This document shows positions 1 to 64,000 of a stretch of 64,000 nucleotides of DNA, piece after piece. The stretch covers positions 1,182 to 65,181 of the forward strand of contig CAUUQR010000002.1 in assembly GCA_963547335.1 (NCBI GenBank), in the 5' to 3' direction. The position numbers were made by a program, and so were the translations under genes. The stretch is from an uncultured Propionibacteriaceae bacterium (GTDB taxonomy: Bacteria > Actinomycetota > Actinomycetes > Propionibacteriales > Propionibacteriaceae). The notes below the pieces were generated by a model. It did not search any database. It saw only the letters and a program-made list of their open reading frames with translations, and was not told the origin of the DNA. Every line of letters begins with the position of its first letter. The first letter of the stretch is position 1.

Positions 1-1
1 C

Positions 2-349
2 GCCGGCTTGCAGTCCGTCCCGAAGGATGTGCTGGAGGCCGCCCATATGGATGGGGCGAACTGGTGGAGACGGTATTGGCATATGGTCCTGCCGATGCTG
101 AGGCCTGCCATCGCGATTGCCGTCCTGATCAACATCATCAACGTTTTCAACTCGCTGCCGATCCTGCGGATCCTGCAGGAGTCCCCCGGATATCACACGG
201 GGCATATCACCACCACATTGATGTTCGAGTACCAACGGAACCTAGGCCCAGGGGTCTCGTCGGCGCTGTCAGTGGTGAATTTTCTGTTCTGCCTGGCCAT
301 CATCGGCGTCTATCTGGCAGTCATCAAGCCAACGAGGGAGGTGGGCTGA
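2..349 (+). CDS. ABC carbohydrate-transporter permease, C-terminal part (5' end outside window)
   Basis: The frame is open from the window edge to TGA 347-349. It has the EAA-loop motif EAAHMDGANWWRRYWHMVLPMLRP typical of MalF/UgpA-type permeases. A second permease gene follows 2 nt later. Confidence 0.8.
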   Translation, partial: AGLQSVPKDVLEAAHMDGANWWRRYWHMVLPMLRPAIAIAVLINIINVFNSLPILRILQESPGYHTGHITTTLMFEYQRNLGPGVSSALSVVNFLFCLAIIGVYLAVIKPTREVG

Positions 350-351
350 CC

Positions 352-1209
352 GTGGCCCGTAAAGGTGCGTACCGCGGCGGTCTCGAGCGCCGGCCGAGTA
401 CCTGGATCGTGGTGCTCGGAGCTCTGGGAATCGTGGTGTTCTTCGGCTTCCCCTATGCGCTGATGGCCGTGACCTCCCTGAAGACCAGGCTTGAGGTCAC
501 AGACATTCCCCCCGCTTATCTCCCGGCGACACCCCGCATCGACAACTACCTGACGGTGTGGTCGACTGAGGTCAACCCCGCAGCATCGCTGCTGTCAACG
601 TCGGTGATCTCACTGGGAGCGACGCTCCTGGTGCTGATCGTCGCCACCCCGGCGGCCTACTACGTGGCCCGGTTCCGGTTCCCCGGCAAGCGTGTCTTCC
701 TGCTCCTGGTTCTGTGCACGCAGATGCTGCAACCCACCGTGCTGGCCGTCGGCCTGTTCCAGGAGTTCGCAGGCTGGAAGGGGCACGCAGCCTGGGGAGC
801 CCTGATCCTCATCAATGCGGCCTTCAACCTGTCCTTCGCCATCTGGATCATGCAGGCCTTCTTCGCCTCCGTGCCTCGGGAGATCGATGAGGCAGCGCTG
901 ATCGACGGCCTCGGCAGGCTGCAGACCATGCTCAGGATCTCCCTGCCCCTGGTATGGCCGGGCATCGTGACGGCAATCATCTTCGTCTTCGTGAATTCCT
1001 GGAACGAGTTCGCGGCCGCGCTGGTGTTGGTTCAGGACAACACCCTGCAGCCGCTCACCGTCTCCATGCCTCGCTTCCTGGGCCTCTACATCCAGGACTG
1101 GCAGCACCTGTTCGCCGTCGCCCTCATCGCGGTGGTGCCTGTCATCGTCCTGTTCGGCATCATCGAGAAACGACTGATCGGCGGATTGACCGCAGGGGCC
1201 GGCAGATAG
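352..1209 (+). CDS. ABC carbohydrate-transporter permease (MalG/UgpE type)
   Basis: GTG 352 lies 2 nt after the upstream stop and is preceded by GAGGGAGG. The profile is multi-TM and the EAA loop reads EIDEAALIDGLGRLQTMLRISLPLVWPG. The 64-351 part of the tracked ORF overlaps the upstream permease in another frame and is discounted. Confidence 0.85.
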   Translation: MARKGAYRGGLERRPSTWIVVLGALGIVVFFGFPYALMAVTSLKTRLEVTDIPPAYLPATPRIDNYLTVWSTEVNPAASLLSTSVISLGATLLVLIVATPAAYYVARFRFPGKRVFLLLVLCTQMLQPTVLAVGLFQEFAGWKGHAAWGALILINAAFNLSFAIWIMQAFFASVPREIDEAALIDGLGRLQTMLRISLPLVWPGIVTAIIFVFVNSWNEFAAALVLVQDNTLQPLTVSMPRFLGLYIQDWQHLFAVALIAVVPVIVLFGIIEKRLIGGLTAGAGR

Positions 1210-1271
1210 GCGACGGGAGGATGCCCCCGCCTGTTTTGCCCGTGGCCCACGGTGGCACTAGGCTTCCGAGC

Positions 1272-3942
<2,671 letters not shown>

Positions 3943-3995
3943 GCCTCCACACATCGCCGCCTGCAAGGGACGGCAAAAGGACCCCTGGGCTCATG

Positions 3996-4646
3996 TCACG
4001 ATCGCGACTTGCCCGGCCGGTACGCGGAGACGCTCGGCTCACCGGGCAGCCAGAACCGCCACGGAAACCGCTCCCCGTCGCCGCCGGGGCCGGAGACCCC
4101 GACACGTGGCCCGGTGATGGGATCGGGAGGATCGGGTAGGGGCTGATGCCAGGACCACTCACCACCGTTGCAGAGGTCGACACCATCTGTGCTGAGGGTC
4201 GCCCCGAGCGCCTGGGCCAGGTTCCCCGGGCCACGGGCCAGGTGCGTCTCCGGCAGGGGAGTGCGGCGCGGGCGGGTGCTGCGTCGCGAGCGGGCCAGGT
4301 CCGAGCCCATGACCACCTCCCCGGCCCGCAGCAGGCAACCCGTCGGAACCCCAGGCTGATCGCACACCACATTCAGAGCATGATGCATGCCATAGGTGAA
4401 ATAGCAGTAGAGATGCCCGGCCTCACCAAACATCGTGGCGTTGCGTTCGGTCTTGCCCCGGTAGGCGTGGGAACCAGGGTCGATGGGGCCGGCATAGGCC
4501 TCAACCTCTGTGATCCGGATCGCGACGATGCCTTCGAGAGATTCCCGCACCAGCAGGCCCCCCAGCAGCCGGGGCGCCATCTCCAGCACCCCCGAATCGA
4601 AGAAGTCGCGTCCCACACGCCGGTACCCAATCATGCGACCCGTCAT
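3996..4646 (-). CDS. mpg: DNA-3-methyladenine glycosylase (Mpg/AAG family)
   Basis: The run EVEAYAGPIDPGSHAYRGKTERNATMFGEAGHLYCYFTYGMHHALNVV matches the characteristic AAG-family core. Confidence 0.85.
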   Translation of the reverse strand: MTGRMIGYRRVGRDFFDSGVLEMAPRLLGGLLVRESLEGIVAIRITEVEAYAGPIDPGSHAYRGKTERNATMFGEAGHLYCYFTYGMHHALNVVCDQPGVPTGCLLRAGEVVMGSDLARSRRSTRPRRTPLPETHLARGPGNLAQALGATLSTDGVDLCNGGEWSWHQPLPDPPDPITGPRVGVSGPGGDGERFPWRFWLPGEPSVSAYRPGKSRS

Positions 4647-4667
4647 ACCATGAATCCGCCAGACCGC

Positions 4668-5420
4668 TCAGAAGTAAACTGCGACAGGTCCTCGGGGGCC
4701 GTCGAGAATGCTGATGGGGGTTTCGAAGATCTCGGTCAGCACCTGCTCGGTGATGATCTCCTCGGGTGTTCCGTGGGCTGCCAGCCTGCCATTCTTCATG
4801 GCAATGATGGTGTCGGCATAGGTGGCTGCGAAATTGATGTCGTGCAGCACGATGACGATCGTGCAGCCGAGCTCCTTCGCCGCCCTCCGCAGATGCTGCA
4901 TCATCTGGACGGAATGCGCCATGTCAAGATTGTTCAGAGGCTCATCCAGCAGTACATACTCCGTGTCCTGGGCCAGCACCATGGCCACGTAGGCGCGTTG
5001 CCGCTGACCTCCTGAGAGTTCGTCGATGAAGCGGTCCGCTATCTCATCAAGATGAAGGAAGGAGATCGACCGCTCGACGATCTCCACATCAGTGTCGGTG
5101 AGGCGCCCACCCGAATGCGGGAAGCGCCCAAAGCCGACCAGCTGCCGGACGGTGAGCCGCGTGACGAAGTGATTCTCCTGCCGCAACACCGAAAGCACCT
5201 TTGCGAGATCTCTCGACTTGGTTGTGGACACGTTGAATCCACCCACCTCAATGCTGCCCGCATCCATGCCCAGCAATCGCCCGATCATGGTCAGGAGCGT
5301 TGACTTTCCAGCCCCATTCGGACCGACCAGGGCGGTGATGCCACCACCCGGGATGCGCAGGTCGATCGGCCCGATCGTTATGGAGCCGTACTCCTTCGTG
5401 GCGGCATCGATGCTGATCAC
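4668..5420 (-). CDS. Iron-siderophore ABC transporter ATP-binding protein (FepC/FecE-like)
   Basis: It has Walker A GPNGAGKST, signature LSGGQRQR and Walker B VLLDEP. The GTG start at 5420 overlaps the permease stop (GTGA). Confidence 0.9.
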   Translation of the reverse strand: MISIDAATKEYGSITIGPIDLRIPGGGITALVGPNGAGKSTLLTMIGRLLGMDAGSIEVGGFNVSTTKSRDLAKVLSVLRQENHFVTRLTVRQLVGFGRFPHSGGRLTDTDVEIVERSISFLHLDEIADRFIDELSGGQRQRAYVAMVLAQDTEYVLLDEPLNNLDMAHSVQMMQHLRRAAKELGCTIVIVLHDINFAATYADTIIAMKNGRLAAHGTPEEIITEQVLTEIFETPISILDGPRGPVAVYF

Positions 5421-6478
5421 AGACGTCCCTTTCGTAGCAGGTGGAAGAGAAAGAAGCCGCCTCCGACAGCCTCAATGATGATGCCTACAGAACCCTGCGC
5501 ATACATCACATGGCGGAGGACAAAGTAGGCGCCGCCGAGAAGAACAACTCCGATGAGCCATGCCATGGGGAACACAAATCGGTGTTCGTGGGTGTCTGCG
5601 AGCTGATAGGCAGTCATCGCTATGAGGAAACCCAGGAAGGACATCGGGCCGATCAGCGAGGTGGTGACCGCCATCAGCACGGCGACCAGCAGCAGCACCG
5701 TGATCGACAGCCGCCGATGCTCAATGCCAAGTCCAATGGCGGCGTCCCGTCCCAAGGCGGCGACGTCAAGACGTCTCGACAGGAGAAGAAGAGTGATGCC
5801 CGCCGCCAGGGCCAGGGGGATGGCGATGTTCAGGTGGCTGGCGTCGGCGTTCGACAGATTCCCGATCAGACGTGCCGTGAGCACATCGAACTCGGAGGGG
5901 GTGAGCAGACGCTGCATGTAGGTGGACAGTGCTCCCAGCCCAGTGCCGATCACGATCCCGATCAGAAGGGTCTGGTGAAGGTTGCGGTGTTCATCACGCA
6001 GCAGCCACCCATACAGCAGCGCAGCGAAGCCGACCATGAGCGCAACCTGCACCAGATACTGCCCAACGCCTTCCAAAGCATTCAGGCCAGTCACCCCGAA
6101 GAAGAACACCACGCTGGTCTGCACCAGCCGATACAACGACTCGAACCCCATGATTGCTGGTGTGATGATGCGGTTGTTGGTCACTGTGTGGAAGGCTACT
6201 GTGGCCAGTCCCTGACACCAGGCCACCACGAGAATCACCGCCACGGAGGTGAATCGTCTCTGCGCAATCCTCCAGAAGCCTGCGGTCCCGATGGGCAGGG
6301 GATTGGCCCAGGCGAGAAGACCAAAGCAGATCAAAGGCGCGAGCACAATCAGCGCTGTGAGGATCAGCCAATATCTTCTGGCGGCTCCAGGGCTGGCAAA
6401 GGGGCCGTGACCAGAATTCCTGGAGGCTCTGGGCATGTGGGGCCCCACCCCAGCCACATCCGCGATGCTCTCAGCCAT
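5417..6478 (-). CDS. FecCD-family iron-chelate ABC permease
   Basis: It is polytopic with a FecCD-like C-terminus, GIIIEAVGGGFFLFHLLRKG. The start is uncertain, with candidates at 6511, 6478 and 6436. Confidence 0.8.
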   Translation of the reverse strand: MAESIADVAGVGPHMPRASRNSGHGPFASPGAARRYWLILTALIVLAPLICFGLLAWANPLPIGTAGFWRIAQRRFTSVAVILVVAWCQGLATVAFHTVTNNRIITPAIMGFESLYRLVQTSVVFFFGVTGLNALEGVGQYLVQVALMVGFAALLYGWLLRDEHRNLHQTLLIGIVIGTGLGALSTYMQRLLTPSEFDVLTARLIGNLSNADASHLNIAIPLALAAGITLLLLSRRLDVAALGRDAAIGLGIEHRRLSITVLLLVAVLMAVTTSLIGPMSFLGFLIAMTAYQLADTHEHRFVFPMAWLIGVVLLGGAYFVLRHVMYAQGSVGIIIEAVGGGFFLFHLLRKGRL

Positions 6479-7490
6479 GACGCCGCCGCAAAAGGAAGTA
6501 GACGAAGACACAGGACCCCAGAACTGCCAGGATGGTTCCGACAGGCACCTCGAATGGCATGATCACCACCCGGCCGATGATGTCGCAGACAGTGATGGTG
6601 GCGGCTCCGAGAAGACACACCCAGGGGAGATTCGAGCGCAGATTGTCACCACGCCACATGGAGACCAGGTTCGGGACGATCAGGCCGAGGAAGGGAAGAT
6701 TCCCAATGACAACGGTGATGATTCCCGTTGCCGCGGCAATCATCCCGGTGCCGAGCAGCACCACTTTTCGGTAGTCGAGCCCGACATTGGTGGCCACATC
6801 CTCGCCAAGACCCGCGATGGTGAATTGATCCGCCACCACGAAGACGCCTACGACGACGAGCAGAACAGCCCAGACGGGTTCGTACTGTCCCTGGATTGCG
6901 GCGGAGAAAGACCCCTGGAACCAGACCCCCAGAGTCTGGAGCCTGTTGGTGGCCAAAGCCAGATAGGAGGAGACTGCCCCCACCACGGCTCCAAGCATGA
7001 TGCCGATGATGGGAACGATCACTGCGGAGCGCAGCCTGATACGCCGCAGGATCAGAAAGAACACCATGGTTCCGATGAACGCGGTCACGATGGCAACCAC
7101 CATCTTCACCAGCAGCGGCGCCTCGGGCATGACGATGAGCACCACCAGAAGGCCAAGCCCAGCCCACTCCGTCGTCCCGGTCGTGGTGGGCTCGACGAAT
7201 CGGTTCTGGGTGAGCTGCTGCATCACCAGGCCACACATCGCCATGGCAGCCCCTGCCAGGAGCAGCGACACTGTGCGGGGAATCCGGGTGATGACGAAAA
7301 TCTGATCGCCATCGGCAGAGCCGAAGATGTCGTAGGCCCCCACCAGCAGCGAAATAACCGCGAGCACCGCCACACCCGATAACCCCAACAGCAGCGAAAA
7401 CCTCAACAGAGGGTTGCGGTTGCGTGACATGGCTCCGTCGGGAGCAGGCTGACTGGCAGTCCTGCCCCCGGCGGAGGTGGCATCGATCAC
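6471..7490 (-). CDS. FecCD-family iron-chelate ABC permease
   Basis: It is polytopic with C-terminus GTILAVLGSCVFVYFLLRRR. The GTG start at 7490 overlaps the binding-protein stop (GTGA). An alternative ATG lies at 7430. Confidence 0.85.
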   Translation of the reverse strand: MIDATSAGGRTASQPAPDGAMSRNRNPLLRFSLLLGLSGVAVLAVISLLVGAYDIFGSADGDQIFVITRIPRTVSLLLAGAAMAMCGLVMQQLTQNRFVEPTTTGTTEWAGLGLLVVLIVMPEAPLLVKMVVAIVTAFIGTMVFFLILRRIRLRSAVIVPIIGIMLGAVVGAVSSYLALATNRLQTLGVWFQGSFSAAIQGQYEPVWAVLLVVVGVFVVADQFTIAGLGEDVATNVGLDYRKVVLLGTGMIAAATGIITVVIGNLPFLGLIVPNLVSMWRGDNLRSNLPWVCLLGAATITVCDIIGRVVIMPFEVPVGTILAVLGSCVFVYFLLRRRHG

Positions 7491-8488
7491 GCGCTGGCTT
7501 CCATCGCGTCAGCCATGGCGTTGAAGAACTCGGTGTAGGTCACGATGCTCTCATTGAGGTAGGTGTCGGGAGGCATAATGAGGACCTGCTTCTTCTGGAT
7601 GGCCGTGACATTCTGCAGGGCTGCTGAGTCATTCAGCATCTGCTGTGCCGGCACCACGGTTCCGCTTTCGGAGCCGATGGCCGCATCCCGGTCCATCACC
7701 AGAATCCAGTCAGGGTTGGCCTCAGCTATGGCCTCAACCGAGATCTCCTCGCCTTGATGATCGTCGCTGCCCGCTGCCGCGAGCGCGGGGGTGAGGCCCA
7801 GGATGTCGTAGACAGGACCCAGGGTGCGGCCAGTGGTCGGCGCAGCGTAATTGATCTTCCCCCCGGATGTGATGATGCCGATGACTTTGGCATCGGGTTT
7901 GTAAACGGCCTTGGCTCTGGCTATCGAGGCCTCGAATTCGGAGACGAGCTTGGCGGCCTCCTCCTGCTTTCCGAAGATCTCACCGGAAACAGTCACCTGC
8001 CGTATCAGCTCCTTGTCGAAGGGCTGCCCGTCGCGGACATCCAGATCCACCACAGCCGCTTCCGGCACCAACTTCTTGAATTCTTCATAATACTTGGCGA
8101 AACGCTGTCCGTTGATCACCAGATCGGGGGACACCCCAACCGCGGCCTCCAGATTCGGCTCGCGATGGTTGCCCAGATCCACGATGGACGTGTCCTTCTT
8201 GTACCCGGCATCATCAGCCATCAGATCGACTGGGGCGGCAGCCAGCTTGACTCCCCAGTCATGCAAGGGCTCGAACAGCCGGTTGTCAGTCACGATCACG
8301 CTCTTCGGCGGGTTGGGGACCGTCACGCTTCCGTGATTGTCCTCAATCGTGGTGGTGGCTGCCGTGCTGGAGGCGGTCGTCTGGCTGGCATCGCCGCCTT
8401 GCGGATTGCCTCCGCAGCCAGCCAGGGAGAGGCTGATGGCGGTCATCGCTGCGAGTGTCGGCAGCAGACGGGTCTTGAACGGGATCAT
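7487..8488 (-). CDS. Siderophore/iron-chelate substrate-binding lipoprotein
   Basis: ATG 8488 is preceded by AAGGAG. The signal peptide carries the lipobox LSLAGC. The body resembles a periplasmic binding protein of the FhuD/FepB class, and the gene heads the permease-ATPase operon. The 8489-8650 part of the tracked ORF is discounted. Confidence 0.8.
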   Translation of the reverse strand: MIPFKTRLLPTLAAMTAISLSLAGCGGNPQGGDASQTTASSTAATTTIEDNHGSVTVPNPPKSVIVTDNRLFEPLHDWGVKLAAAPVDLMADDAGYKKDTSIVDLGNHREPNLEAAVGVSPDLVINGQRFAKYYEEFKKLVPEAAVVDLDVRDGQPFDKELIRQVTVSGEIFGKQEEAAKLVSEFEASIARAKAVYKPDAKVIGIITSGGKINYAAPTTGRTLGPVYDILGLTPALAAAGSDDHQGEEISVEAIAEANPDWILVMDRDAAIGSESGTVVPAQQMLNDSAALQNVTAIQKKQVLIMPPDTYLNESIVTYTEFFNAMADAMEASA

Positions 8489-8510
8489 TGTGCTCCTTGG
8501 CTCAGCAAGA

Positions 8511-8534
8511 TCAGGTAAGGCTTGACTCGCCTTA
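8511..8534 (-). promoter_or_regulatory. Candidate iron box (IdeR/DtxR-like operator) upstream of the siderophore-uptake operon
   Basis: TCAGGTAAGGCT (8511-8522) matches 10/12 of the IdeR/DtxR left half TTAGGTTAGGCT. An overlapping dyad TAAGGC-N7-GCCTTA spans 8516-8534. The site lies 23-46 nt upstream of the start codon. The right half matches the consensus poorly. Confidence 0.35.
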
Positions 8535-8646
8535 TTTCGAGCCACGAAGTTATCATGAGTGAACTTGTCTGTGGAAGAGGCAGAGCCGACTGTCCTGCCA
8601 TGGAAGTGTGAATCCCCCAGGGTCGCTGGTGAAACCGCCAGGGGAA

Positions 8647-9435
8647 TCAACGCTCGCTGTCATGGATGGGCAGACCATTCTCGCTGAAGCCGCGGAAACC
8701 ATCCAGGATGAGCTGGAGCCTTCTCGCAGACACATCGCTCACTCGTTGGGGTACCTCCTTCTCAGGAACCCAATGAACAGCACGCAGCTCGGCATCATGC
8801 GGAACCAGAGCCCGGGCTACCTGGTCGGGCATGATCCCACCGTCGTAGATGAACTCGATGGCATCACCCCAGCCCAGCGTCGGGGGCATCCAGTCAACCA
8901 GTGCCGGTTGACCAAAGGTGCACTCAAGCCCAAGCTCCTCCACGACCTCGCGTCTGGCCCCAGCTCTGGGCGTTTCGCCTGGGTCAACCACCCCGCCGGG
9001 GAGCTCCCAATCTTCCTTGTAGGCAGTCTCAGCCAGCAGGATGCGCCCCAGGCTGTCACGGAATACGACATGCGCGATGACTCGCTTCGTCGGCAGAACC
9101 GAGTTCATGACCCCTGAGAAACCCTGCGGTCCGTATACCGGATCCACTGCCAGGCGGGCATAGACGAGAACATCGGCCAGCTGCCCCGATGCGGTGAGCA
9201 TGGCGGAACGAAGACGTCCCTCGCGACGGAACCCGCAACGATGCAGAACAGTCATCGCAATGCGATCCGTTGCAGGGATCTCGCACTGCAACCTCCGCAG
9301 GTTGTGAGCGAGGATCGCGTCATCGGCGGCCAGGGACACCGCACGCTCCAGAGCCTCGGCATCCGCCAACTGCCCTTCCCAGCGGAGCCTCCCGACCCCA
9401 CTGGAGATGTCCACCTTGACCTGAAACTCGCTCAC
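8647..9435 (-). CDS. Truncated GNAT-like N-terminal segment fused to a NUDIX hydrolase
   Basis: The GTG start at 9435 overlaps the glgB stop (GTGA). The Nudix box is GGVVDPGETPRAGARREVVEELGLE. The N-terminal ~95 aa resemble only the C-terminal half of RimJ/RimL-type acetyltransferases (LRRLQCEIPATDRIAMTVLHRCGFRREGRLRS). Confidence 0.7.
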   Translation of the reverse strand: MSEFQVKVDISSGVGRLRWEGQLADAEALERAVSLAADDAILAHNLRRLQCEIPATDRIAMTVLHRCGFRREGRLRSAMLTASGQLADVLVYARLAVDPVYGPQGFSGVMNSVLPTKRVIAHVVFRDSLGRILLAETAYKEDWELPGGVVDPGETPRAGARREVVEELGLECTFGQPALVDWMPPTLGWGDAIEFIYDGGIMPDQVARALVPHDAELRAVHWVPEKEVPQRVSDVSARRLQLILDGFRGFSENGLPIHDSER

Positions 9436-11327
9436 CTGATGCTGGGCCGTAACCAGACCGATCCCAGGGGAGGGACTGTGACGTTCGCGCTGGCGGTGAA
9501 GTGGCCCCAGGGCTCCTCTCGTGCGGTGACGACGCCAAGGTTCCCGAAGTCCCCCGAGCCGTCGTAGACCTCGGCGTCGGTGTTCAGGATCTCCTCCCAC
9601 TCCCCGGGCAGGGGCAGGCCAACGTTGTAGTCGTGGATCGGCTCAGGGGAGAAGTTCGTGAAGCAGGCGATGTGGTTGCCTGAGGAATCACTGCGAACCC
9701 AGCTGAGTGTGTTGTGCCCGGCATCGTCGGCATTGATCCAGGAGAAACCCTCAGGGGAGTTGTCCAACTCGTATAGCGCCGGATTGTCGCGGTAGATGGT
9801 GTTCAAGTCCCGGAGCAGTCGCTGCAATCCGCCATGTCCCCAGAGTTCCGACACCCACCATTCCAGGCTGGTGGACTCATTGAACTCGGGACGCTGCCCG
9901 AACTCAGACCCCATGAACAGCAGCTGTTTGCCGGGAAAACTCCACATATACGAATAGAAAGCTCTCAAAGTTGCGAATTTGCGCCAATCATCCTGTGGCA
10001 CCTTGTTGATCATCGATCCCTTGCCATGCACCACCTCGTCATGGCTGATGGGCAGGATGAAGTTCTCCGAGTACTGGTAGACCATCGCGAACGTGAGCAG
10101 ATTGTGCTCATACTGCCGATAGACCGGGTCGAGGGCCATGTAACGCAGGGAGTCGTTCATCCAGCCCATGTTCCACTTGAAGCCGAAGCCGAGGCCGCCC
10201 TCATCAATGGGTTTGGTGACTCCCGCGAAGCTGGTGGACTCCTCTGCGATCATCATCACGCCCGGATGGCGCTCGTACAGGTGCCGGTTCACGTAGCGCA
10301 GGAAGTCAATGGCCTCCAGATTCTCGCGGCCCCCGTACTGATTGGGCACCCACTGGCCCTCCTCGCGGGAATAGTCCAGGTACAGCATGGAGGCGACGGC
10401 ATCGACCCTCAGCCCGTCGATGTGGAACTCGGTGAGCCAGTAGAGCGCATTGGAGACGAGGAAGCTCTTCACCTCGTTCCGCCCATAGTTGAAGATGTAG
10501 GTGCCCCAGTCCTTGTGCTCGCCCTGCCTGGGATCGGCATGCTCATAGAGCGCGGTTCCGTCGAAACGCCCCATGCCCCAGTCATCCTTCGGGAAATGCC
10601 CGGGAACCCAGTCGAGGATCACGCCGATGCCGGCTTGGTGAAGCTTGTCGATGAGATGCCTGAGGTCATCCGGCTTGCCGAAACGGCTGGTGGGGGAGAA
10701 GTATCCTGTGACCTGATATCCCCAGCTGGGCTCAAATGGATGCTCCGACACCGGCATGAACTCGACGTGCGTGTAGCCCTGCCACTTCACGTAGGAGACC
10801 AGCTCCTCCGCCAGATCCAGGTAACTCTTCCCGCGACGCCAGCCGCCGAGGTGCACCTCGTAAATGCTGATGGGCTCCCTGTGGGGGGCTGAGGAGGCGC
10901 GGCGCGTCATCCACTCCTCGTCAGACCAGATGTACTTGGACTCGTAGACGATGGAGGCGTTGGCGGGAGCCTGCTCGGAGAAGCGGGCCATCGGGTCAAC
11001 CTTCTCATGCCATACGCCGTCGGGCCCCTGTATCCGGTACTTATACAGGGTGCCCTCGTCGAGGCCCTCAATGAAGACGCCCCACACGCCGGTTCCCGGG
11101 ATCAGCTGCATCTGATCGCCGGTCCACCAGTTGAAGTCCCCGACCACCTGGACGGCCTGCGCGTTTGGCGCCCAGACTGCGAATCGCACTCCATGCACCG
11201 GGCCTCGCTCATCATCCTCCACGGTGCAGGTGAACGATCCCAGCCGCCTCCAGAGCTCTGTGTCGCCTCCTGTGTGGAACCCCTCCAAGTCCCAGCCGGT
11301 CAGTCCGCCGAAACGGTCGTGTGCCAT
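9432..11327 (-). CDS. glgB: 1,4-alpha-glucan branching enzyme (short form without the N1 domain)
   Basis: The CBM48 region reads VRFAVWAPNAQAVQVVGDFNWW. GH13 motifs are IDGLRVDAVASMLY, MIAEESTSF and ILPISHDEVVHGKGS. Confidence 0.95.
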   Translation of the reverse strand: MAHDRFGGLTGWDLEGFHTGGDTELWRRLGSFTCTVEDDERGPVHGVRFAVWAPNAQAVQVVGDFNWWTGDQMQLIPGTGVWGVFIEGLDEGTLYKYRIQGPDGVWHEKVDPMARFSEQAPANASIVYESKYIWSDEEWMTRRASSAPHREPISIYEVHLGGWRRGKSYLDLAEELVSYVKWQGYTHVEFMPVSEHPFEPSWGYQVTGYFSPTSRFGKPDDLRHLIDKLHQAGIGVILDWVPGHFPKDDWGMGRFDGTALYEHADPRQGEHKDWGTYIFNYGRNEVKSFLVSNALYWLTEFHIDGLRVDAVASMLYLDYSREEGQWVPNQYGGRENLEAIDFLRYVNRHLYERHPGVMMIAEESTSFAGVTKPIDEGGLGFGFKWNMGWMNDSLRYMALDPVYRQYEHNLLTFAMVYQYSENFILPISHDEVVHGKGSMINKVPQDDWRKFATLRAFYSYMWSFPGKQLLFMGSEFGQRPEFNESTSLEWWVSELWGHGGLQRLLRDLNTIYRDNPALYELDNSPEGFSWINADDAGHNTLSWVRSDSSGNHIACFTNFSPEPIHDYNVGLPLPGEWEEILNTDAEVYDGSGDFGNLGVVTAREEPWGHFTASANVTVPPLGSVWLRPSIR

Positions 11328-11428
11328 GTTCGCTCCTTCAGGTGAGTCCCTCAGTGAACTCTACTGGGCCAGCCTGCCATTGGGCAGGCCTCATCCGGGA
11401 AAACTGTGGTGACGCGCCAAAGGTCATG

Positions 11429-11466
11429 CAAAAGTGGGGGTCCTGTTCTGGTCGCAGAACCCCCAC
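11429..11466 (-). terminator. Rho-independent terminator downstream of the secreted six-hairpin-like gene
   Basis: The minus strand reads GTGGGGGTTCTG-CGAC-CAGAACAGGACCCCCAC followed by TTTTG. That gives 12 bp of stem with a 5-nt bulge, 76 nt after the stop at 11542. Confidence 0.5.
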
Positions 11467-11541
11467 CCGAGGTGCTGGGGGAGCCCACGCCATCGGTGAG
11501 ACCTCCCAGCGTCATCGACTCAATGAGTGTCTTGCCTCTGG

Positions 11542-12816
11542 TCAGCAGCGTGTCCCGAGGCGCAATGGATTGATGCCCTGCGCAGCCATGACATACCAGG
11601 ATGTCGCCCCAATGTGCAGGCTCGTGTGGGCCATCTCATCGCCACCGGAGCCACCTGAATACCCCACGGATGTGTCTGCCTGGATGCCCTTGCCATCGGC
11701 ATTCGGTCCGTGCACCTGGGCGGTTTCCACGGTCGTCAGATATTCCTTGGACTTGGCGGCATTGGCACCTTGCGCACTGCACTTCAGCGCCAGGGCCATG
11801 TGGGCTGTGCCTTCCAGCCATACGACGTTGTCGTTGCGATCCAAACGGTCTTTGACGATCTGCAAGGCGTAGCGTGTGCCGGTAAAGGGGTAGTTCGGAG
11901 TGCTCTTGTCGGTGGTCTCCAGGTTTTTGACAGCCCAGTCAAGTCCACGATTTAGAGACTGGTCGCCCAAGGCCAGGACCGCCCACGAGTGGATGTCTTC
12001 CGGAATGTACTCCGAGTCGTTGCTCGTGACACCGTCGTCCTGGGTTCCCGTTGAGAACCGGCCCTCTTGGTTGTTCCACATGCTGCGCACGAATTTCTCG
12101 GCACTGCTGCGGGCCTGTTCCCACTTGGCATCCCCTGAGAGCTCATGGAGCATTCCGAACAGGCCGATCATGTCGATATTGTGCTCCGTGGACTTCCACG
12201 TCGCTTTTGTGCCATCAATTTTGTAGCCGCCGGTGAAGCCTCCGGCCCCGCGGCTGTCACTGGTCTCGCGGAGCAACCATTCCCCGATCTTCGCCGCACC
12301 CTGCTGGTATTTGGCATCTCCTGTGGCCTTGGCAAGGTGTGCCAAGGCCATGCCAGCCCAAGCCATATTTCCTGCGGCCGGACCAGATGAGGTGATGTTT
12401 GGCCTCCCGTTAGGCAGGAAGAGCTGGTCCGGCATGTAGGCGTTGCGTATCCGACCGTCTCCTGCCGGATCCTTAGCTTGCAGCTCAAGGATGGTGTTTC
12501 CCATGTTCTTTGCGCGTTCCAGGTTTTCAGGGCTGTCAGGTCGGTTGGCATAGGCGATGATCGTCAAAGCATCGTCGTAGATGACCGAGGGATTCCAGCT
12601 CTCCTTCTCACCTTTGTGATAACTGGAGGGGAGTCGCAGCTGTGAGCCCTTTCCCCACTCGTCCATCGCTTCATCCAGATGCTTATATGCGTTTGCGACA
12701 TGAGGGTATATAGCATCATTGTTTGGAAGGGCCCGGGCTGGGGAGGCCTGGAGACCTATGGAGCCGATCAGTGATGCGGCGAAAGTTAATCTAGCCACGC
12801 CGGTTAGTATCTTCAT
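11542..12816 (-). CDS. Secreted protein, possibly an (alpha/alpha)6 six-hairpin glycosidase-like fold
   Basis: The N-terminal signal peptide is MKILTGVARLTFAASLIGSIGLQASPARA. Repeated helical hairpin-like segments contain W/G-rich motifs (GNMAWAGMALAHLAKATGD, GGFTGGYK, WKSTEHNIDMIGLF, HSWAVLALGD). Codon usage is atypical, with A/T-rich third positions. The family was not identified. Confidence 0.5.
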   Translation of the reverse strand: MKILTGVARLTFAASLIGSIGLQASPARALPNNDAIYPHVANAYKHLDEAMDEWGKGSQLRLPSSYHKGEKESWNPSVIYDDALTIIAYANRPDSPENLERAKNMGNTILELQAKDPAGDGRIRNAYMPDQLFLPNGRPNITSSGPAAGNMAWAGMALAHLAKATGDAKYQQGAAKIGEWLLRETSDSRGAGGFTGGYKIDGTKATWKSTEHNIDMIGLFGMLHELSGDAKWEQARSSAEKFVRSMWNNQEGRFSTGTQDDGVTSNDSEYIPEDIHSWAVLALGDQSLNRGLDWAVKNLETTDKSTPNYPFTGTRYALQIVKDRLDRNDNVVWLEGTAHMALALKCSAQGANAAKSKEYLTTVETAQVHGPNADGKGIQADTSVGYSGGSGGDEMAHTSLHIGATSWYVMAAQGINPLRLGTRC

Positions 12817-13356
12817 TAATATTTCCTATTCTCCTGGCTGTGTGGAAAGGGCGATGCTAGGCCGACCGCCAGGTTCTTCCGACCATCTCTGCCTGTGCCA
12901 CGTCGCGACTCGACATGTATGGAAGAGATCGCGAGTAACAGTTTGGCTCCGGTGAGAAGCAAAAGCTGCAAGACCTCTCACCAGAGACGCTGGCAGGTCG
13001 CCTACCGGGCACCCTACAGCAGGAGGGTGTCAGAGGCGCTCGACCTCCGTGACCCCGAGCCGAAGTGAGATGCATCGGTGGCCAAGCGGGGTAAATCGCA
13101 GCGGAAAGTGTAAAACAGGTGGCTGAAGGAGGATCATTGGGGTCAAATGGCTAGGCCGTGAAAACCACTGAGGGGGAAGTGGCTTCTGAGGTCCGAGCGC
13201 GATGACCCTGGGCCCTGTCTGAGGATGTCAAAGTCGCGGCGAAGAGACTGTCGAACAGATGTGAAACCTTTCATCTTCTCCCGCGAAAAAGGGCGCGGTG
13301 GCCACACCCCCTGAGTCGCCACACCGGACATGATCCTCTGACGTTGGCGTGCCGTG

Positions 13357-13384
13357 TTGAAAGCTGCGAGGAGGATGCTAACGT
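13357..13384 (+). promoter_or_regulatory. Candidate sigma-70-type promoter for the three-ORF cassette
   Basis: TTGAAA (13357-13362), a 16-nt spacer, then TAACGT (13379-13384, TAnnnT). The site is about 40 nt upstream of ATG 13424. Confidence 0.3.
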
Positions 13385-13423
13385 CAATTGCAGAAAGTTG
13401 CCTGGTGAGAAAGGGGCGTAGCG

Positions 13424-13597
13424 ATGAAACCTGGCACGATGATCGGCTCAGTCCTTCTGGGGGCGGTGTTGACCGGCCTCGTCTTGACGCCGTCGTCGGC
13501 GAGAGCTGATGAGACTCTGCCTGAAGAGGCGCGGGCTGCGGTTGAGCGTGCCGTGAAGGGTGCGCTGACAGACGAGGACCGGGAGCTCCTGGTGTGA
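13424..13597 (+). CDS. 57-aa ORF: signal peptide plus acidic helical segment (too short for the ORF track)
   Basis: ATG 13424 is preceded by AAAGGGG. The product is MKPGTMIGSVLLGAVLTGLVLTPSSARA/DETLPEEARAAVERAVKGALTDEDRELLV, with an AxA cleavage site. The stop TGA 13595-13597 overlaps the next GTG. It may be the 5' part of a frameshifted gene. Confidence 0.5.
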   Translation: MKPGTMIGSVLLGAVLTGLVLTPSSARADETLPEEARAAVERAVKGALTDEDRELLV

Positions 13598-14037
13598 CAG
13601 AGTATCCGGAGGTGGCCGCAAGGCTGCCAGACCTCGAGGCTGTGGAGACGGAGCTCTCAGAGGAACCTGCTGGGCAAGCTTCAACTGTGAGTGGTCGCAG
13701 TTGCACCACATATACAGGAAAGGCTACTCAATGGTCTCTTCTTCGGAGCGTGATATATAAGTTTACGCATAGCGCCACGGTGTGCGCTGATGGAGTGAGA
13801 ATCCTGAGTCATTCTGATCCTAGTTCCACTATGGAGGAGCCTCGGTGGGTGATCGATAACTGGGAAGTGGTGGATAAGAGCGTTTTCGGCGTCGGAACCC
13901 AGGCCTCGAAGTCTCGAATTCAACTCAGAGTTCGATATTGCGTGGTAAAGGTTGGCTGTTATGCCGTAACTTACCCGACGGGAGTTATTGAGGCCAAGCC
14001 GAATCAAACGGCAGATATACAAACAAGGGCTGCGTGA
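13594..14037 (+). CDS. Hypothetical 147-aa protein: acidic linker plus beta-rich four-Cys domain, no signal peptide of its own
   Basis: The GTG start forms a GTGA overlap with the upstream ORF. Cys residues sit at positions 37, 64, 116 and 122. Composition drops to about 47-52% G+C from about 13680 onward. I recognise no family. Confidence 0.5.
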   Translation: MTEYPEVAARLPDLEAVETELSEEPAGQASTVSGRSCTTYTGKATQWSLLRSVIYKFTHSATVCADGVRILSHSDPSSTMEEPRWVIDNWEVVDKSVFGVGTQASKSRIQLRVRYCVVKVGCYAVTYPTGVIEAKPNQTADIQTRAA

Positions 14038-14240
14038 TATTTGTGAAACGGGTTGCGTTATTGGCTGTAGTCATTTTTGGCTGGTTTGTCGCGCTGTTGT
14101 TCTCGGCATCGTGTCTTATGGCCTTTGGGGGCGTAGGATCAATCGAGTTAGGACTGCTGGGCTTGTTCTGGTTGGTGATAGCGGTGTTGGTCTGGCGTTC
14201 GCAGTCGAAGAAGCTTGATCAGCCGCGGGACGGAACATAG
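14034..14240 (+). CDS. 68-aa two-TM membrane mini-protein
   Basis: The GTG start forms a GTGA overlap with the upstream ORF and is preceded by AAGGG. The two hydrophobic helices are VALLAVVIFGWFVALLFSASCLMAF and LGLLGLFWLVIAVLVW. The tail is basic/polar. Confidence 0.5.
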   Translation: MIFVKRVALLAVVIFGWFVALLFSASCLMAFGGVGSIELGLLGLFWLVIAVLVWRSQSKKLDQPRDGT

Positions 14241-14289
14241 CTGAATCTGTCGGCTTCTGGCTGCGTCGCACTAGGTAGGGGTTCACGGG

Positions 14290-15534
14290 CTACCGCTGGT
14301 CCTGTGCGGCCAGGAAACCCAGGGGAACATGCAGCAGGTGGGGGCGCATTCGGGTTTCGTAGATCGTCTCATATATGGCCTTGTCGGTTTCGTAGGCTTC
14401 CAGCAGGGTTAGGGCTGATGCGTCGGCTGGGCCGTAGCCGTCGAGCAGGGCGTCGCGGGTTTCGTCCAGCCAGCCCTGGGGAGAGTCTCCCTCTGAGGCG
14501 GCGTAGTGCAGGGAGCGGAGCATGCCCGCCACGTCACGCCATGGGGAGTCGAGGGCGCGGCGCTCCCGCAAGGGTTTGAGGGGCTCGCCCTCGAAGTCCA
14601 CATAGCGCCAGCCGTCGCCGGTGAGGAGCGCCTGCCCGAGGTGGCAGTCGCCGTGGATGCGCTGGGCAGGAAATCGCAACCCCTCCAAGGCCTGGTAGCG
14701 GCTGAGGATTGCCGGCCTGTACCGGGCAAGCTCTGGCACCTCGGCAGCCGCCTCTTCCAGATGACGCTTGAAATCTGTTGCGATATCCTCCCCGGGAAGG
14801 ACCGTGGTTGGCAGGCGCTCTGCCAGCAGTCGGTGGACGACGGCCAGCTGCCGACCTAGCTGTTGGGCATCGTCGGAAAAGGACCGTCTGGCAGCTGCCG
14901 CGCGGCAGGCCTCCACATAGCCATCGCGGGGCTCGGGCAGGGCCTCCAGGAAGATTCCCAGGTCTGCGCCCTGCCACGACCAGGTGCCGTACAGCTCCGC
15001 CACAGCCCCTGAACCGGCCAGGACGCGATGCAATTCCACGTCGAGGTTCACCCCCTCCTCCAACCGCCGGAAGACCTTACCCACGATCTGGTCTCCGTAG
15101 AAGATCGAGGTGTTCGACTGCTCACCGAGATAACGTCTTCCGGTCAGGCCGGATGGGACTTCCCGGAGCCGTTCGAAACCGGGCCTCTGACGTTGCAGGC
15201 ATCCCAGCAACACGGCGAGCGCCGCCTCGTTGCCGGTGGCCTCCAGTGCATCAAATGACTCGCCATCCCAGGTGAACTGCGCCAGGGGCCTGCTGGGGCA
15301 GGTCCCTGGCGAATAGCAGGCAAGGGGAACGTGATACCGCTCAGGCTCTCCCGTGGGATAGCTGACGTGGAGGATGGCGCTGCGCAGGCCGGGGGTGTGC
15401 CCGGCCGGTGGCTGGAACCATTCGGTGAGCTCCATCCCGTCGAGGTGACCATCCCGGGTGCGTCCCGAGAACCACCGGGACGCAGCGGCGAGGCCCCAGA
15501 GCGCATCCCGCAATGGTCCTAGTGAGCAGGTCAT
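14290..15534 (-). CDS. mak: Maltokinase (maltose 1-phosphate-forming; Mak/Pep2)
   Basis: It has the aminoglycoside-phosphotransferase-like catalytic motif RIHGDCHLGQALL...YVDFEGEP characteristic of Mak. It starts 4 nt after the glgE stop. Confidence 0.85.
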   Translation of the reverse strand: MTCSLGPLRDALWGLAAASRWFSGRTRDGHLDGMELTEWFQPPAGHTPGLRSAILHVSYPTGEPERYHVPLACYSPGTCPSRPLAQFTWDGESFDALEATGNEAALAVLLGCLQRQRPGFERLREVPSGLTGRRYLGEQSNTSIFYGDQIVGKVFRRLEEGVNLDVELHRVLAGSGAVAELYGTWSWQGADLGIFLEALPEPRDGYVEACRAAAARRSFSDDAQQLGRQLAVVHRLLAERLPTTVLPGEDIATDFKRHLEEAAAEVPELARYRPAILSRYQALEGLRFPAQRIHGDCHLGQALLTGDGWRYVDFEGEPLKPLRERRALDSPWRDVAGMLRSLHYAASEGDSPQGWLDETRDALLDGYGPADASALTLLEAYETDKAIYETIYETRMRPHLLHVPLGFLAAQDQR

Positions 15535-15538
15535 GGCG

Positions 15539-17581
15539 TCAGAACTGGGTCACATGGAAGATGTGCGCCGGCCTGCCGGGATACAGCCGCACCCAGTTGC
15601 GCTCTCCCCAGATGTAGTCCTCGCCGGTGAGCTCGTCGTGAACCTCCACCTGTGCGCCGGGAGGCAGGCCGAGCGCCGCCAGATCCAGGTAGACATCAGA
15701 CTCGACGGTGTTGTCTGGATCCAGGGAGCACACCACCAGCATCACATCGTCGGCATCATGTTTGGAATAGACGATCACCGAGTCGTGGGGGGCGTGGTGG
15801 AAGTGGATGTCACGCAGCTGCTGCAGCGCCGGATGACGCTCGCGAATGCCGTTCAACTGCCCCAGCAGCAGATTGAGGTTCGGAGTGGACCTGAAATCCC
15901 GTGGACGGTATTCGTACTTCTCGGAGTCCAGGTATTCTTCGCGGCCGATCGCATTCGGCTTGTGCTCGAACAGTTCGAATCCCGAGTAAACTCCCCAGCT
16001 GGGGGACAATGTCGCCGCAAGAATGGCGCGAATGGCGAAGATCGCGGGATTCCCCGACTGCAGATGGAAGGGGTTGATGTCCGGGGTGTTCACAAAGAAA
16101 TTCGGACGGTAGTACGCGGCCATCTCCCCGGACAGCTCCGTCAGATATTCGGTCAGCTCCCATTTGGTGACCCGCCAGGTGAAATAGGTGTAGGATTGTT
16201 GGAATCCCACCTTTCCGAGGGCGCCCATCATCTGAGGTCTGGTGAAGGCCTCAGCCAGGAAAATCACCTCGGGGTTGGTCTCGTGGACGCGCTCCAGCAG
16301 CCAGTCCCAGAACTCGACGGGCTTGGTGTGAGGGTTGTCGACGCGGAAGATCGTGACGCCGCGGTCGATCCACAGCTGCACGATGCGCAAAACCTCCGCG
16401 TAGATGCCCTCAGGATCATTGTCGAAGTTCAGGGGATAGATGTCCTGGTATTTCTTGGGTGGGTTCTCCGCATACGCGATTGTTCCATCCAGCCGGGTGG
16501 TGAACCACTCGGGATGATCCTGCACCCAGGGATGGTCGGGGGAGGCCTGCAATGCGAGATCCAAAGCCAGCTCAAGTCCGAGGGACTTGGCCTTCGCGAC
16601 GAACCGCTCAAAAGACTCCTCGTCGCCGAGATCCGGATGGATCGCGTCGTGTCCTCCGTCGGGGGAACCGATGGCCCAAGGCGACCCCGGGTCCTCAGCG
16701 GTGGCTTCCAGGGAATTGTTCCTTCCCCTCTTGAAAGCAGATCCGATGGGATGGATGGGTGGCAGGTAGACGACGTTGAAACCCATCTCCGCGGCAGCCT
16801 CAAGACGCTCATGGGAGGTGTCGAAGGTTCCGGAATGCCAGTGGCCGGAATCATCCTGCCAAGCCCCCTGAGAACGCGGGAAGAACTCGTACCACGACGA
16901 GTAGAGGGCTCTGCGCCGCTCGACGCGGATGGGATACTCCTGGGTGGGGGAGATGCATTCGCGTGGGCCGAAGCGGGCCATCGCACGTCCGATCGGCCGG
17001 GAGTTGATCAGATCCAGCAGCTCGTCAACCGGTGTGTCCACGGTGAGCACATCGTGGGCGGCGTGCAGCAGATGAGCCGCAGCCTTCACGCGGGCGGCCT
17101 CTGCGGTCTCTGCGGCCCGAGCCAGGAGGTCGCGGCCCTCCAGGCAGAGCAGCTCCACATCCATGCCCAACGGCAGTTTCGCAATCGCGTGGTGATGCCA
17201 CGTTCCCCAGGGGTCCGACCAGCCCTCGACCCGATACGTCCAGTCCCCCTCCGTGGCCATGCGGACGTGGGCCTGCCAGATGTCCAGCCCCTTGGGCTCC
17301 ACCTGCATCATGTCGATGCGACGCTGGGTGCCATGCGGGGAGGTGAGGATCACGGAGGCGTTGACCGCGTCATGCCCCTCACGGAACACATTCGCCGTGA
17401 TGAGGAGGCGTTCGTGCGCCACGGCTTTGACCGGGTAGGCGCCGTCGGCGATGACGGGAGAGACCCCGGTGACTGGTATGCGGCCGAAACCGCCCTCGGT
17501 GCGTCGCAGATGTACTCGGATCGGCGTTGGCTCATTCACAACTCCCAGCCTAATCCCTGTGGGGGCAGCCGGGCAGCGCAA
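15539..17581 (-). CDS. glgE: Alpha-1,4-glucan:maltose-1-phosphate maltosyltransferase
   Basis: Motifs are GRIPVTGVSPV...YPVKAV...VFREGHDAV at the N-terminus and FRVDNPHTKPVEFWDW in the GH13_3 core. The start is uncertain: TTG 17581 or GTG 17539. Confidence 0.9.
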   Translation of the reverse strand: MRCPAAPTGIRLGVVNEPTPIRVHLRRTEGGFGRIPVTGVSPVIADGAYPVKAVAHERLLITANVFREGHDAVNASVILTSPHGTQRRIDMMQVEPKGLDIWQAHVRMATEGDWTYRVEGWSDPWGTWHHHAIAKLPLGMDVELLCLEGRDLLARAAETAEAARVKAAAHLLHAAHDVLTVDTPVDELLDLINSRPIGRAMARFGPRECISPTQEYPIRVERRRALYSSWYEFFPRSQGAWQDDSGHWHSGTFDTSHERLEAAAEMGFNVVYLPPIHPIGSAFKRGRNNSLEATAEDPGSPWAIGSPDGGHDAIHPDLGDEESFERFVAKAKSLGLELALDLALQASPDHPWVQDHPEWFTTRLDGTIAYAENPPKKYQDIYPLNFDNDPEGIYAEVLRIVQLWIDRGVTIFRVDNPHTKPVEFWDWLLERVHETNPEVIFLAEAFTRPQMMGALGKVGFQQSYTYFTWRVTKWELTEYLTELSGEMAAYYRPNFFVNTPDINPFHLQSGNPAIFAIRAILAATLSPSWGVYSGFELFEHKPNAIGREEYLDSEKYEYRPRDFRSTPNLNLLLGQLNGIRERHPALQQLRDIHFHHAPHDSVIVYSKHDADDVMLVVCSLDPDNTVESDVYLDLAALGLPPGAQVEVHDELTGEDYIWGERNWVRLYPGRPAHIFHVTQF

Positions 17582-17642
17582 GGTCAGCCGCTGACGCCTG
17601 TCGAGTTTCCATCGTCAAACAGTCGCGCTGTATTTTGTACGC

Positions 17643-20192
17643 GTGCGTGCATTCCGACGATTCACAGTTCACCCCGTGCTGCCCGAGCGAATCTCCAAGC
17701 TCGATGCCCTCGCGAAAAACCTCCGCTGGTCCTGGCACCAGGAAACCCAGGACCTGTTCCGCGCCATCGACCCCAAGCTCTGGGAGGAGGTGGGAGAGGA
17801 CCCGGTGAAGCTGCTTTCCGCAGTGAAAGGCGACCGTGTCCAGCAACTCGCCGCTGACCAGGTCTTCGTCCGCAACGTGGAGCTCCTTCACGACGACCTG
17901 ACCAACTATCTCTCCGCCGACCTGTGGTTCCAGCGTTACGCGAAAGAGCACAGCGATGCTCCTGCGGGCATCGGCTATTTCTCCGCAGAGTTCGGTGTCA
18001 CTCAGGTTCTTCCCCAGTACTCGGGTGGCTTGGGGATCCTCGCAGGTGATCACCTCAAGGCTGCCTCGGATCTGGGACTGCCGCTCGTCGGCGTCGGACT
18101 GCTATACCGCTGCGGCTACTTCCGGCAGTCGCTGAACGCCGCTGGCTGGCAGCAGGAGCGCTATCCGGTGCTCTCCTCCAATGAGCTTCCCGTGACGCGT
18201 CTGCTTGATGCATCCGGGAACCCCCAGGAGATCAGCGTCAACGTCGGCGGACGTGAAGTGTACGCCTCCATCTGGGTGGCCTCCGTCGGGCGCATCCCCC
18301 TGCTGATGCTGGACACCGACCGCGACGACAACGACCCAGAGGCCCGCAACATCACCGACCGTCTCTATGGCGGCGGCACCGAGCACCGGCTCGCACAGGA
18401 GGTTGTCCTCGGTATCGGCGGCATCCGGGCGCTGCGCCGATACTGCGAGATCAGCGGACGTCCCCAGCCCGATGTCTACCACTGCAATGAGGGGCACGCC
18501 GGCTTCCTGGGATTCGAGCGCATCCGGGAATACCGCGCCGCCGGGTATGACCTGCAGACCGCCATCGAGCTCACCCGAGCCGGCACCGTCTTCACCACCC
18601 ACACCCCGGTGCCGGCAGGCATCGACCGCTTCGACAGGTCACTGATCGAGAGGGAGTTCGCCCACTTCGATCCCGGAGTGCCGCTGGACGCCATCATGTC
18701 CTTCGGCGCGGAGACCTATGAGGGCGGGGACCCATCCCGCTACAACATGGCCGTTCTCGGGTTGAGACTGGGGCAGCGAGCCAACGGCGTCTCGAAGCTG
18801 CACGGTGAGGTCTCCCGAGACATGTTCAACGGCCTGTGGCCAAACTTCGACGCCACGGAGGTCCCGATCGGATCGGTCACCAACGGTGTCCACCACCGGA
18901 CGTGGATCCATCCTGAGCTGCTGGAGATCCTGAAGGCCCACACGGATGACTCCAGCACCGTCATCGACGGCTACGACTGGTCCGCCATCCAGAACGTCGA
19001 CGATGACACCCTGTGGTCGCTCAAGCGGCAGCTGCGGTCGTCGATGATTCACATGGCGCGCAGGCGGCTCGCTGAGTCATGCCGGGCGCGGGGCATCCCG
19101 TCGGATTGGACGGCTGAGGCCCTCAACCCGCGTGTGCTGACTTTGGGATTCGCCAGGCGTGGCGCCTCCTACAAACGTCTCACGCTGATGCTCTCAGACC
19201 CCGAGCGGCTGAAGGCTCTGCTGAACCATCCCACCACCCCCATCCAGATCGTGATCGCGGGCAAGGCCCACCCGGCTGACAACATCGGCAAGTCGCTGAT
19301 CCAGCAGATGGTGCAGTTCTCCGACCAGGAGGATGTGCGTGGCAAGCTGGTGTTCCTGCCCGACTACGACATGTCGCTGGCTCGGCCGCTCTACCCAGGC
19401 TGCGACGTGTGGGTCAACAATCCGCTGCGCCCCTACGAGGCCTGCGGAACCTCCGGCATGAAGGCAGCCTTGAACGGCGCTGCTAACCTGTCGATCCGCG
19501 ACGGCTGGTGGGATGAGCTGTACTCTCCCAAATTCGGCTGGGAGATCCCGTCGGCTGAGGGCATCACGGACCAGGCGGAGCGTGACGCCACCGAGGCCGA
19601 GTTCCTCTACTCGATCATTGAGAACGAGATCATCCCACGGTTCTACACGCTGGATGCCAACGGCAACCCGACCCAGTGGCTTCAGATGATGCGTGACTGC
19701 ATTTCTGTTCTCGGGCCCGAGATCCTGGCATCCAGGATGGTTCGTGACTACGTCACCGACTACTACACCCCGGCGGCCGCCTCGCTTGCCGCACGTGCGG
19801 ATGAACGTGTCGCCTCTGACCTGGCGCAGTGGAGGGAGCGGGTCCGCCGTGACTGGCACTCCCTCCAGGTCGCTGGTCTTGACGTCGGCGTCACCGAGCT
19901 CCTCGAAACTGGAACGGTGCTCCGCCCCACTGTCGACGTGCGCCTCGGGAATCTGAGCGCAGAGGACGTCTCGGTGCAGCTGATCTTCGGTGACGTCGAT
20001 AACGAGGATGTTCTGCATAACATTCGCAAGTATCCGACGGTTCCCGCCGGGGAATCCGATGGGGTGACCCGGTTCGTCGCCGAGGTTCCCACCCGGTATG
20101 CCGGGCAGATCGGCTGCCTGGCTCGCGTGGTACCCTCTCATCCGCTGCTGTCCTCGGATTCGGAGATGGGCCTCGCGACCGTCATCCGCTGA
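17643..20192 (+). CDS. glgP: Alpha-glucan phosphorylase (GT35, actinobacterial DUF3417-type)
   Basis: GTG 17643. The N-terminus reads RFTVHPVLPERISKLDALAKNLRWSWH. The PLP-lysine region is EACGTSGMKAALNGA. Confidence 0.9.
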   Translation: MRAFRRFTVHPVLPERISKLDALAKNLRWSWHQETQDLFRAIDPKLWEEVGEDPVKLLSAVKGDRVQQLAADQVFVRNVELLHDDLTNYLSADLWFQRYAKEHSDAPAGIGYFSAEFGVTQVLPQYSGGLGILAGDHLKAASDLGLPLVGVGLLYRCGYFRQSLNAAGWQQERYPVLSSNELPVTRLLDASGNPQEISVNVGGREVYASIWVASVGRIPLLMLDTDRDDNDPEARNITDRLYGGGTEHRLAQEVVLGIGGIRALRRYCEISGRPQPDVYHCNEGHAGFLGFERIREYRAAGYDLQTAIELTRAGTVFTTHTPVPAGIDRFDRSLIEREFAHFDPGVPLDAIMSFGAETYEGGDPSRYNMAVLGLRLGQRANGVSKLHGEVSRDMFNGLWPNFDATEVPIGSVTNGVHHRTWIHPELLEILKAHTDDSSTVIDGYDWSAIQNVDDDTLWSLKRQLRSSMIHMARRRLAESCRARGIPSDWTAEALNPRVLTLGFARRGASYKRLTLMLSDPERLKALLNHPTTPIQIVIAGKAHPADNIGKSLIQQMVQFSDQEDVRGKLVFLPDYDMSLARPLYPGCDVWVNNPLRPYEACGTSGMKAALNGAANLSIRDGWWDELYSPKFGWEIPSAEGITDQAERDATEAEFLYSIIENEIIPRFYTLDANGNPTQWLQMMRDCISVLGPEILASRMVRDYVTDYYTPAAASLAARADERVASDLAQWRERVRRDWHSLQVAGLDVGVTELLETGTVLRPTVDVRLGNLSAEDVSVQLIFGDVDNEDVLHNIRKYPTVPAGESDGVTRFVAEVPTRYAGQIGCLARVVPSHPLLSSDSEMGLATVIR

Positions 20193-20202
20193 TCATCGTG
20201 AT

Positions 20203-20237
20203 GAACCGGTTCCCGAGCCCTCCTCGGGGACCGGTTC
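20203..20237. terminator. 15-bp-stem hairpin between convergent glgP and glgX
   Basis: GAACCGGTTCCCGAG (20203-20217), loop CCCTC, CTCGGGGACCGGTTC (20223-20237), with one G-U pair. There is no U tract on either strand. Confidence 0.5.
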
Positions 20238-20252
20238 GCGATTGTGGAGCGG

Positions 20253-22385
20253 TCAGGGCATGAGGGACAGAGGCATGCTGAGCAGCTCCGCCGCGGTCCT
20301 TGGAACATCGCAGCTCATCAGCGCGACGCAGCGGCCGGGAAGCGTGATGGTGGCTCCCGGAGCCAAGCCCTCGCGCGGTAATTCGTCCTCGTCCGCGGAA
20401 TGCCAGATGATTCGCAGGCCGGCTGCCCATGGAAGGCATGGCATCGTGATGCTGATGGGCTCGGCACCTGAGTGGAACCAGGCCAGGAAGGCCTCTTTGG
20501 CATCTGAGGTGTACATCCCGAGCAGTCGCCGGGAGCCGTCATGCCAGTCCGGGTCGGTCATCGGCCCGCCCTTTCCATTGAACCAGGCCAGGTCGACCCG
20601 GCCCAGATTCTCACCATGCTCGTTGAATACGTCATGGTGATGCAGGAAACGGTCGGTGCGCAGCAGCGGATGCTCCCGACGTAGCTTGAGCAGCGCCACG
20701 AAGCGCTGACGCATCGTCTCCCAATCCGGTTCGAGATCCCAATGCACCCAGCTGAGGGGCGAGTCCTGGCAGTAGGCATTGTTGTTGCCCTTCTGCGTCC
20801 TGCCGAACTCATCACCAGCCAGGATCATCGGAGTCCCGGACGCCAACAGCTGGGTGGCGTGCATGTTCAGCACCTGCCTGATCCGCAGGGCCCGGATTGC
20901 GGGGTCCTCGGTGTCGCCCTCCACACCGTGGTTCCACGACCGGTTGTGATCGGAGCCATCCCGGTTGCCCTCCCCGTTGGCGGAGTTGTGTTTCACGTCG
21001 TAGCTCACGAGATCTCGAATCGTGAAGCCGTCGTGGGCTGTGACGAAGTTGATCGATGCCTGCGGTGAGCGCCCCTGGGAGTTGTTGAACACGTCTGGTG
21101 AGCCGGCCAGCCGGGTCGCCAGCTCCTGCACGCCGTGGACGTATCCACGCCAGTAGTCACGCACGTGGTCCCGGAAGCGGTCATTCCACTCAGACCAGCC
21201 CTTCCCATAGCCGCCCAGCTGGTAGCCGTAGGGGCCGATGTCCCAGGGCTCGGCAATCAGCTTGACCTGGGACAGCACCGGGTCGGAGTCGATCTCGCGT
21301 TTGAGCGGATGATCGTGGACGACGTGGTGCCGCTCATCACGCAGCAGCGTGGTGGCCAGGTCGAAGCGGAAGCCATCGACTCCCATGTGCTGAACCCAGT
21401 AGCGCAGCGAGTCCATGATGAGCTGCCGGACGGCAGGGGACGAGGTGTTGACGGAGTTCCCACACCCGGTGACGTCGTAGTCATCGCGCAGATCCTCCGT
21501 CAGCCGGTAGTAGCTGGCGTGGTCGATGCCCCGCATCGACAGGGTCGGACCCTCGTGACCGCCTTCCGCTGTGTGGTTGTACACGACGTCGAGGATCACC
21601 TCGATCCCCGCGTCATGCAACGCAGCCACCATTGCCTTGAACTCGGAGACCTGGCTTCCATGAGTGCCTCTGGTCGCGTAGTAGGCGTGGGGGGCGAAGT
21701 AGCTCAGGGTGTTGTATCCCCAATAGTTCCGCAGCCCCTTGTGCGCCACGAAGGGCTCCGAGGCGAAGTGATGGATGGGAAGCAACTCCACGGCGGTGAT
21801 GCCGGTATCGAGAAGATAGGAGATCACATCCGGATAGGCCAAGCCCGCGTAGGAGCCCCGCAGATGCTCGGGCACCAGGGGGTGCATCTTCGTGAAGCCC
21901 CGCAGATGGGTCTCGTAGATCACGGTCTCGGCCATGGGCCGCCTGCCGCCCGCCACGGGGGGAGGCGGCGGGGTGTCGGCGACGACGACTCCCAGCGGCA
22001 CCGTCCCGAACGAATCCGTGGTGTCGGGCCGGAAGTCGTCGCTGGCGATGTGGTCGTGGATGGGGCCCCGGTAGTCGATGCCCCCGCTGACCGCCCGGGC
22101 ATAGGGGTCCAGCAGTAGCCGAGCCGGGTTGAACCGGCGACCGTGCTCCGGTGCCCAGTCGCCGTGAACACGGAATCCATATTCCTGGCCGGCGGTGATG
22201 CCGGGGACGAAAAGCGACCAGACCTGGTGGTCGTCGGGGTCCATCGGGAGGTTCCACTGCCGGTTCATCGCGTCGACCAAGGTCAGCTCGACTCTGGAGG
22301 CGTGCGGTGCCCACAGGCCGAAGCGGACGCCACCGTTCTCGACGTGTGCGCCGAGGCGTCTGCTGTCGAGTGGCTCGGTGAGCAT
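20253..22385 (-). CDS. glgX: Glycogen debranching enzyme
   Basis: ATG 22385 (MLTEPLDSRRLGAHVENGGVRFGLWAP) is preceded by GAAAGG. GH13_11 motifs are YWGYNTLSYFAPH, GFRFDLA, AEPWD and FVTAHDGFT. The upstream 97 codons of the tracked ORF are discounted. Confidence 0.9.
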   Translation of the reverse strand: MLTEPLDSRRLGAHVENGGVRFGLWAPHASRVELTLVDAMNRQWNLPMDPDDHQVWSLFVPGITAGQEYGFRVHGDWAPEHGRRFNPARLLLDPYARAVSGGIDYRGPIHDHIASDDFRPDTTDSFGTVPLGVVVADTPPPPPVAGGRRPMAETVIYETHLRGFTKMHPLVPEHLRGSYAGLAYPDVISYLLDTGITAVELLPIHHFASEPFVAHKGLRNYWGYNTLSYFAPHAYYATRGTHGSQVSEFKAMVAALHDAGIEVILDVVYNHTAEGGHEGPTLSMRGIDHASYYRLTEDLRDDYDVTGCGNSVNTSSPAVRQLIMDSLRYWVQHMGVDGFRFDLATTLLRDERHHVVHDHPLKREIDSDPVLSQVKLIAEPWDIGPYGYQLGGYGKGWSEWNDRFRDHVRDYWRGYVHGVQELATRLAGSPDVFNNSQGRSPQASINFVTAHDGFTIRDLVSYDVKHNSANGEGNRDGSDHNRSWNHGVEGDTEDPAIRALRIRQVLNMHATQLLASGTPMILAGDEFGRTQKGNNNAYCQDSPLSWVHWDLEPDWETMRQRFVALLKLRREHPLLRTDRFLHHHDVFNEHGENLGRVDLAWFNGKGGPMTDPDWHDGSRRLLGMYTSDAKEAFLAWFHSGAEPISITMPCLPWAAGLRIIWHSADEDELPREGLAPGATITLPGRCVALMSCDVPRTAAELLSMPLSLMP

Positions 22386-22495
22386 CCATTGCCTTTCTGT
22401 GTGAGAAAACCTGCTGCAGGGCCGGTCTATAGTGCCATAATTGAGCCTCTCGCAATGGCCAATCGGGGGCCATCGCGCAGCGTTAGTGTTGTGGG

Positions 22496-23599
22496 GTGCA
22501 GAGCTACTTCGATCACGCTGCCACATCCCCCATGCGACCGGAGGCACATGATGTCCTCGTGGGGGAACTCTTAGTCGTCGGCAACCCGTCCTCGCTTCAC
22601 CGCATGGGTCAGCGCGCGCGTCGCAGGCTGGAGGAGGCCAGGGAGGAGCTGGCTGCGGCTGCCGGTGCGAGGCCATCGGAGGTGGTGTTCACCTCAGGTG
22701 GTTCGGAGGCCGACAGCATCGCGGTGCTGGGGTCGATGCGGGCACGTCCCGAACGACCCCGTGCGCTGATGTCCGCGGTTGAGCATCCCGCTGTTTTGGA
22801 GGCCCGCCGTTTCGGGGCGGAGGTCCTGCCGGTCGGGGCTGACGGCGTCATCATCCCGGAGGCCTGGGAGCTGGTGGATCAGCAGGTGGCAGTGGTCTCG
22901 GTGATGGCCGTCAACAACGAGACGGGAGTCACACAGCCCCTCAGCCATGTGGTGGAACAGGCCCGGCGTGTCGGTGCATGGAGCCACAGCGACGCAGTCC
23001 AGGCCTTCGGGCACATACCGCTGAGCTTCGGAGACTCCGGTGTGGACCTCATGAGCCTCTCAGCGCACAAGATCGGCGGGCCTGTCGGCATCGGCGCCCT
23101 GCTGGTGCGCAGAGGAGTCAGCCCATCACCCATCGGCCTAGGAGGCGGGCAGGAAAGCCGAATCCGCTCAGGGACCAACTCAGTTGCGCTGGCGGCCGCC
23201 TTCGGGGCGGCGGCGACGGCGGCGACGGCGCATCTCAATGCTGCAGCCGCCCAGTGGTTGGCCTGGCGGGAACGGCTCCAGGCCCTCGCCGTCCGATGTG
23301 GGGGACGGGTCAACGGGCGGGAGTGCGCACCCCATATCCTCAACGTCACCTTCCCCGGGCTGCGGTCCCAGGATCTGCTGTTCCTCCTCGACAGCGCGGG
23401 GGTCTGCGCCGCCGCCGGTTCGGCATGCCGGGCCGGAGTCAACCAGCCCAGCGAGGTGCTTCTCGCCATGGGGGCATCTGAGGAGGACGCCGCGGCGTGT
23501 CTGCGTCTGTCGTTTGGTCACTCCACCACCTCCGATGAGATTGCGCACCTGGAGGGCGTCCTGCCCGAGGCAGTCGAGCGGGCCCGGGCAGCCAGGTAG
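22496..23599 (+). CDS. Cysteine desulfurase (NifS/IscS-like, class V aminotransferase)
   Basis: It has YFDHAATSP, the PLP-Lys motif SAHKIGGPVGIGAL and the catalytic Cys region AAGSACRAG. It sits immediately upstream of mnmA. Confidence 0.85.
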   Translation: MQSYFDHAATSPMRPEAHDVLVGELLVVGNPSSLHRMGQRARRRLEEAREELAAAAGARPSEVVFTSGGSEADSIAVLGSMRARPERPRALMSAVEHPAVLEARRFGAEVLPVGADGVIIPEAWELVDQQVAVVSVMAVNNETGVTQPLSHVVEQARRVGAWSHSDAVQAFGHIPLSFGDSGVDLMSLSAHKIGGPVGIGALLVRRGVSPSPIGLGGGQESRIRSGTNSVALAAAFGAAATAATAHLNAAAAQWLAWRERLQALAVRCGGRVNGRECAPHILNVTFPGLRSQDLLFLLDSAGVCAAAGSACRAGVNQPSEVLLAMGASEEDAAACLRLSFGHSTTSDEIAHLEGVLPEAVERARAAR

Positions 23600-23632
23600 A
23601 ATTCAGCGGCTGCGCCGGACGAAGGAGGGAAC

Positions 23633-24706
23633 ATGAAGGTGCTGGCTGCCATGTCCGGTGGGGTGGACTCTGCGGTCGCCGCTGCGCGTTTGGTCGCGGC
23701 AGGGCATGATGTGACAGGCGTGCATCTCGCCCTCAACCGCAATCCCCAGCTGTACCGGAGCGGGTCGCGTGGCTGCTGCTCCCTGGAGGACGCGCATGAC
23801 GCCCGCCGCGTCGCAGACCTGCTGGACATCCCCTTCTATGTGTGGGATTTCTCCGAGCAGTTCCAGGCAGAGGTTGTTGAGGACTTCCTGGATGAGTACC
23901 GTGCCGGACGCACCCCGAACCCCTGCCTCAGGTGCAATGAGAAGATCAAATTCGCGGCTGTCCTCGACCGTGGGCGGGCGCTGGGCTTCGACGCCGTCGC
24001 GACCGGTCACTATGCGCGCATTGAGGACAACGATGGCGAACTTGAACTGCACCGCGCAGCCGACCCCGACAAGGACCAGTCCTACGTGCTGGGGGTGCTG
24101 AGCCAGGAGCAGCTGCGTCACTGCCTGTTCCCGCTGGCGGACACCCCCAAACCCCAGGTGCGGGCCGAGGCCGAGGCGCTGGGGCTGAGGGTCGCGTCGA
24201 AACCCGACTCCTACGACATCTGCTTCATCCCCGACGGCGACACCCAGGGATTCCTGAGAGACCACCTGGGGGAAGAGCCCGGGCAGATCGTGGACGAGTC
24301 CGGTCAGGAGCTGGGCAGGCATCGCGGCTATCACGGTTTCACCATCGGCCAGCGCAAGGGACTGGACTTGAGGGTTCCCGCGCCCAGTGGCCAGCCGAGG
24401 TATGTGCTGCGCATCGAGCCGGTGTCCAATCGGGTGGTGGTGGGGGAGCGGGACCGCCTGGCAATCCGTCGTCTGCGGGGAATTCACCTGACCTGGACGC
24501 AGCGTCCGCAGGCCGGTGAATGGCATGGGGAGGTGCAGTACCGGGCCCATGGGGCGGCGCTGCCCGCCAGGATCTCAGCCGGGACGGATGAGATCGACGT
24601 GGAACTGGATGAACCCACACGAGGGGTTGCGCCGGGGCAGTCCATGGTGTTCTTCGAGGGAACGCGCGTCGTGGGTTCCGCCACCATCGCCGAGGCCCAC
24701 GCATGA
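23633..24706 (+). CDS. mnmA: tRNA-specific 2-thiouridylase
   Basis: The RBS AAGGAGGG precedes the start. The PP-loop reads [22 protein letters not shown] and [12 protein letters not shown] motifs are present. Confidence 0.9.
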
Positions 24707-25683
24707 GGGTCACCGCGGCCGGGTCGTTGCCGGGGGACGACTTTCGTGGTGCGTTGAGCGCCATGACGGAGGCGCTGCCCGAGGTGATGCCCCTGCCTGA
24801 GCTGCCGGCGCGCGGGGTGGGCTCCGACATGGTTGGCAGAGCCCTTGGCGTCATTGATGAGCTGGGCTTCGACCTGCAGCCCGCCGGATGGCGTCTCACA
24901 ACGGCCTCAGGTGCGGACCACCGTCGCGCCAAAGCCCAGTGGCGACGTGACCTGGACGATGCCGAAGAGCTGTTGGCAGGTTTTCAGGGCGTGGTGAAGA
25001 TCGGTCTGGCCGGTCCCTGGACCCTGGCTGCCGCTGTGGAGCGGCCCACAGGGGATCGGCTGCTGGCTGACCATGGTGCCCGTCGTGAGCTGAGCCAGGC
25101 CCTGACTGAGGCCTGGCATCGGCTGGCAGCTGATCTGCGGCGACGCCTTCCCGCCTCCCAGATCCTGCTGCAGGTCGACGAGCCGGCGCTGCTGGCCGTC
25201 GCACATGGCGAGGTGCCGACGGCCTCCGGATTCAGCAGGCACCGGAAAGTCTCTGCGGCGGAGATCGCCGAGGCCCTGCGGTTCCTCGCTCCCGACGCCT
25301 GGCTTCACTGCTGCGCGCCCGGCGACTGGCTCGATCTCGCAGCGCAGGCCGGATTCCAGGTCGCCGCCATCGACACGCGGAACTTTCAGGAGCCCCGCCG
25401 CCTCGATGCGCTCGCCACGTGGGCGCAGGAGGACCGAGGCCTTGTCGCCGGAGTTCTGGACACCTCACGCCACAGGAGTCAGAGCGCCGACGAGCTCGTG
25501 ACTGAGGCCCTGCGTGTCCTTCGTCCCCTGGAGCTTTCCCAGCGGGCACTGGAGCAGCAGATCCTCCTCGGCACAGCCTGCGGCATGGCGGGCTGGCCTC
25601 AACGGAGCGTCACGCCCCAGCTGGCGGCTCTGCGCGGGGCGGCGCCGTTGGTGGCCGAGGCCCTCGCCCAGCAGCGGAGGTAG
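24703..25683 (+). CDS. MetE C-terminal-like / UROD-fold protein (cobalamin-independent methionine synthase family-like)
   Basis: The start forms an ATGA overlap with mnmA. The N-terminus [16 protein letters not shown]...LPELPARG resembles actinobacterial MetE-like conserved proteins. This is a family-level guess only. Confidence 0.45.
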
Positions 25684-25693
25684 AGTTGATGTC

Positions 25694-25924
25694 GTGCGCG
25701 TGACCTCGGATCTCAACCTGAACGGCCCTGCCCCCCTGCGTGCGCAGCCCCAGCTGGGGGAGTGGGGGCCGGAGCTGGTTCCCTCCACCCGATGGAAGAA
25801 ATGGCAGCGCGTCCTAGTGCCCATCATCGCCATCGGCCTGGCGGTCGGCCTGTTCTTCCTGGCCCGCATGTTCTACCTGGCATTGACTGAAGCCAGTCAA
25901 CCCCTCCTGACCTACCTCCCCTGA
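25694..25924 (+). CDS. Small single-pass membrane protein (hypothetical)
   Basis: An in-frame GTG lies 11 nt after the upstream stop. The single hydrophobic helix is VLVPIIAIGLAVGLFFLARMFYL. Confidence 0.35.
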   Translation: MRVTSDLNLNGPAPLRAQPQLGEWGPELVPSTRWKKWQRVLVPIIAIGLAVGLFFLARMFYLALTEASQPLLTYLP

Positions 25925-26084
25925 GATTCATGCGGCAGACCGCGAGGCGGGAGACCGCATCGTGAGGGCTGTCGGCGGCGAGAAACACCCGGCGACTCAA
26001 CCGGCGGGTGGATTCCCCGGGGCGCAGTCTCGGTAGGATTGGCGCGGCCCGCAGACGCGGGACTGATGAGCAGGAGGAGAAACC

Positions 26085-26378
26085 GTGTCCCTGACACCGC
26101 AGGAGGTGGCGCGACTGGCATCGCTGGCCCGGCTTGAGCTGACCGAGCCCGAATGCGCCGAGCTCGCCCCCGAGCTGGACGTGATCCTCGCATCCGTCGC
26201 CCGGGTCGGTGAGGTCGCCCGTGACGACGTTTCCCTGATGACCCACGCCCTGCCGCTGGCCAATGTGATGCGAGCCGATGAGGTCAGGCCCTCCCTTCCA
26301 CAGGAGACGGTCCTGGCAGGCGCCCCGGCAGCCGAGGAGGGGCGTTTCCGGGTGCCCCAGATCCTGAGCGAGGACTGA
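26085..26378 (+). CDS. gatC: Asp/Glu-tRNA amidotransferase subunit C
   Basis: The GTG start is preceded by AGGAGGAG. The N-terminus SLTPQEVARLASLARLELTEPE is typical of GatC, and gatA follows. Confidence 0.9.
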   Translation: MSLTPQEVARLASLARLELTEPECAELAPELDVILASVARVGEVARDDVSLMTHALPLANVMRADEVRPSLPQETVLAGAPAAEEGRFRVPQILSED

Positions 26379-26381
26379 GCC

Positions 26382-27890
26382 ATGACCCTCATCACCCAAC
26401 CTGCCCACGAACTGGCTGGCATGCTGGCCGCAGGTGAGATCTCCTCTGTCGAGCTCACCCAGGCCCACCTTGACCAGATTGAGGCCGTCAACCCCGCGCT
26501 CAACGCCTTTCTGCACGTCGACCATGAGGGGGCGCTGCGAAGCGCGGGGCATGTTGACGAGCGACGCCGCAGGGGCGAGCCGCTGGCCCCGCTCGCCGGG
26601 ATCCCGATCGCTGTCAAGGACAACTTCTGCACCACAGGCCTGCCCACGACGTGCGGCTCGCGCATCCTGGAGGGCTGGATCCCGCCGTATGACGCCACCG
26701 TCATCTCGCGTCTCAAAGCCGCTGGGCTGGTGATTCTGGGCAAGACGAACATGGATGAGTTCGCGATGGGATCATCCACGGAGACCTCGGCCTTCGGGCC
26801 CTCCCGCAACCCGTGGGATCTGGACCGGATTCCCGGCGGCTCCGGAGGAGGATCATCGGCGGCCGTCGCAGGCTGCCTCGCCCCCCTGGGGCTCGGCTCT
26901 GACACGGGGGGGTCGATCCGCCAGCCGGGGGCTGTCACCGGCACCGTCGGGGTGAAGCCCACCTACGGCGGCGTCTCGCGCTACGGGGTTGTCGCCATGG
27001 CCTCAAGCCTGGATCAGCCGGGACCCGTGACACGCACCGTCCTGGATGCTGCCCTGCTGCACGAGGCCATGGGCGGGCACGATCCGATGGACTCCACCTC
27101 CATCTGCGAACCCCTGCCCGCTCTGAGCCAGGCGGCTCGTCGCCGTGACGTCCGGGGGCTGCGCGTCGGCGTTGTCAGGGAGTTCGGGGGTGAGGGCTAT
27201 GACGCGGCCGTTGAGCAGGGATTCGCCGAGGCCGTCGGCTGGCTTCGTGATGGGGGCGCGGAGGTTGTGGAGGTCTCCTGCCCCCACTTCGAATACGCCC
27301 TCAGCGCCTACTACCTGATCATGCCGGCGGAGCTGTCCAGCAACCTGGCCCGTTTCGACGCCGTCCGCTACGGCTTGCGCCTCGGCGACGACGGGTCACG
27401 CGGCATGGAGGCGGTCACCTCCCACACCCGCGGCCAGGGCTTTGGACGGGAGGCCAAACGTCGCCTCATCATCGGCACCTATGCGCTGTCCAGCGGCTAC
27501 CACGACCAGTACTACGGTTCCGCGCAGAAGGTTCGCACCCTCGTCGCCCGTGACTTCGAGTCCGCGTTCACGGCCTGCGACGTCCTGGTGTCGCCGACCA
27601 CCCCCACCGTCGCCTTCCGCATCGGGGAGCGCACCAGCGACCCGATGGCGATGTACAAGGCAGATCTCTGCACGATCCCCTCCAACCTGGCGGGCAACGC
27701 ATCCGCGAGCTTTCCCGTGGGACTCAGCCCCGAGGGCCTCCCCGTGGGGCTGCAGGTCATCGCCCCGCCGATGGCCGATGACCGGCTCTACCAGGTCGGC
27801 GGTTTCCTTGAGGCGGTGCTGGAGGACAGGACCGGCGGTCCGCTGCTGCGGAAAGCCCAGAAACTGACCGGATCGAAGGCGGTGTGGTGA
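26382..27890 (+). CDS. gatA: Asp/Glu-tRNA amidotransferase subunit A
   Basis: The amidase signature is [12 protein letters not shown]...[12 protein letters not shown]. Confidence 0.95.
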
Positions 27891-29377
27891 TGACAGACCT
27901 GATGAATCTCGACGAGGTCATCCGTGACTTCGACCCGGCCCTGGGACTTGAGGTGCACGTCGAGCTCAACACGAAGTCGAAGATGTTCTGCGGCTGCTCA
28001 ACCCAGTTCGGGGCCGAGCCGAACACACAGACCTGCCCCGTGTGCCTGGGGCTGCCCGGTGCGCTTCCCGTGGTCAACGCGAAGGCGGTGGAGTCGGCGA
28101 TTCGCATCGGCCTGGCGCTGGGGTGCACGATTGCGCCTTGGGGACGGTTTGCGCGGAAGAACTATTTCTACCCCGACATGACCAAGAACTTCCAGACCTC
28201 CCAATACGACGAGCCCATTGCCTTCGACGGCCGCGTGGAGGTTGAGGTGGATGGTGAGATCTTCACGATCGAGATCGAACGTGCTCACATGGAGGAGGAT
28301 GCGGGCAAGCTCACCCACGTGGGCGCAACCGGCCGCATCCATGGGGCCGACTACTCCGTGATCGACTACAACCGTGCCGGGATGCCGCTGATCGAGATCG
28401 TCACCCGCCCCATCCTGGGCACGGGGGCGAGGGCCCCCCAGGTGGCGCGGGCCTATGTCGCCCACCTGCGGGATCTCATGCGGGCTCTCGGAGTCTCTGA
28501 TGTTCGGATGGAGCAGGGATCGCTGCGCTGCGACGCGAACGTGTCGCTGGCACCCCGGGGCGCCTCGACGTTGGGCACCCGCACCGAGACCAAGAACGTC
28601 AACTCCCTGCGCTCCATTGAGCGTGCGGTGACCTACGAGATGCGTCGCCAGGCCGCGATCCTGGCCGGTGGGGGAAAAGTCACCCAGGAGACCCGGCACT
28701 TCCATGAGGGCGACGGTTCCACCAGCCCGGGCCGGTCCAAAGAGGAGGCCGAGGACTACCGGTACTTTGCAGAGCCCGATCTGGTTCCCGTGGCCCCCAG
28801 CGCCGCGTGGGTCGAGGAACTGCGTGCCACGTTGCCCGAACCACCGGTGGAGCGACGCAGGCGTCTGGCCGCCGATTGGGAAGTGGACGCCACAACTATG
28901 CAGGCCATCGTCGCCGCCGGGGCTCTGGACCTGATCGAGTCCACCGTCGCCGCTGGGGCAGCGCCGCAGGCTGCCCGGAAATGGTGGCTGAGTGAGTTGG
29001 CCAGGCGCGCCAACGAGGCGGGCGTGGAGCTGGAGGAGCTCGGCGTCTCCCCCCAGGCGGTGGCTGAGACGCAGGCTATGGTCGAGGCCGGTGAGCTGAC
29101 TGACAAGCTTGCGCGAGCCGTCTTCGACGGAGTGATTGCCGGTGAGGGCACACCGGCTGAGGTGGTGGCCCGGCGGGGACTGCAGGTGGTCTCCGACGAT
29201 GGAGCCCTGGCAGCAGCTGTCGACGAGGTTATCGCCGGGAACCCGGATGTCGCAGACAAGATTCGAGGTGGCAAGCACCAGGCGGTTGGGGCGCTGATCG
29301 GTCAGGTGATGAAGGTCATGCGGGGCCAGGCGGATGCCGCCAAGGTGCGGGAGCTGATCCTTTCCAAGCTTACCTGA
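27890..29377 (+). CDS. gatB: Asp/Glu-tRNA amidotransferase subunit B
   Basis: ATG 27890 sits in a TGATG arrangement with the gatA stop; GTG 27884 is an alternative. It has [18 protein letters not shown] and a C-terminal GatB/YqeY domain. Confidence 0.95.
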
Positions 29378-29405
29378 TGTGATCGGGCAGAGGCTGCGAC
29401 GGGTT

Positions 29406-29696
29406 CTACAGTTGGATGTCAACGGTTTCGTAGACGGCCTGCAACTCAGTGGACTCCACCAGGCTTTCCAGCCTCTGGAGTGAATCAGGATGCACCAGTC
29501 GGGGCATCGCCTGGCTGAACTGGCTCATATCTCCGTCGAACCTGATGATTGTCACGACCCGCCTGTCATCGGCAGGGTCAACTCCCACCTCTACGCCAGC
29601 GGGATATTGCTCGTCGCCGTCCGGTCGCCATGCATCCACCAACTCGGCGACCTCTACTCCTGGTCGGAGAATGCGGCTAAACACTGCAATGATCAT
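29406..29696 (-). CDS. Small hypothetical protein (possibly a dimeric alpha+beta barrel)
   Basis: It is a clean 96-codon ORF in an otherwise non-coding gap. I recognise no motif. Confidence 0.45.
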   Translation of the reverse strand: MIIAVFSRILRPGVEVAELVDAWRPDGDEQYPAGVEVGVDPADDRRVVTIIRFDGDMSQFSQAMPRLVHPDSLQRLESLVESTELQAVYETVDIQL

Positions 29697-29791
29697 CGCC
29701 CATCACCTCCGGCCCCCACTGTATAGAGAACGGGGTGTCAATCGAGCCGTGAAGACAGCTGCTGCAGAACATCATCGATGCCCGGACTCAC

Positions 29792-30397
29792 TCACAGTGA
29801 GCCGATGGCTTCATGCAGCTCCTCAACCACTTTAGGCTCACCCGTCACAGTGACCTCAGCCTGCCTCCCGGTGAGGAACAGCAGCAGCTCGGAGGGGAGA
29901 CCCTCCAAGCGGATCGGTCGGCTCCCGGAACCGTGCCGGATCACCCCATGGCCTGTGGGACGCAGGATCAGCTGCCCACCCCAGGCGCGCTGTGCCCTGA
30001 AGGTCAGCACACGGACCGTGCGCAGCAGCTCGGCCTGCTCCCGTTCGGTCAGCTGCTGCGACCGCTGGTTGGCGCGCAGCACGTCCTCGTGGTGGACGAA
30101 GAACTCCACGGCATTGACGATCCGGTCCAGCGGACGCATCACCCAGCCGGGGCGACGCAGCTGCCGCACCAGTTCCTGAAAGCCCAGCAGGTGCAGGGAT
30201 TCGGTCTGGATCCTCCCGGTGCGCTCCGCGAACCGTTTCACACCCATGCCGGGAAGCGCGGTGGGCCTGTGCTCACGTATCCAGAGATGGGCAGCCAGGT
30301 CACCGACGTTCCAGCCCTCGCAGCGTGTCGGCGCCAGGGGCCCTATCTCAAGCATCAGATCGCACAGCTGGGCGCGCTGGCGGGAGGCAAAAGTCAT
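29792..30397 (-). CDS. DinB/MDMPI-like protein (mycothiol-dependent maleylpyruvate isomerase N-terminal domain family, TIGR03085-like)
   Basis: ATG 30397 ([38 protein letters not shown]...). It has a FFVHHEDV motif. The upstream 81 codons of the tracked ORF overlap hisI in antisense and are discounted. Confidence 0.6.
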
Positions 30398-30506
30398 GGG
30401 ATGCAGCCTAACGCCCTCCCAGAAGACGTGGGAAACCTGCTCTTCTGAGGTCCGCCATGCGCGTCGCAGCTTGGTATCGAACCGGCGGAGCGGGAACAAT
30501 GGCCCC

Positions 30507-30857
30507 ATGAGATTGCGGGACGAACTGACCGCGCGAATGCGTTTCAACTCCGACGGGCTCGTGCCCGCCGTCGCCCAGGACGCCGAGACCGGTGATGTGC
30601 TGATGATGGCGTGGATGGACTCCGAGGCGCTCGCCCGCACCCTCAGCAGCGGGAGGGCGACCTACTGGTCCCGCAGCCGCCAGAGCTATTGGGTCAAGGG
30701 TGAGACCTCCGGAAATGTGCAACAGGTGGTCTCAGCGCATCTGGACTGCGACGGCGACACCATCTTGTTGCGTGTCCAGCAGACCGGCGCCGCATGCCAC
30801 ACCGGCAACCCGACCTGTTTCTTCACTGAACTCACCAGTCAGGACATTGCATGCTGA
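30507..30857 (+). CDS. hisI: Phosphoribosyl-AMP cyclohydrolase
   Basis: ATG 30507. Motifs are [39 protein letters not shown] and [12 protein letters not shown]. Confidence 0.9.
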
Positions 30858-32347
30858 CCATATCCCCAACCCTCAGCGAGTTCACCGAGCTCGCCAAGAC
30901 TAGGAGGGTCATCAGCGTCCATGCCAGGGTGGTGGCGGATCATCTGACCGCAATCGGCCTGTACGCCACCCTCTGCGGAACTCGGGAGGGAACCTTTCTC
31001 CTCGAATCGGCATCCGAGGGCGTGTGGTCTCGGTACTCCTTCATCGGGGTGAGGGCCGCGGCAACCCTCACCGAACGCGACGGCCGGGCCGTGTGGCTGG
31101 GCAGGGAACTGACGGGCATCGGCAACGGCGATCCGCTGTCAGTGCTGCGTGAGACACTGAGCCAGCTGGCCACCCCAGCCGTCGCAGGTCTGCCTCCCTT
31201 CCATGCCGGTATGGTTGGCTACCTGGGCTATGATGTCGTGCGGCGCCTCGAAACCCTGCCCGACACCTCGGACGACGACCTGCATCTTCCGGAGCTGGTG
31301 ATGATGCTGGCCTCCCAGCTGGCGGTGATGGACCACAAGACCAGCGAGGTCTGCCTGATATCCAACGCCATCAACTTCGACGGTGCCGACGAGGGGGTGG
31401 AGCGCGCCTACCACGAGGCAGTGGCTGGCATCCACGAGATGGCCCGCGCGCTCGGTGAACCCACCCCACCGCTGGTGAGGCCCGCGAGAGACGGGCTGAG
31501 CGAGCTGGAGGTGGTGCGTCAGCGCACCGATGAGGAGTTCGAGGCGACCGTCCGGGATGTGATCGGTGAGATCGAGGCGGGGGAGGCCTTCCAGGTCGTC
31601 GTTTCGCAGCGGTTCGACATTCCCACCGCATCCGATGCCCTGGAGGTCTATCGAGCGCTGAGGGTCACCAACCCGAGCCCCTACCTGTATCTGCTTCGAC
31701 TGCCCGGGTTCGCTGTGGTGGGCTCCAGCCCGGAGGCCCTCGTCACGGTGCAGGATGGGGTCGCAACCACCCGGCCCATCGCCGGATCCAGGCCCAGGGG
31801 CCACACCGAGGCCGAGGACCGTGAGTTTGCCGCAGAGCTGGTGGCCGACCCCAAGGAGAGGGCCGAGCACCTCATGTTGGTGGACCTTGGCCGCAATGAT
31901 CTTGGGCGCATCTGCACACCCGGAAGCGTGACCGTCCACGAGTTCATGCAGGTCCACCGCTACAGCCACATCATGCACTTGGAGGCCGCGGTCAGCGGTG
32001 AACTGGCTGAGGGGCGTTCCGCCCTGGACGCGACGCTGGCATGCTTCCCGGCGGGAACCCTGTCCGGGGCCCCGAAAGTGCGGGCCATGGAGATCATCGA
32101 CTCCTGTGAGGTGAAAAGGCGTGGTCTCTACGGAGGGGTGGTGGGCTATTTTGATTTCGCCGGAAACTCCGATGTCGCGATTGCCATCCGCACCGCCGTC
32201 ATGAAAGACGGTGTCGCCCACGTGCAGGCTGGCGCCGGGATTGTCGCCGACTCAGATCCGGCTTCCGAGAACACCGAGTGCAAGAACAAAGCGGCGGCGG
32301 TGATCACCGCACTCCGGCGGGCCGCGCAGCAAGGAGAGGCATCATGA
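30851..32347 (+). CDS. trpE: Anthranilate synthase component I
   Basis: The chorismate-binding motifs are [12 protein letters not shown] and [21 protein letters not shown]. The start overlaps hisI by 7 nt (ATGCTGA). Confidence 0.95.
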
Positions 32348-33123
32348 CAGTGCTGGATGAGATCATCACCGGAGTTCGGGAGGACCTGGCCGTCAGGCAG
32401 GCCGAGTGTCCGCTAGTTGACCTGATGGAGCAGGCGCGCGCAGTCGAGCCCGCCCGTGATGTCCTGCCATTGTTGCGGGCGCCGGGGCTGTCGGTGATCG
32501 CCGAGGTGAAGCGCAGCTCACCGTCGAAGGGGGATCTGGCGGAGATCCCCGACCCTGCGGAACTCGCGGAGGGCTACGTGGCAGGTGGTGCGGCGGCGGT
32601 CTCGGTGTTGACGGAGCAGCGTCGGTTCAGCGGCTCCCTCCACGATCTGGACATTGTCAGGCAACGGGTTGCGGTTCCGCTGCTGCGCAAGGACTTCATG
32701 GTGGAGTCGTATCAGCTCTACGAGGCCAGGGCGCATGGCGCCGACCTGGTGCTCCTGATCGTCGCAGCTTTGAGTGAGGCGGAGCTGCGGGCCTTCATGA
32801 ACCTCACCGATGCACTCGGGATGACGGCCTTGGTAGAGGCCCACACCGAGGAGGAGGTCGACCGTGCCGTCGAGGTCGGAGCCGGAGTGATCGGCATCAA
32901 CAACCGCAACCTCAAGACCCTAGAAGTGGACATCACCCAGTTCGGGAGGATGGCGGCCCGCATCCCCGACGATCGCATCAAAGTGGCTGAGTCTGGAATC
33001 CTGAGCGTCGATGATGCCAAGCGTGTCCGTGATGAGGGTGCCGAGGCGATCCTGGTGGGGGAGGCCCTCGTCCGGCATGGCGACCCCCGTGCAGCCGTGG
33101 CGGCCTTCCACGAGATCGCATAG
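32344..33123 (+). CDS. trpC: Indole-3-glycerol-phosphate synthase
   Basis: The start forms an ATGA overlap with trpE. Motifs are [20 protein letters not shown] and IGINNRNL. Confidence 0.9.
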
Positions 33124-33185
33124 ACGCCGCTGTCCCTCTTGGACGGTGAGGCGGCGTCCCCGCACATGCCTGTAGGCTGACGCGC

Positions 33186-34424
33186 ATGTTCTCACAGCCC
33201 GACGCCCGCGGCCATTTCGGCCGGTTCGGTGGCACCTTCGTTCCGGAGGCCCTGCGGGCCGCCCTTAGCGAGTTGGAGACCGAGTTCCAGGCCGCTCAGC
33301 GGGATCCGGAGTTCCAGGCTGAGCTGGCGAGGCTTCAACGCAGCTACGCAGGCCGCCCGACACCGGTGACGGTGGCCGAGAATTTCTCCGCGCACTGCGG
33401 GAACGCCACCATCTATCTGAAACGTGAGGACCTCAACCACACGGGTGCGCACAAGATCAACAATGTGCTGGGGCAGGCGCTGCTGACCAGGCGGATGGGT
33501 AAACGGCGGGTGATCGCCGAGACCGGAGCGGGCCAGCACGGCGTCGCCACCGCCACGGCTGCCGCCTTGCTGGGATTGGAGTGCCGGGTGTACATGGGGG
33601 AGATCGACACGAGACGACAGGCCCTCAATGTTGCCCGGATGCAGCTGCTGGGAGCCGAGGTCTACGCTGTCGCGGCCGGTTCCCGCACCCTGAAGGATGC
33701 CATGAACGAGGCTATGCGGGACTGGGTGACCACAGTGGAGACCACCCACTATCTGATTGGGACCGTCGGCGGGCCTCATCCCTTTCCGGTGCTCGTCCGG
33801 GAACTCCAGCGCATCATCTCCACCGAATCACGTCAGCAGATGCTCCAAGAGCACGGCGGGCTTCCCGACTATGTTGCGGCCTGCGTCGGTGGAGGCTCCA
33901 ATGCCATCGGAGTCTTCTATGACTTCATCGGCGACGACTCCGTTCAGCTGTACGGCTTCGAGGCCGGTGGTGAGGGCGTGGAGACGAGCCGTCACGCCGC
34001 GACCATCAGCGCGGGCAGCGTCGGTGTGCTGCACGGGGCGCGCACCCGGGTGCTGCAGGATGAGGATGGGCAGACCATCGAGTCGCACTCGATCTCCGCG
34101 GGTCTGGACTACCCGGGGGTCGGGCCGGAGCATGCATGGCTTGCTGAGACGGGCCGTGCCCACTACGAGCCCGTCACTGATGCGGAGGCGATGGAGGCCT
34201 TCCGTCTGCTGACCCGCACCGAGGGCATCATCCCCGCCATCGAGTCTGCGCATGCCGTGGCAGGTGCCCGCCGCCTCGGGCTCCAGCTGGCTCAGCAGGA
34301 CCCTACCGCCCGCCCCAGGATCCTCGTGTGCCTCAGCGGCCGGGGGGACAAGGACGTCGCCACGGCCTTCGAGCATTTTGGCCTGAGGGGGCAGCCCGAC
34401 AAGACCGTTGGAGGAGCGCCGTGA
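33186..34424 (+). CDS. trpB: Tryptophan synthase beta chain
   Basis: Motifs are [26 protein letters not shown] and GGGSNAIG. Confidence 0.95.
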
Positions 34425-35269
34425 CCATATTCAGCGACCCCAGCAGACTCGGCATCTCTGGGAGCCGTGTCGCAGACTGTGTCGAACAGGGGCGTCCTGC
34501 CCTCGTCGGATATCTGCCCGTCGGCTATCCCACGGTGGAGGGTTCCTTGAAGGCCATGAGGGCGTTGACGGAGGGAACCACGGGGCGCGGCGTCGACATC
34601 GTGGAGATCGGCATTCCGTACTCCGACCCGCTGATGGACGGCCTAGTGATCCAGCACGCCGCGCTGAGGGCCCGCGAACGCGGGGTGCGGACCCGTGACG
34701 CATTCCGGGCCGTTGAGGCAGTGGCGGCCTGTGGAGCGACACCGATGGTCATGACCTATTGGAACCTCATTGAGGCATATGGCCCCGACAACTTCGCCCG
34801 CGATCTCGCAGCCGCGGGTGGAGCTGGAACGATCACCCCCGACCTGCCCCCGGAGGACTGCCCGGAGTGGTTCGAGGCCACCGACCGTCACGGGCTGGAC
34901 CGGATCTTCCTCATCGCTCCATCCTCGACGAGGGAGCGCATCGACCTGACGATGCGCTCCTGCCGCGGCTGGGTATACGCCACCAGCGTGATGGGGGTGA
35001 CAGGGGCCCGTGACTCGACCTCGGATGCGGCCCCAGTGATTGTGGGGCGGGCCAGGGAAGTGGACCACAGCCTGCCCATCGGCATCGGCCTCGGCGTGTC
35101 CGACGGCAGCCAGGCCGCGGAGATCGGAGCCTACGCCGACCTGGTGATCGTCGGCTCTGCCCTGCTGAAGTGCCTGGACTCGGATGGCAGGGACCTGGAG
35201 GGTGACCTGCGCCGACTGCGGCTTCTGGTGGACGACCTGGCATCGGGAGTGGAACGCGCCAGGGTGTGA
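34421..35269 (+). CDS. trpA: Tryptophan synthase alpha chain
   Basis: The start forms a GTGA overlap with trpB. Motifs are [11 protein letters not shown] and [18 protein letters not shown]. Confidence 0.9.
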
Positions 35270-35327
35270 CTTCGCTGACCCTCCAGGGGCATCCAGGGAT
35301 CTGGGGAATGCCGGCAGGGCTCGGTGA

Positions 35328-35969
35328 CTACCCCAGCAGCGTCAGCACGGCCTTGACGCGGCGGTGGACACTCGGGTCGGGGTGTAGGCCGAGTTTCCCG
35401 AAGATCCGCTGCGTGTGCTTCTCAATCGCCCCCTCGGTCACGAACAGGCGCTGTGCGATGCCGGTATTCGTGTGCCCCTCGGCCATCAACTCCAGGACCT
35501 CGCGTTCCCGTGGGGTGAGCTGCTGCAGTGGATCATTGCTCCTGCCGCGTCCGAACACCTGGCTGACCACCTCGGGATCCAGCACGAGGCCGCCATCAGC
35601 CACCCGGTCGACGGCGTCGAGAAAGGTGTCGATGTCGGCCACGCGGTCTTTCAGGAGATACCCCAGGTGGCTGCCGCCATCGGCGAGCAGCTCCTGTACA
35701 TAAGCGGCGACCACGTACTGGCTCAGCAACAGGATCGGGGCATCGGCCCAATGCCTCCGGATCTCGACGGCGGCCCGCAAACCCTCGTCTGTGTTGGATG
35801 GGGGCATGCGGATGTCGGTGACGACCAGCTCAGGACGCAGCTCCAGCGCCTGAGGAACCAGCTCTGTGCCGCTCCCGACAGCGGCGATCACCTCGTGGCC
35901 GCCGTCGTTCAGGATGAAGGTGAGGCCCTCCCTCAGCAGGACGGAGTCGTCGGCTATCAGGACTCGCAT
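35328..35969 (-). CDS. Two-component response regulator, NarL/LuxR family
   Basis: The receiver domain is MRVLIADDS...DIRMPP. The C-terminal LuxR HTH is LTPREREVLELMAEGHTNTGIAQRLFVTEGAIEKH. Confidence 0.9.
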   Translation of the reverse strand: MRVLIADDSVLLREGLTFILNDGGHEVIAAVGSGTELVPQALELRPELVVTDIRMPPSNTDEGLRAAVEIRRHWADAPILLLSQYVVAAYVQELLADGGSHLGYLLKDRVADIDTFLDAVDRVADGGLVLDPEVVSQVFGRGRSNDPLQQLTPREREVLELMAEGHTNTGIAQRLFVTEGAIEKHTQRIFGKLGLHPDPSVHRRVKAVLTLLG

Positions 35970-37219
35970 GGGATGACCGCTTCGATCGTGGTTGGCCCCC
36001 CCAGGGGGGAGGTCACCTTCAGTCGACCCTCGACGCCGTGGAGGCGTTCCTCAAGCCCAGTCAGGCCATGCCCCTTCGCAGTCGAGGCGCCTCCGATCCC
36101 GTCGTCGGTGATGGTGATGTACAGCAAGCCGTCCTGGACGGCGGTGACCAGCTCGATGAGGGTCGCCCCGGAGTGCTTGTTGGCATTGACTAGTGATTCC
36201 GAGATCACGAAGTAGGCGGCCTGCTCGACGTGGGACGACAGCTTGTCGGGGAGGCTGGAGTAGACGGTCACGGGGATGGCGGAGCGGGCAGCGGTCTCAT
36301 CGATGGCGGCCTCAAGCCCACGGTCGACCAGCACCGGCGGCGCGATGCCGCGGGAGAGCTGTCGCAGCTCTGCGAGCGTCTCCTGGGTCTGGTTCATGGC
36401 GGCTCCCAGGATGGCATCAGCACGCTGTGGGTCGCGTGCCATTTGCTTGCGTGCCCGCGCCAGATCCATGTTCAGCCGCACCAGACGTTGCTGCGGTCCG
36501 TCGTGGATGTCGCGTTCCAGACGTCTCAGCGCCCCCGACTCGGCGCGCTGGGCCGCGGCGCGGGACTCCTGCAGCTGGCTCACTCGGAAATCGGCGCGGG
36601 CACGCTGGTTCAGCAGCAGCTCGCCGATGTTCGCCTGAAGGTTCGCCAGGCTGTGTAGGACGGCCGGGGCCTTGAGGGCTGCGGGAATGCCGATCGCGAT
36701 GTAGATGATGGTGTTGACGATGTCTGGGAAGGGGAGTCCCAGCAGATGGGCAAGCTCTTCGTTGTGAATGCCGAAGCGGCTCAGCACCCAGATCTTGAGG
36801 GGACCGAGCACGGCGATTGTGGAGAGCACAAGCCAGACCAGGGACAGCGACCAGGTCAGGATGGAGGCGAGGAAGGAGACCGCCACCCAGAGCACGTCGT
36901 ACCAGGACTGCGGATCCTTCAGGATGTGCCTGACCCGGCCGAGCAGGCCGGCGTCCTGGGGAACGGGAAGATAGGCGGAGGGAACCGGTTCACGTCCCAG
37001 CAGCGTTTGCTGGGTGCGGCGTTCCAGCTGGGCGGCGGACCGGGCCATGAGCAGGCCGCCGGTCAGGATGAGCAGCCCAAAGCCCAGGATTGCCGTGCTG
37101 GCTCCCAGGGCGATGCTGATGATGATCAGCATGAAGGTGATCAGACGCAGCGGAAAGCCGAGGAGTAGGTAGCCCACATGGGCCCCGAAGCGGGCCCGAG
37201 GGGCAGTGGTTTCTGTCAT
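35957..37219 (-). CDS. Sensor histidine kinase (HisKA_3 type) with polytopic N-terminal sensor
   Basis: The H-box is ERDIHDGPQQRL. The HATPase region is NANKHSGA...DDGIGGA...GHGLTGLEERL. Several N-terminal TM helices are present. The gene overlaps the regulator gene by 13 nt. Confidence 0.85.
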   Translation of the reverse strand: MTETTAPRARFGAHVGYLLLGFPLRLITFMLIIISIALGASTAILGFGLLILTGGLLMARSAAQLERRTQQTLLGREPVPSAYLPVPQDAGLLGRVRHILKDPQSWYDVLWVAVSFLASILTWSLSLVWLVLSTIAVLGPLKIWVLSRFGIHNEELAHLLGLPFPDIVNTIIYIAIGIPAALKAPAVLHSLANLQANIGELLLNQRARADFRVSQLQESRAAAQRAESGALRRLERDIHDGPQQRLVRLNMDLARARKQMARDPQRADAILGAAMNQTQETLAELRQLSRGIAPPVLVDRGLEAAIDETAARSAIPVTVYSSLPDKLSSHVEQAAYFVISESLVNANKHSGATLIELVTAVQDGLLYITITDDGIGGASTAKGHGLTGLEERLHGVEGRLKVTSPLGGPTTIEAVIPCES

Positions 37220-37314
37220 GTCTCACATTCTCTCGGCTGCAGCGCTCGGCCCATATCCTGCTGACTGGTCAGCGGGGGTGAGGCTAGCCCGACAATCCTC
37301 CACCCCTCAAGCTC

Positions 37315-37953
37315 TCAGGGAAGCTCTCTGTTGAACTTCTTGAAAAACGACTTGTGACCCGGGCCGTAGACTTTGACGTCCCCCATGATGCAGACGCCTG
37401 TCAGGATTAGCTCCGGGCCCTCCTCCCCGGGCTCCAGACCCTTGACCTTTGTGTCGCCGAGAATGCTGGCGATCTCGTTGCGGACCCTGACCCCTGCGGG
37501 TACGCGCAGCACGGCATCCCCCATGACGGCCGAGACGTTGATCCTGCATGATTGGGCCTCGAAGACGGCTGAGGTCATGTCGATGTGGACGTCGCCGAGG
37601 ATGCTGACGATCTGATTGCTGGCGTGCACCCGCACGTCTGAGTCGCGTTTCGTGCTGCCGAGGATGGCGACGAAGCTTCTGGTTTGCTGCGTGGCTCCAC
37701 GGGGATCGACCACTGCCCATGGATGATCGCCGTCGGTGGGGCCCACCGTCTTGGACGTGGGCGCCGAGGTGACGGGAACAAGATCCGTCGTCACGGTCTT
37801 CAACTCTCCGAACGTCTTGGCGCCCCAGACCTGGCTGAGACGCTCGTCGTGCTCCTCCCGGTTCAGGCGGCCATCGCTATAGGCGTCGTTCAGCAACTGC
37901 TCCACAGCGAAACGATCCGCATCCGAGCAGCGCAAGTGATCTGGCTGCGGCAT
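37315..37953 (-). CDS. DUF1707 / LiaF-like cell-envelope stress module protein
   Basis: ATG 37953, with ATG 37965 as an alternative. The N-terminal DUF1707 motif is LRCSDADRFAVEQLLNDAYSDGRLNREEHDERL. The C-terminal repeat pattern ILG(D/S)... resembles LiaF. It lies directly upstream of the kinase/regulator pair. Confidence 0.65.
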   Translation of the reverse strand: MPQPDHLRCSDADRFAVEQLLNDAYSDGRLNREEHDERLSQVWGAKTFGELKTVTTDLVPVTSAPTSKTVGPTDGDHPWAVVDPRGATQQTRSFVAILGSTKRDSDVRVHASNQIVSILGDVHIDMTSAVFEAQSCRINVSAVMGDAVLRVPAGVRVRNEIASILGDTKVKGLEPGEEGPELILTGVCIMGDVKVYGPGHKSFFKKFNRELP

Positions 37954-38029
37954 GAGGCCCAGCATACCCAGATCCCAACGCCATCCAAGGGTAGGGTGGA
38001 GCCCCATCGGCCGGATGAGAGGAGTCACT

Positions 38030-41000
38030 GTGGGTGATTCGTTCGTGCACCTGCACTGCCACACAGAATTCTCCATGCTGGATGGCGCCGCCCGGATCCA
38101 CGATCTGTTCGAGGGCGCCGAGCGCATGGGGATGCCTGCGCTGGCGATGACGGATCACGGCAATCTGTTCGGCGCCTACGAGTTCTACAAGGCCTCGAAG
38201 AACTACGATGTGAAGCCCATTATCGGTCTTGAGGCCTACCTCACGCCCCGCACCCACCGCTCCGAACGGAAGCGCGTCCAGTTCGGTGACGGCACTGGCG
38301 AGGACGTGGCGTCCAAGGGTGCCTACACCCACATGACGATGTGGGCATCCGACCAGGCGGCCATGCACAACCTCTTCAAGCTGAGCTCCCGCAGCTCCCT
38401 GGAGGGGTTCTTCTACAAGCCCCGGGCGGACCGGGAGCTGCTGGCTGAATACGGCAAGGGCCTTATCGCCACCACGGGCTGCCCCTCGGGGGAGGTGCAG
38501 ACTTTCCTCAGGCTCGGGCAGTACGACAACGCCGTGGCCGCGGCGGCCGAGTTCCGGGACATCTTCGGCAGGGAGAACTTCTACGTTGAGCTGATGGACC
38601 ACGGCCTGGCCATCGAGAACCGAGTACGTCAGGATCTGCTGAACCTGGCTCGTGACCTGGGTCTACCGCTCGTTGCCACCAACGACCTCCACTATGTGCA
38701 TGCTGAAGACGCCGACGCCCACGACACCCTGCTGTGCGTCTCCGCCGGCTCCCGCAAAGCGCAGACTGATCGCTTCCGTTTTGATGGCTCCGGCTACTAC
38801 CTGAAATCGCCCGATGAGATGCGGGCCCTCTTCAAAGACCTGCCGGAGGCCTGCGACAACACCCTCGCCATCGCCGAGCGGATCGAGACGGCATTCGAGG
38901 AGGGCATGGGAACCTACATGCCCCGTTTCGACTGCCCGGACGGTGAGACAGAGGACTCCTGGTTCCACAAGGAGGTTGATCGGGGGCTCCATGAGCGATA
39001 TCCCGACGGCATTCCCGACGAGGTGCTTGATCGGGCGGAGTTCGAGGCCCAGATCATCTCCACGATGGGCTTCACTGGGTACTTCCTGGTGGTTGCGGAC
39101 TTCATCAACTGGGCCAAGCGCAACGGCATCCGGGTCGGACCCGGTCGTGGCTCCGGCGCAGGCTCGATGTGCGCCTATGCGCTGCGGATCACGGATCTGG
39201 ACCCCATCGCGCACGGCCTGCTGTTCGAGCGGTTCCTCAACCCCGAGCGGGTCTCAATGCCGGACTTCGACATCGACTTCGACGATCGCCGCCGCGGTGA
39301 GGTCATCCAGTACGTCACCCACAAATACGGGTCCGACAAGGTCGCCCAGATCGTCACCTACGGATCCATCAAGGCGAAGGCCGCCGTCAAAGACGCCTCC
39401 CGGGTGCTGGACATGCCCTTCGCGCTGGGGGAGCGGATCACCAAGGCCATGCCCCCGGATGTGATGGGCAAGGGAGTCAAGCTCCCCGACCTGTTCAATC
39501 CGGAGCACAAGCGCTACGCGGAGGGCCAGGAGTTTCGGGAGCTCTACACCGCCGAGTCCGACGTCAAGACGGTGGTGGAGGCCGCCAAGGGCATTGAGGG
39601 GCTGAAGCGGCAGTGGGGGGTTCATGCCGCCGGTGTGATCATGTCGAATGCGCCCCTGCAGGATGTGATCCCCGTCATGAAACGGGAGGCCGACGGGGCC
39701 ATCATCACGCAGTTCGACTATCCCGGATGCGAGTCCCTCGGCCTGATCAAGATGGACTTCCTGGGCCTGCGGAACCTGACCGTCATCGACGACGCGGTGC
39801 GCAACATCAAGATCAACCGTGATGAGGACGTGAACTTGGAGGAGCTTCCCCTCGACGATCCCGCCACATACAAGCTGCTGCAACGCGGTGACACCCTCGG
39901 GGTTTTCCAGCTGGACGGCGGCCCGATGCGGCAGCTGCTGCGTTCCATGCAGCCTGACTGCTTCGAGGACATCTCCGCCGTCGGCGCCCTGTATCGACCG
40001 GGCCCGATGGGCGCCGACTCCCACAACAAATATGCCCGCCGCAAGACCGGTCGAGAGCACGTTGAACCCATTCATCCCGAATTGGCGGAGGCCCTGGAGC
40101 CGATCCTGGGCGAAACCTACGGCCTGATCGTCTACCAGGAGCAGGTCATGGCCATCGCCCAGCAACTCGCCGGCTACACCTTGGGCGCTGCCGACATGCT
40201 TCGCAGGGCCATGGGAAAAAAGAAGAAAGCCGAACTGGACGCCCACTACGAACGCTTCAGCAAGGGCATGACCGAGCGGGGATTCAGCCGAGAGCCCATC
40301 GACACCCTGTGGAACATCCTGCTGCCGTTCTCCGACTACGCCTTCAACAAGGCACATTCCGCGGCCTACGGCGTCGTGTCCTACTGGACCGCCTACCTGA
40401 AGGCCAACTATCCGACCGAGTACATGGCAGCCCTGCTCCAGTCTGTGCGCGACGACAAGGACAAGTCCGCGGGATATCTTGCCGAATGCCGCCGCATGGG
40501 TATCCACGTCCTGCCGCCGGACGTCAACTCCTCAGAGCTCCAGTTCACTCCCGTCGGAAAGGACATCCGCTTCGGGCTGGGCGCCATCCGTAACGTTGGT
40601 GACAAGGTGGTCCACGCCTGGACTGCTGAGCGATCCCAGGTTGGTCAGGTGCGTGACTTCCACGACTTTTTGGACAAAGCACCGCTTCAGATGTGCAACA
40701 AGCGTGTGGTCGAGTCCCTCATCAAGGCGGGCGCATTCGATGAGCTGGGGCATCCGCGCCGGGGCCTGATGACGATCTACGAGGACGCCGTCGACTCGGT
40801 GATTGAGGTCAAGAGGAACCAGGAGCATGGCCAGTTTGACCTGTTCTCCGACTTCCTCACGGAGACGGAGGGCGAACAGTCCGCAGCGCTGGAAAGACAA
40901 CCTATCCCCGAAGTGGAGGAGTGGGACCGGCGCACCAAGCTGGCCTTTGAACGTGAGATGCTCGGGCTCTACGTCTCCGACCATCCACTCAACGGTTTGG

Positions 41001-41569
41001 AGCATGTACTGGTCCAGCACGGCAAGCACTCCGTGTCTGCCATCGCCGCCGAGGGCGGTCCTCGCGGTGAGACCACCGTATGCGGGCTGATCACCTCGGT
41101 CACCCGGAAGGTCAACAAGCAGGGGGCCTTCTATGCCGTTGTCGTGCTGGAGGATCTTGAGGCGAGCATTGAGATCACCGTGTTCCCCCGGGTATATGAC
41201 ACCGTCGCCCAGCACCTGGCACCTGACACGATCGTCGCGGTGAAGGGGCAGGTGGAGGAGGCCGAGGATCGCGTCCGAATGCGGGCGCAGGATGTGCATG
41301 CTCCCCAGGTGAGCGCCGACGGCGGGCTCGGGCCGGTCGTATTGCGTCTGCCCGCTGTGCGCTGCACCCCCGGCGTGGTCGGTGACCTGAAGCAGGTGCT
41401 GTCCGGGCATCCCGGAAGTGCCGAGGTGCATCTGCAGCTCCGCAACGGCGAGAGGCTGACCACCTTCCGGCTGGGGGAGGGATTTCGCGTGGCTCCCAGT
41501 TCCCCCCTGTTCGCAGACCTGAAAGCCCTTCTCGGGCCAAGCGCCGTGACCTTTGGGAGGGGAAGCTGA
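38030..41569 (+). CDS. dnaE: DNA polymerase III alpha subunit
   Basis: GTG 38030 is preceded by GAGAGGAG; ATG 38015 is an alternative. The PHP domain reads FVHLHCHTEFSMLDGA. It is full length with a polymerase core and OB fold. Confidence 0.95.
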   Translation: MGDSFVHLHCHTEFSMLDGAARIHDLFEGAERMGMPALAMTDHGNLFGAYEFYKASKNYDVKPIIGLEAYLTPRTHRSERKRVQFGDGTGEDVASKGAYTHMTMWASDQAAMHNLFKLSSRSSLEGFFYKPRADRELLAEYGKGLIATTGCPSGEVQTFLRLGQYDNAVAAAAEFRDIFGRENFYVELMDHGLAIENRVRQDLLNLARDLGLPLVATNDLHYVHAEDADAHDTLLCVSAGSRKAQTDRFRFDGSGYYLKSPDEMRALFKDLPEACDNTLAIAERIETAFEEGMGTYMPRFDCPDGETEDSWFHKEVDRGLHERYPDGIPDEVLDRAEFEAQIISTMGFTGYFLVVADFINWAKRNGIRVGPGRGSGAGSMCAYALRITDLDPIAHGLLFERFLNPERVSMPDFDIDFDDRRRGEVIQYVTHKYGSDKVAQIVTYGSIKAKAAVKDASRVLDMPFALGERITKAMPPDVMGKGVKLPDLFNPEHKRYAEGQEFRELYTAESDVKTVVEAAKGIEGLKRQWGVHAAGVIMSNAPLQDVIPVMKREADGAIITQFDYPGCESLGLIKMDFLGLRNLTVIDDAVRNIKINRDEDVNLEELPLDDPATYKLLQRGDTLGVFQLDGGPMRQLLRSMQPDCFEDISAVGALYRPGPMGADSHNKYARRKTGREHVEPIHPELAEALEPILGETYGLIVYQEQVMAIAQQLAGYTLGAADMLRRAMGKKKKAELDAHYERFSKGMTERGFSREPIDTLWNILLPFSDYAFNKAHSAAYGVVSYWTAYLKANYPTEYMAALLQSVRDDKDKSAGYLAECRRMGIHVLPPDVNSSELQFTPVGKDIRFGLGAIRNVGDKVVHAWTAERSQVGQVRDFHDFLDKAPLQMCNKRVVESLIKAGAFDELGHPRRGLMTIYEDAVDSVIEVKRNQEHGQFDLFSDFLTETEGEQSAALERQPIPEVEEWDRRTKLAFEREMLGLYVSDHPLNGLEHVLVQHGKHSVSAIAAEGGPRGETTVCGLITSVTRKVNKQGAFYAVVVLEDLEASIEITVFPRVYDTVAQHLAPDTIVAVKGQVEEAEDRVRMRAQDVHAPQVSADGGLGPVVLRLPAVRCTPGVVGDLKQVLSGHPGSAEVHLQLRNGERLTTFRLGEGFRVAPSSPLFADLKALLGPSAVTFGRGS

Positions 41570-41570
41570 G

Positions 41571-42119
41571 GTGGCTGAGAGCAAGACCGGACCCAGGATG
41601 AGATGGCGGTGGCTGCAGTTCCTGGGCATAGTGACCGGACTGGGAGTACCCATGGGCATGGTGTGGGCAAGATTCGCCCACCGCCCCGGATACACCGTGT
41701 CACAGGATCTCGGGGCAGGGTTGACCGAACGTGGCCTGGCTGACATGTTCTCGGCCGATGCCCTGTTTGTGATGCTCGCCGCCGTCAGTGGGGTGATCAT
41801 CGGCCTCGTGGCCTGGTGGCAGTTCTACGACAGCAACTGGGCGGTGTGCGCAGCCCCGGTTCTGGGGGGGCTTGCCGCCTGCCTCATCATGTGGCGGCTG
41901 GGCATGGTCTTCGCCCCATCCACTTTTGATGAGCGCCTGGCGGCAGCCCAGCCGGGAGACGTGATCCCCATCGATCTCACGCTCCGCTCGCTTTCTGCGC
42001 TGTTGGTCGGCCCGTTCTGCGCCATCATGCCCATCATGCTGTTCACTGTGTTCCTCCCGGAGCGGCTGTCCGTCCCGAAGACTCAGCCCGAGGCGCGTCG
42101 GGTCGCGACGGTAGACTGA
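41571..42119 (+). CDS. Integral membrane protein (DUF2567-like)
   Basis: GTG 41571 lies 2 nt after the dnaE stop and is preceded by GGGAGGGGAAG. It has four hydrophobic helices. Confidence 0.55.
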   Translation: MAESKTGPRMRWRWLQFLGIVTGLGVPMGMVWARFAHRPGYTVSQDLGAGLTERGLADMFSADALFVMLAAVSGVIIGLVAWWQFYDSNWAVCAAPVLGGLAACLIMWRLGMVFAPSTFDERLAAAQPGDVIPIDLTLRSLSALLVGPFCAIMPIMLFTVFLPERLSVPKTQPEARRVATVD

Positions 42120-42125
42120 GCGACC

Positions 42126-43427
42126 GTGTTGAGAACCGTCGATCTGACCGGAGTCAGAAATGATTACCGGAGGTGGATTCCACGGGCGGCCATGGACACC
42201 GCCCAAGCCACTGAGGCCGTTCGGAGCATCTGCGACGACATCAGGGATCGTGGAGCACAGGCACTGGCGGAGTACTCGTCACGGTTTGACCATGTGCTGC
42301 CAGACAGCTTCCGAGTGCCGGATGAGGTCCTGGAGACTGCCGCCGCGGAACTCGACCCCCATCTGCGCTCAGCCTTCGGGGAGGCAATCCGCCGCCGCCG
42401 GCAGGTGGCGGAGAGCCTGGAGCTGGGTCATGACCCAGCGGCTGCCGAGCTGGCTCCCGGCGCACATGTGGGGTTGCGGACCATCCCCGTCGAGCGAGTC
42501 GGCCTCTATGTTCCCGGAGGGCTCGCGCCTCTTGCCTCAAGCGTCTTGATGAACGTGATCCCGGCTCAGGTCGCAGGAGTGCGGGAGATCGCGGTCGCCT
42601 CACCTCCGCAGTCCGCCTTCGGTGGCTGGCCACACCCCAACATCCTGGCGCTGTGCCACCTGCTTGGGGTGGAGGAGGTCTACGCAGTGGGCGGCGCTCA
42701 GGCCATTGCGATGTTCGCCTACGGTGTGCAGGACGTGTGCGCGCCGGTCTCGATGGTGACGGGACCTGGCAATATCTTCGTCGTGGCTGCCAAGAGGCTG
42801 CTGCGCGGCATCGTCGGCATCGACTCGGAGGCCGGGCCGACGGAGATCGCGATCATCGCCGATGACACCGCGAGCCCCGCATTTGTGGCGGCGGACCTGA
42901 TCTCCCAGGCGGAGCACGACCCGATGGCGGCGTCCATCCTGATCACGGACTCGCAAGACCTCGCGATGGCGGTGCAGACCGAGGTGGAACGTCAGGTCGC
43001 GACCACCAAGCACCGGGAGCGCATCCGCACGTCCCTCAGCGGACCTCAGTCGGCGGTGCTGATCGTGCGGGATGTCGGCCAGGCTGTGGAGGTCGCAGAT
43101 GCCTATGCCGCAGAGCATCTGGAGATCCAGACCAGGAACGCGGCAGAGGTGGCCTCCCGCGTCCGCAACGCTGGGGCCATCTTCGTCGGCGACCACTCGC
43201 CGGTGAGCCTCGGCGACTACTCGGCCGGCTCCACCCACGTGCTGCCGACGGCCGGATGCGCCTGTCACAGCTCAGGTCTCAGCGTCCGCTCATTCATGAG
43301 AACGGTCCACGTCATTGACTACTCGGCTCAGGCCCTGGCTGAGGTAGCGGACGGCATCGAGCGGTTTGCGTTGGCCGAGGACCTGCCCGGGCATGCGGCT
43401 GCCATCTCCATCCGGAGGAAGGCATGA
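42126..43427 (+). CDS. hisD: Histidinol dehydrogenase
   Basis: Motifs are [23 protein letters not shown] and AGSTHVLPT. hisC and hisB follow. Confidence 0.95.
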
Positions 43428-44500
43428 GCGCACCTCGCCTGCGTGACGACTTGGCGGGGCAGGAGCCATATGGGGCACCCCAGCTGAATGTGCCCGTGGT
43501 GCTCAACGTGAATGAGAACCCCTACCCCCCGTCGCCGGCCCTCCGGCGGGCGATGGCGGAGGCCATCTACGAGGCTGCGGGCGCCCTGAATCGCTACCCG
43601 GACCGGGAGGCCTGGGAGCTGCGACGGGATCTGAGCCGCTACCTTGGTCATGGACTTGGCCCTGACAATGTCTGGGTGGCGAATGGGTCCAATGAGATCA
43701 TGAGCCAGCTGCTGACCGCATTCGGCGGTCCCGGTCGCAGGATGCTGACCTTCACGCCCACCTATTCGATGTACCCGGAGTATGCGCGGAATTCCTGCAC
43801 CGAGTATGTCACGGTGCCGCGCCGCGAGGATCACTCGGTGGATGCGACACTGGTCCTGGAAGCCGTCGCCAGGCATCAGCCGAGCGTGGTGGCGATCACC
43901 ACACCCAACAACCCGACCGGCACCGGAACCCTCCCCGACGTCATCGACGAGATCTGCGCCGTAAGCGATGCTGTCATCGTGGTCGATGAGGCATATCAGG
44001 AGTTCTCCCGCCAGCCGTCGTCGCTGTCGCTGATCGCCAGGCACTCGAATCTGGTGGTGACACGGACCATGTCGAAGGCTTTCGCCATGGCGGGGGCGCG
44101 GGTCGGCTACCTTGCGGCGTCACAGGAGATCGTGGACGCCTGCAGGATTGTTAGGCTTCCATACCATGTGAGCGTCCAGACGCAGGTGGTGGCGCGCGTC
44201 GCGCTGGCCCATCAGGACGAGTTGCTGGCTCAGGTCGGCGAACTTGCGGAGCAGACCCGTCAGCTCCAGGCCTGGCTGAGCGACAACGGCTATGAGGTGG
44301 TCCCGTCAGAGGCGAATTTCGTGCTCTTCGGCAGGTTTCGGGACCGGCATGCTGTCTGGCAGGCCCTACTGGACAGGGGCATCCTGATACGAGAGACCGG
44401 CCCTGAGGGATTTCTCAGGGTCTCGGCCGGCACGCCAGAGGAGATGACCCGCCTGCGTTCTGCCTTGACGCAAATTAACCCGGAAGGACGGCAATCATGA
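43424..44500 (+). CDS. hisC: Histidinol-phosphate aminotransferase
   Basis: The start forms an ATGA overlap. Motifs are [12 protein letters not shown] and the PLP-Lys region [16 protein letters not shown]. Confidence 0.9.
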
Positions 44501-45105
44501 GCCGCATCGCCACGAAGTCCCGTCAGACCAGTGAGTCGAAGATCAGGGTGACGGTCAATATCGACGGCGCAGGGGCATCCACCATCTCCACCGGGGTCGG
44601 CTTCTACGATCACATGCTCACCGCCCTGGCCAGGCATTCTCTGATCGACCTGGACATCCAGGCGGAGGGGGATGTTGAGATCGACGGTCATCACGTCGTC
44701 GAGGACACTGCCATCGTCCTCGGCCAGGCCCTGGGGGAGGCCCTCGGGGACAAAAGCGGCATCCGCCGCTATGCCGATGCCACGGTTCCCCTGGATGAGG
44801 CGCTGGCGCATTGCGTCGTGGATGTCGCAGGTCGACCGTATGCGGTGTGCAGCGGAGAACCGGAGGGGCAGGCATACGCGCGCATTGGGGGCACCGGGGT
44901 GGTCTACGCCGGCTCCATGACCTACCACGTCTTCGAGTCCCTGGCGTTCAACGCAGGACTGTGCATTCACAGCCGACTGCTCGCGGGCAGGGATCCGCAC
45001 CATATCGTCGAGGCCCAGTTCAAGGCCCTGGCCAGGGCGCTTCGAGATGCAGTCGCCTTTGACCCCAGGGTCTCGGGAGTGCCCTCCACGAAGGGGGCGC
45101 TCTGA
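44497..45105 (+). CDS. hisB: Imidazoleglycerol-phosphate dehydratase
   Basis: The start forms an ATGA overlap. Motifs are [24 protein letters not shown] and [15 protein letters not shown]. Confidence 0.95.
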
Positions 45106-45113
45106 ACCCGAGG

Positions 45114-45731
45114 GTGGGGTTGCTCGACTACGGCTCGGGCAACCTGCACTCCGTTGCCCGTGCGCTGGAGAGCGCCGGCGGTGATGTCCTGCTGTCGGGG
45201 TCCGCGGCGGAGCTGATGCGTTGTGATGCGCTCGTGGTTCCGGGAGTTGGTGCCTTTGCGGCATGCATGACGGGATTGCGCGCCGCCCAGGGAGTGGAGC
45301 TGCTGCGCGAATGGTTGGCCTCTGGGCGTCCGCTTCTCGGCATCTGCGTCGGACATCAGATCTTGTTCGACTCAGGTGACGAGCATGGCCGCATTGCTGA
45401 GGGGCTGGGGGTGTGGCCGGGGGAGGTCAGGCGGCTGGTGGCGTCTCGGCTTCCCCACATGGGTTGGAACACTGTCGATGCCCCCGCAGGTAGCAGGCTG
45501 TTCGACGGCATCCGGGATGAACGGTTCTATTTCGTCCACAGCTACGCAGCCACCCATTTGACGAGCAATCCCGATGTGCCCGGTGAACTCCGGGTCACGA
45601 CCGCACGTCATGGCAGTGCCTTCATTGCCGCCGTGGAATGTGGCAACGTCTATTCGACTCAGTTTCATCCTGAGAAGTCTGGTGCGGCAGGGGCCAGGTT
45701 GCTGCGCAACTGGCTGACGTCAGTCAACTGA
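45114..45731 (+). CDS. hisH: Imidazole glycerol phosphate synthase, glutamine amidotransferase subunit
   Basis: Motifs are LLDYGSGNLHSV, LGICVGHQIL and FHPEKS. Confidence 0.9.
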   Translation: MGLLDYGSGNLHSVARALESAGGDVLLSGSAAELMRCDALVVPGVGAFAACMTGLRAAQGVELLREWLASGRPLLGICVGHQILFDSGDEHGRIAEGLGVWPGEVRRLVASRLPHMGWNTVDAPAGSRLFDGIRDERFYFVHSYAATHLTSNPDVPGELRVTTARHGSAFIAAVECGNVYSTQFHPEKSGAAGARLLRNWLTSVN

Positions 45732-46505
45732 CAGGGCATCTAGCAATTCGGGCAGGCCGACGGCCGCTGTTGTACGCCACGGCAGATGACAGTTCATGCC
45801 GGTTGGTTCGGGGTTGATCTCCGCGACGAAGGAGCCCGCCTGCAGTGCGATTCCCGGCAGGGCTGCTGCTGGGTAGACGATCGACGAGGTGCCCACCACC
45901 AGCGTCAGGTCGGCGCTCTTAGCTGCCGCCACGCTCGCGTCGATGTCGGCTGAGCTGAGGGGTTCACCGAAGAAGACGATGCTCGGTCTCAGATCGCCGC
46001 CGCACATAACGCAGCGGCTCGGGGCAACCCTGAGTTGCGGCTTCTCCGAGGCCTGGGACAGATCTGGGGTTCCTGGACTGCCGCAGTCGATGCAGTGGAA
46101 GCGGTCAAGCCTGCCGTGTAGATGGGCTAGGACCTCGGATCCGGCCCGCTCGTGCAGGTCGTCGATGTTCTGGGTCACGATGTCCAACCGCTCCAGTGAG
46201 GCGTTGGGGCTGCGGCGCCTGGCCCATTGAGCCAGTGCGGCATGCCCTGCATTCGGGGTGGTGGCGGCGACGATCCCGATGCGCCACAGATACCAGGCCC
46301 ACACCAGTTCAGGATCGGCACGCCACCCCTCCTCGGTGGCCATCGCCTCAGGAGAGTACCGTGCCCACAGCCCCGCAGACTCGTCACGGAAGGTCGGCAC
46401 CCCGGACTCAGCCGACATGCCTGCCCCGGTTAGCACCAGCACACGCCGAGCCTGCCTGGCCTGCTCCTCCAGTTCACGCGGCAAGGGATCCCATTGTCTG
46501 CTCAT
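45720..46505 (-). CDS. NAD-dependent protein deacylase (Sir2/CobB family)
   Basis: ATG 46505. Motifs are LTGAGMSAESGVPTFRD, QNIDDLHERAG and HLHG, with the Zn ribbon CIDCG...CVMCGG. Its 3' end overlaps the hisH 3' end by 12 nt. Confidence 0.85.
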   Translation of the reverse strand: MSRQWDPLPRELEEQARQARRVLVLTGAGMSAESGVPTFRDESAGLWARYSPEAMATEEGWRADPELVWAWYLWRIGIVAATTPNAGHAALAQWARRRSPNASLERLDIVTQNIDDLHERAGSEVLAHLHGRLDRFHCIDCGSPGTPDLSQASEKPQLRVAPSRCVMCGGDLRPSIVFFGEPLSSADIDASVAAAKSADLTLVVGTSSIVYPAAALPGIALQAGSFVAEINPEPTGMNCHLPWRTTAAVGLPELLDALSVD

Positions 46506-46534
46506 GGCCCCACTGTGGCACGTCACCGGTCCTG

Positions 46535-47161
46535 ATGAGTGCAAACCCGGATATCCTGACGGCTGTGACGATCCTGCTGACTGGCTTCGAGCCTTTCGCC
46601 GGAGCGGCGAGCAACCCGTCGGAGGAGCTGGTTCGGCGTTTCAGCTCCGAGACGGCAACTGAGGTGCTGCCTGTGGAATTCGAGGCTCTCGGACGACGAG
46701 TGCCGGAGCTTCTGGCCAAGCACCGGCCGCGGCATGTGGTCTGCCTGGGACTTTCGGGGGGAGCGACTGGGCTCACCTTCGAGCGTGTCGGCATCAATCT
46801 GATAGACGCCAGGATCCCGGATAACTCCGGTGCGCAGCCGGTGGATGTGCCCGTCGTGGACTCTGGGCCTGCCGCTCACTTCACGTCGTTGCCTGTCAAG
46901 GCCATGATGAGGGCCGTCCGGAAGGTGGGTGTCCCCGCTGACAGCTCGCTGTCGGCGGGAAGCTATGCCTGCAACGCTCTGCTGTATCTGATGCTGCATC
47001 ACAGCTCACTGGAGCTGGCTGGCAGCCGCTTTCGTGCCGGGTTCATCCACCTGCCGCCTGTCGAGGTCCTGAGCCTTGACGCGCAGGAAAGAGGGCTCAG
47101 AGCTGCGCTGGCAAGAGTTGATGATCAAGAAATGCATTATTCGGAGGGAGCGCTTGATTAG
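46535..47161 (+). CDS. pcp: Pyroglutamyl-peptidase I
   Basis: Motifs are ILLTGFEPF, the catalytic region GSYACNALLY and GFIHLPP. The start is ATG 46535 or GTG 46565. The upstream 113 codons of the tracked ORF are antisense to sir2 and discounted. Confidence 0.85.
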   Translation: MSANPDILTAVTILLTGFEPFAGAASNPSEELVRRFSSETATEVLPVEFEALGRRVPELLAKHRPRHVVCLGLSGGATGLTFERVGINLIDARIPDNSGAQPVDVPVVDSGPAAHFTSLPVKAMMRAVRKVGVPADSSLSAGSYACNALLYLMLHHSSLELAGSRFRAGFIHLPPVEVLSLDAQERGLRAALARVDDQEMHYSEGALD

Positions 47162-47256
47162 ATGTTCGAGGCCTTTTCCTTCACCTCGCGATGCCGAATT
47201 GATCGCGTCCACATCAGTCTGTCACCCAGCCTGGCTTCACGGTAGGGTGTGCCATC

Positions 47257-48003
47257 GTGGAACCTTTGCAACTGTTGCCTGCAGTTGATGTGCAGGATGG
47301 TCAGGCCGTCCAACTCGTCCAAGGAGTCGCGGGAACCCAGAAGGAGTTCGGCGATCCTCTGGCGGCTGCCTTGAGGTGGCAGGAGGAGGGGGCCTCCTGG
47401 ATTCACCTGGTTGATCTTGACGCCGCATTCGGATATGGAACCAATATCCCGTTGCTGGCTGAGATCGTCGCTCAACTTGATATTGATGTGGAGCTTTCCG
47501 GGGGAATACGTGACGACGAGTCCCTCGACCGTGCGCTGGCCACCGGATGCCGTCGAGTGAACATCGGCACCGCGGCATTGGAACGGCCTGAGTGGTGTGA
47601 GCAGATTATCGGCCGTCACGGTGACCGGGTTGCCATCGGCCTTGATGTGCGTGGTGAGCGCCTCGCCGCCCGCGGCTGGACGACGGAGGGCGGGCCCTGG
47701 ACTGAGACCCTGGATCGTCTCGCCGCAGCCGGGTGTTCCCGGTTCGTGGTCACCGACGTCACATCCGACGGCATGCTGACGGGGCCCAACGTGGAGCTTC
47801 TGAGTGCGGTGTGCGCCCGTACCAGCGCTCCTGTCATCGCCTCTGGGGGGATCTCGTCCCTGAAAGACTTGCATGCCCTGCGCGCCTTGGTGCCCGATGG
47901 TGTTGAGGGGGCGATCATTGGAACGGCCCTGTACCTGGGGCGGTTCAGCCTGGCTGAGGCCATCGTCGAGGCGGGTCCGCAGAACGCCGGTGGGAAGGCA
48001 TGA
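47257..48003 (+). CDS. hisA: ProFAR isomerase HisA, probably the bifunctional actinobacterial PriA type
   Basis: GTG 47257. Motifs are [28 protein letters not shown] and ASGGISS. PriA status is inferred only from the absence of trpF in the trp cluster here. Confidence 0.85.
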
Positions 48004-50351
48004 GCGCCCCCCGCACTGCCTTCGGGGCAGCTGAGTCCGTGAGGCTGCACACCCCGCCGCTCCTGACCGGAAGGATCCCAGAGATCCTGGCCGGCAAGAA
48101 GATCGCGATGACAGGGGTCACCGGCTTCATCGGCGAGCAGATGCTCTGGAAGTTCCTCACCGAGTGCCCCGACACCAGAACCGCGGTCCTGGTGCGACGC
48201 AAGGGATCGTTGTCTGCAGCCAGCCGGGTCGCGGCCCTGCTCAGGAAGCCCATCTTCAAGGAGCTGGTGGCCAAGGCCGGTTCCGTTGAGGACCTGATGG
48301 CCAGCCGGATGGAGGTGATTGAGGGCGACTTGCCTGATGTGCCTGAGCTGCCACGCGACATTGATGTGCTCGTGCACTGCGCAGGCGACGTTTCCTTCGA
48401 TCCTCCCATTGACGCAGCCTTCAAGACCAATGTTCTAGGCACCAAGGCCCTGCTGACCCGTTTCAGGGAGTCATGCTCGGATGAGCAGGGCAATCTGGAG
48501 CGCATCCCTCACTATGTCCACATCTCGACGGCGTACACGGCGGGACGGCGACGGGGCCCCATCCCGGAGGCTGCGCACCCACACAATGTCGACTACGAGG
48601 CTGAGACACGTGCGGCGCTGGCTATGACGGACCTCGTCGAGGCCCGCTCTCGCACCTCGAAGCAGCTGACCATTCTCCGCAGGGAGGCGGAGAAGCTGCA
48701 CCGGAGAGCCGGATACCTCACCACCAGCGAGGACACGGAGCGCCGCAGGCTCGAATGGGTGAAGGAGGAGCTCATCGCGGCCGGGACGGAACGTGCTCGG
48801 TCCCTCGGCTGGACTGACGTCTACACCTTCGCGAAGGCGATGGGGGAGGCCGTCGTCGTTGATCTGTGCAAGGACATGAGGGTCTCGGTGGTGCGTCCGG
48901 CGATCGTCGAGTCGTCGCTGCGCTTCCCCCATCCCGGGTGGATTGAGGGCTTCAAGATGGCTGACCCGATCATTCTGGCCTATGGCCGGGGCCAGCTTCC
49001 TGAGTTCCCGGCCTCGCCCGATGCCGTGATCGACATCATCCCCTGCGATTTCGTGGTCAACACCATCGTGGCGGTGTGCGCCACCCAGCCGAAGGTGGGG
49101 GAGCCTGAGTTCTACCACTGCTCCTCGGGAGCCAGGAACCCGCTGACCTTCCGCGGCATCTACGAGCACATCCGGGCCTATTTCTCGCGTCACCCCTACA
49201 CCACAGGTGAGGGCTCCCAGCCGCTGGCGACGTGGAACTTTCCCGGCCCAGAGCCCATCGAGCGCAAGCTCTGGTTCGCAGGCAAGGGTGTCAGCATTGG
49301 GAACCGGCTGCTGAGTTTCGCCCCCCGCGGGAAGAGAACCCTTGAGGCCGCTCGCGCACTCGACAGGACGGCCAAGCAACTCGACTTTCTCAACAAGTAC
49401 CTGCGACTGTACGGCGAATATCTGCAATCCGAGCTGCACTTCGTGGACGACTGCACCCTGGCTCTGCACAACAGCCTCCATGAGGCGGACAAGGAGGTCT
49501 TTGGTTTCGACTCCGCGGCTCTTGACTGGACGAGCTACATCGAAGAGGTGCACACGCCGGCCATCACCGGCCCCATTCGCCGACTGGAGGCGGCCAGGAG
49601 GCGCCGGAAGGCTCGCTCGGCCACCTTCAAGGAACTCAAGCCGGCCAAAGAGCCCGGGACGGTGCTCGCCGCCTTCGATCTCGACGGCACCGTCATGACA
49701 ACCAACGTCATCGAGACTTACCTGTGGCTGCGCCTGCCTGAGCTGTCGTTGGTGGAACGAGCCGGTGAGCTGTTCAAGGTGGCGACCCAGCTTCCGAACT
49801 ATCTCGGAGCCGAACGCAAGGACCGCGGGGTCTTCCTCCGGCAGGTCTACCGCCGCTACGAGGGCGCCAGGCTGGCGGATCTGGAGCGCTTCGTGGATGA
49901 GCGTCTGACGCCATTCGTGCTCGACCGCACCTCTCCCGGAGCGGTCAGGCGAATCCGTGAGCATCGCGATGCCGGGCACACGACCATCCTCATCACCGGG
50001 GTGATCCGCCCGCTGACCCGCCCTTTCGAGGGGCTGTTCGACCACATCGTCGCCGCCGACCTGGCCACCGACGCCGATGGGGTGTGCACCGGCTTCCTGA
50101 CCGGTCCGCCCCTGGTGGGCGATTCACGATCCGCCTGGCTGACCCACTACGCCGGCCTGCACGGCATCAACCTCGACGCCTCATTCGCCTATGCCGACAG
50201 CCACGTCGACCTCCCGATGTTGCGGACCGTCGGCAATCCCGTGGCCGTCAGCCCCGACATCGGATTGATGCGGGCTGCCAAGCAGTCCGGATGGTCGATC
50301 ATCGACTGGCCCTCCAACGCAGTCCAGCCCCGGTGGAGGCTGCCGTCATGA
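48000..50351 (+). CDS. Fusion protein: fatty acyl-CoA/ACP reductase-type NAD(P)-binding domain (NAD_binding_4-like) + HAD-IB phosphatase domain
   Basis: The start forms an ATGA overlap with hisA. N-terminal motifs are [11 protein letters not shown] (GxxGxxG), [19 protein letters not shown] and YTFAKAMGE (YxxxK). C-terminal motifs are AAFDLDGTV (DxDxT), ILITG and [11 protein letters not shown] (HAD-IB motif IV). Confidence 0.75.
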
Positions 50352-51865
50352 GCCGGCCCGGTTTCCTGCTCTACGTGGATGACCAAACCCCACCCCTGAT
50401 CACCCTGGCAGGCAGCAGCGTCAACCTTCAGCAGTTCCCCACAGGCACACGGGTCATCTATCCGCCGGAGGCGATGCCCTCCTCAGACCCCACTGCCCTG
50501 ATCGACCAGGCTCTGGCGACGCCCAGCGGATCCGAGCCGTTGGCGGCCAGGCTGAGACCAGGCATGAGGCTGACCATCGTTGTCGGCAATGTGGACCCCG
50601 TGCAGCCGATGATGCGCTTCGACATTCGCCGCGGCATCGTGGAGCGTGTCCTGGAGCAGGCCGCACGCAGCCGAGTCGATGACGTGTCGATCGTGATCGC
50701 AGGGGGACTCGGCCCACGCTGGAGCAGCCAGGACATTGTCGTCGCGCTCGGCGATCGAGTGGCGTCCTCATTCCTGCCGGATGGGATGATCACCAGCCAT
50801 GACGTCACCGACTCGAGATTGGTGGCAGTGGCCACCGTCGGGAACCATCCCGTGAGGCTGTCCCCGCGCATCGCGACCTCGGATCTGGTGGTGGCCGTGG
50901 ACGTCAGCCACGGGCCGAGACCTCGCTGCCTGCTTGCGGCCGGAGCCACCGACGTGAGCACCATCAACCGGATATCCGGGTTGGAGGGTGGCCACGCGGC
51001 CTGCGGCGAGGTGTCGGCAGCCATCCTGGGCGAGGTGCCGGTTTTCGCCATCACGGCGGTCCTCGGGCAGCCCTTCCTGCAGCGGCCGCTGGGTTTCCTC
51101 AATCGACGGGAATGGGAATGGCGGCTGCCCCAGCAGCTGTCCTACGCCACAGCTCGCCAGTTCGTGGCGGTGATGCCGCGTCAGGGCGCGCAGCGACTCC
51201 ATGGAGCTCCCCTCGCAGACTACGAGCTGTGCGATGTCGTGGGCGGCGATCCCGCCCAGGTTCTGTCACGGGCACACGAGGTGTGGCATGCTGCCAACGC
51301 TGTTCCCGCGTCCCAGTCCCACGTGCTGATCACGTCGGTGTGGGGAAGCAGCTTCGATCCCGGAGATCCGGTCGGCTCACCCATCAGCGCAGCGCACCAT
51401 GCGTTGGTGCGGGCCACGGGCATGGACAGCGACGGCCCCTTGGTGGCGCCTGGCGGATCGGTGGTGGCCTTCCATCCGCTCAGCCGCGTCTTCTCGAATC
51501 GAACCCAGGCCCCGGCATCCGACTTCTTCACCAAGGTCCTCCCCGAGACCCGCGATCCCCGCACCATCCGGGAGAGGTTTGAGGAGCGGGCCTGCACGGA
51601 CACCTGGTATCTGAAGCTCTATCGGGAGCACAATGCCCATCATCCGCTGGCGGTGTTCCACACCTGGTACGCCATTCAGCGGGCCGCCTCCCAGCTAGAT
51701 GAGGTGATCTGGGTGGGTGCGGACCGCACATCAGCGCGGGTTCTGGGTCATCGTGCTGCAACCAGGCTGGAAGATGCCCTTGAGTTGTGCAGGCAGACGT
51801 TGGGGGATGATCTCAGAGCAACCTATCTGCACGCTCCAGGGACCGTCGCAGGGGAGCCACGATGA
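50348..51865 (+). CDS. LarA N-terminal domain (DUF2088)-like protein, divergent
   Basis: The start forms an ATGA overlap. By eye it resembles lactate-racemase-fold proteins: RLTIVVGN.., SIVIAGGLGPR, DLVVAVDVSHG, ITSVWGSSFDPGD. LarA catalytic/cofactor motifs are not obvious. Confidence 0.5.
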   Translation: MSRPGFLLYVDDQTPPLITLAGSSVNLQQFPTGTRVIYPPEAMPSSDPTALIDQALATPSGSEPLAARLRPGMRLTIVVGNVDPVQPMMRFDIRRGIVERVLEQAARSRVDDVSIVIAGGLGPRWSSQDIVVALGDRVASSFLPDGMITSHDVTDSRLVAVATVGNHPVRLSPRIATSDLVVAVDVSHGPRPRCLLAAGATDVSTINRISGLEGGHAACGEVSAAILGEVPVFAITAVLGQPFLQRPLGFLNRREWEWRLPQQLSYATARQFVAVMPRQGAQRLHGAPLADYELCDVVGGDPAQVLSRAHEVWHAANAVPASQSHVLITSVWGSSFDPGDPVGSPISAAHHALVRATGMDSDGPLVAPGGSVVAFHPLSRVFSNRTQAPASDFFTKVLPETRDPRTIRERFEERACTDTWYLKLYREHNAHHPLAVFHTWYAIQRAASQLDEVIWVGADRTSARVLGHRAATRLEDALELCRQTLGDDLRATYLHAPGTVAGEPR

Positions 51866-52602
51866 TCACGTGGCCTGCTGACATGCTGCGGTTCGCCCGG
51901 TCTGGATTCGGCTACGGGCATCGTCGCCCCGAAGGAGCGCCCGAACCCACTGTCCGCCGTCGCGACCGGCTCGGGAGATCTGATCTCAGTGAGATACCAA
52001 ACCTTCTGCACCCGCTGACCTGGCGGTTGGAGTACCGGGTGGCAGGCCTCGACGCGTTGGAGGGCCTGGAGGGGCCGGTGGTCTTCGCAGCCAATGGGCA
52101 GGGGGTGCTCGACTGGCAGGTTCTGAAGGCTGTTCTGCCACCCCGGCTGAGGACCCGGAACCACAATCCCAGCGGTGCCCTCACGCGGGGGCGAAGCGTC
52201 GCACTGTTCTCTGATCCATCCACTGTCGACGGTGGTGTGGGTGAGTTCAGCACCGAGGCCGCTGAGCTCGCGAAGCTTCACGGCATCCCTGTGGTTCCCG
52301 TGGCCATGCTCGGCACCTTCAAGCTGAACGAGGTGCTGCGTCTGGCGCTCAAACGCAGGCCGCGGATCTTCGTCCGCTTCGGCGCGCCCGTGTATGTCCG
52401 GGGCAAGACGCTGGAACGGACAACAAGTGAGCTGCAGGCGGCGGTTGGCGCGCTGTTCCACACGGGAGCGCTGTCCTGGTGGGCTGTTCAGAACCCCGCG
52501 CCACCGCCTGTCACCGAGCCGATGCCCAGGTGGCGGCGTCTGTGGCAGCAGACCACGCCTCGTGAACCATCCGCCGGCCGCATCTGGGTTCAGGAACGCT
52601 GA
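51862..52602 (+). CDS. PlsC/AGPAT-fold acyltransferase-like protein lacking the HX4D histidine
   Basis: The start forms an ATGA overlap. The motif-I position reads VVFAANGQGVLD, versus the canonical NHxSxxD. The motif-III position reads FSDPST, versus FPEGT. Motif IV, GIPVVPVAM, is retained. Confidence 0.55.
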   Translation: MITWPADMLRFARSGFGYGHRRPEGAPEPTVRRRDRLGRSDLSEIPNLLHPLTWRLEYRVAGLDALEGLEGPVVFAANGQGVLDWQVLKAVLPPRLRTRNHNPSGALTRGRSVALFSDPSTVDGGVGEFSTEAAELAKLHGIPVVPVAMLGTFKLNEVLRLALKRRPRIFVRFGAPVYVRGKTLERTTSELQAAVGALFHTGALSWWAVQNPAPPPVTEPMPRWRRLWQQTTPREPSAGRIWVQER

Positions 52603-52611
52603 GGAGGTCCC

Positions 52612-53559
52612 GTGGAGCCATATGTCGAAGGACACCTGCACTGGCGTTTCCTGACCATGGATGACTGGGACGAGGTCACGGGCCTGCGTGCTCAGCTCGC
52701 AGCCCTGGACGACTCCCTGATGCCGGCCATTGACCGCGTCGTTGGAGTCGACTTCGATCTGCAGGAAGCCGATGCCGTCGGCGGCTGGGACTCCTACGGA
52801 AGTCTCCTGGCATTCGGATGCTCCTTCCGGGCGCCGGAGCCGGATCCGTTGCGCATCTATCTCATCGGTGGGGTGCATCCGACACATCGCTACCAGGGCA
52901 TCGGGAGCGCCCTGTTGAGCTGGCAGGAGCAACAGGCCATCGCCTGGCGTGATGAACACCGTCCGGGGGAGGAGCTCTGGCTGGGCTGTTACGGGGAGAT
53001 GCTGCAGCCCGGGCTGCAGCGTTTGTTGGAGAGCAGGGGGTTCACGGTGGAGCGGTATTTCATCGACATGCACCGCAACCTGGACCAGCTGCCCCACCCG
53101 GCTGAGATCCCGGGAATCCACTTCGAGATCTTCACTGAGGGGCTGAGTTCCCAGATCCTGACTCTGCACAACGCATGCTTCACATCCTCGGTGTCGGAGC
53201 AGGCGTGGCGGGAATCACTTCAGGCCGACACCTTCAGGGCTGACTGGTCGTGGGTTGCGCTTCAGGACGGGGAGGTCGTCGGGTATTGCCTCTCCGGCAC
53301 TGATGACGGAGCCGGCCTGGATGGGGTCATGGAAGGCTGGTGTGATCGTCTGGGGGTGGCTGATGGTCACCGTCACCGTGGTGTGGCTCAGTCTCTCCTT
53401 GCCCGGGCTATGCACTCGATGGCCGATTCCGGCTGCCCGGCGGCGGGCATCGGCGTCGACACCAGGGACAAGGCTGCGGCTGACTGGCTGAACCGCGTCC
53501 TGGGCTATGAGGTCCGTGATGGCGTGACCCTCTACGTCAAGGGCATCCCCGCTCAGTGA
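52612..53559 (+). CDS. Two-domain GNAT N-acetyltransferase (MshD-like architecture)
   Basis: GTG 52612 is preceded by GAGGAGG, 9 nt after the upstream stop. Two acetyl-CoA motif-A-like segments are present: HPTHRYQGIGSALL and ADGHRHRGVAQSLL. Confidence 0.7.
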   Translation: MEPYVEGHLHWRFLTMDDWDEVTGLRAQLAALDDSLMPAIDRVVGVDFDLQEADAVGGWDSYGSLLAFGCSFRAPEPDPLRIYLIGGVHPTHRYQGIGSALLSWQEQQAIAWRDEHRPGEELWLGCYGEMLQPGLQRLLESRGFTVERYFIDMHRNLDQLPHPAEIPGIHFEIFTEGLSSQILTLHNACFTSSVSEQAWRESLQADTFRADWSWVALQDGEVVGYCLSGTDDGAGLDGVMEGWCDRLGVADGHRHRGVAQSLLARAMHSMADSGCPAAGIGVDTRDKAAADWLNRVLGYEVRDGVTLYVKGIPAQ

Positions 53560-53606
53560 GCTAAGCTCACCGATGCACATTGATCTCTACATAGAGGGCG
53601 GAATAG

Positions 53607-54380
53607 ATGAGCGGCCACTCCAAATGGGCTACCACCAAGCACAAGAAGGCGGTCATTGACGCCAAGCGCGGCAAGCTGTTCGCCAAGCTGATCAAGAATG
53701 TGGAGGTGGCGGCCCGGCTTGGGGGCGGAGACCCGGCGGGCAACCCCACGCTCTACGACGCCATCCAGAAGGCGAAGAAGTCGAGTGTGCCCAACGACAA
53801 CATCGATCGCGCGGTCAAACGCGGTTCCGGTGCGGAGTCAGGGGGAGCCGACTACGAGACCATCATGTACGAGGCCTACGGGCCGTCCGGCATCGCGATC
53901 CTCATCGAGTGCCTGACCGACAATCGGAATCGCTCGGCCTCGGATGTCCGGGTGGCGGTCACCCGCAACGGCGGGACCATGGCTGATGTCGGTTCCGTGC
54001 AACGGCTGTTCTCCCGCAAGGGCGTCGTGGTTGTGCCCAAGAGGCAGGACGGCCGGGACATCGCCGAGGACGATCTGCTGGAGGCTGCGTTGGAGGCTGG
54101 CCTGGAGGAAGTCAACGACGAGGGGGAGACCTGGGAGGCTGTCTGCGACCCCAACGACACTGTCGAGGTCCGCAAGGCTGTGGAGGCCGCCGGATTCGAC
54201 TACGACTCATCTGAGGTGCAGTTCGTCGCATCCTTCGACCAAGAGGTTGACACCGTCGAACTGGCCCAGAAGATCTTCCGCATCATTGATGCCCTAGAGG
54301 ACTCCGACGACGTGCAGAATGTCTACACGAACTTGGATCTCACTGACGATGTCGCCGCGGCGCTCGACTCCGAGGAGTAA
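53607..54380 (+). CDS. yebC: YebC/PmpR-family transcriptional regulator
   Basis: The N-terminus [28 protein letters not shown] is diagnostic. The gene precedes ruvCAB. Confidence 0.95.
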
Positions 54381-54398
54381 CGGCTACAATCCGAACTG

Positions 54399-54929
54399 AT
54401 GTTCGAGATGAAGCGTATTCTGGGGATTGATCCCGGCCTGACCCGATGCGGTGTGGGAGTCGTTGACGGCACGGTTGGGAGGCCTCCGCGTTTCGTGGCC
54501 GTCGGGGTGGTGCGCACCAGCCGCATGCTGGACCTTGCCACCCGGCTCTTGGAGGTCGAAGCCGGCCTTGAATCCTGGTTCGATGAATACCGGCCGGACG
54601 TCATCGCCATTGAGAGGGTTTTCGCCCAGCACAACACCGCGTCGGTGATCGACACAGCCCAGGCTGCGGGGGTCTCAGCCCTGGTGGCGGCGAGGCGAGG
54701 ACTGCCCGTGACTTTTCACACCCCCAGCGAGATCAAGGCTGGGGTCACGGGCTCCGGCCGGGCCAATAAGCAGCAGGTGACGTCCATGGTCAGAAGCATC
54801 CTCAAGCTGAGTGCCCCACCACGCCCCGCAGATGCCGCTGATGCGCTGGCCCTGGCCGTCTGCCACGCCTGGCGTGGCGGGCACACGAACAGATATGCGG
54901 CTCTCGTGGCTGCTGCGAGAGGAAAGTGA
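54399..54929 (+). CDS. ruvC: Holliday junction resolvase
   Basis: It has [12 protein letters not shown] and a C-terminal [16 protein letters not shown] 54408 is an alternative start. Confidence 0.9.
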
Positions 54930-55537
54930 TGATCTCTCAGCTGACTGGCACCGTCGTGGCCGCGGGCACCACCTGGTTTGTGATCGATGTCGGGGGAGTG
55001 GGGTTCAGGGGGCACTGCACACCAACCACGGCCGCTTCCCTGCGACCGGGGGAGGCTGGCACGATCCACACCTCGCTGGTGGTGCGTGAGGATTCGCTGA
55101 CCTTCTATGGATTCTCCAGTGCGGAGGAGCGGGATGCGTTTGAACTCGCCCAGTCCGCATCGGGTGTGGGGCCCAAGGTTGCCCTGGCCATCTGCTCGGT
55201 GCTTCCCCCCGCGGAATTCAAACGCGCGATCCTTGCGGAGGACCTCAAGGCTCTGTGTCGTGTGCCGGGCATCGGCAACAAGAGCGCCCAGAAACTGGTT
55301 CTGGAGCTGCGGGACAAGGCTGGCCTGCTGTTGCTGGACGACGCTGCGCCAGCACCCGCGCCAGTTGTCCCAGACTCAGAGCTGTGGCGTGAGCAGGTGA
55401 GCGAGGGGCTGCAGGGACTCGGATGGTCCAGCCGTGAGGCCGCCACGGCATGCGATGCCGTGGCGGATCTGGCGACTGGGGGAGCTCCCGTCGCTCAGCT
55501 GATGCGCGCTGCCCTCGGCGCCCTGGCGAAACGGTGA
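54926..55537 (+). CDS. ruvA: Holliday junction branch-migration complex subunit A
   Basis: It has I..L.G and a helix-hairpin-helix region [19 protein letters not shown]. The start overlaps the ruvC stop. Confidence 0.9.
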
Positions 55538-55548
55538 GGAGGCAAGCT

Positions 55549-56568
55549 GTGAAGCCGTCTGAGATGGATCCCCTGGGCCGTTTTGAGGAGTCGGACTACG
55601 AGTCAGCCCTGCGACCAAAACGGCTGGGGGAGTTCGAGGGGCAGCCCCGCGTGCGCGACCAGCTGGGGTTGGTGCTGGACGCGGCCCGGCATCGCGGAAC
55701 CAGCCCGGATCATGTGCTGCTGTCTGGTCCGCCGGGGCTCGGCAAGACCACGCTGGCCATGATCATCGCTGCCGAGTTGGGCGTGAATCTCAGGATCTCC
55801 TCTGGTCCTGCGATCCAACATGCGGGGGACCTGGCGTCGATCCTTTCCGGCCTGGACGCGGGCGATGTGCTGTTCCTCGACGAGATCCACCGTCTGGCAC
55901 GGCCCGCCGAGGAGATGCTGTACCTGGCCATGGAGGATTTTCGCGTCGATGTGGTGGTTGGCAAAGGGCCGGGGGCTACAGCCATCCCGATTGAGCTTCC
56001 TCCGTTCACGCTCGTCGGGGCCACCACCCGGGCTGGCCTGTTGCCCGGGCCGCTGCGGGATCGCTTCGGTTTCACCGCCCAGCTGGAGTTCTACGACACC
56101 AGCGACCTGGCGGTGATCGTGGCTGGTTCCGCCAGGAAGCTCGACATTGAGCTGGGACAGGGATCCGCCGATGAGATCGCGGGGCGTTCCCGCGGCACTC
56201 CCCGCATAGCGAACCGGCTGCTGCGCAGAGTGCGTGACTACACGCAGGTCAACGGCCACTCGATCGTCGAGCGGGAACATGCCCGAGCCGCCCTAGAACT
56301 CTACGAGGTCGATGATCGGGGCCTCGACCGCCTGGACCGGGCGGTGCTGAGAAACCTCTGCACGCTGTTCGGAGGTGGCCCTGTCGGCCTTTCCACACTG
56401 GCCCTGAGCGTGGGGGAGGAGACCGAGACCGTCTCCGAGGTCGCTGAGCCGTTCCTCATCCGTGAGGGCATGATGATGCGCACCCCGAGGGGTCGTATCG
56501 CGACCCACGCGGGATGGGGGCACCTGGGCCTCACCCCGCCGTCTGGTGAGCCTTCACTGTTCGAGTGA
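55549..56568 (+). CDS. ruvB: Holliday junction branch-migration ATPase
   Basis: GTG 55549 is preceded by GAGGAGG. It has Walker [12 protein letters not shown], Walker B LFLDEIH and [16 protein letters not shown]. Confidence 0.95.
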
Positions 56569-56619
56569 GCTATCCTGACCCACGGCGTATACACAAGCTG
56601 TTTGGTGAGGAAAGAACAA

Positions 56620-57024
56620 ATGCCTGCTGATCTCTCGTGGATCCTGATTCTAGTGATGCTCGGGGCGATGTATCTCTTCATGATCCGGCCTCAACAGAAG
56701 AAAATGAGGGAGCGTCAGGCGGAGATTGATGCGATGCAACCCGGAGACAGGGTCATGCTCACCAGCGGCATCTTCGCCACCATCCGGCACCTGGCTGGCA
56801 CCCAGGCCATCGTCGAGTTGGCTCCCGAGGTCGAGGTCACCATCGTGAAGCAGGCCATCGCCCGCACCGCCACCGCGGATGAGGAGGAATTCGAGTTCAC
56901 CGATGAGGTGGACGAGGATGAGGAGCCGACCACGCCGGATTCCCCAGAGGAAGAAACGACAGAAGTCGCCGGCCAGGAGGCCGTTGAGCCTTCGGCGGAG
57001 ACTACCCAGACCGAGAAGAACTGA
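56620..57024 (+). CDS. yajC: Preprotein translocase subunit YajC with long acidic C-terminal tail
   Basis: ATG 56620 is preceded by GAGGAAAG. It has LVMLGAMYLFMIRPQQKKMRE and GDRVMLTSGIFATI. Confidence 0.9.
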   Translation: MPADLSWILILVMLGAMYLFMIRPQQKKMRERQAEIDAMQPGDRVMLTSGIFATIRHLAGTQAIVELAPEVEVTIVKQAIARTATADEEEFEFTDEVDEDEEPTTPDSPEEETTEVAGQEAVEPSAETTQTEKN

Positions 57025-57035
57025 GACGAGACCGC

Positions 57036-58589
57036 ATGGCAACGGCATCCCGAAAGCCCCGTCCAGGTTTGACCCTGATCGTCTTCTTGGCGGCTATTGC
57101 CGCCTTGTTCGGCATCATGGCCTCCACAAACAGCTGGAGCCCGAAGCTGGGCTTGGATCTGCAGGGCGGCATGACGATCACCCTGACCGCGACGAACGCC
57201 ACGGTGGACAGGCAGTCCCTGGAATTGGCAAAGGACATCATCCAAAAGCGCGTCGACGGCCTGGGCATCGGGGAGGCCTCCGTCACCACCTCCGGTGACC
57301 GGCACATCGTCGTCTCCGCACCTAATGTGCAGCGCAGCGACTTGGTGGATCTCATCGGCAGTACAGCTCAGCTGACCTTCCGGCCCGTGCTCCAGGCGCA
57401 GCAGGTCACGTCTCAGTCCGACCCGACCCTTCCGGGGCTTCCGACCCCAACCCCAGATCCTGGTGATGTGGGCTCCCAGCTCCCGGTCTCTGAGGTGCTG
57501 GCCTACACCCCGACGAGCCAGGACACCGCGATGCTCAGCGGCTACAAGTGCGGTGACAAAGTGGCTGCCAAGCTTGATCAGGCCACCGTGGCCTGTGACG
57601 CCTCCCGCACCCAGAAGTATCTCCTCGGGCCTGTGGGAATCATCGGCCAACGTGTGGTCAAGGCGAGTTCCGGTGTGCCTCAGGGTGAGGTAACGCCGGT
57701 CGTGACGCTGGAGTTTGACTCCGACGGGGCTAGCGTCTTCAGTGAGATGACCACGGCCATGGCCTCGAAGCAGGCCCCCGGCAACCAGTTCGCCGTGGTG
57801 CTGGACGGCGTTGTGCAGTCAGCTCCCCGCGTCGAGAGGGGCATCACGAACGGGCAGGCTCAGATCTCGGGAAACTTCACCCCCGAGAGCGCCGCAGAGC
57901 TGGCGAACGTGCTCAACTTCGGCGCGCTTCCGCTGACCTTTGAGCCCTCGCAGGTCGAGACGGTCTCGGCGACGTTGGGCGGTGAGCAGCTGAAGGTCGG
58001 TCTGATCGCGGGCATCGTCGGCCTGGGGCTGGTGATCCTCTACTGTCTGGCGTACTACCGGGGCCTTGGTCTGGTTGTCATCGGCTCCCTCGGGGTGGCT
58101 GCGCTCTTCACCTACGCCTCGATGGTCATCCTGGGCGAGGCGATGGGTTTCACTCTCAACCTGCCCGCCATCGCGGGGGCTATTGTCGCCATCGGTGTGA
58201 CGGCGGACTCTTTCATCATCTACTTCGAACGCATCCGAGACGAGATCCGCGACGGGCGGAGCCTGAGATCTGCTTTGACGACAGGGTGGCAGAAAGCACG
58301 CTCCACCATCATCGTGGCTGACCTGGTGTCCATCATCTCAGCGGTTGTGCTGTTCATTCTGGCTGTGGGCGGCGTCAAGGGCTTCGCGTTCGCGCTTGGC
58401 CTGACAACCCTCATTGACCTCGCAGTCTGCTTCTTCTTCACCAAGCCGCTGGTCCTGCTGCTGGGCCGCACGAAGTTCTTCGGGCAAGGGCATAAGCTGT
58501 CCGGTCTCGACGCCAGCCACATGGGCGTCACCCGAGACTCCCTGCTCGGACGCCGCAGCCGTCGCACCCGCATCGCCAAGGAGGCCTGA
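57036..58589 (+). CDS. secD: Protein translocase subunit SecD
   Basis: It has LGLDLQGG near the N-terminus, a periplasmic domain and a C-terminal 6-TM SecD/F core. Confidence 0.95.
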   Translation: MATASRKPRPGLTLIVFLAAIAALFGIMASTNSWSPKLGLDLQGGMTITLTATNATVDRQSLELAKDIIQKRVDGLGIGEASVTTSGDRHIVVSAPNVQRSDLVDLIGSTAQLTFRPVLQAQQVTSQSDPTLPGLPTPTPDPGDVGSQLPVSEVLAYTPTSQDTAMLSGYKCGDKVAAKLDQATVACDASRTQKYLLGPVGIIGQRVVKASSGVPQGEVTPVVTLEFDSDGASVFSEMTTAMASKQAPGNQFAVVLDGVVQSAPRVERGITNGQAQISGNFTPESAAELANVLNFGALPLTFEPSQVETVSATLGGEQLKVGLIAGIVGLGLVILYCLAYYRGLGLVVIGSLGVAALFTYASMVILGEAMGFTLNLPAIAGAIVAIGVTADSFIIYFERIRDEIRDGRSLRSALTTGWQKARSTIIVADLVSIISAVVLFILAVGGVKGFAFALGLTTLIDLAVCFFFTKPLVLLLGRTKFFGQGHKLSGLDASHMGVTRDSLLGRRSRRTRIAKEA

Positions 58590-59680
58590 TGTCAACCAAG
58601 CACGGGCTCGCCCACCGTTTCTACACAGGCCAGCTGTCCTACGATTTCGTGGGCAAACGCAAATTCTGGTACATCTTCTCCGGCATTGTGCTGGCGATCT
58701 GCGTCATCGGGCTGATCATCAGGGGAGTCAACCTGGGTGTCGAGTTCCGCGGCGGAACCGACTTCCAGGTCCCGCTGACCGTCACATCCTCCACAGTTGA
58801 TGAGGTGCGCGGCAAGGTCGCAGCCTTCGATGTTCCGGACCTGGATGCCCAGGTCTTCTCCCTGGGGGAGAACGACGTCCGCATTCGGACCAGAGCACTC
58901 AACCCTGATGAGACAGCGTCCGTGCGAACCGCTGTGGCTGAGATGGCAGGTGTCGCCCCGAAGGACGTCACCTACACTGCCATCGGTGCCTCTTGGGGAG
59001 AGCAGATCTCCCGACAGGCTCTCATAGCCCTCGTGGTGTTCATCGCATTGGTGATGGTTCTCATCGGATTCTGGTTCAGGAACTGGAAGATGTCCCTGGC
59101 TGCGGTGATCGCCCTGGCACACGATCTGGTGGTCACCGTCGGCATCTATGCGTTGGCGGGCTTTACCGTCACGCCGGCCACAGTGATTGGCATCCTCACG
59201 ATTCTCGGGTATTCCCTCTATGACACGGTCGTGGTCTTCGACCGGGTCACAGAGAACACCAGAAAGCTGGACGACTCCAGGATGACCTATAGCAAGGCTG
59301 CCAATCTTGCGGTGAACCAGGTCCTGATTCGCTCCCTGAACACAACCGTCATCGGCATCCTCCCCGTGACTGCGCTGCTGATAGGCGGAGCCATGTTGCA
59401 CAGCGGTCCCCTGGCCGATCTGGGACTTGCCCTGTTCATCGGCATGATCGCCGGCGTGTACTCGTCGATTTTCATCGCCACCCCACTGCTGGCGCAGATG
59501 AAGGAACGCGAACCAGAGCAGATCGCCCACCGGGCGAACCTGGAGCGCAGGGCTGAGCGGGAACGAGCCCGGAGCGAGAAGAAGGCGGAGACGCCGGAGG
59601 ATGAATCAGTTGTCGCAGCTCCCCGGCAGGAGCGCAGATCCAAGCTGAGCAGGGAGCAGCGGAAACGGAAGCGCTCATGA
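58589..59680 (+). CDS. secF: Protein translocase subunit SecF
   Basis: The start overlaps the secD stop by 1 nt (TGATG). It has LGVEFRGGT and a SecD/F TM core. Confidence 0.95.
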   Translation: MSTKHGLAHRFYTGQLSYDFVGKRKFWYIFSGIVLAICVIGLIIRGVNLGVEFRGGTDFQVPLTVTSSTVDEVRGKVAAFDVPDLDAQVFSLGENDVRIRTRALNPDETASVRTAVAEMAGVAPKDVTYTAIGASWGEQISRQALIALVVFIALVMVLIGFWFRNWKMSLAAVIALAHDLVVTVGIYALAGFTVTPATVIGILTILGYSLYDTVVVFDRVTENTRKLDDSRMTYSKAANLAVNQVLIRSLNTTVIGILPVTALLIGGAMLHSGPLADLGLALFIGMIAGVYSSIFIATPLLAQMKEREPEQIAHRANLERRAERERARSEKKAETPEDESVVAAPRQERRSKLSREQRKRKRS

Positions 59681-60198
59681 GCCTGGTCACCACCCTGATT
59701 GCGGATGTGCCAGACTGGCCGAAGCCCGGTGTGATGTTCAAGGACATCACGCCCCTTCTGGCCTCACCGGAGGGCTTTCGTCAGGCCGTCGACGACATCG
59801 TCGCTTCAGCACCCCATGACATTGATGTGGTGGTGGGGATGGAGGCCAGGGGATTCATTTTCGCGGCTCCCGTCGCTCTGGCTCTGAATGCTGGCTTCGT
59901 GCCTGTCCGGAAGCCTGGGAAGCTGCCGCGTGAGGTGCTCACGGAGTCCTTCGACCTTGAGTACGGCACCGAGACCCTCACGATGCACGCCGACGCGCTC
60001 GTCGCAGGGGCGCGCGTGCTCGTGGTTGATGATGTCCTGGCGACAGGCGGCACAGTGACGGCCACAGCCGCCCTGCTGAAACGGCTGGGGGCGGATCTCG
60101 TCCATGTGAGCGTGCTCCTGGAGCTTTCAGCCCTTGGCGGTCGGGGTCGGCTGGAGTCGGAGGGAATCGACAGCTGTTCTGCTGTCCTGACGGTCTAG
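59677..60198 (+). CDS. apt: Adenine phosphoribosyltransferase
   Basis: The start forms an ATGA overlap. It has FKDITPLL and the PRPP motif VLVVDDVLATGGT. Confidence 0.95.
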   Translation: MSLVTTLIADVPDWPKPGVMFKDITPLLASPEGFRQAVDDIVASAPHDIDVVVGMEARGFIFAAPVALALNAGFVPVRKPGKLPREVLTESFDLEYGTETLTMHADALVAGARVLVVDDVLATGGTVTATAALLKRLGADLVHVSVLLELSALGGRGRLESEGIDSCSAVLTV

Positions 60199-60211
60199 GG
60201 ACGCTGAGGCT

Positions 60212-61279
60212 GTGGGCAAGCTGAGGAAACCTGCGGCAAGGGGGTATGCCACCTCCTTGGTGAGCATGCCCAGGCTCCAGGTGAGGCCGCTGCGGGAGCT
60301 TGGCAAACGCGCCGTACTGGCGTTGGTCCTGCTGTTGTTCAGCACTGTGATCGTGTGGCTGGATCGTGACTCCTACGTCGACAATGTGCAGCACGATGGA
60401 GTGAGCTTCATCGACGCGCTCTACTACTCGACGGTCACCATGACCACCACCGGCTACGGTGACATCACGCCGCTCGCAGCGCATGCCCGGCTCATCAACG
60501 CCGTCCTCATCACCCCGATGCGCGTCGGCTTCCTGGTGCTCCTGGTCGGCACCACCATCGCCGTGCTCGCCAATGAGGGAAGCCGGAGTATCCGAGACCT
60601 GCAGTGGAGGATGAGAATGCGCAATCATGTTGTTGTCATCGGCTATGGCACCAAGGGACGCAGCGCAATCAACACGCTGCGTCGTCATGGGGAGGTCGAC
60701 GACAGAATCGTCGTCATCGACAGCAGTGAGGTGGCGGTCAGTGAGGCCAATCTTGATGGTCTTGCTGCCTTCCTTGGGGATGGCACCCACCGGGATCTGC
60801 TGCGGCGCGCCGAGGTGTCGAAGGCGCGCAAGGTCATCATCTGCCTGTCTCGGGATGATGCCGCAATCCTGACCACCCTGACGGTGCGGCAGCTGAATCC
60901 GGGGGCGGGAATCGTAGTCAGTGTCCGGGAGCAGGACAATGTTCCCCTGGTGCGCCAGTCGGGGGCGACTTCGGTGGTGACGTCATCCGACACCGTCGGC
61001 CGACTGCTGGGCCTGTCGGCTGTTGGGCCAGAGCTTGGGGCGATCATCCAGGATCTGCTGACCGCAGGCACGGGGCTGGAGGTCTCCCAGCGGCAGGCGA
61101 CAGCCCACGAGGTTGGGCAGTCCCCGAACAGCCTGACCGGGGAGCGGGTGATCGGCATCCTGCGCAACGGCACCCTGCGACGCTTCTACGACTCGACTGC
61201 GGGCCGGATAGAGACCGGGGATCAGCTCATCGTGGTGAGAAGAGCACAGCGCCCTGAATTATCGGGGGAACATGACTGA
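60212..61279 (+). CDS. Potassium channel with TrkA-N (RCK) NAD-binding domain
   Basis: The selectivity filter is TMTTTGYGD. The Rossmann motif is HVVVIGYGTKGRS. Confidence 0.85.
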   Translation: MGKLRKPAARGYATSLVSMPRLQVRPLRELGKRAVLALVLLLFSTVIVWLDRDSYVDNVQHDGVSFIDALYYSTVTMTTTGYGDITPLAAHARLINAVLITPMRVGFLVLLVGTTIAVLANEGSRSIRDLQWRMRMRNHVVVIGYGTKGRSAINTLRRHGEVDDRIVVIDSSEVAVSEANLDGLAAFLGDGTHRDLLRRAEVSKARKVIICLSRDDAAILTTLTVRQLNPGAGIVVSVREQDNVPLVRQSGATSVVTSSDTVGRLLGLSAVGPELGAIIQDLLTAGTGLEVSQRQATAHEVGQSPNSLTGERVIGILRNGTLRRFYDSTAGRIETGDQLIVVRRAQRPELSGEHD

Positions 61280-61318
61280 TCAGCTCGTAGAGGCGTTGCC
61301 TGCCACTAGAATTCACTC

Positions 61319-63604
61319 ATGGCTGAGCAGGTGACAGAGCACGCGGCGTTGCGACGCCTGACCAGCGGCCCCGAGCAGCCTCGCCTGCGGATGCGTCACC
61401 GCCTGGCCAGACTGGGGGCGGTGCAACCGCGTTCGGCCATCCTTGATCCCCTGTTACGCATCGTTCGCTCCAGTCACCCTAAGGCCGATCTGAAGCTGAT
61501 AGAGCGGGCCTACCGCCGCGCTGAGGCACTGCACCGAGGTCAGAAGCGCAAATCCGGTGACCCGTACATCACGCACCCGCTGGCTGTCGCCACGATTCTC
61601 GCTGAGCTCGGCATGACAGAGCCCGTGATCGTTGCCGCGCTGCTGCATGACACTGTCGAGGACACTGACTACACACTGGAGGAGCTGAAGGAGGAGTTCT
61701 CTGAAGAGGTGGCGCGGATGGTTGACGGCGTCACAAAACTCGACAAGGTCACCTACGGGGAGACCGCCAAGGCAGAGACCATCCGCAAGATGATCATGGC
61801 CACCTCGGAAGAGGTTCGGGTGTTGATCATCAAACTCGCAGACCGGCTTCACAACATGAGGACCATAGGTTTCCTGCGCCCAGACAAGCAGGTCCGGATT
61901 GCCACGGAGACGCTCAACATCTTCGCGCCGCTGGCTCACCGCCTGGGCATGAACACCATCAAGTGGGAGCTGGAAGACCTGTCGTTCCAGGCCATCGAGC
62001 CCAAGGTGTACTCCGAGATCGCCGATCTGGTGGCTCAGCAGGCACCTCAGCGGGACCGCTACCTGCGGGAGTTGATAGCCCAGTTCCAGGACCTCATGTC
62101 CGAATACAAGATCAAGGCGACCGTTTACGGCCGACCGAAGCACTACTACTCCATCTACCAGAAGATGATGGTCCGCGGCCGTGACTTCTCCGACATCTAC
62201 GACCTGATCGGGCTACGGGTACTGGTGGAGGACACGATGACCTGCTATGGGGTTCTTGGCGTCGCCCATGCCAGATGGAAGCCGATCCCAGGGCGTTTCA
62301 AGGACTACATAGCCAATCCGAAGTTCAACATGTACCAGTCGCTGCACACGACGGTGCTCGGCGACCGCGGCGAGCCTGTCGAGCTCCAGATCCGAACTCA
62401 TGAAATGCACCGCCGCGCCGAATACGGTGTCGCCGCCCACTGGAAGTACAAGGAGAATCTGCGCAATGGCGTCACCCCGGAGGAGGCGGGGCTGCGGGCC
62501 ATGCATCAGCTCAGGGTGATGAGCAAGGAGACCGAGGACCCGACCGAGTTCCTGGACTCTGTGCTGTTCGAGATCAATGCCGACGAGATCTACGTGTTCA
62601 CCCCGAAAGGTGAGGTGATTGCCCTTCCTGTGGGCGCCACCCCCGTCGACTTCGCATTTGCGGTCCACACGGAGGTGGGTTTCCGCTGCATCGGGGCGCG
62701 CGTCAATGGCCGGCTCGTCGCCCTGTCCACGAAACTCGCCCAGGGCGACAAGGTGGAGGTGCTCACCTCCAAATCCCAGAACGCCGGCCCGAGCCGAGAT
62801 TGGCTGGGCTTCGTCGCCTCCAGCCGGGCGCGGCAGAAGATCAAACAGTACTTCTCTCGCGAACGTCGTGATGAGGCGATGGAGAATGGCAAGGAGATGC
62901 TCGCCAGGCAGCTGAGGCGCGCGGGAATGCCCATGCAGAGGCTGCTCACCCTGGAGAACCTCACAGCCGTGGCGAACGAGCTGAGACATGCGGATGTCTC
63001 CAGCCTGTACATCGCGATCGGCGAGAGCCACATCAGCCCCCAGTCGGTGGTGACCCATCTGATTCAACTCGCCGGTGGGGAGGATGAGGCGGTTGACACC
63101 ATCAACGAGGACGAGGTCGTACGCACACCGAGACGTCGACCCTCCACCGCGGCGAATGATGCCCGGGTCCTAGTGGAGGGGGACCCGATGATGGCGGTGA
63201 AGCTGGCACGCTGCTGCCACCCCATCCCGGGCGATGAGATCATCGGCTTCGTCACCCGCACCGAGGGGGTGTCTGTTCATCGCAGCGACTGCACCAATGT
63301 TCCTGCGCTGCAGGAGACCCCGGAGCGCCTCATTGAGGTGTCATGGGATACCCACGACGGGGGGCAGTTCCTGGTCACGGTGCAGGTGGAGGGCATAGAC
63401 CGCTCCCGGCTCCTGGTGGATGTCGGCGCTGTGCTCTCCGAGGCTCACGTGGACCTCTTGGAGGTCTCCATGGTCTCCGACGGCAACAGGAAGTTCGTCG
63501 GCCGCCTCAGTTTCGAGGCTCCAGACCCGACACATCTCAGGCACGTGATCAGCCAGATTCGGCGTGTGCCTGGGGTGTACGACGTCTTCCGGACGAATTC
63601 TTGA
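61319..63604 (+). CDS. relA: Bifunctional (p)ppGpp synthetase/hydrolase
   Basis: The HD hydrolase motif is GQKRKSGDPYITHPLAVA...HDTVEDT. The synthetase region reads YQSLHTTV. TGS and ACT regions are present. Confidence 0.95.
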   Translation: MAEQVTEHAALRRLTSGPEQPRLRMRHRLARLGAVQPRSAILDPLLRIVRSSHPKADLKLIERAYRRAEALHRGQKRKSGDPYITHPLAVATILAELGMTEPVIVAALLHDTVEDTDYTLEELKEEFSEEVARMVDGVTKLDKVTYGETAKAETIRKMIMATSEEVRVLIIKLADRLHNMRTIGFLRPDKQVRIATETLNIFAPLAHRLGMNTIKWELEDLSFQAIEPKVYSEIADLVAQQAPQRDRYLRELIAQFQDLMSEYKIKATVYGRPKHYYSIYQKMMVRGRDFSDIYDLIGLRVLVEDTMTCYGVLGVAHARWKPIPGRFKDYIANPKFNMYQSLHTTVLGDRGEPVELQIRTHEMHRRAEYGVAAHWKYKENLRNGVTPEEAGLRAMHQLRVMSKETEDPTEFLDSVLFEINADEIYVFTPKGEVIALPVGATPVDFAFAVHTEVGFRCIGARVNGRLVALSTKLAQGDKVEVLTSKSQNAGPSRDWLGFVASSRARQKIKQYFSRERRDEAMENGKEMLARQLRRAGMPMQRLLTLENLTAVANELRHADVSSLYIAIGESHISPQSVVTHLIQLAGGEDEAVDTINEDEVVRTPRRRPSTAANDARVLVEGDPMMAVKLARCCHPIPGDEIIGFVTRTEGVSVHRSDCTNVPALQETPERLIEVSWDTHDGGQFLVTVQVEGIDRSRLLVDVGAVLSEAHVDLLEVSMVSDGNRKFVGRLSFEAPDPTHLRHVISQIRRVPGVYDVFRTNS

Positions 63605-63650
63605 ATCTGGGACCCGAAACCGTCCGGACACTCCCCGCCAGCCCCGGTGA

Positions 63651-64000
63651 CTACGCGTTTCGGAAGTCTTGAAGGGTTTCCTGGGCCTGGTTCAGCCAGG
63701 ATGTGTAGGTCTCCAGGGACTTTTTGATGTCCTTGATCTTGCGGGAGTCCCCCTTGGCCTCGGCGTCCTGCAGATCCCGGGTGAGTTTGTCAACCTGAGA
63801 CGTGAAGAGCGCGACGGTGTCCTCAGCCCGTTTGCGGGCCTCGGGATCGGTCCGCCGCCAACGTTCCTCCTCCAGAGCGGCCACGCGCTCCGAGAGCCTT
63901 CTCACACGGGCGTCAAGATCACGCATTGCGCCGCGGGGAACATGACCGACCTCTGAGAATTTCGTGAGGAAATCACGCAGTCGGCTCTTGGCTGTGTCAA
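63651..64000 (-). CDS. DUF349-repeat protein, C-terminal part (5' end outside window)
   Basis: On the minus strand the frame is open from the window edge: ...DTAKSRLRDFLTKFSEVGHVPRGAMRDLDARVRRL.... The helical repeat VGHVPR...L..R is typical of DUF349. The tracked 91-aa ORF is only its tail. Confidence 0.7.
   Translation of the reverse strand, partial: DTAKSRLRDFLTKFSEVGHVPRGAMRDLDARVRRLSERVAALEEERWRRTDPEARKRAEDTVALFTSQVDKLTRDLQDAEAKGDSRKIKDIKKSLETYTSWLNQAQETLQDFRNA

Follow-up and report, generated by a model that had tools for sequence, protein, structure and literature searches.

An exported-protein gene split by a 2-nt insertion and its two-helix membrane partner form a mobile gene pair of Actinomycetota, possibly an effector and its immunity protein

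Three short open reading frames (ORFs) follow one another in the window analysed here, a 64,000-nt stretch of DNA from an uncultured Propionibacteriaceae bacterium, and raise the question of what they encode and whether their products act together. The first-pass annotation had described a cassette of three genes chained by two GTGA start-stop overlaps, in which a signal-peptide ORF and a four-cysteine beta-rich ORF are followed by a two-helix membrane protein in the manner of a toxin-immunity pair. Re-reading the sequence confirmed the coordinates of the ORFs (Table 1) as well as the GTGA at 13594-13597 and 14034-14037, the Sec-type signal peptide at the start of ORF1 ending ARA/DE, the four cysteines of ORF2 (exactly four) and the two hydrophobic helices of ORF3. 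The ORFs of the module are real genes, since all three sequences occur in public protein clusters.

Table 1. Features of the module in the window
Feature	Position	Strand	Remarks
ORF1 (5' fragment of gene A)	13424-13597	+	57 aa; ends at the TGA created by the frameshift
ORF2 (3' fragment of gene A)	13594-14037	+	147 aa; no signal peptide of its own
ORF3 (gene B, two-transmembrane mini-protein)	14034-14240	+	68 aa from GTG at 14034; intact here
Disrupted exported-protein gene (gene A)	13424-14037	+	203 aa when intact; frameshift pseudogene or split gene
2-nt GT/TG insertion site	13593-13596	+	GGTGAC to GGTGTGAC; DNA alignment of loci
Possible promoter TTGAAA - 16 nt - TAACGT	13357-13384	+	read by eye from the alignment; putative

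Searched as a protein, ORF2 fell into one cluster only, represented by a 203-aa protein that corresponds to ORF1 and ORF2 joined, and in this cluster several intact 203-aa variants stand alongside the split products. Intact 203-aa alleles occur in the same species (P0001, P0005, P0006 and P0013, from loci L001, L003, L006 and L007), and every intact allele and every family member has one continuous ORF across the region of ORF1 and ORF2. Seven loci taken from independent assemblies were aligned as DNA at the junction. This alignment showed that the window carries a 2-nt insertion changing CTGGTGACAG to CTGGTGTGACAG, which is also found in L004 and L005 and is absent from L001, L003 and L006; the exact inserted pair (GT or TG) is ambiguous within the GTGTG run. 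Through this insertion the reading frame runs into the TGA within GTGAC, and the GTG that remains is called by ORF finders as an ORF2 start. What looks like the first “GTGA overlap” is thus a frameshift scar, made of the TGA stop that the insertion creates and the leftover GTG, and ORF2 lacks a signal peptide because the frameshift severs it from the domain. The three-gene cassette therefore gives way to a single frameshifted gene, which we call gene A, followed by ORF3, which we call gene B. The split allele recurs with linked SNPs in the independent assemblies L004, L005 and L009 and so is a real allele of a lineage and not a one-off sequencing error. It is a genuine and common haplotype, its 57-aa product being present on 14 contigs as against about 22 contigs with intact forms. 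In another locus, L002 (GCA_015473165.1, a 3.14-Mb contig), glgE, glgB, glgP and ABC transporter genes are all called in pieces, and an apparent second independent frameshift there, a 1-nt deletion in gene A, was set aside as a probable assembly error since every gene in that assembly is fragmented. Whatever the function, the annotation should be corrected to one frameshifted pseudogene in place of two hypothetical proteins.

The intact gene A product is a precursor of 203 aa with a signal peptide at residues 1-28 and a mature part of 175 aa and 19.2 kDa. Signal peptide and cleavage site read MKPGTMIGSVLLGAVLTGLVLTPSSARA/DE in ORF1, which also holds the first helices of the N-region, and both the intact alleles and the family alignment as a whole show a Sec-type signal peptide with an AxA cleavage motif. 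The signal peptide is followed by an acidic helical N-region and by a basic beta-domain of about 119 aa with four cysteines in two pairs; in the intact protein of the window species the pI is 4.05 for the N-region and 8.99 for the C-domain. ORF2 supplies what remains of the N-region, including PEVAARLPD, followed by an acidic strand and by the beta-domain, whose cysteines are Cys37/64/116/122. Export and disulfide bonding are predicted from these features. There is no cysteine at position +1 of SSARA/DE in the window protein or in the family consensus, hence no lipobox, and the protein would be released rather than lipid-anchored; a search of the gene A family for a sortase signal or a wall-binding domain likewise found none.

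An exhaustive HMMER search with the intact protein yielded 99 cluster representatives at E<=1e-3, most of them about 200 aa long and aligned end to end; two long repeat proteins among the matches (P0034 and P0083) were rejected as low-complexity or cadherin-repeat artefacts. The family alignment passes from the signal peptide to the helical N-region, with the motif G-T-x-T-x-A-D...P-E-x-A-A-x-V-P-D-P, and continues through a linker of variable length into the cysteine-conserved domain of about 115-120 aa. C172 and C178, which form the CxxKYGC motif, are universal in this alignment and the first cysteine pair is missing in one Streptomyces subfamily. Phage-borne members are strongly basic, with a net charge of +16 to +22. 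Two multi-domain relatives of 500 and 634 aa (P0069 in L043 and P0097 in L044) carry the gene A domain at their C-terminus. Their N-terminal 350-480 aa consist of repeats ending in VDVQGYF that match nothing in Pfam or the PDB and may represent another undescribed secreted repeat domain.

Searches of 52 family members and of the window ORFs against Pfam, NCBIfam, PHROGs and PADLOC gave nothing above noise, a PDB sequence profile search with the gene A family was empty, and scanning genome contigs with P0001 gave no match. AlphaFold2 models reached a pLDDT of 87.9 for the full-length protein and 90.1 for the ORF2 part and have three short helices that lead into long antiparallel strands of 12-14 residues. 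Foldseek comparison of the two models with the PDB and BFVD retrieved no relative, the best E-values being 0.02-0.09 at TM scores below 0.4. These profile, sequence and Foldseek searches tie gene A to no known housekeeping family or fold. Within the libraries searched (Pfam, NCBIfam, PHROGs and PADLOC) gene A is an undescribed family spread across Actinomycetota and some of their temperate phages.

The second gene of the module encodes, in the window, a first transmembrane helix (TM1), a GGVGSIE turn, a second helix (TM2) and a basic tail, RSQSKK. The first residues of its homologues are an “MK” that aligns with the GTG at 14043 in the window, and the related species (L012) has an ATG at that MK position, 6 nt after the gene A stop. 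Judged by these homologue starts, gene B is more likely a protein of 65 aa beginning at 14043 than one of 68 aa beginning at 14034. The second GTGA, real as a sequence, may in that case not be an overlap of two genes. By the positive-inside rule both ends of the protein would be cytoplasmic, placing the Gly-rich turn and the conserved Glu at the outer face of the membrane.

The loci that were examined first each had an ORF of 56-68 aa with two hydrophobic helices directly 3' of gene A. Across the module copies gene B products are 55-69 aa long and share a signature of TM1, G-x-G-x-[ILV]-E, TM2 and an Arg/Lys-rich tail, in which the Glu begins the second helix. With an HMM built from 10 seed ORFs, gene B was found directly downstream of gene A in 21 of 28 locus groups, and the two genes often overlap by 4 nt. 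The paired groups include the window species, its sister species (L012) at the same chromosomal site, two temperate-phage contigs, Streptomyces, a Nocardioides MAG, metagenome contigs and the closest relatives P0019, P0021 and P0023. Gene B also adjoins the 500- and 634-aa multi-domain relatives and relatives at 25-30% identity, and a reciprocal look-up from the gene B protein P0121 again led to a gene A family member directly upstream. Co-location of the two genes, as first supposed, thus holds across very distant relatives, with seven groups that lack the partner: these have an apparently intact gene A and no small membrane ORF within 1.5 kb, and one soil-MAG clade, L035 and three Streptomyces loci are among them.

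Ten gene B proteins gave no match in the profile libraries (Pfam, NCBIfam, PHROGs and PADLOC, nothing above noise) and all database entries are named “hypothetical protein”; as far as these libraries show, the combination of a G-x-G-x-[ILV]-E turn and a basic tail is undescribed. A holin or lysis cassette was considered and rejected, since no holin family matched above threshold (Phage_holin_3_6 reached only E=0.19) and no lysis genes adjoin. Two variants of the arrangement were seen in passing. In the Nocardioides MAG (L029 5082-5597) the gene A domain and the two-transmembrane (2-TM) protein are fused in frame in one ORF with a transposase adjoining, and in two S. composti-like loci (L041 1232-2570 and L042 3746-5084) a complete pair has behind it a further copy that is only partial and consists of an N-region fragment and a 2-TM fragment, which suggests recombination between cassettes.

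In the window the module sits inside an insert of about 3 kb between glgB (9432-11327, minus strand) and pep2/maltokinase and glgE (14290-17581, minus strand), and the GC content is 0.50-0.52 over ORF2 and ORF3 as against 0.64 across the window. The alpha-glucan gene set glgE - pep2 (maltokinase) - glgB (9432-17581, minus strand) is thereby split between pep2 and glgB by a low-GC islet; in the sister species a different gene set interrupts the glg genes at the same site. The islet also holds, divergent from the module, a gene for a 424-aa protein with a signal peptide (11542-12816, minus strand). This secreted orphan has no Pfam, NCBIfam or PDB sequence match and is found in other strains of the window species (L003 and L004), and in its place the sister species has membrane ORFs of 48 and 110 aa. 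Two long antisense ORFs, one of 188 aa opposite the module (13143-13709, minus strand) and one of 799 aa opposite glgE (15458-17857, plus strand), match no family and are probably shadow ORFs typical of high-GC DNA and not genes. The window species and the relative in L012 show conservation over about 130 nt upstream of the gene A start codon, a block in which the possible promoter of Table 1 lies. A scan for strict consensus promoters and terminators found nothing relevant at the module, an Rfam scan of 11300-14400 was empty and a search for flanking repeats or att-like sites around the islet found none.

Elsewhere the module accompanies mobile DNA. One copy (L016/L020) is on an IMG/VR viral contig, and at loci L015 and L016 a serine integrase closely precedes the pair, with Erf/RecT-like genes in the same region. 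Small Lsr2-like genes stand between the serine integrase and the module at these two loci (L015 4876-5226 and L016 5373-5705); they were called by eye from an N-terminal dimerisation-like region and a C-terminal RGR/GRP motif and have no PHROGs match. Integrase or transposase genes also adjoin the module in L029, L044 and L045. Between the window species and the species of L012 GlgB is 92.4% identical, gene A 62.6% and gene B 56.1%. Most module copies are chromosomal with no phage genes close by. A tblastn search with P0001, P0081 and P0117 had no match in 50,697 isolate phage records or 72,556 plasmids and four IMG/VR scans returned a single viral contig, L020; by these searches phage carriage of the module is rare. 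The window holds one copy of a two-gene module that is conserved and horizontally mobile in Actinomycetota. The names of the samples suggest host-associated, possibly oral, metagenomes.

The two genes do not decay alike. In six groups (the window allele, L028, L032, L033, L048/49 and L029) gene A is truncated or frameshifted and gene B is intact, and in L028, L032, L033 and L048 what accompanies the intact gene B is an orphan 3' fragment of gene A. L033 and L048 share a 96%-identical block of 300 nt that spans the last 90 nt or so of gene A and all of gene B, with unrelated flanks on either side. Within this block gene B shows 6 synonymous and 3 non-synonymous codon differences, nine in all, a hint of purifying selection on gene B alone. 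A gene B that stays intact while its gene A degrades follows the pattern known from orphan immunity genes.

On this basis we propose, with a probability of roughly 0.4, that in this mobile pair gene A encodes a bacteriocin-like secreted effector and gene B its membrane immunity protein, and that the window strain is an immune non-producer. The gene A product would be exported by Sec as a protein of about 19 kDa in which the acidic N-region packs against a basic, disulfide-stabilised antiparallel beta-sheet domain and masks it; proteolytic removal of the N-region may then free the domain to act as a secreted antibacterial effector, against which the cognate gene B product would protect from within the membrane. 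The module is carried as a self-contained “moron” of temperate phages and in small chromosomal islets. In the window strain the 2-nt insertion inactivates gene A by separating signal peptide and domain, and gene B is intact. We favour the effector and immunity reading because of the tight pairing, the decay that resembles that of orphan immunity genes, the polymorphism among strains, the fast divergence relative to the flanks and the carriage on mobile DNA, because of the basic domain that an acidic N-region would mask, and because of precedents in Actinomycetota, namely the toxin-immunity cassettes of prophages at attachment junctions and Sec-exported propionicin SM1. The toxin-immunity layout first suggested thus stands as an exported beta-rich protein followed by a 2-TM protein and falls as a set of three ORFs; export of the putative effector is a property of the family, from which the window copy departs by its severed signal peptide. 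Against the reading are the absence, in the libraries searched, of any known toxin, bacteriocin or immunity protein that resembles the pair in sequence or fold, the seven locus groups with gene A alone, which are awkward for a self-toxic effector, and the few residues that a 2-TM protein exposes outside the membrane.

Three other explanations have to be set against it. If ORF1, ORF2 and ORF3 were three separate, translationally coupled genes, ORF2 would be a cytoplasmic protein re-initiated at its GTG, and a GGGAG Shine-Dalgarno-like motif 6 nt before the GTG at 13594, together with a stop that overlaps the start, does make some re-initiation possible; the frequency of the split allele among contigs also speaks for it. 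All other members of the family, however, are single proteins of about 200 aa, the split is due to an insertion confined to one haplotype, and a four-cysteine export domain that has lost its signal peptide would remain in the cytoplasm in reduced form. The variant in which the GTGTG run serves as a programmed frameshift or phase switch fares no better, as no slippery heptamer occurs at the junction and GTGTG is not long enough for phase variation by strand slippage. We regard this explanation as very improbable; the DNA alignment and the sequence at the junction leave effectively no room for either a literal three-gene cassette or programmed frameshifting.

The remaining two accept the gene pair and differ in what it does, and pairing and mobility fit a phage-exclusion or an envelope-partner role equally well. 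The module could be a moron of prophages or mobile elements for superinfection exclusion or envelope-based phage defence, the gene A product, held at the membrane by its 2-TM partner or acting with it, blocking adsorption or DNA entry of other phages. Its place in L015 and L016/L020, after the integrase and an Lsr2-like gene and before early recombination genes, speaks for such a unit, as do its fast divergence relative to flanking genes and the low GC of the islet. Yet it matches nothing in PADLOC or PHROGs, the missing lipobox points to a protein that is released and not lipid-anchored, most copies are chromosomal without phage genes near, and gene B is kept alone beside remnants of gene A, which is not expected if gene A is the active excluder. 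We consider this role unlikely. An accessory envelope pair without antagonism, in which gene A is a factor for wall or membrane binding, adhesion or remodelling and gene B its anchor, assembly factor or signalling partner, appears similarly improbable to us. It would account for the conserved pairing, with the PExAAxVPDP motif of the N-region as a possible docking site, and for the clades that keep gene A alone, which a harmless gene A would make easier; being joined to large secreted proteins with repeats, as in P0069 and P0097, is also seen for wall-associated proteins. It sits badly with the patchy, mobile and strain-variable distribution, the frequent pseudogenisation, the retention of gene B with mostly synonymous change after loss of gene A, and the absence of a sortase signal, lipobox or wall-binding domain.

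Returning to the effector and immunity reading, a fuller version of it would be a so far undescribed Sec-exported antibacterial family with a 2-TM protein as its minimal immunity partner and with temperate phages and small islets as its vehicles, naturally polymorphic in the window species between producers and immune non-producers; we put this forward tentatively, from the genomic pattern. If true, gene A would be a new family and probably a new fold among the few Sec-exported protein bacteriocins of Actinomycetota, and temperate phages of Actinomycetota would carry such cassettes. The common strain polymorphism in the window species would be explained as producers versus immune non-producers and could offer a natural system for the rock-paper-scissors dynamics of bacteriocins. 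A practical annotation rule would also follow: a gene for a protein of about 200 aa with CxxKYGC, then a 2-TM gene with a G-x-G-x-[ILV]-E turn.

The kind of system, an exported effector with a small membrane protector on mobile DNA, is familiar, and the family and its partner are new in the searched libraries. Among the closest known proteins is the protease-activated pro-PAMP of P. jensenii. In protoxins that are activated by cleavage an acidic N-region precedes a basic C-domain, the same arrangement that gene A has in its sequence. The small membrane immunity proteins of membrane-active bacteriocins resemble gene B in being tiny hydrophobic proteins encoded right after an exported protein and kept when the effector gene decays; gene B differs from them in having no homology to any Pfam family. 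Polymorphic toxins are more distant, as the C-terminal domain of gene A is a conserved unit and not a swappable one, with only two representatives on larger N-terminal regions.

Prophages of actinobacteria carry lysogenically expressed toxin-immunity cassettes beside their attachment junctions, such as PT-Imm of M. abscessus (PMC8092301). The module shares with PT-Imm the order of an effector gene and a small protective gene, the place beside a temperate-phage integrase or attachment junction, the occurrence of orphan 3' pieces of the effector gene next to a downstream gene that is intact, and a C-terminal domain that also occurs on larger secreted proteins (here P0069 and P0097). The two are not homologous: gene A uses a Sec signal peptide whereas PT uses WXG100/type VII, gene A is about 19 kDa and PT about 50 kDa, and the partner here is an integral 2-TM mini-protein. 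A position next to the integrase is also the classic site of lysogenically expressed exclusion genes, including lactococcal Sie (PMC3952083; PMC3594210), and Ltp of the Streptococcus thermophilus phage TP-J34 is a surface-exposed lipoprotein that acts in superinfection exclusion (PMC3952083). The likeness to Ltp and Sie, an exported protein near a temperate-phage integrase as an autonomous unit of lysogenic conversion, applies to L015 and L016/L020 only. Unlike Ltp, gene A has neither a lipobox nor an Ltp-like repeat domain and belongs to a two-gene unit that is mostly chromosomal. For gene A itself the nearest parallel in size comes from Propionibacterium, where propionicin SM1 is a Sec-exported bacteriocin made as a 207-aa precursor with a 27-aa signal peptide and a mature form of 19.9 kDa (PMC5756557), nearly equal to the 203-aa precursor, 28-aa signal peptide and 19.2 kDa of gene A. 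Set beside gene A by description only, propionicin SM1 is likewise an unmodified protein with a classical signal peptide, from an actinomycetotal host and encoded on mobile DNA.

Follow-up and report, generated by a model that had tools for sequence, protein, structure and literature searches.

A three-gene module of a Propionibacteriaceae genome as a candidate reduced and re-wired homologue of elb, the ether-lipid operon of Myxococcus xanthus

Elb is the predominant bacterial route to ether lipids, and how it forms the ether bond in the absence of AGPS has been an open question since 2014. The elb operon of Myxococcus xanthus (MIBiG BGC0000871) comprises elbA to elbE, MXAN_1531 to MXAN_1527 (PMC13012113), and its route is AGPS-independent. 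Alkyl and vinyl ether lipids fall strongly when elbD is lost, and the effect is minor when AGPS is lost; the elbB insertions were ascribed to polar effects (PMC9131029). MXAN_1529 (ElbC) was placed in group 15 of the LarA homologues (LarAH) by Desguin 2020, with COG0451, COG0560 and COG1022 as gene context (PMC7583248 supplement), which matches elbA/E, elbB and elbD. The original prediction for the locus described here was unaware of any characterised system with a LarA-fold component. Since MXAN_1529 is ElbC, in the same LarA family as the protein of this locus and encoded beside ElbB and ElbD, a genetically characterised system of this kind does exist. Many elb-like clusters lack elbC.

The gene neighbourhood of LarAH groups 14 and 16 (AGPAT, HAD-IB, Zn-dehydrogenase and thioester reductase) was tabulated in the same supplement, where the function is given as unknown and no tie to lipids or elb is drawn (PMC7583248). 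Group 16 includes MLP_28440 of Microlunatus, itself one of the Propionibacteriaceae, lacks K184 and has AGPAT and HAD-IB neighbours. In the eukaryotic and myxobacterial FAR1/GNPAT/AGPS pathway, including the FARAT fusions (MXAN_1675, Tetrahymena), a FAR, a PF01553 acyltransferase and a later phosphatase lead to alkyl-glycerolipids. Fusions of HAD with AGPAT, which the original prediction had named for mycobacteria, are indeed documented in Actinomycetota, in R. jostii RHA1 (PMC10351704).

The DNA analysed here, called the window, is a stretch of 64,000 nucleotides from an uncultured Propionibacteriaceae bacterium, and all genes discussed lie on its forward strand. The stop of priA (bifunctional hisA/trpF, 47257..48003; TIGR01919 356 bits against a cut-off of 306), an upstream neighbour outside the module, overlaps the start codon of a 783-aa FAR::HAD-IB fusion (48000..50351) in an ATGA at 48000-48003. 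Two further ATGA overlaps, at 50348 and 51862, connect the fusion to a 505-aa LarA-fold protein (50348..51865) and a 246-aa AGPAT/LPLAT-fold protein (51862..52602). The chain of three overlaps had been predicted, and both ORF coordinates and sequence agree with it. The mechanical ORF of the 505-aa gene opens further upstream, with GTG at 50084, but all homologues start at MSRPGF, which identifies the ATG at 50348 as the true start.

The fusion was predicted to hold an acyl reductase and a HAD-IB phosphatase with intact motifs, and the domain searches confirm both. Pfam assigns NAD_binding_4 (1e-44, 152.8 bits), Sterile (33.8 bits, slightly below the cut-off of 35.4) and HAD (4e-32) to the 783-aa protein. 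The reductase domain (48111..49550) combines NAD_binding_4 (aa 38-356) with the FAR_C/Sterile region (aa 457-517), and the protein matches the fatty acyl-CoA reductase of PDB 7eoz with E = 1.8e-48. GxxGxxG, STAY and YxxxK (YTFAK) are present and are conserved in 72-73 of 73 sequences. The Rossmann GxxGxxG, the catalytic S/T, YxxxK and FAR_C of alcohol-forming fatty acyl-CoA reductases (PF07993 plus PF03015) are all found. The HAD-IB domain (49665..50309, aa 556-770; PF12710 4e-32) carries FDLDGT, LITG and YADSHVD, which supply the DxDxT nucleophile, the motif II Thr and the motif IV acidic residues of HAD-IB phosphatases. Its nucleophile Asp is invariant in all 73 sequences, and Asp+2 is always D or E. 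TIGR01488 scores exactly its cut-off (45.0), TIGR01490 stays below it (93.6 against 98.3), and the domain matches PDB 3fvv. Both domains share one ORF at 82 of 85 loci. Judged by its motifs, the fusion is the sole component of the module that appears catalytically intact, and it is also the slowest evolving, with dN/dS of 0.03-0.09 (FAR 0.045, HAD 0.055).

The predicted LarA fold of the 505-aa protein is confirmed, but the loss of all its cofactor ligands had been missed. Pfam finds Lar_N (1e-10), the AlphaFold model has a pLDDT of 92.1 with the two-domain fold of LarA, and the top 19 Foldseek matches in the PDB all belong to the LarA family. The protein falls in the clade of LarAH groups 14, 15 and 16. 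NF052592, the hydroxyacid isomerase family of these groups, gives it 312.7 bits, mostly from the C-terminal half and below the cut-off of 740; the Kribbella orthologue reaches 908 bits. The residue table shows no equivalents of D72, R75, H108, H174, K184 and H200. D72 is replaced by N, R75 by P and H108 by Gly (GGLGPRW); the position of K184 is a gap or Cys, with the His-rich segment deleted, and H174 is likewise absent throughout groups 14-16. Compared with the listed members of group 16, of which it is a group-16-like form, the window protein has additionally lost D72, R75, H108 and H200. The best structural matches, the single-histidine enzymes LarA_Sp and LarA_Bw (PDB 9q3k and 9q3j; TM 0.69-0.77), also lack the second catalytic histidine. 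Unlike the window protein, these two bind NPN and have kept one catalytic His besides the Ni-binding His and the Lys tether; their genes lie in a carbohydrate-metabolism context, and they share only 16-19% identity with it. Members without NPN ligands make up 53 of 88 full-length family representatives and can occupy otherwise complete clusters (L087). The window protein has kept the C-domain positions listed in Desguin's table beside the catalytic and cofactor residues. It is presumably a pseudoenzyme or a partner subunit.

The 246-aa protein was described as having a PlsC fold without the His, and it is indeed His-less. PF01553 gives 21.3 bits, under its cut-off of 23, and the model (pLDDT 75.8) finds PlsC 5KYM as best Foldseek match with E = 9e-7 and a TM of only 0.45. 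By gene position the protein is orthologous to clear AGPATs at 80 of 80 loci, and the larger clusters carry NHxSHLD and FPEGTRS there. In the window HX4D has become NGQGVLD, EGTR has become SD-PS (within FSD-PS) and block II is deleted; what remains is block IV and a basic C-terminal tail rich in Trp and Arg. For both degenerate proteins, the loss of canonical residues is compatible with some remaining activity.

Co-conservation of the trio outside this genome had been set as the test of the module, and the outcome is affirmative. At 80 of 80 Actinomycetota genome loci the gene immediately after the LarA homologue codes for an AGPAT homologue, and FAR::HAD lies upstream of the LarA gene at all 78 loci with sufficient flank. 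Together with the single ORF of the fusion, this shows a co-occurrence far exceeding chance. What the original prediction did not recognise was the derivation of the trio from a larger operon. The usual form (type A) has a Zn-dehydrogenase in addition, and both its NPN-type LarAH14 and its AGPAT are intact. The dehydrogenase adjoins the LarA gene in 62 of 81 sources (80 genome loci and the window) and was found nowhere in the window's clade, that of the degenerate form (type B). Moreover, 14 type-A loci have larB/C/E next to the module; tblastn (E <= 0.01) found none of larB, larC and larE in the 64-kb window, and none was found in type-B flanks.

In a neighbour-joining tree that took in all type-B loci except L060, these loci form one clade nested within Propionibacteriales. 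At about 64% identity of FAR::HAD, the LarA identity is 75% for type-A pairs and 39% for type-B pairs. Measured against FAR::HAD, the LarA-like and AGPAT-like proteins of type B evolve 2-3 times faster than their type-A counterparts, and the relative rates are reversed between the two types of module. All three genes are nevertheless under purifying selection, with dN/dS of 0.13-0.22 (0.164) for the LarA-like and 0.08-0.18 (0.146) for the AGPAT-like gene. Both degenerate genes are full-length and frameshift-free across the whole family-level clade, the ATGA coupling is retained in the closest relatives (L001-L009), and near-invariant motifs are kept. Among the many invariant polar residues common to types A and B are HD151-152, REWEW and W..LYR...H.

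The analogy to ether lipids and Elb proteins drawn earlier pointed in the right direction. The LarA family of the module includes ElbC, and the elb operon also encodes HAD, reductase and AGPAT domains. Residues 1-399 of ElbC align with the Kribbella LarAH14 at 50% identity (E = 2e-137, BLASTP) and with the window protein at 29% (E = 2e-34). The module and elb draw on the same protein families: beside the LarA-family protein, which is ElbC in M. xanthus, both have reductases that are FAR-like, acyltransferases that are AGPAT-like and, by label, a HAD phosphohydrolase (ElbB). The likeness of its HAD, FAR and AGPAT to ElbB and ElbD is one of domain and COG labels; ElbB, for instance, is of the COG0560 class in Desguin's context table and the window has a HAD-IB domain. 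The architecture differs. ElbD joins ACS, ACP, reductase and AGPAT, whereas the window has no AMP-binding or ACP domain, encodes the reductase and the AGPAT-like protein separately, and fuses its reductase to HAD instead of to an acyltransferase. SDR genes of the ElbA/E type are absent from the window, and the full actinobacterial clusters have the Zn-MDR dehydrogenase instead. Finally, the LarA-like and AGPAT-like proteins of the window lack the catalytic residues. The FAR1/GNPAT/AGPS pathway differs in the fusion partner of FAR and in its acyltransferase, which in the window is degenerate, and no AGPS homologue was found in the module or its conserved flanks. The same pairing of HAD with a PF01553 acyltransferase is seen in the actinobacterial fusions, an example of which is Rv2483c (HAD-IB::AGPAT, 'PlsC-like'). 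The shared pairing suggests a lipid-phosphate substrate for HAD. In those fusions, HAD is joined to the acyltransferase, which in the window is a separate gene, and the neighbours are WS/DGAT and acyl-CoA synthetase genes, not LarA homologues.

We therefore favour the reading that the window module is a Propionibacteriaceae-specific reduced derivative of an Actinomycetota-wide operon and a re-wired homologue of the M. xanthus elb operon, and we give a probability of about 0.5 to these two propositions and the lipid steps below taken jointly. Of the undescribed pathway proposed originally, the reduced variant would be what is new, within an elb-related system that is known but poorly understood. 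The lineage has lost the dehydrogenase gene, the NPN-binding and catalytic residues of the LarA-like protein, and HX4D and EGTR of the AGPAT-like protein. Homology, synteny, the residue losses, purifying selection and the rate reversal are observed; the lipid steps that follow are inferred. The FAR domain would reduce a long-chain acyl-CoA or acyl-ACP to the fatty aldehyde or alcohol. The alkyl chain would then become ether-linked to a glycerol-phosphate-derived backbone, a step for which the 64-kb window holds no candidate catalyst. The fused HAD-IB domain would remove the phosphate and yield alkyl(acyl)glycerol for glycolipids such as those of Arachnia propionica. The LarA-like and AGPAT-like proteins would serve as non-catalytic partners held in stoichiometry by translational coupling; the latter, with its basic Trp/Arg tail, may bind the membrane peripherally, and the former may still bind a ligand because the C-domain positions of Desguin's table are kept. 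As only FAR::HAD looks catalytic, the module may reveal how ether-lipid synthesis in bacteria proceeds without AGPS, the classical enzyme. A. propionica has the module, with FAR::HAD 88% identical to that of the window and with likewise degenerate LarA-like and AGPAT-like proteins. Sugar derivatives of glycerol alkyl ethers are produced by this species (Pasciak 2003, cited through PMC11237483), and its ethers could also arise by another route, e.g., PlsA/R or Ger-type enzymes.

It is conceivable, albeit improbable, that non-canonical residues keep all three proteins active: the AGPAT-like protein would use another base, and the LarA-like one would need no cofactor or bind it non-covalently. 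The module would then be the complete new three-enzyme lipid pathway originally envisaged. Purifying selection on both degenerate genes, the many invariant polar residues common to types A and B, and the abundance of ligand-free LarA members, some in otherwise complete clusters, agree with such activity, but all six NPN and catalytic LarA positions are lost, as are the HX4D His, block II and EGTR. The 2-3-fold faster evolution relative to FAR::HAD is better explained by relaxed constraint than by a new active site. The opposite extreme, in which both partners are functionless relics heading for deletion and only FAR::HAD matters, would account for the lost residues and the fast evolution. We regard it as very improbable, given two full-length, frameshift-free genes with dN/dS of 0.08-0.22, retained ATGA coupling and near-invariant motifs.

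Storage or neutral lipids might be made instead of ether lipids, with FAR supplying fatty alcohol for wax esters and HAD-IB acting as a Kennedy-type phosphatidate phosphatase. The architecture of FAR is that of alcohol-forming reductases, and in Actinomycetota a phosphatidate phosphatase role has been proposed for HAD::AGPAT fusions beside WS/DGAT genes (PMC10351704). We consider this unlikely for the module, as no WS/DGAT gene is found among its conserved flanking genes, the LarA family ties it to the elb operon, and the closest named relative has documented ether glycolipids. A coupling to histidine biosynthesis, also suggested originally, turned out to be positional only: hisA lies upstream in the window and at 25 of 78 loci, solely in Propionibacteriaceae and Kribbella. 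The 4-nt overlap with priA, identical in Kribbella L022 (4459-4462), and the location of the Kribbella module between hisA and hisF could be taken to mean that the HAD-IB domain is the histidinol-phosphate phosphatase of the organism, the more so as HAD-IB histidinol-phosphatases are among its best named NCBIfam relatives (E ~1e-19). However, NF052359 gives 71.5 bits (cut-off 400) and NF052360 gives 69.3 bits (cut-off 280), and most of the loci with the FAR fusion are away from his genes, which leaves a true role in histidine synthesis quite unlikely. The priA linkage is lineage-specific synteny, an inherited gene order rather than shared chemistry.

Returning to the elb-like reading, a more far-reaching version would be that the ElbC/LarAH14 family, with FAR, HAD-IB and AGPAT, performs AGPS-independent formation of alkyl-ether glycerolipids, the nickel-pincer cofactor transiently oxidising or hydride-shuttling on the glycerol-phosphate backbone, and that the Propionibacteriaceae module is a minimal, nickel-free version still yielding ether glycolipids. 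This is speculative and, in our estimate, doubtful; if true, the minimal module would separate the essential part (FAR::HAD) from those that have turned into scaffolds. The comparison links ElbC with the nickel-pincer LarA family, the Actinomycetota-wide operon, often beside larBCE, with the elb system, and the naturally reduced variant with A. propionica, a relative that can be cultured and whose ether glycolipids are chemically defined. These links connect the open ether-bond question to knock-outs, heterologous expression and cofactor analysis. Moreover, one operon would have seen two of its enzymes become conserved pseudoenzymes next to a partner that is still intact, apparently a clear case of its kind. 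Environmental ether-lipid surveys, which use ElbD or AGPS as queries, would miss these actinobacterial clusters.

Downstream of the module, outside its conserved core, lies a gene for a two-domain GNAT acetyltransferase (52612..53559; Pfam Acetyltransf_1), which scores only 24.7 bits for MshD against a cut-off of 163. The gene occurs in no type-A locus and in 10 of 15 type-B genome loci with downstream flank. As had been predicted, it follows the 246-aa gene closely, with a GTG start at 52612, 9 nt past the stop, and GGAGG within the gap.

The module is best described as a reduced and re-wired Elb-like ether-lipid module, and that it is real and conserved is well supported, as is its evolutionary anatomy. 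From the ORF table and the sequence of the window, which derives from a Propionibacteriaceae member near Arachnia, priA/hisA (47257–48003) is followed, all on the plus strand, by the 783-aa ORF of a fatty acyl-CoA reductase (FAR)::HAD-IB fusion (48000–50351), the 505-aa LarA-like ORF (50348–51865) and the 246-aa AGPAT-like ORF (51862–52602). An ATGA overlap is present at every junction, confirming the chain of three overlaps in the original prediction, and GGAGG-like sites lie upstream of the last two. For the 505-aa gene, the actual start codon is the ATG at position 50348, where the MSRPGF N-terminus is found in every homologue. The GNAT gene (52612–53559, plus strand) was also found as predicted, with a GTG start at 52612, 9 nt past the AGPAT-like stop.

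The FAR::HAD-IB fusion would be the catalytic core. Pfam analysis of the 783-aa protein revealed NAD_binding_4 (1e-44), a FAR_C/Sterile region and a HAD domain (4e-32), while residues 26–524 match the solved fatty acyl-CoA reductase 7eoz (E = 1.8e-48) and residues 556–770 match the HAD-IB protein 3fvv. The motifs GxxGxxG, STAY, YxxxK, DLDGT, LITG and ADSHVD were all found, in line with the earlier claim that both domains are apparently intact; they are kept in 72 or 73 of 73 orthologues, with D or E at the HAD Asp+2 position in all. The LarA-like nature of the 505-aa protein was borne out by a Pfam Lar_N match and by its predicted structure (pLDDT 92.1), whose top 19 PDB matches are LarA-family structures without exception; its score with NCBIfam NF052592 (LarAH14/15/16, LarA-homologue groups of Desguin 2020) is 312 bits, under the cut-off of 740. 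For the 246-aa protein, for which a PlsC fold had been proposed, the predicted structure (pLDDT 75.8) best matches PlsC, PatA, GPAT1 and LpxM, and the Pfam score falls slightly under the PF01553 threshold. Transmembrane anchoring was dropped since none of the three window proteins, FAR::HAD, LarA-like or AGPAT-like, contains a convincing transmembrane helix.

GTDB species genomes were scanned with the LarA-like alignment, giving at least 586 relatives, and 80 loci were examined. An AGPAT homologue lies directly downstream of the LarA homologue in 80/80 loci and FAR::HAD upstream in 78/78 loci with enough flank, the taxa including Nocardioides, Kribbella, Frankia, Streptomyces, Actinomadura, Actinoplanes, Haloechinothrix, Thermomonospora and Jiangellaceae. 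By these counts, the trio, whose conservation across Actinomycetota had been proposed as a check, is indeed co-conserved. FAR and HAD are on a single ORF in 82 of 85 loci.

The loci fall into a larger form, type A (most loci), and a reduced form, type B (the window plus 16 further loci). In type A, a Zn-dependent MDR dehydrogenase (~400 aa, polyol/threonine-dehydrogenase type) is encoded between the HAD and LarA genes, the LarA homologue is above the NF052592 cut-off (908 bits) and retains the D72, H108, K184 and His-rich (H200) positions (LarA numbering), and the AGPAT carries NHxSHLD, FNxFPIxR, FPEGTRS and VPVVPV. Homologues of larC (PF01969), larB (PF00731) or larE (PP-loop) adjoin the module in 14 type-A loci (L027, L034, L039, L054, L055, L058, L065, L066, L071, L072, L075, L078, L081 and L086), all three in 11 of them; nickel-pincer chemistry is thereby linked to an operon of lipid type. 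None of larB, larC and larE was found by tblastn in the 64-kb window or the type-B flanks. In type B, the dehydrogenase gene is absent and the LarA-like protein is devoid of K184 and the His segment, usually also of H108; in the window protein D72 is changed to N, R75 to P and H108 to G, and K184 and H200 are missing. Within the window's inner clade, block II is gone from the AGPAT-like protein, FSD-PS stands where type A has FPEGTRS, and NGQGVLD replaces NHxSHLD, so the protein is His-less as originally read. The locus L017 combines a degenerate LarA with an intact AGPAT, and L021, L070 and L048 are intermediate; the decay was stepwise. In a neighbour-joining tree of FAR::HAD, from which the truncated locus L060 was left out, the type-B loci form one clade nested in Propionibacteriales, beside Kribbella and Nocardioides.

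For the least saturated pair, the loci L008 and L009, dN/dS was 0.045 for FAR, 0.055 for HAD, 0.164 for LarA-like, 0.146 for AGPAT-like and 0.10 for hisA. The degenerate LarA-like and AGPAT-like genes are not pseudogenes, and their products are presumed to be conserved pseudoenzymes. In type-A pairs LarA is the best-conserved cluster protein (75% identity at 63% FAR::HAD identity), while type-B pairs at equal FAR::HAD distance show 39% for LarA-like and 29% for AGPAT-like; the relative evolutionary rates of the cluster proteins are reversed between the types. Among many LarA-like residues invariant in both types are HD, REWEW, DF and W..LYR...H, including C-terminal-domain positions from Desguin's table (..D W Y. 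L Y). Block IV is retained in the AGPAT-like protein, which is basic and whose Trp/Arg-rich tail (WW...P.RWRRLW.QT.P; window 52440–52602, Kribbella locus L022 about 10300–10513) is near-invariant in degenerate proteins and also present on intact type-A AGPATs. This tail may serve in binding to the membrane or to a partner.

The idea that the Zn-dehydrogenase and the ligands of the nickel-pincer cofactor (NPN) are strictly lost together was considered and is weakened by four loci. In L087 (3344–9624) and L041 the dehydrogenase is present with a LarA-like protein lacking NPN ligands, while in Streptomyces L034 and L055 LarA is intact and no dehydrogenase lies between the HAD and LarA genes. Since the ligand-free protein of L087 sits in a complete cluster with dehydrogenase and Pfam-positive AGPAT, the ligands were lost more than once, and dehydrogenase loss was not required. 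An exhaustive profile search of the ElbC/LarAH14–16 family gave 309 cluster representatives at E ≤ 1e-30. Among the best 150, 88 were full-length 50%-identity cluster representatives, in which K184 and H108 are both absent in 53 and both kept in 26; cofactor-free members are thus apparently common and highly diverged. This recurrent ligand loss, independent of dehydrogenase loss, suggests an additional, cofactor-independent role for ElbC-type proteins.

Neighbourhoods of LarAH14–16 had already been given by Desguin et al. 2020 (supplement to PMC7583248), who mark all three groups as of unknown function. Group 14 (Frankia, Rubrobacter) neighbours AGPAT (88%), HAD-IB (88%), COG1063 (88%) and thioester reductase (50%), group 15 (myxobacteria) neighbours SDRs, HAD-IB and acyl-CoA synthetase, and group 16 (Frankia, Microlunatus; K184 lost) neighbours AGPAT (100%) and HAD-IB (100%) (PMC7583248). 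LarAH14 showed no activity on the substrates tried. MXAN_1529 belongs to group 15 (PMC7583248) and the ether-lipid operon elbABCDE of Myxococcus xanthus is MXAN_1531 to MXAN_1527 (PMC13012113); MXAN_1529 is therefore ElbC, still a "protein of unknown function" in a 2022 review (PMC9131029). Hence the original statement that no characterised system is known to combine such components with a LarA-fold protein does not hold. ElbC residues 1–399 share 50% identity with Kribbella LarAH14 (E = 2e-137) and 29% with the window LarA-like protein (E = 2e-34). The other resemblances are at the level of domain description: ElbB is a HAD phosphohydrolase, like the HAD-IB domain of the window, and ElbD has ACS, ACP, FAR-like and AGPAT-like domains, the last two likened to the window FAR and AGPAT; ElbA and ElbE are SDRs. 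Alkyl and vinyl ether lipids fall strongly when elbD is disrupted and are affected to a minor degree when the AGPS gene is (PMC9131029). Elb-like clusters, some with elbD and elbB only, were reported from Acidobacteriota, Proteobacteria and Poribacteria via ElbD searches, which would miss the actinobacterial clusters as these are without the ACS-ACP part. No paper joining LarA/DUF2088 with an acyltransferase or acyl-CoA reductase was found in the literature searched.

Arachnia propionica carries a type-B module with FAR::HAD 88% identical to that of the window, H108 changed to S and K184 absent in its LarA-like protein, and no Pfam match for its AGPAT-like protein. It makes glycolipids that consist of glycerol alkyl ethers derivatised with sugars, as PMC11237483 states with reference to Pasciak et al. 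2003 (JBC 278:3948), and Cutibacterium acnes has alkyl-ether PG (PMC11237483). The A. propionica lipids fit, short of proof, an alkyl chain supplied by FAR and a glycosylatable alkylglycerol made by the phosphatase. We infer an ether-lipid output of the module and a partner-subunit role of the LarA-like and AGPAT-like proteins.

The module had been described as coupled to histidine biosynthesis, and the priA overlap is real; the linkage, however, is limited to certain lineages. Among the loci examined, only those of the Propionibacteriaceae clade and Kribbella have hisA directly upstream, with other contexts elsewhere. Kribbella has the identical 4-nt hisA overlap and hisF right after the module, while neither hisF nor hisI follows priA in the window. 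The HAD domain as a histidinol-phosphatase was rejected as the main reading because its score is far under the histidinol-phosphatase cut-offs and the fusion is kept in loci where his genes are not nearby. We read the hisA/priA linkage as inherited gene order with no shared chemistry, which probably brings co-expression with the module. In 10 of 15 type-B genome loci with flank on the downstream side, GNAT separates the AGPAT-like gene from yebC; no type-A locus shows this arrangement. It was rejected as a module part because it occurs in some type-B loci only. Despite its MshD-like two-domain architecture, it was also rejected as MshD (24.7 bits, the cut-off being 163).

The window hisA homologue scores above the cut-off of the model for bifunctional PriA (hisA/trpF). 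The his gene run is interrupted between hisH and priA (45720–47161) by two genes, one for a SIR2-family deacetylase (about 45720–46505, minus strand) and one for a pyroglutamyl peptidase (Peptidase_C15, about 46535–47161), with Pfam labels taken from the identical contig L001. The genes trpE, trpC and trpB (30851–34424) lie ~8 kb upstream of hisD-hisC-hisB-hisH, which together with priA fall within 42126–48003. Beyond the core, no universal flanking gene was found among the loci examined; hisA/hisF, yebC-ruv, MarR and larBCE recur. A MarR-family regulator gene is shortly downstream of AGPAT in the Kribbella loci L022, L025, L026, L029, L031, L032, L035, L046, L050 and L064, and also in L087; its product could serve the type-A cluster as a regulator of its own.
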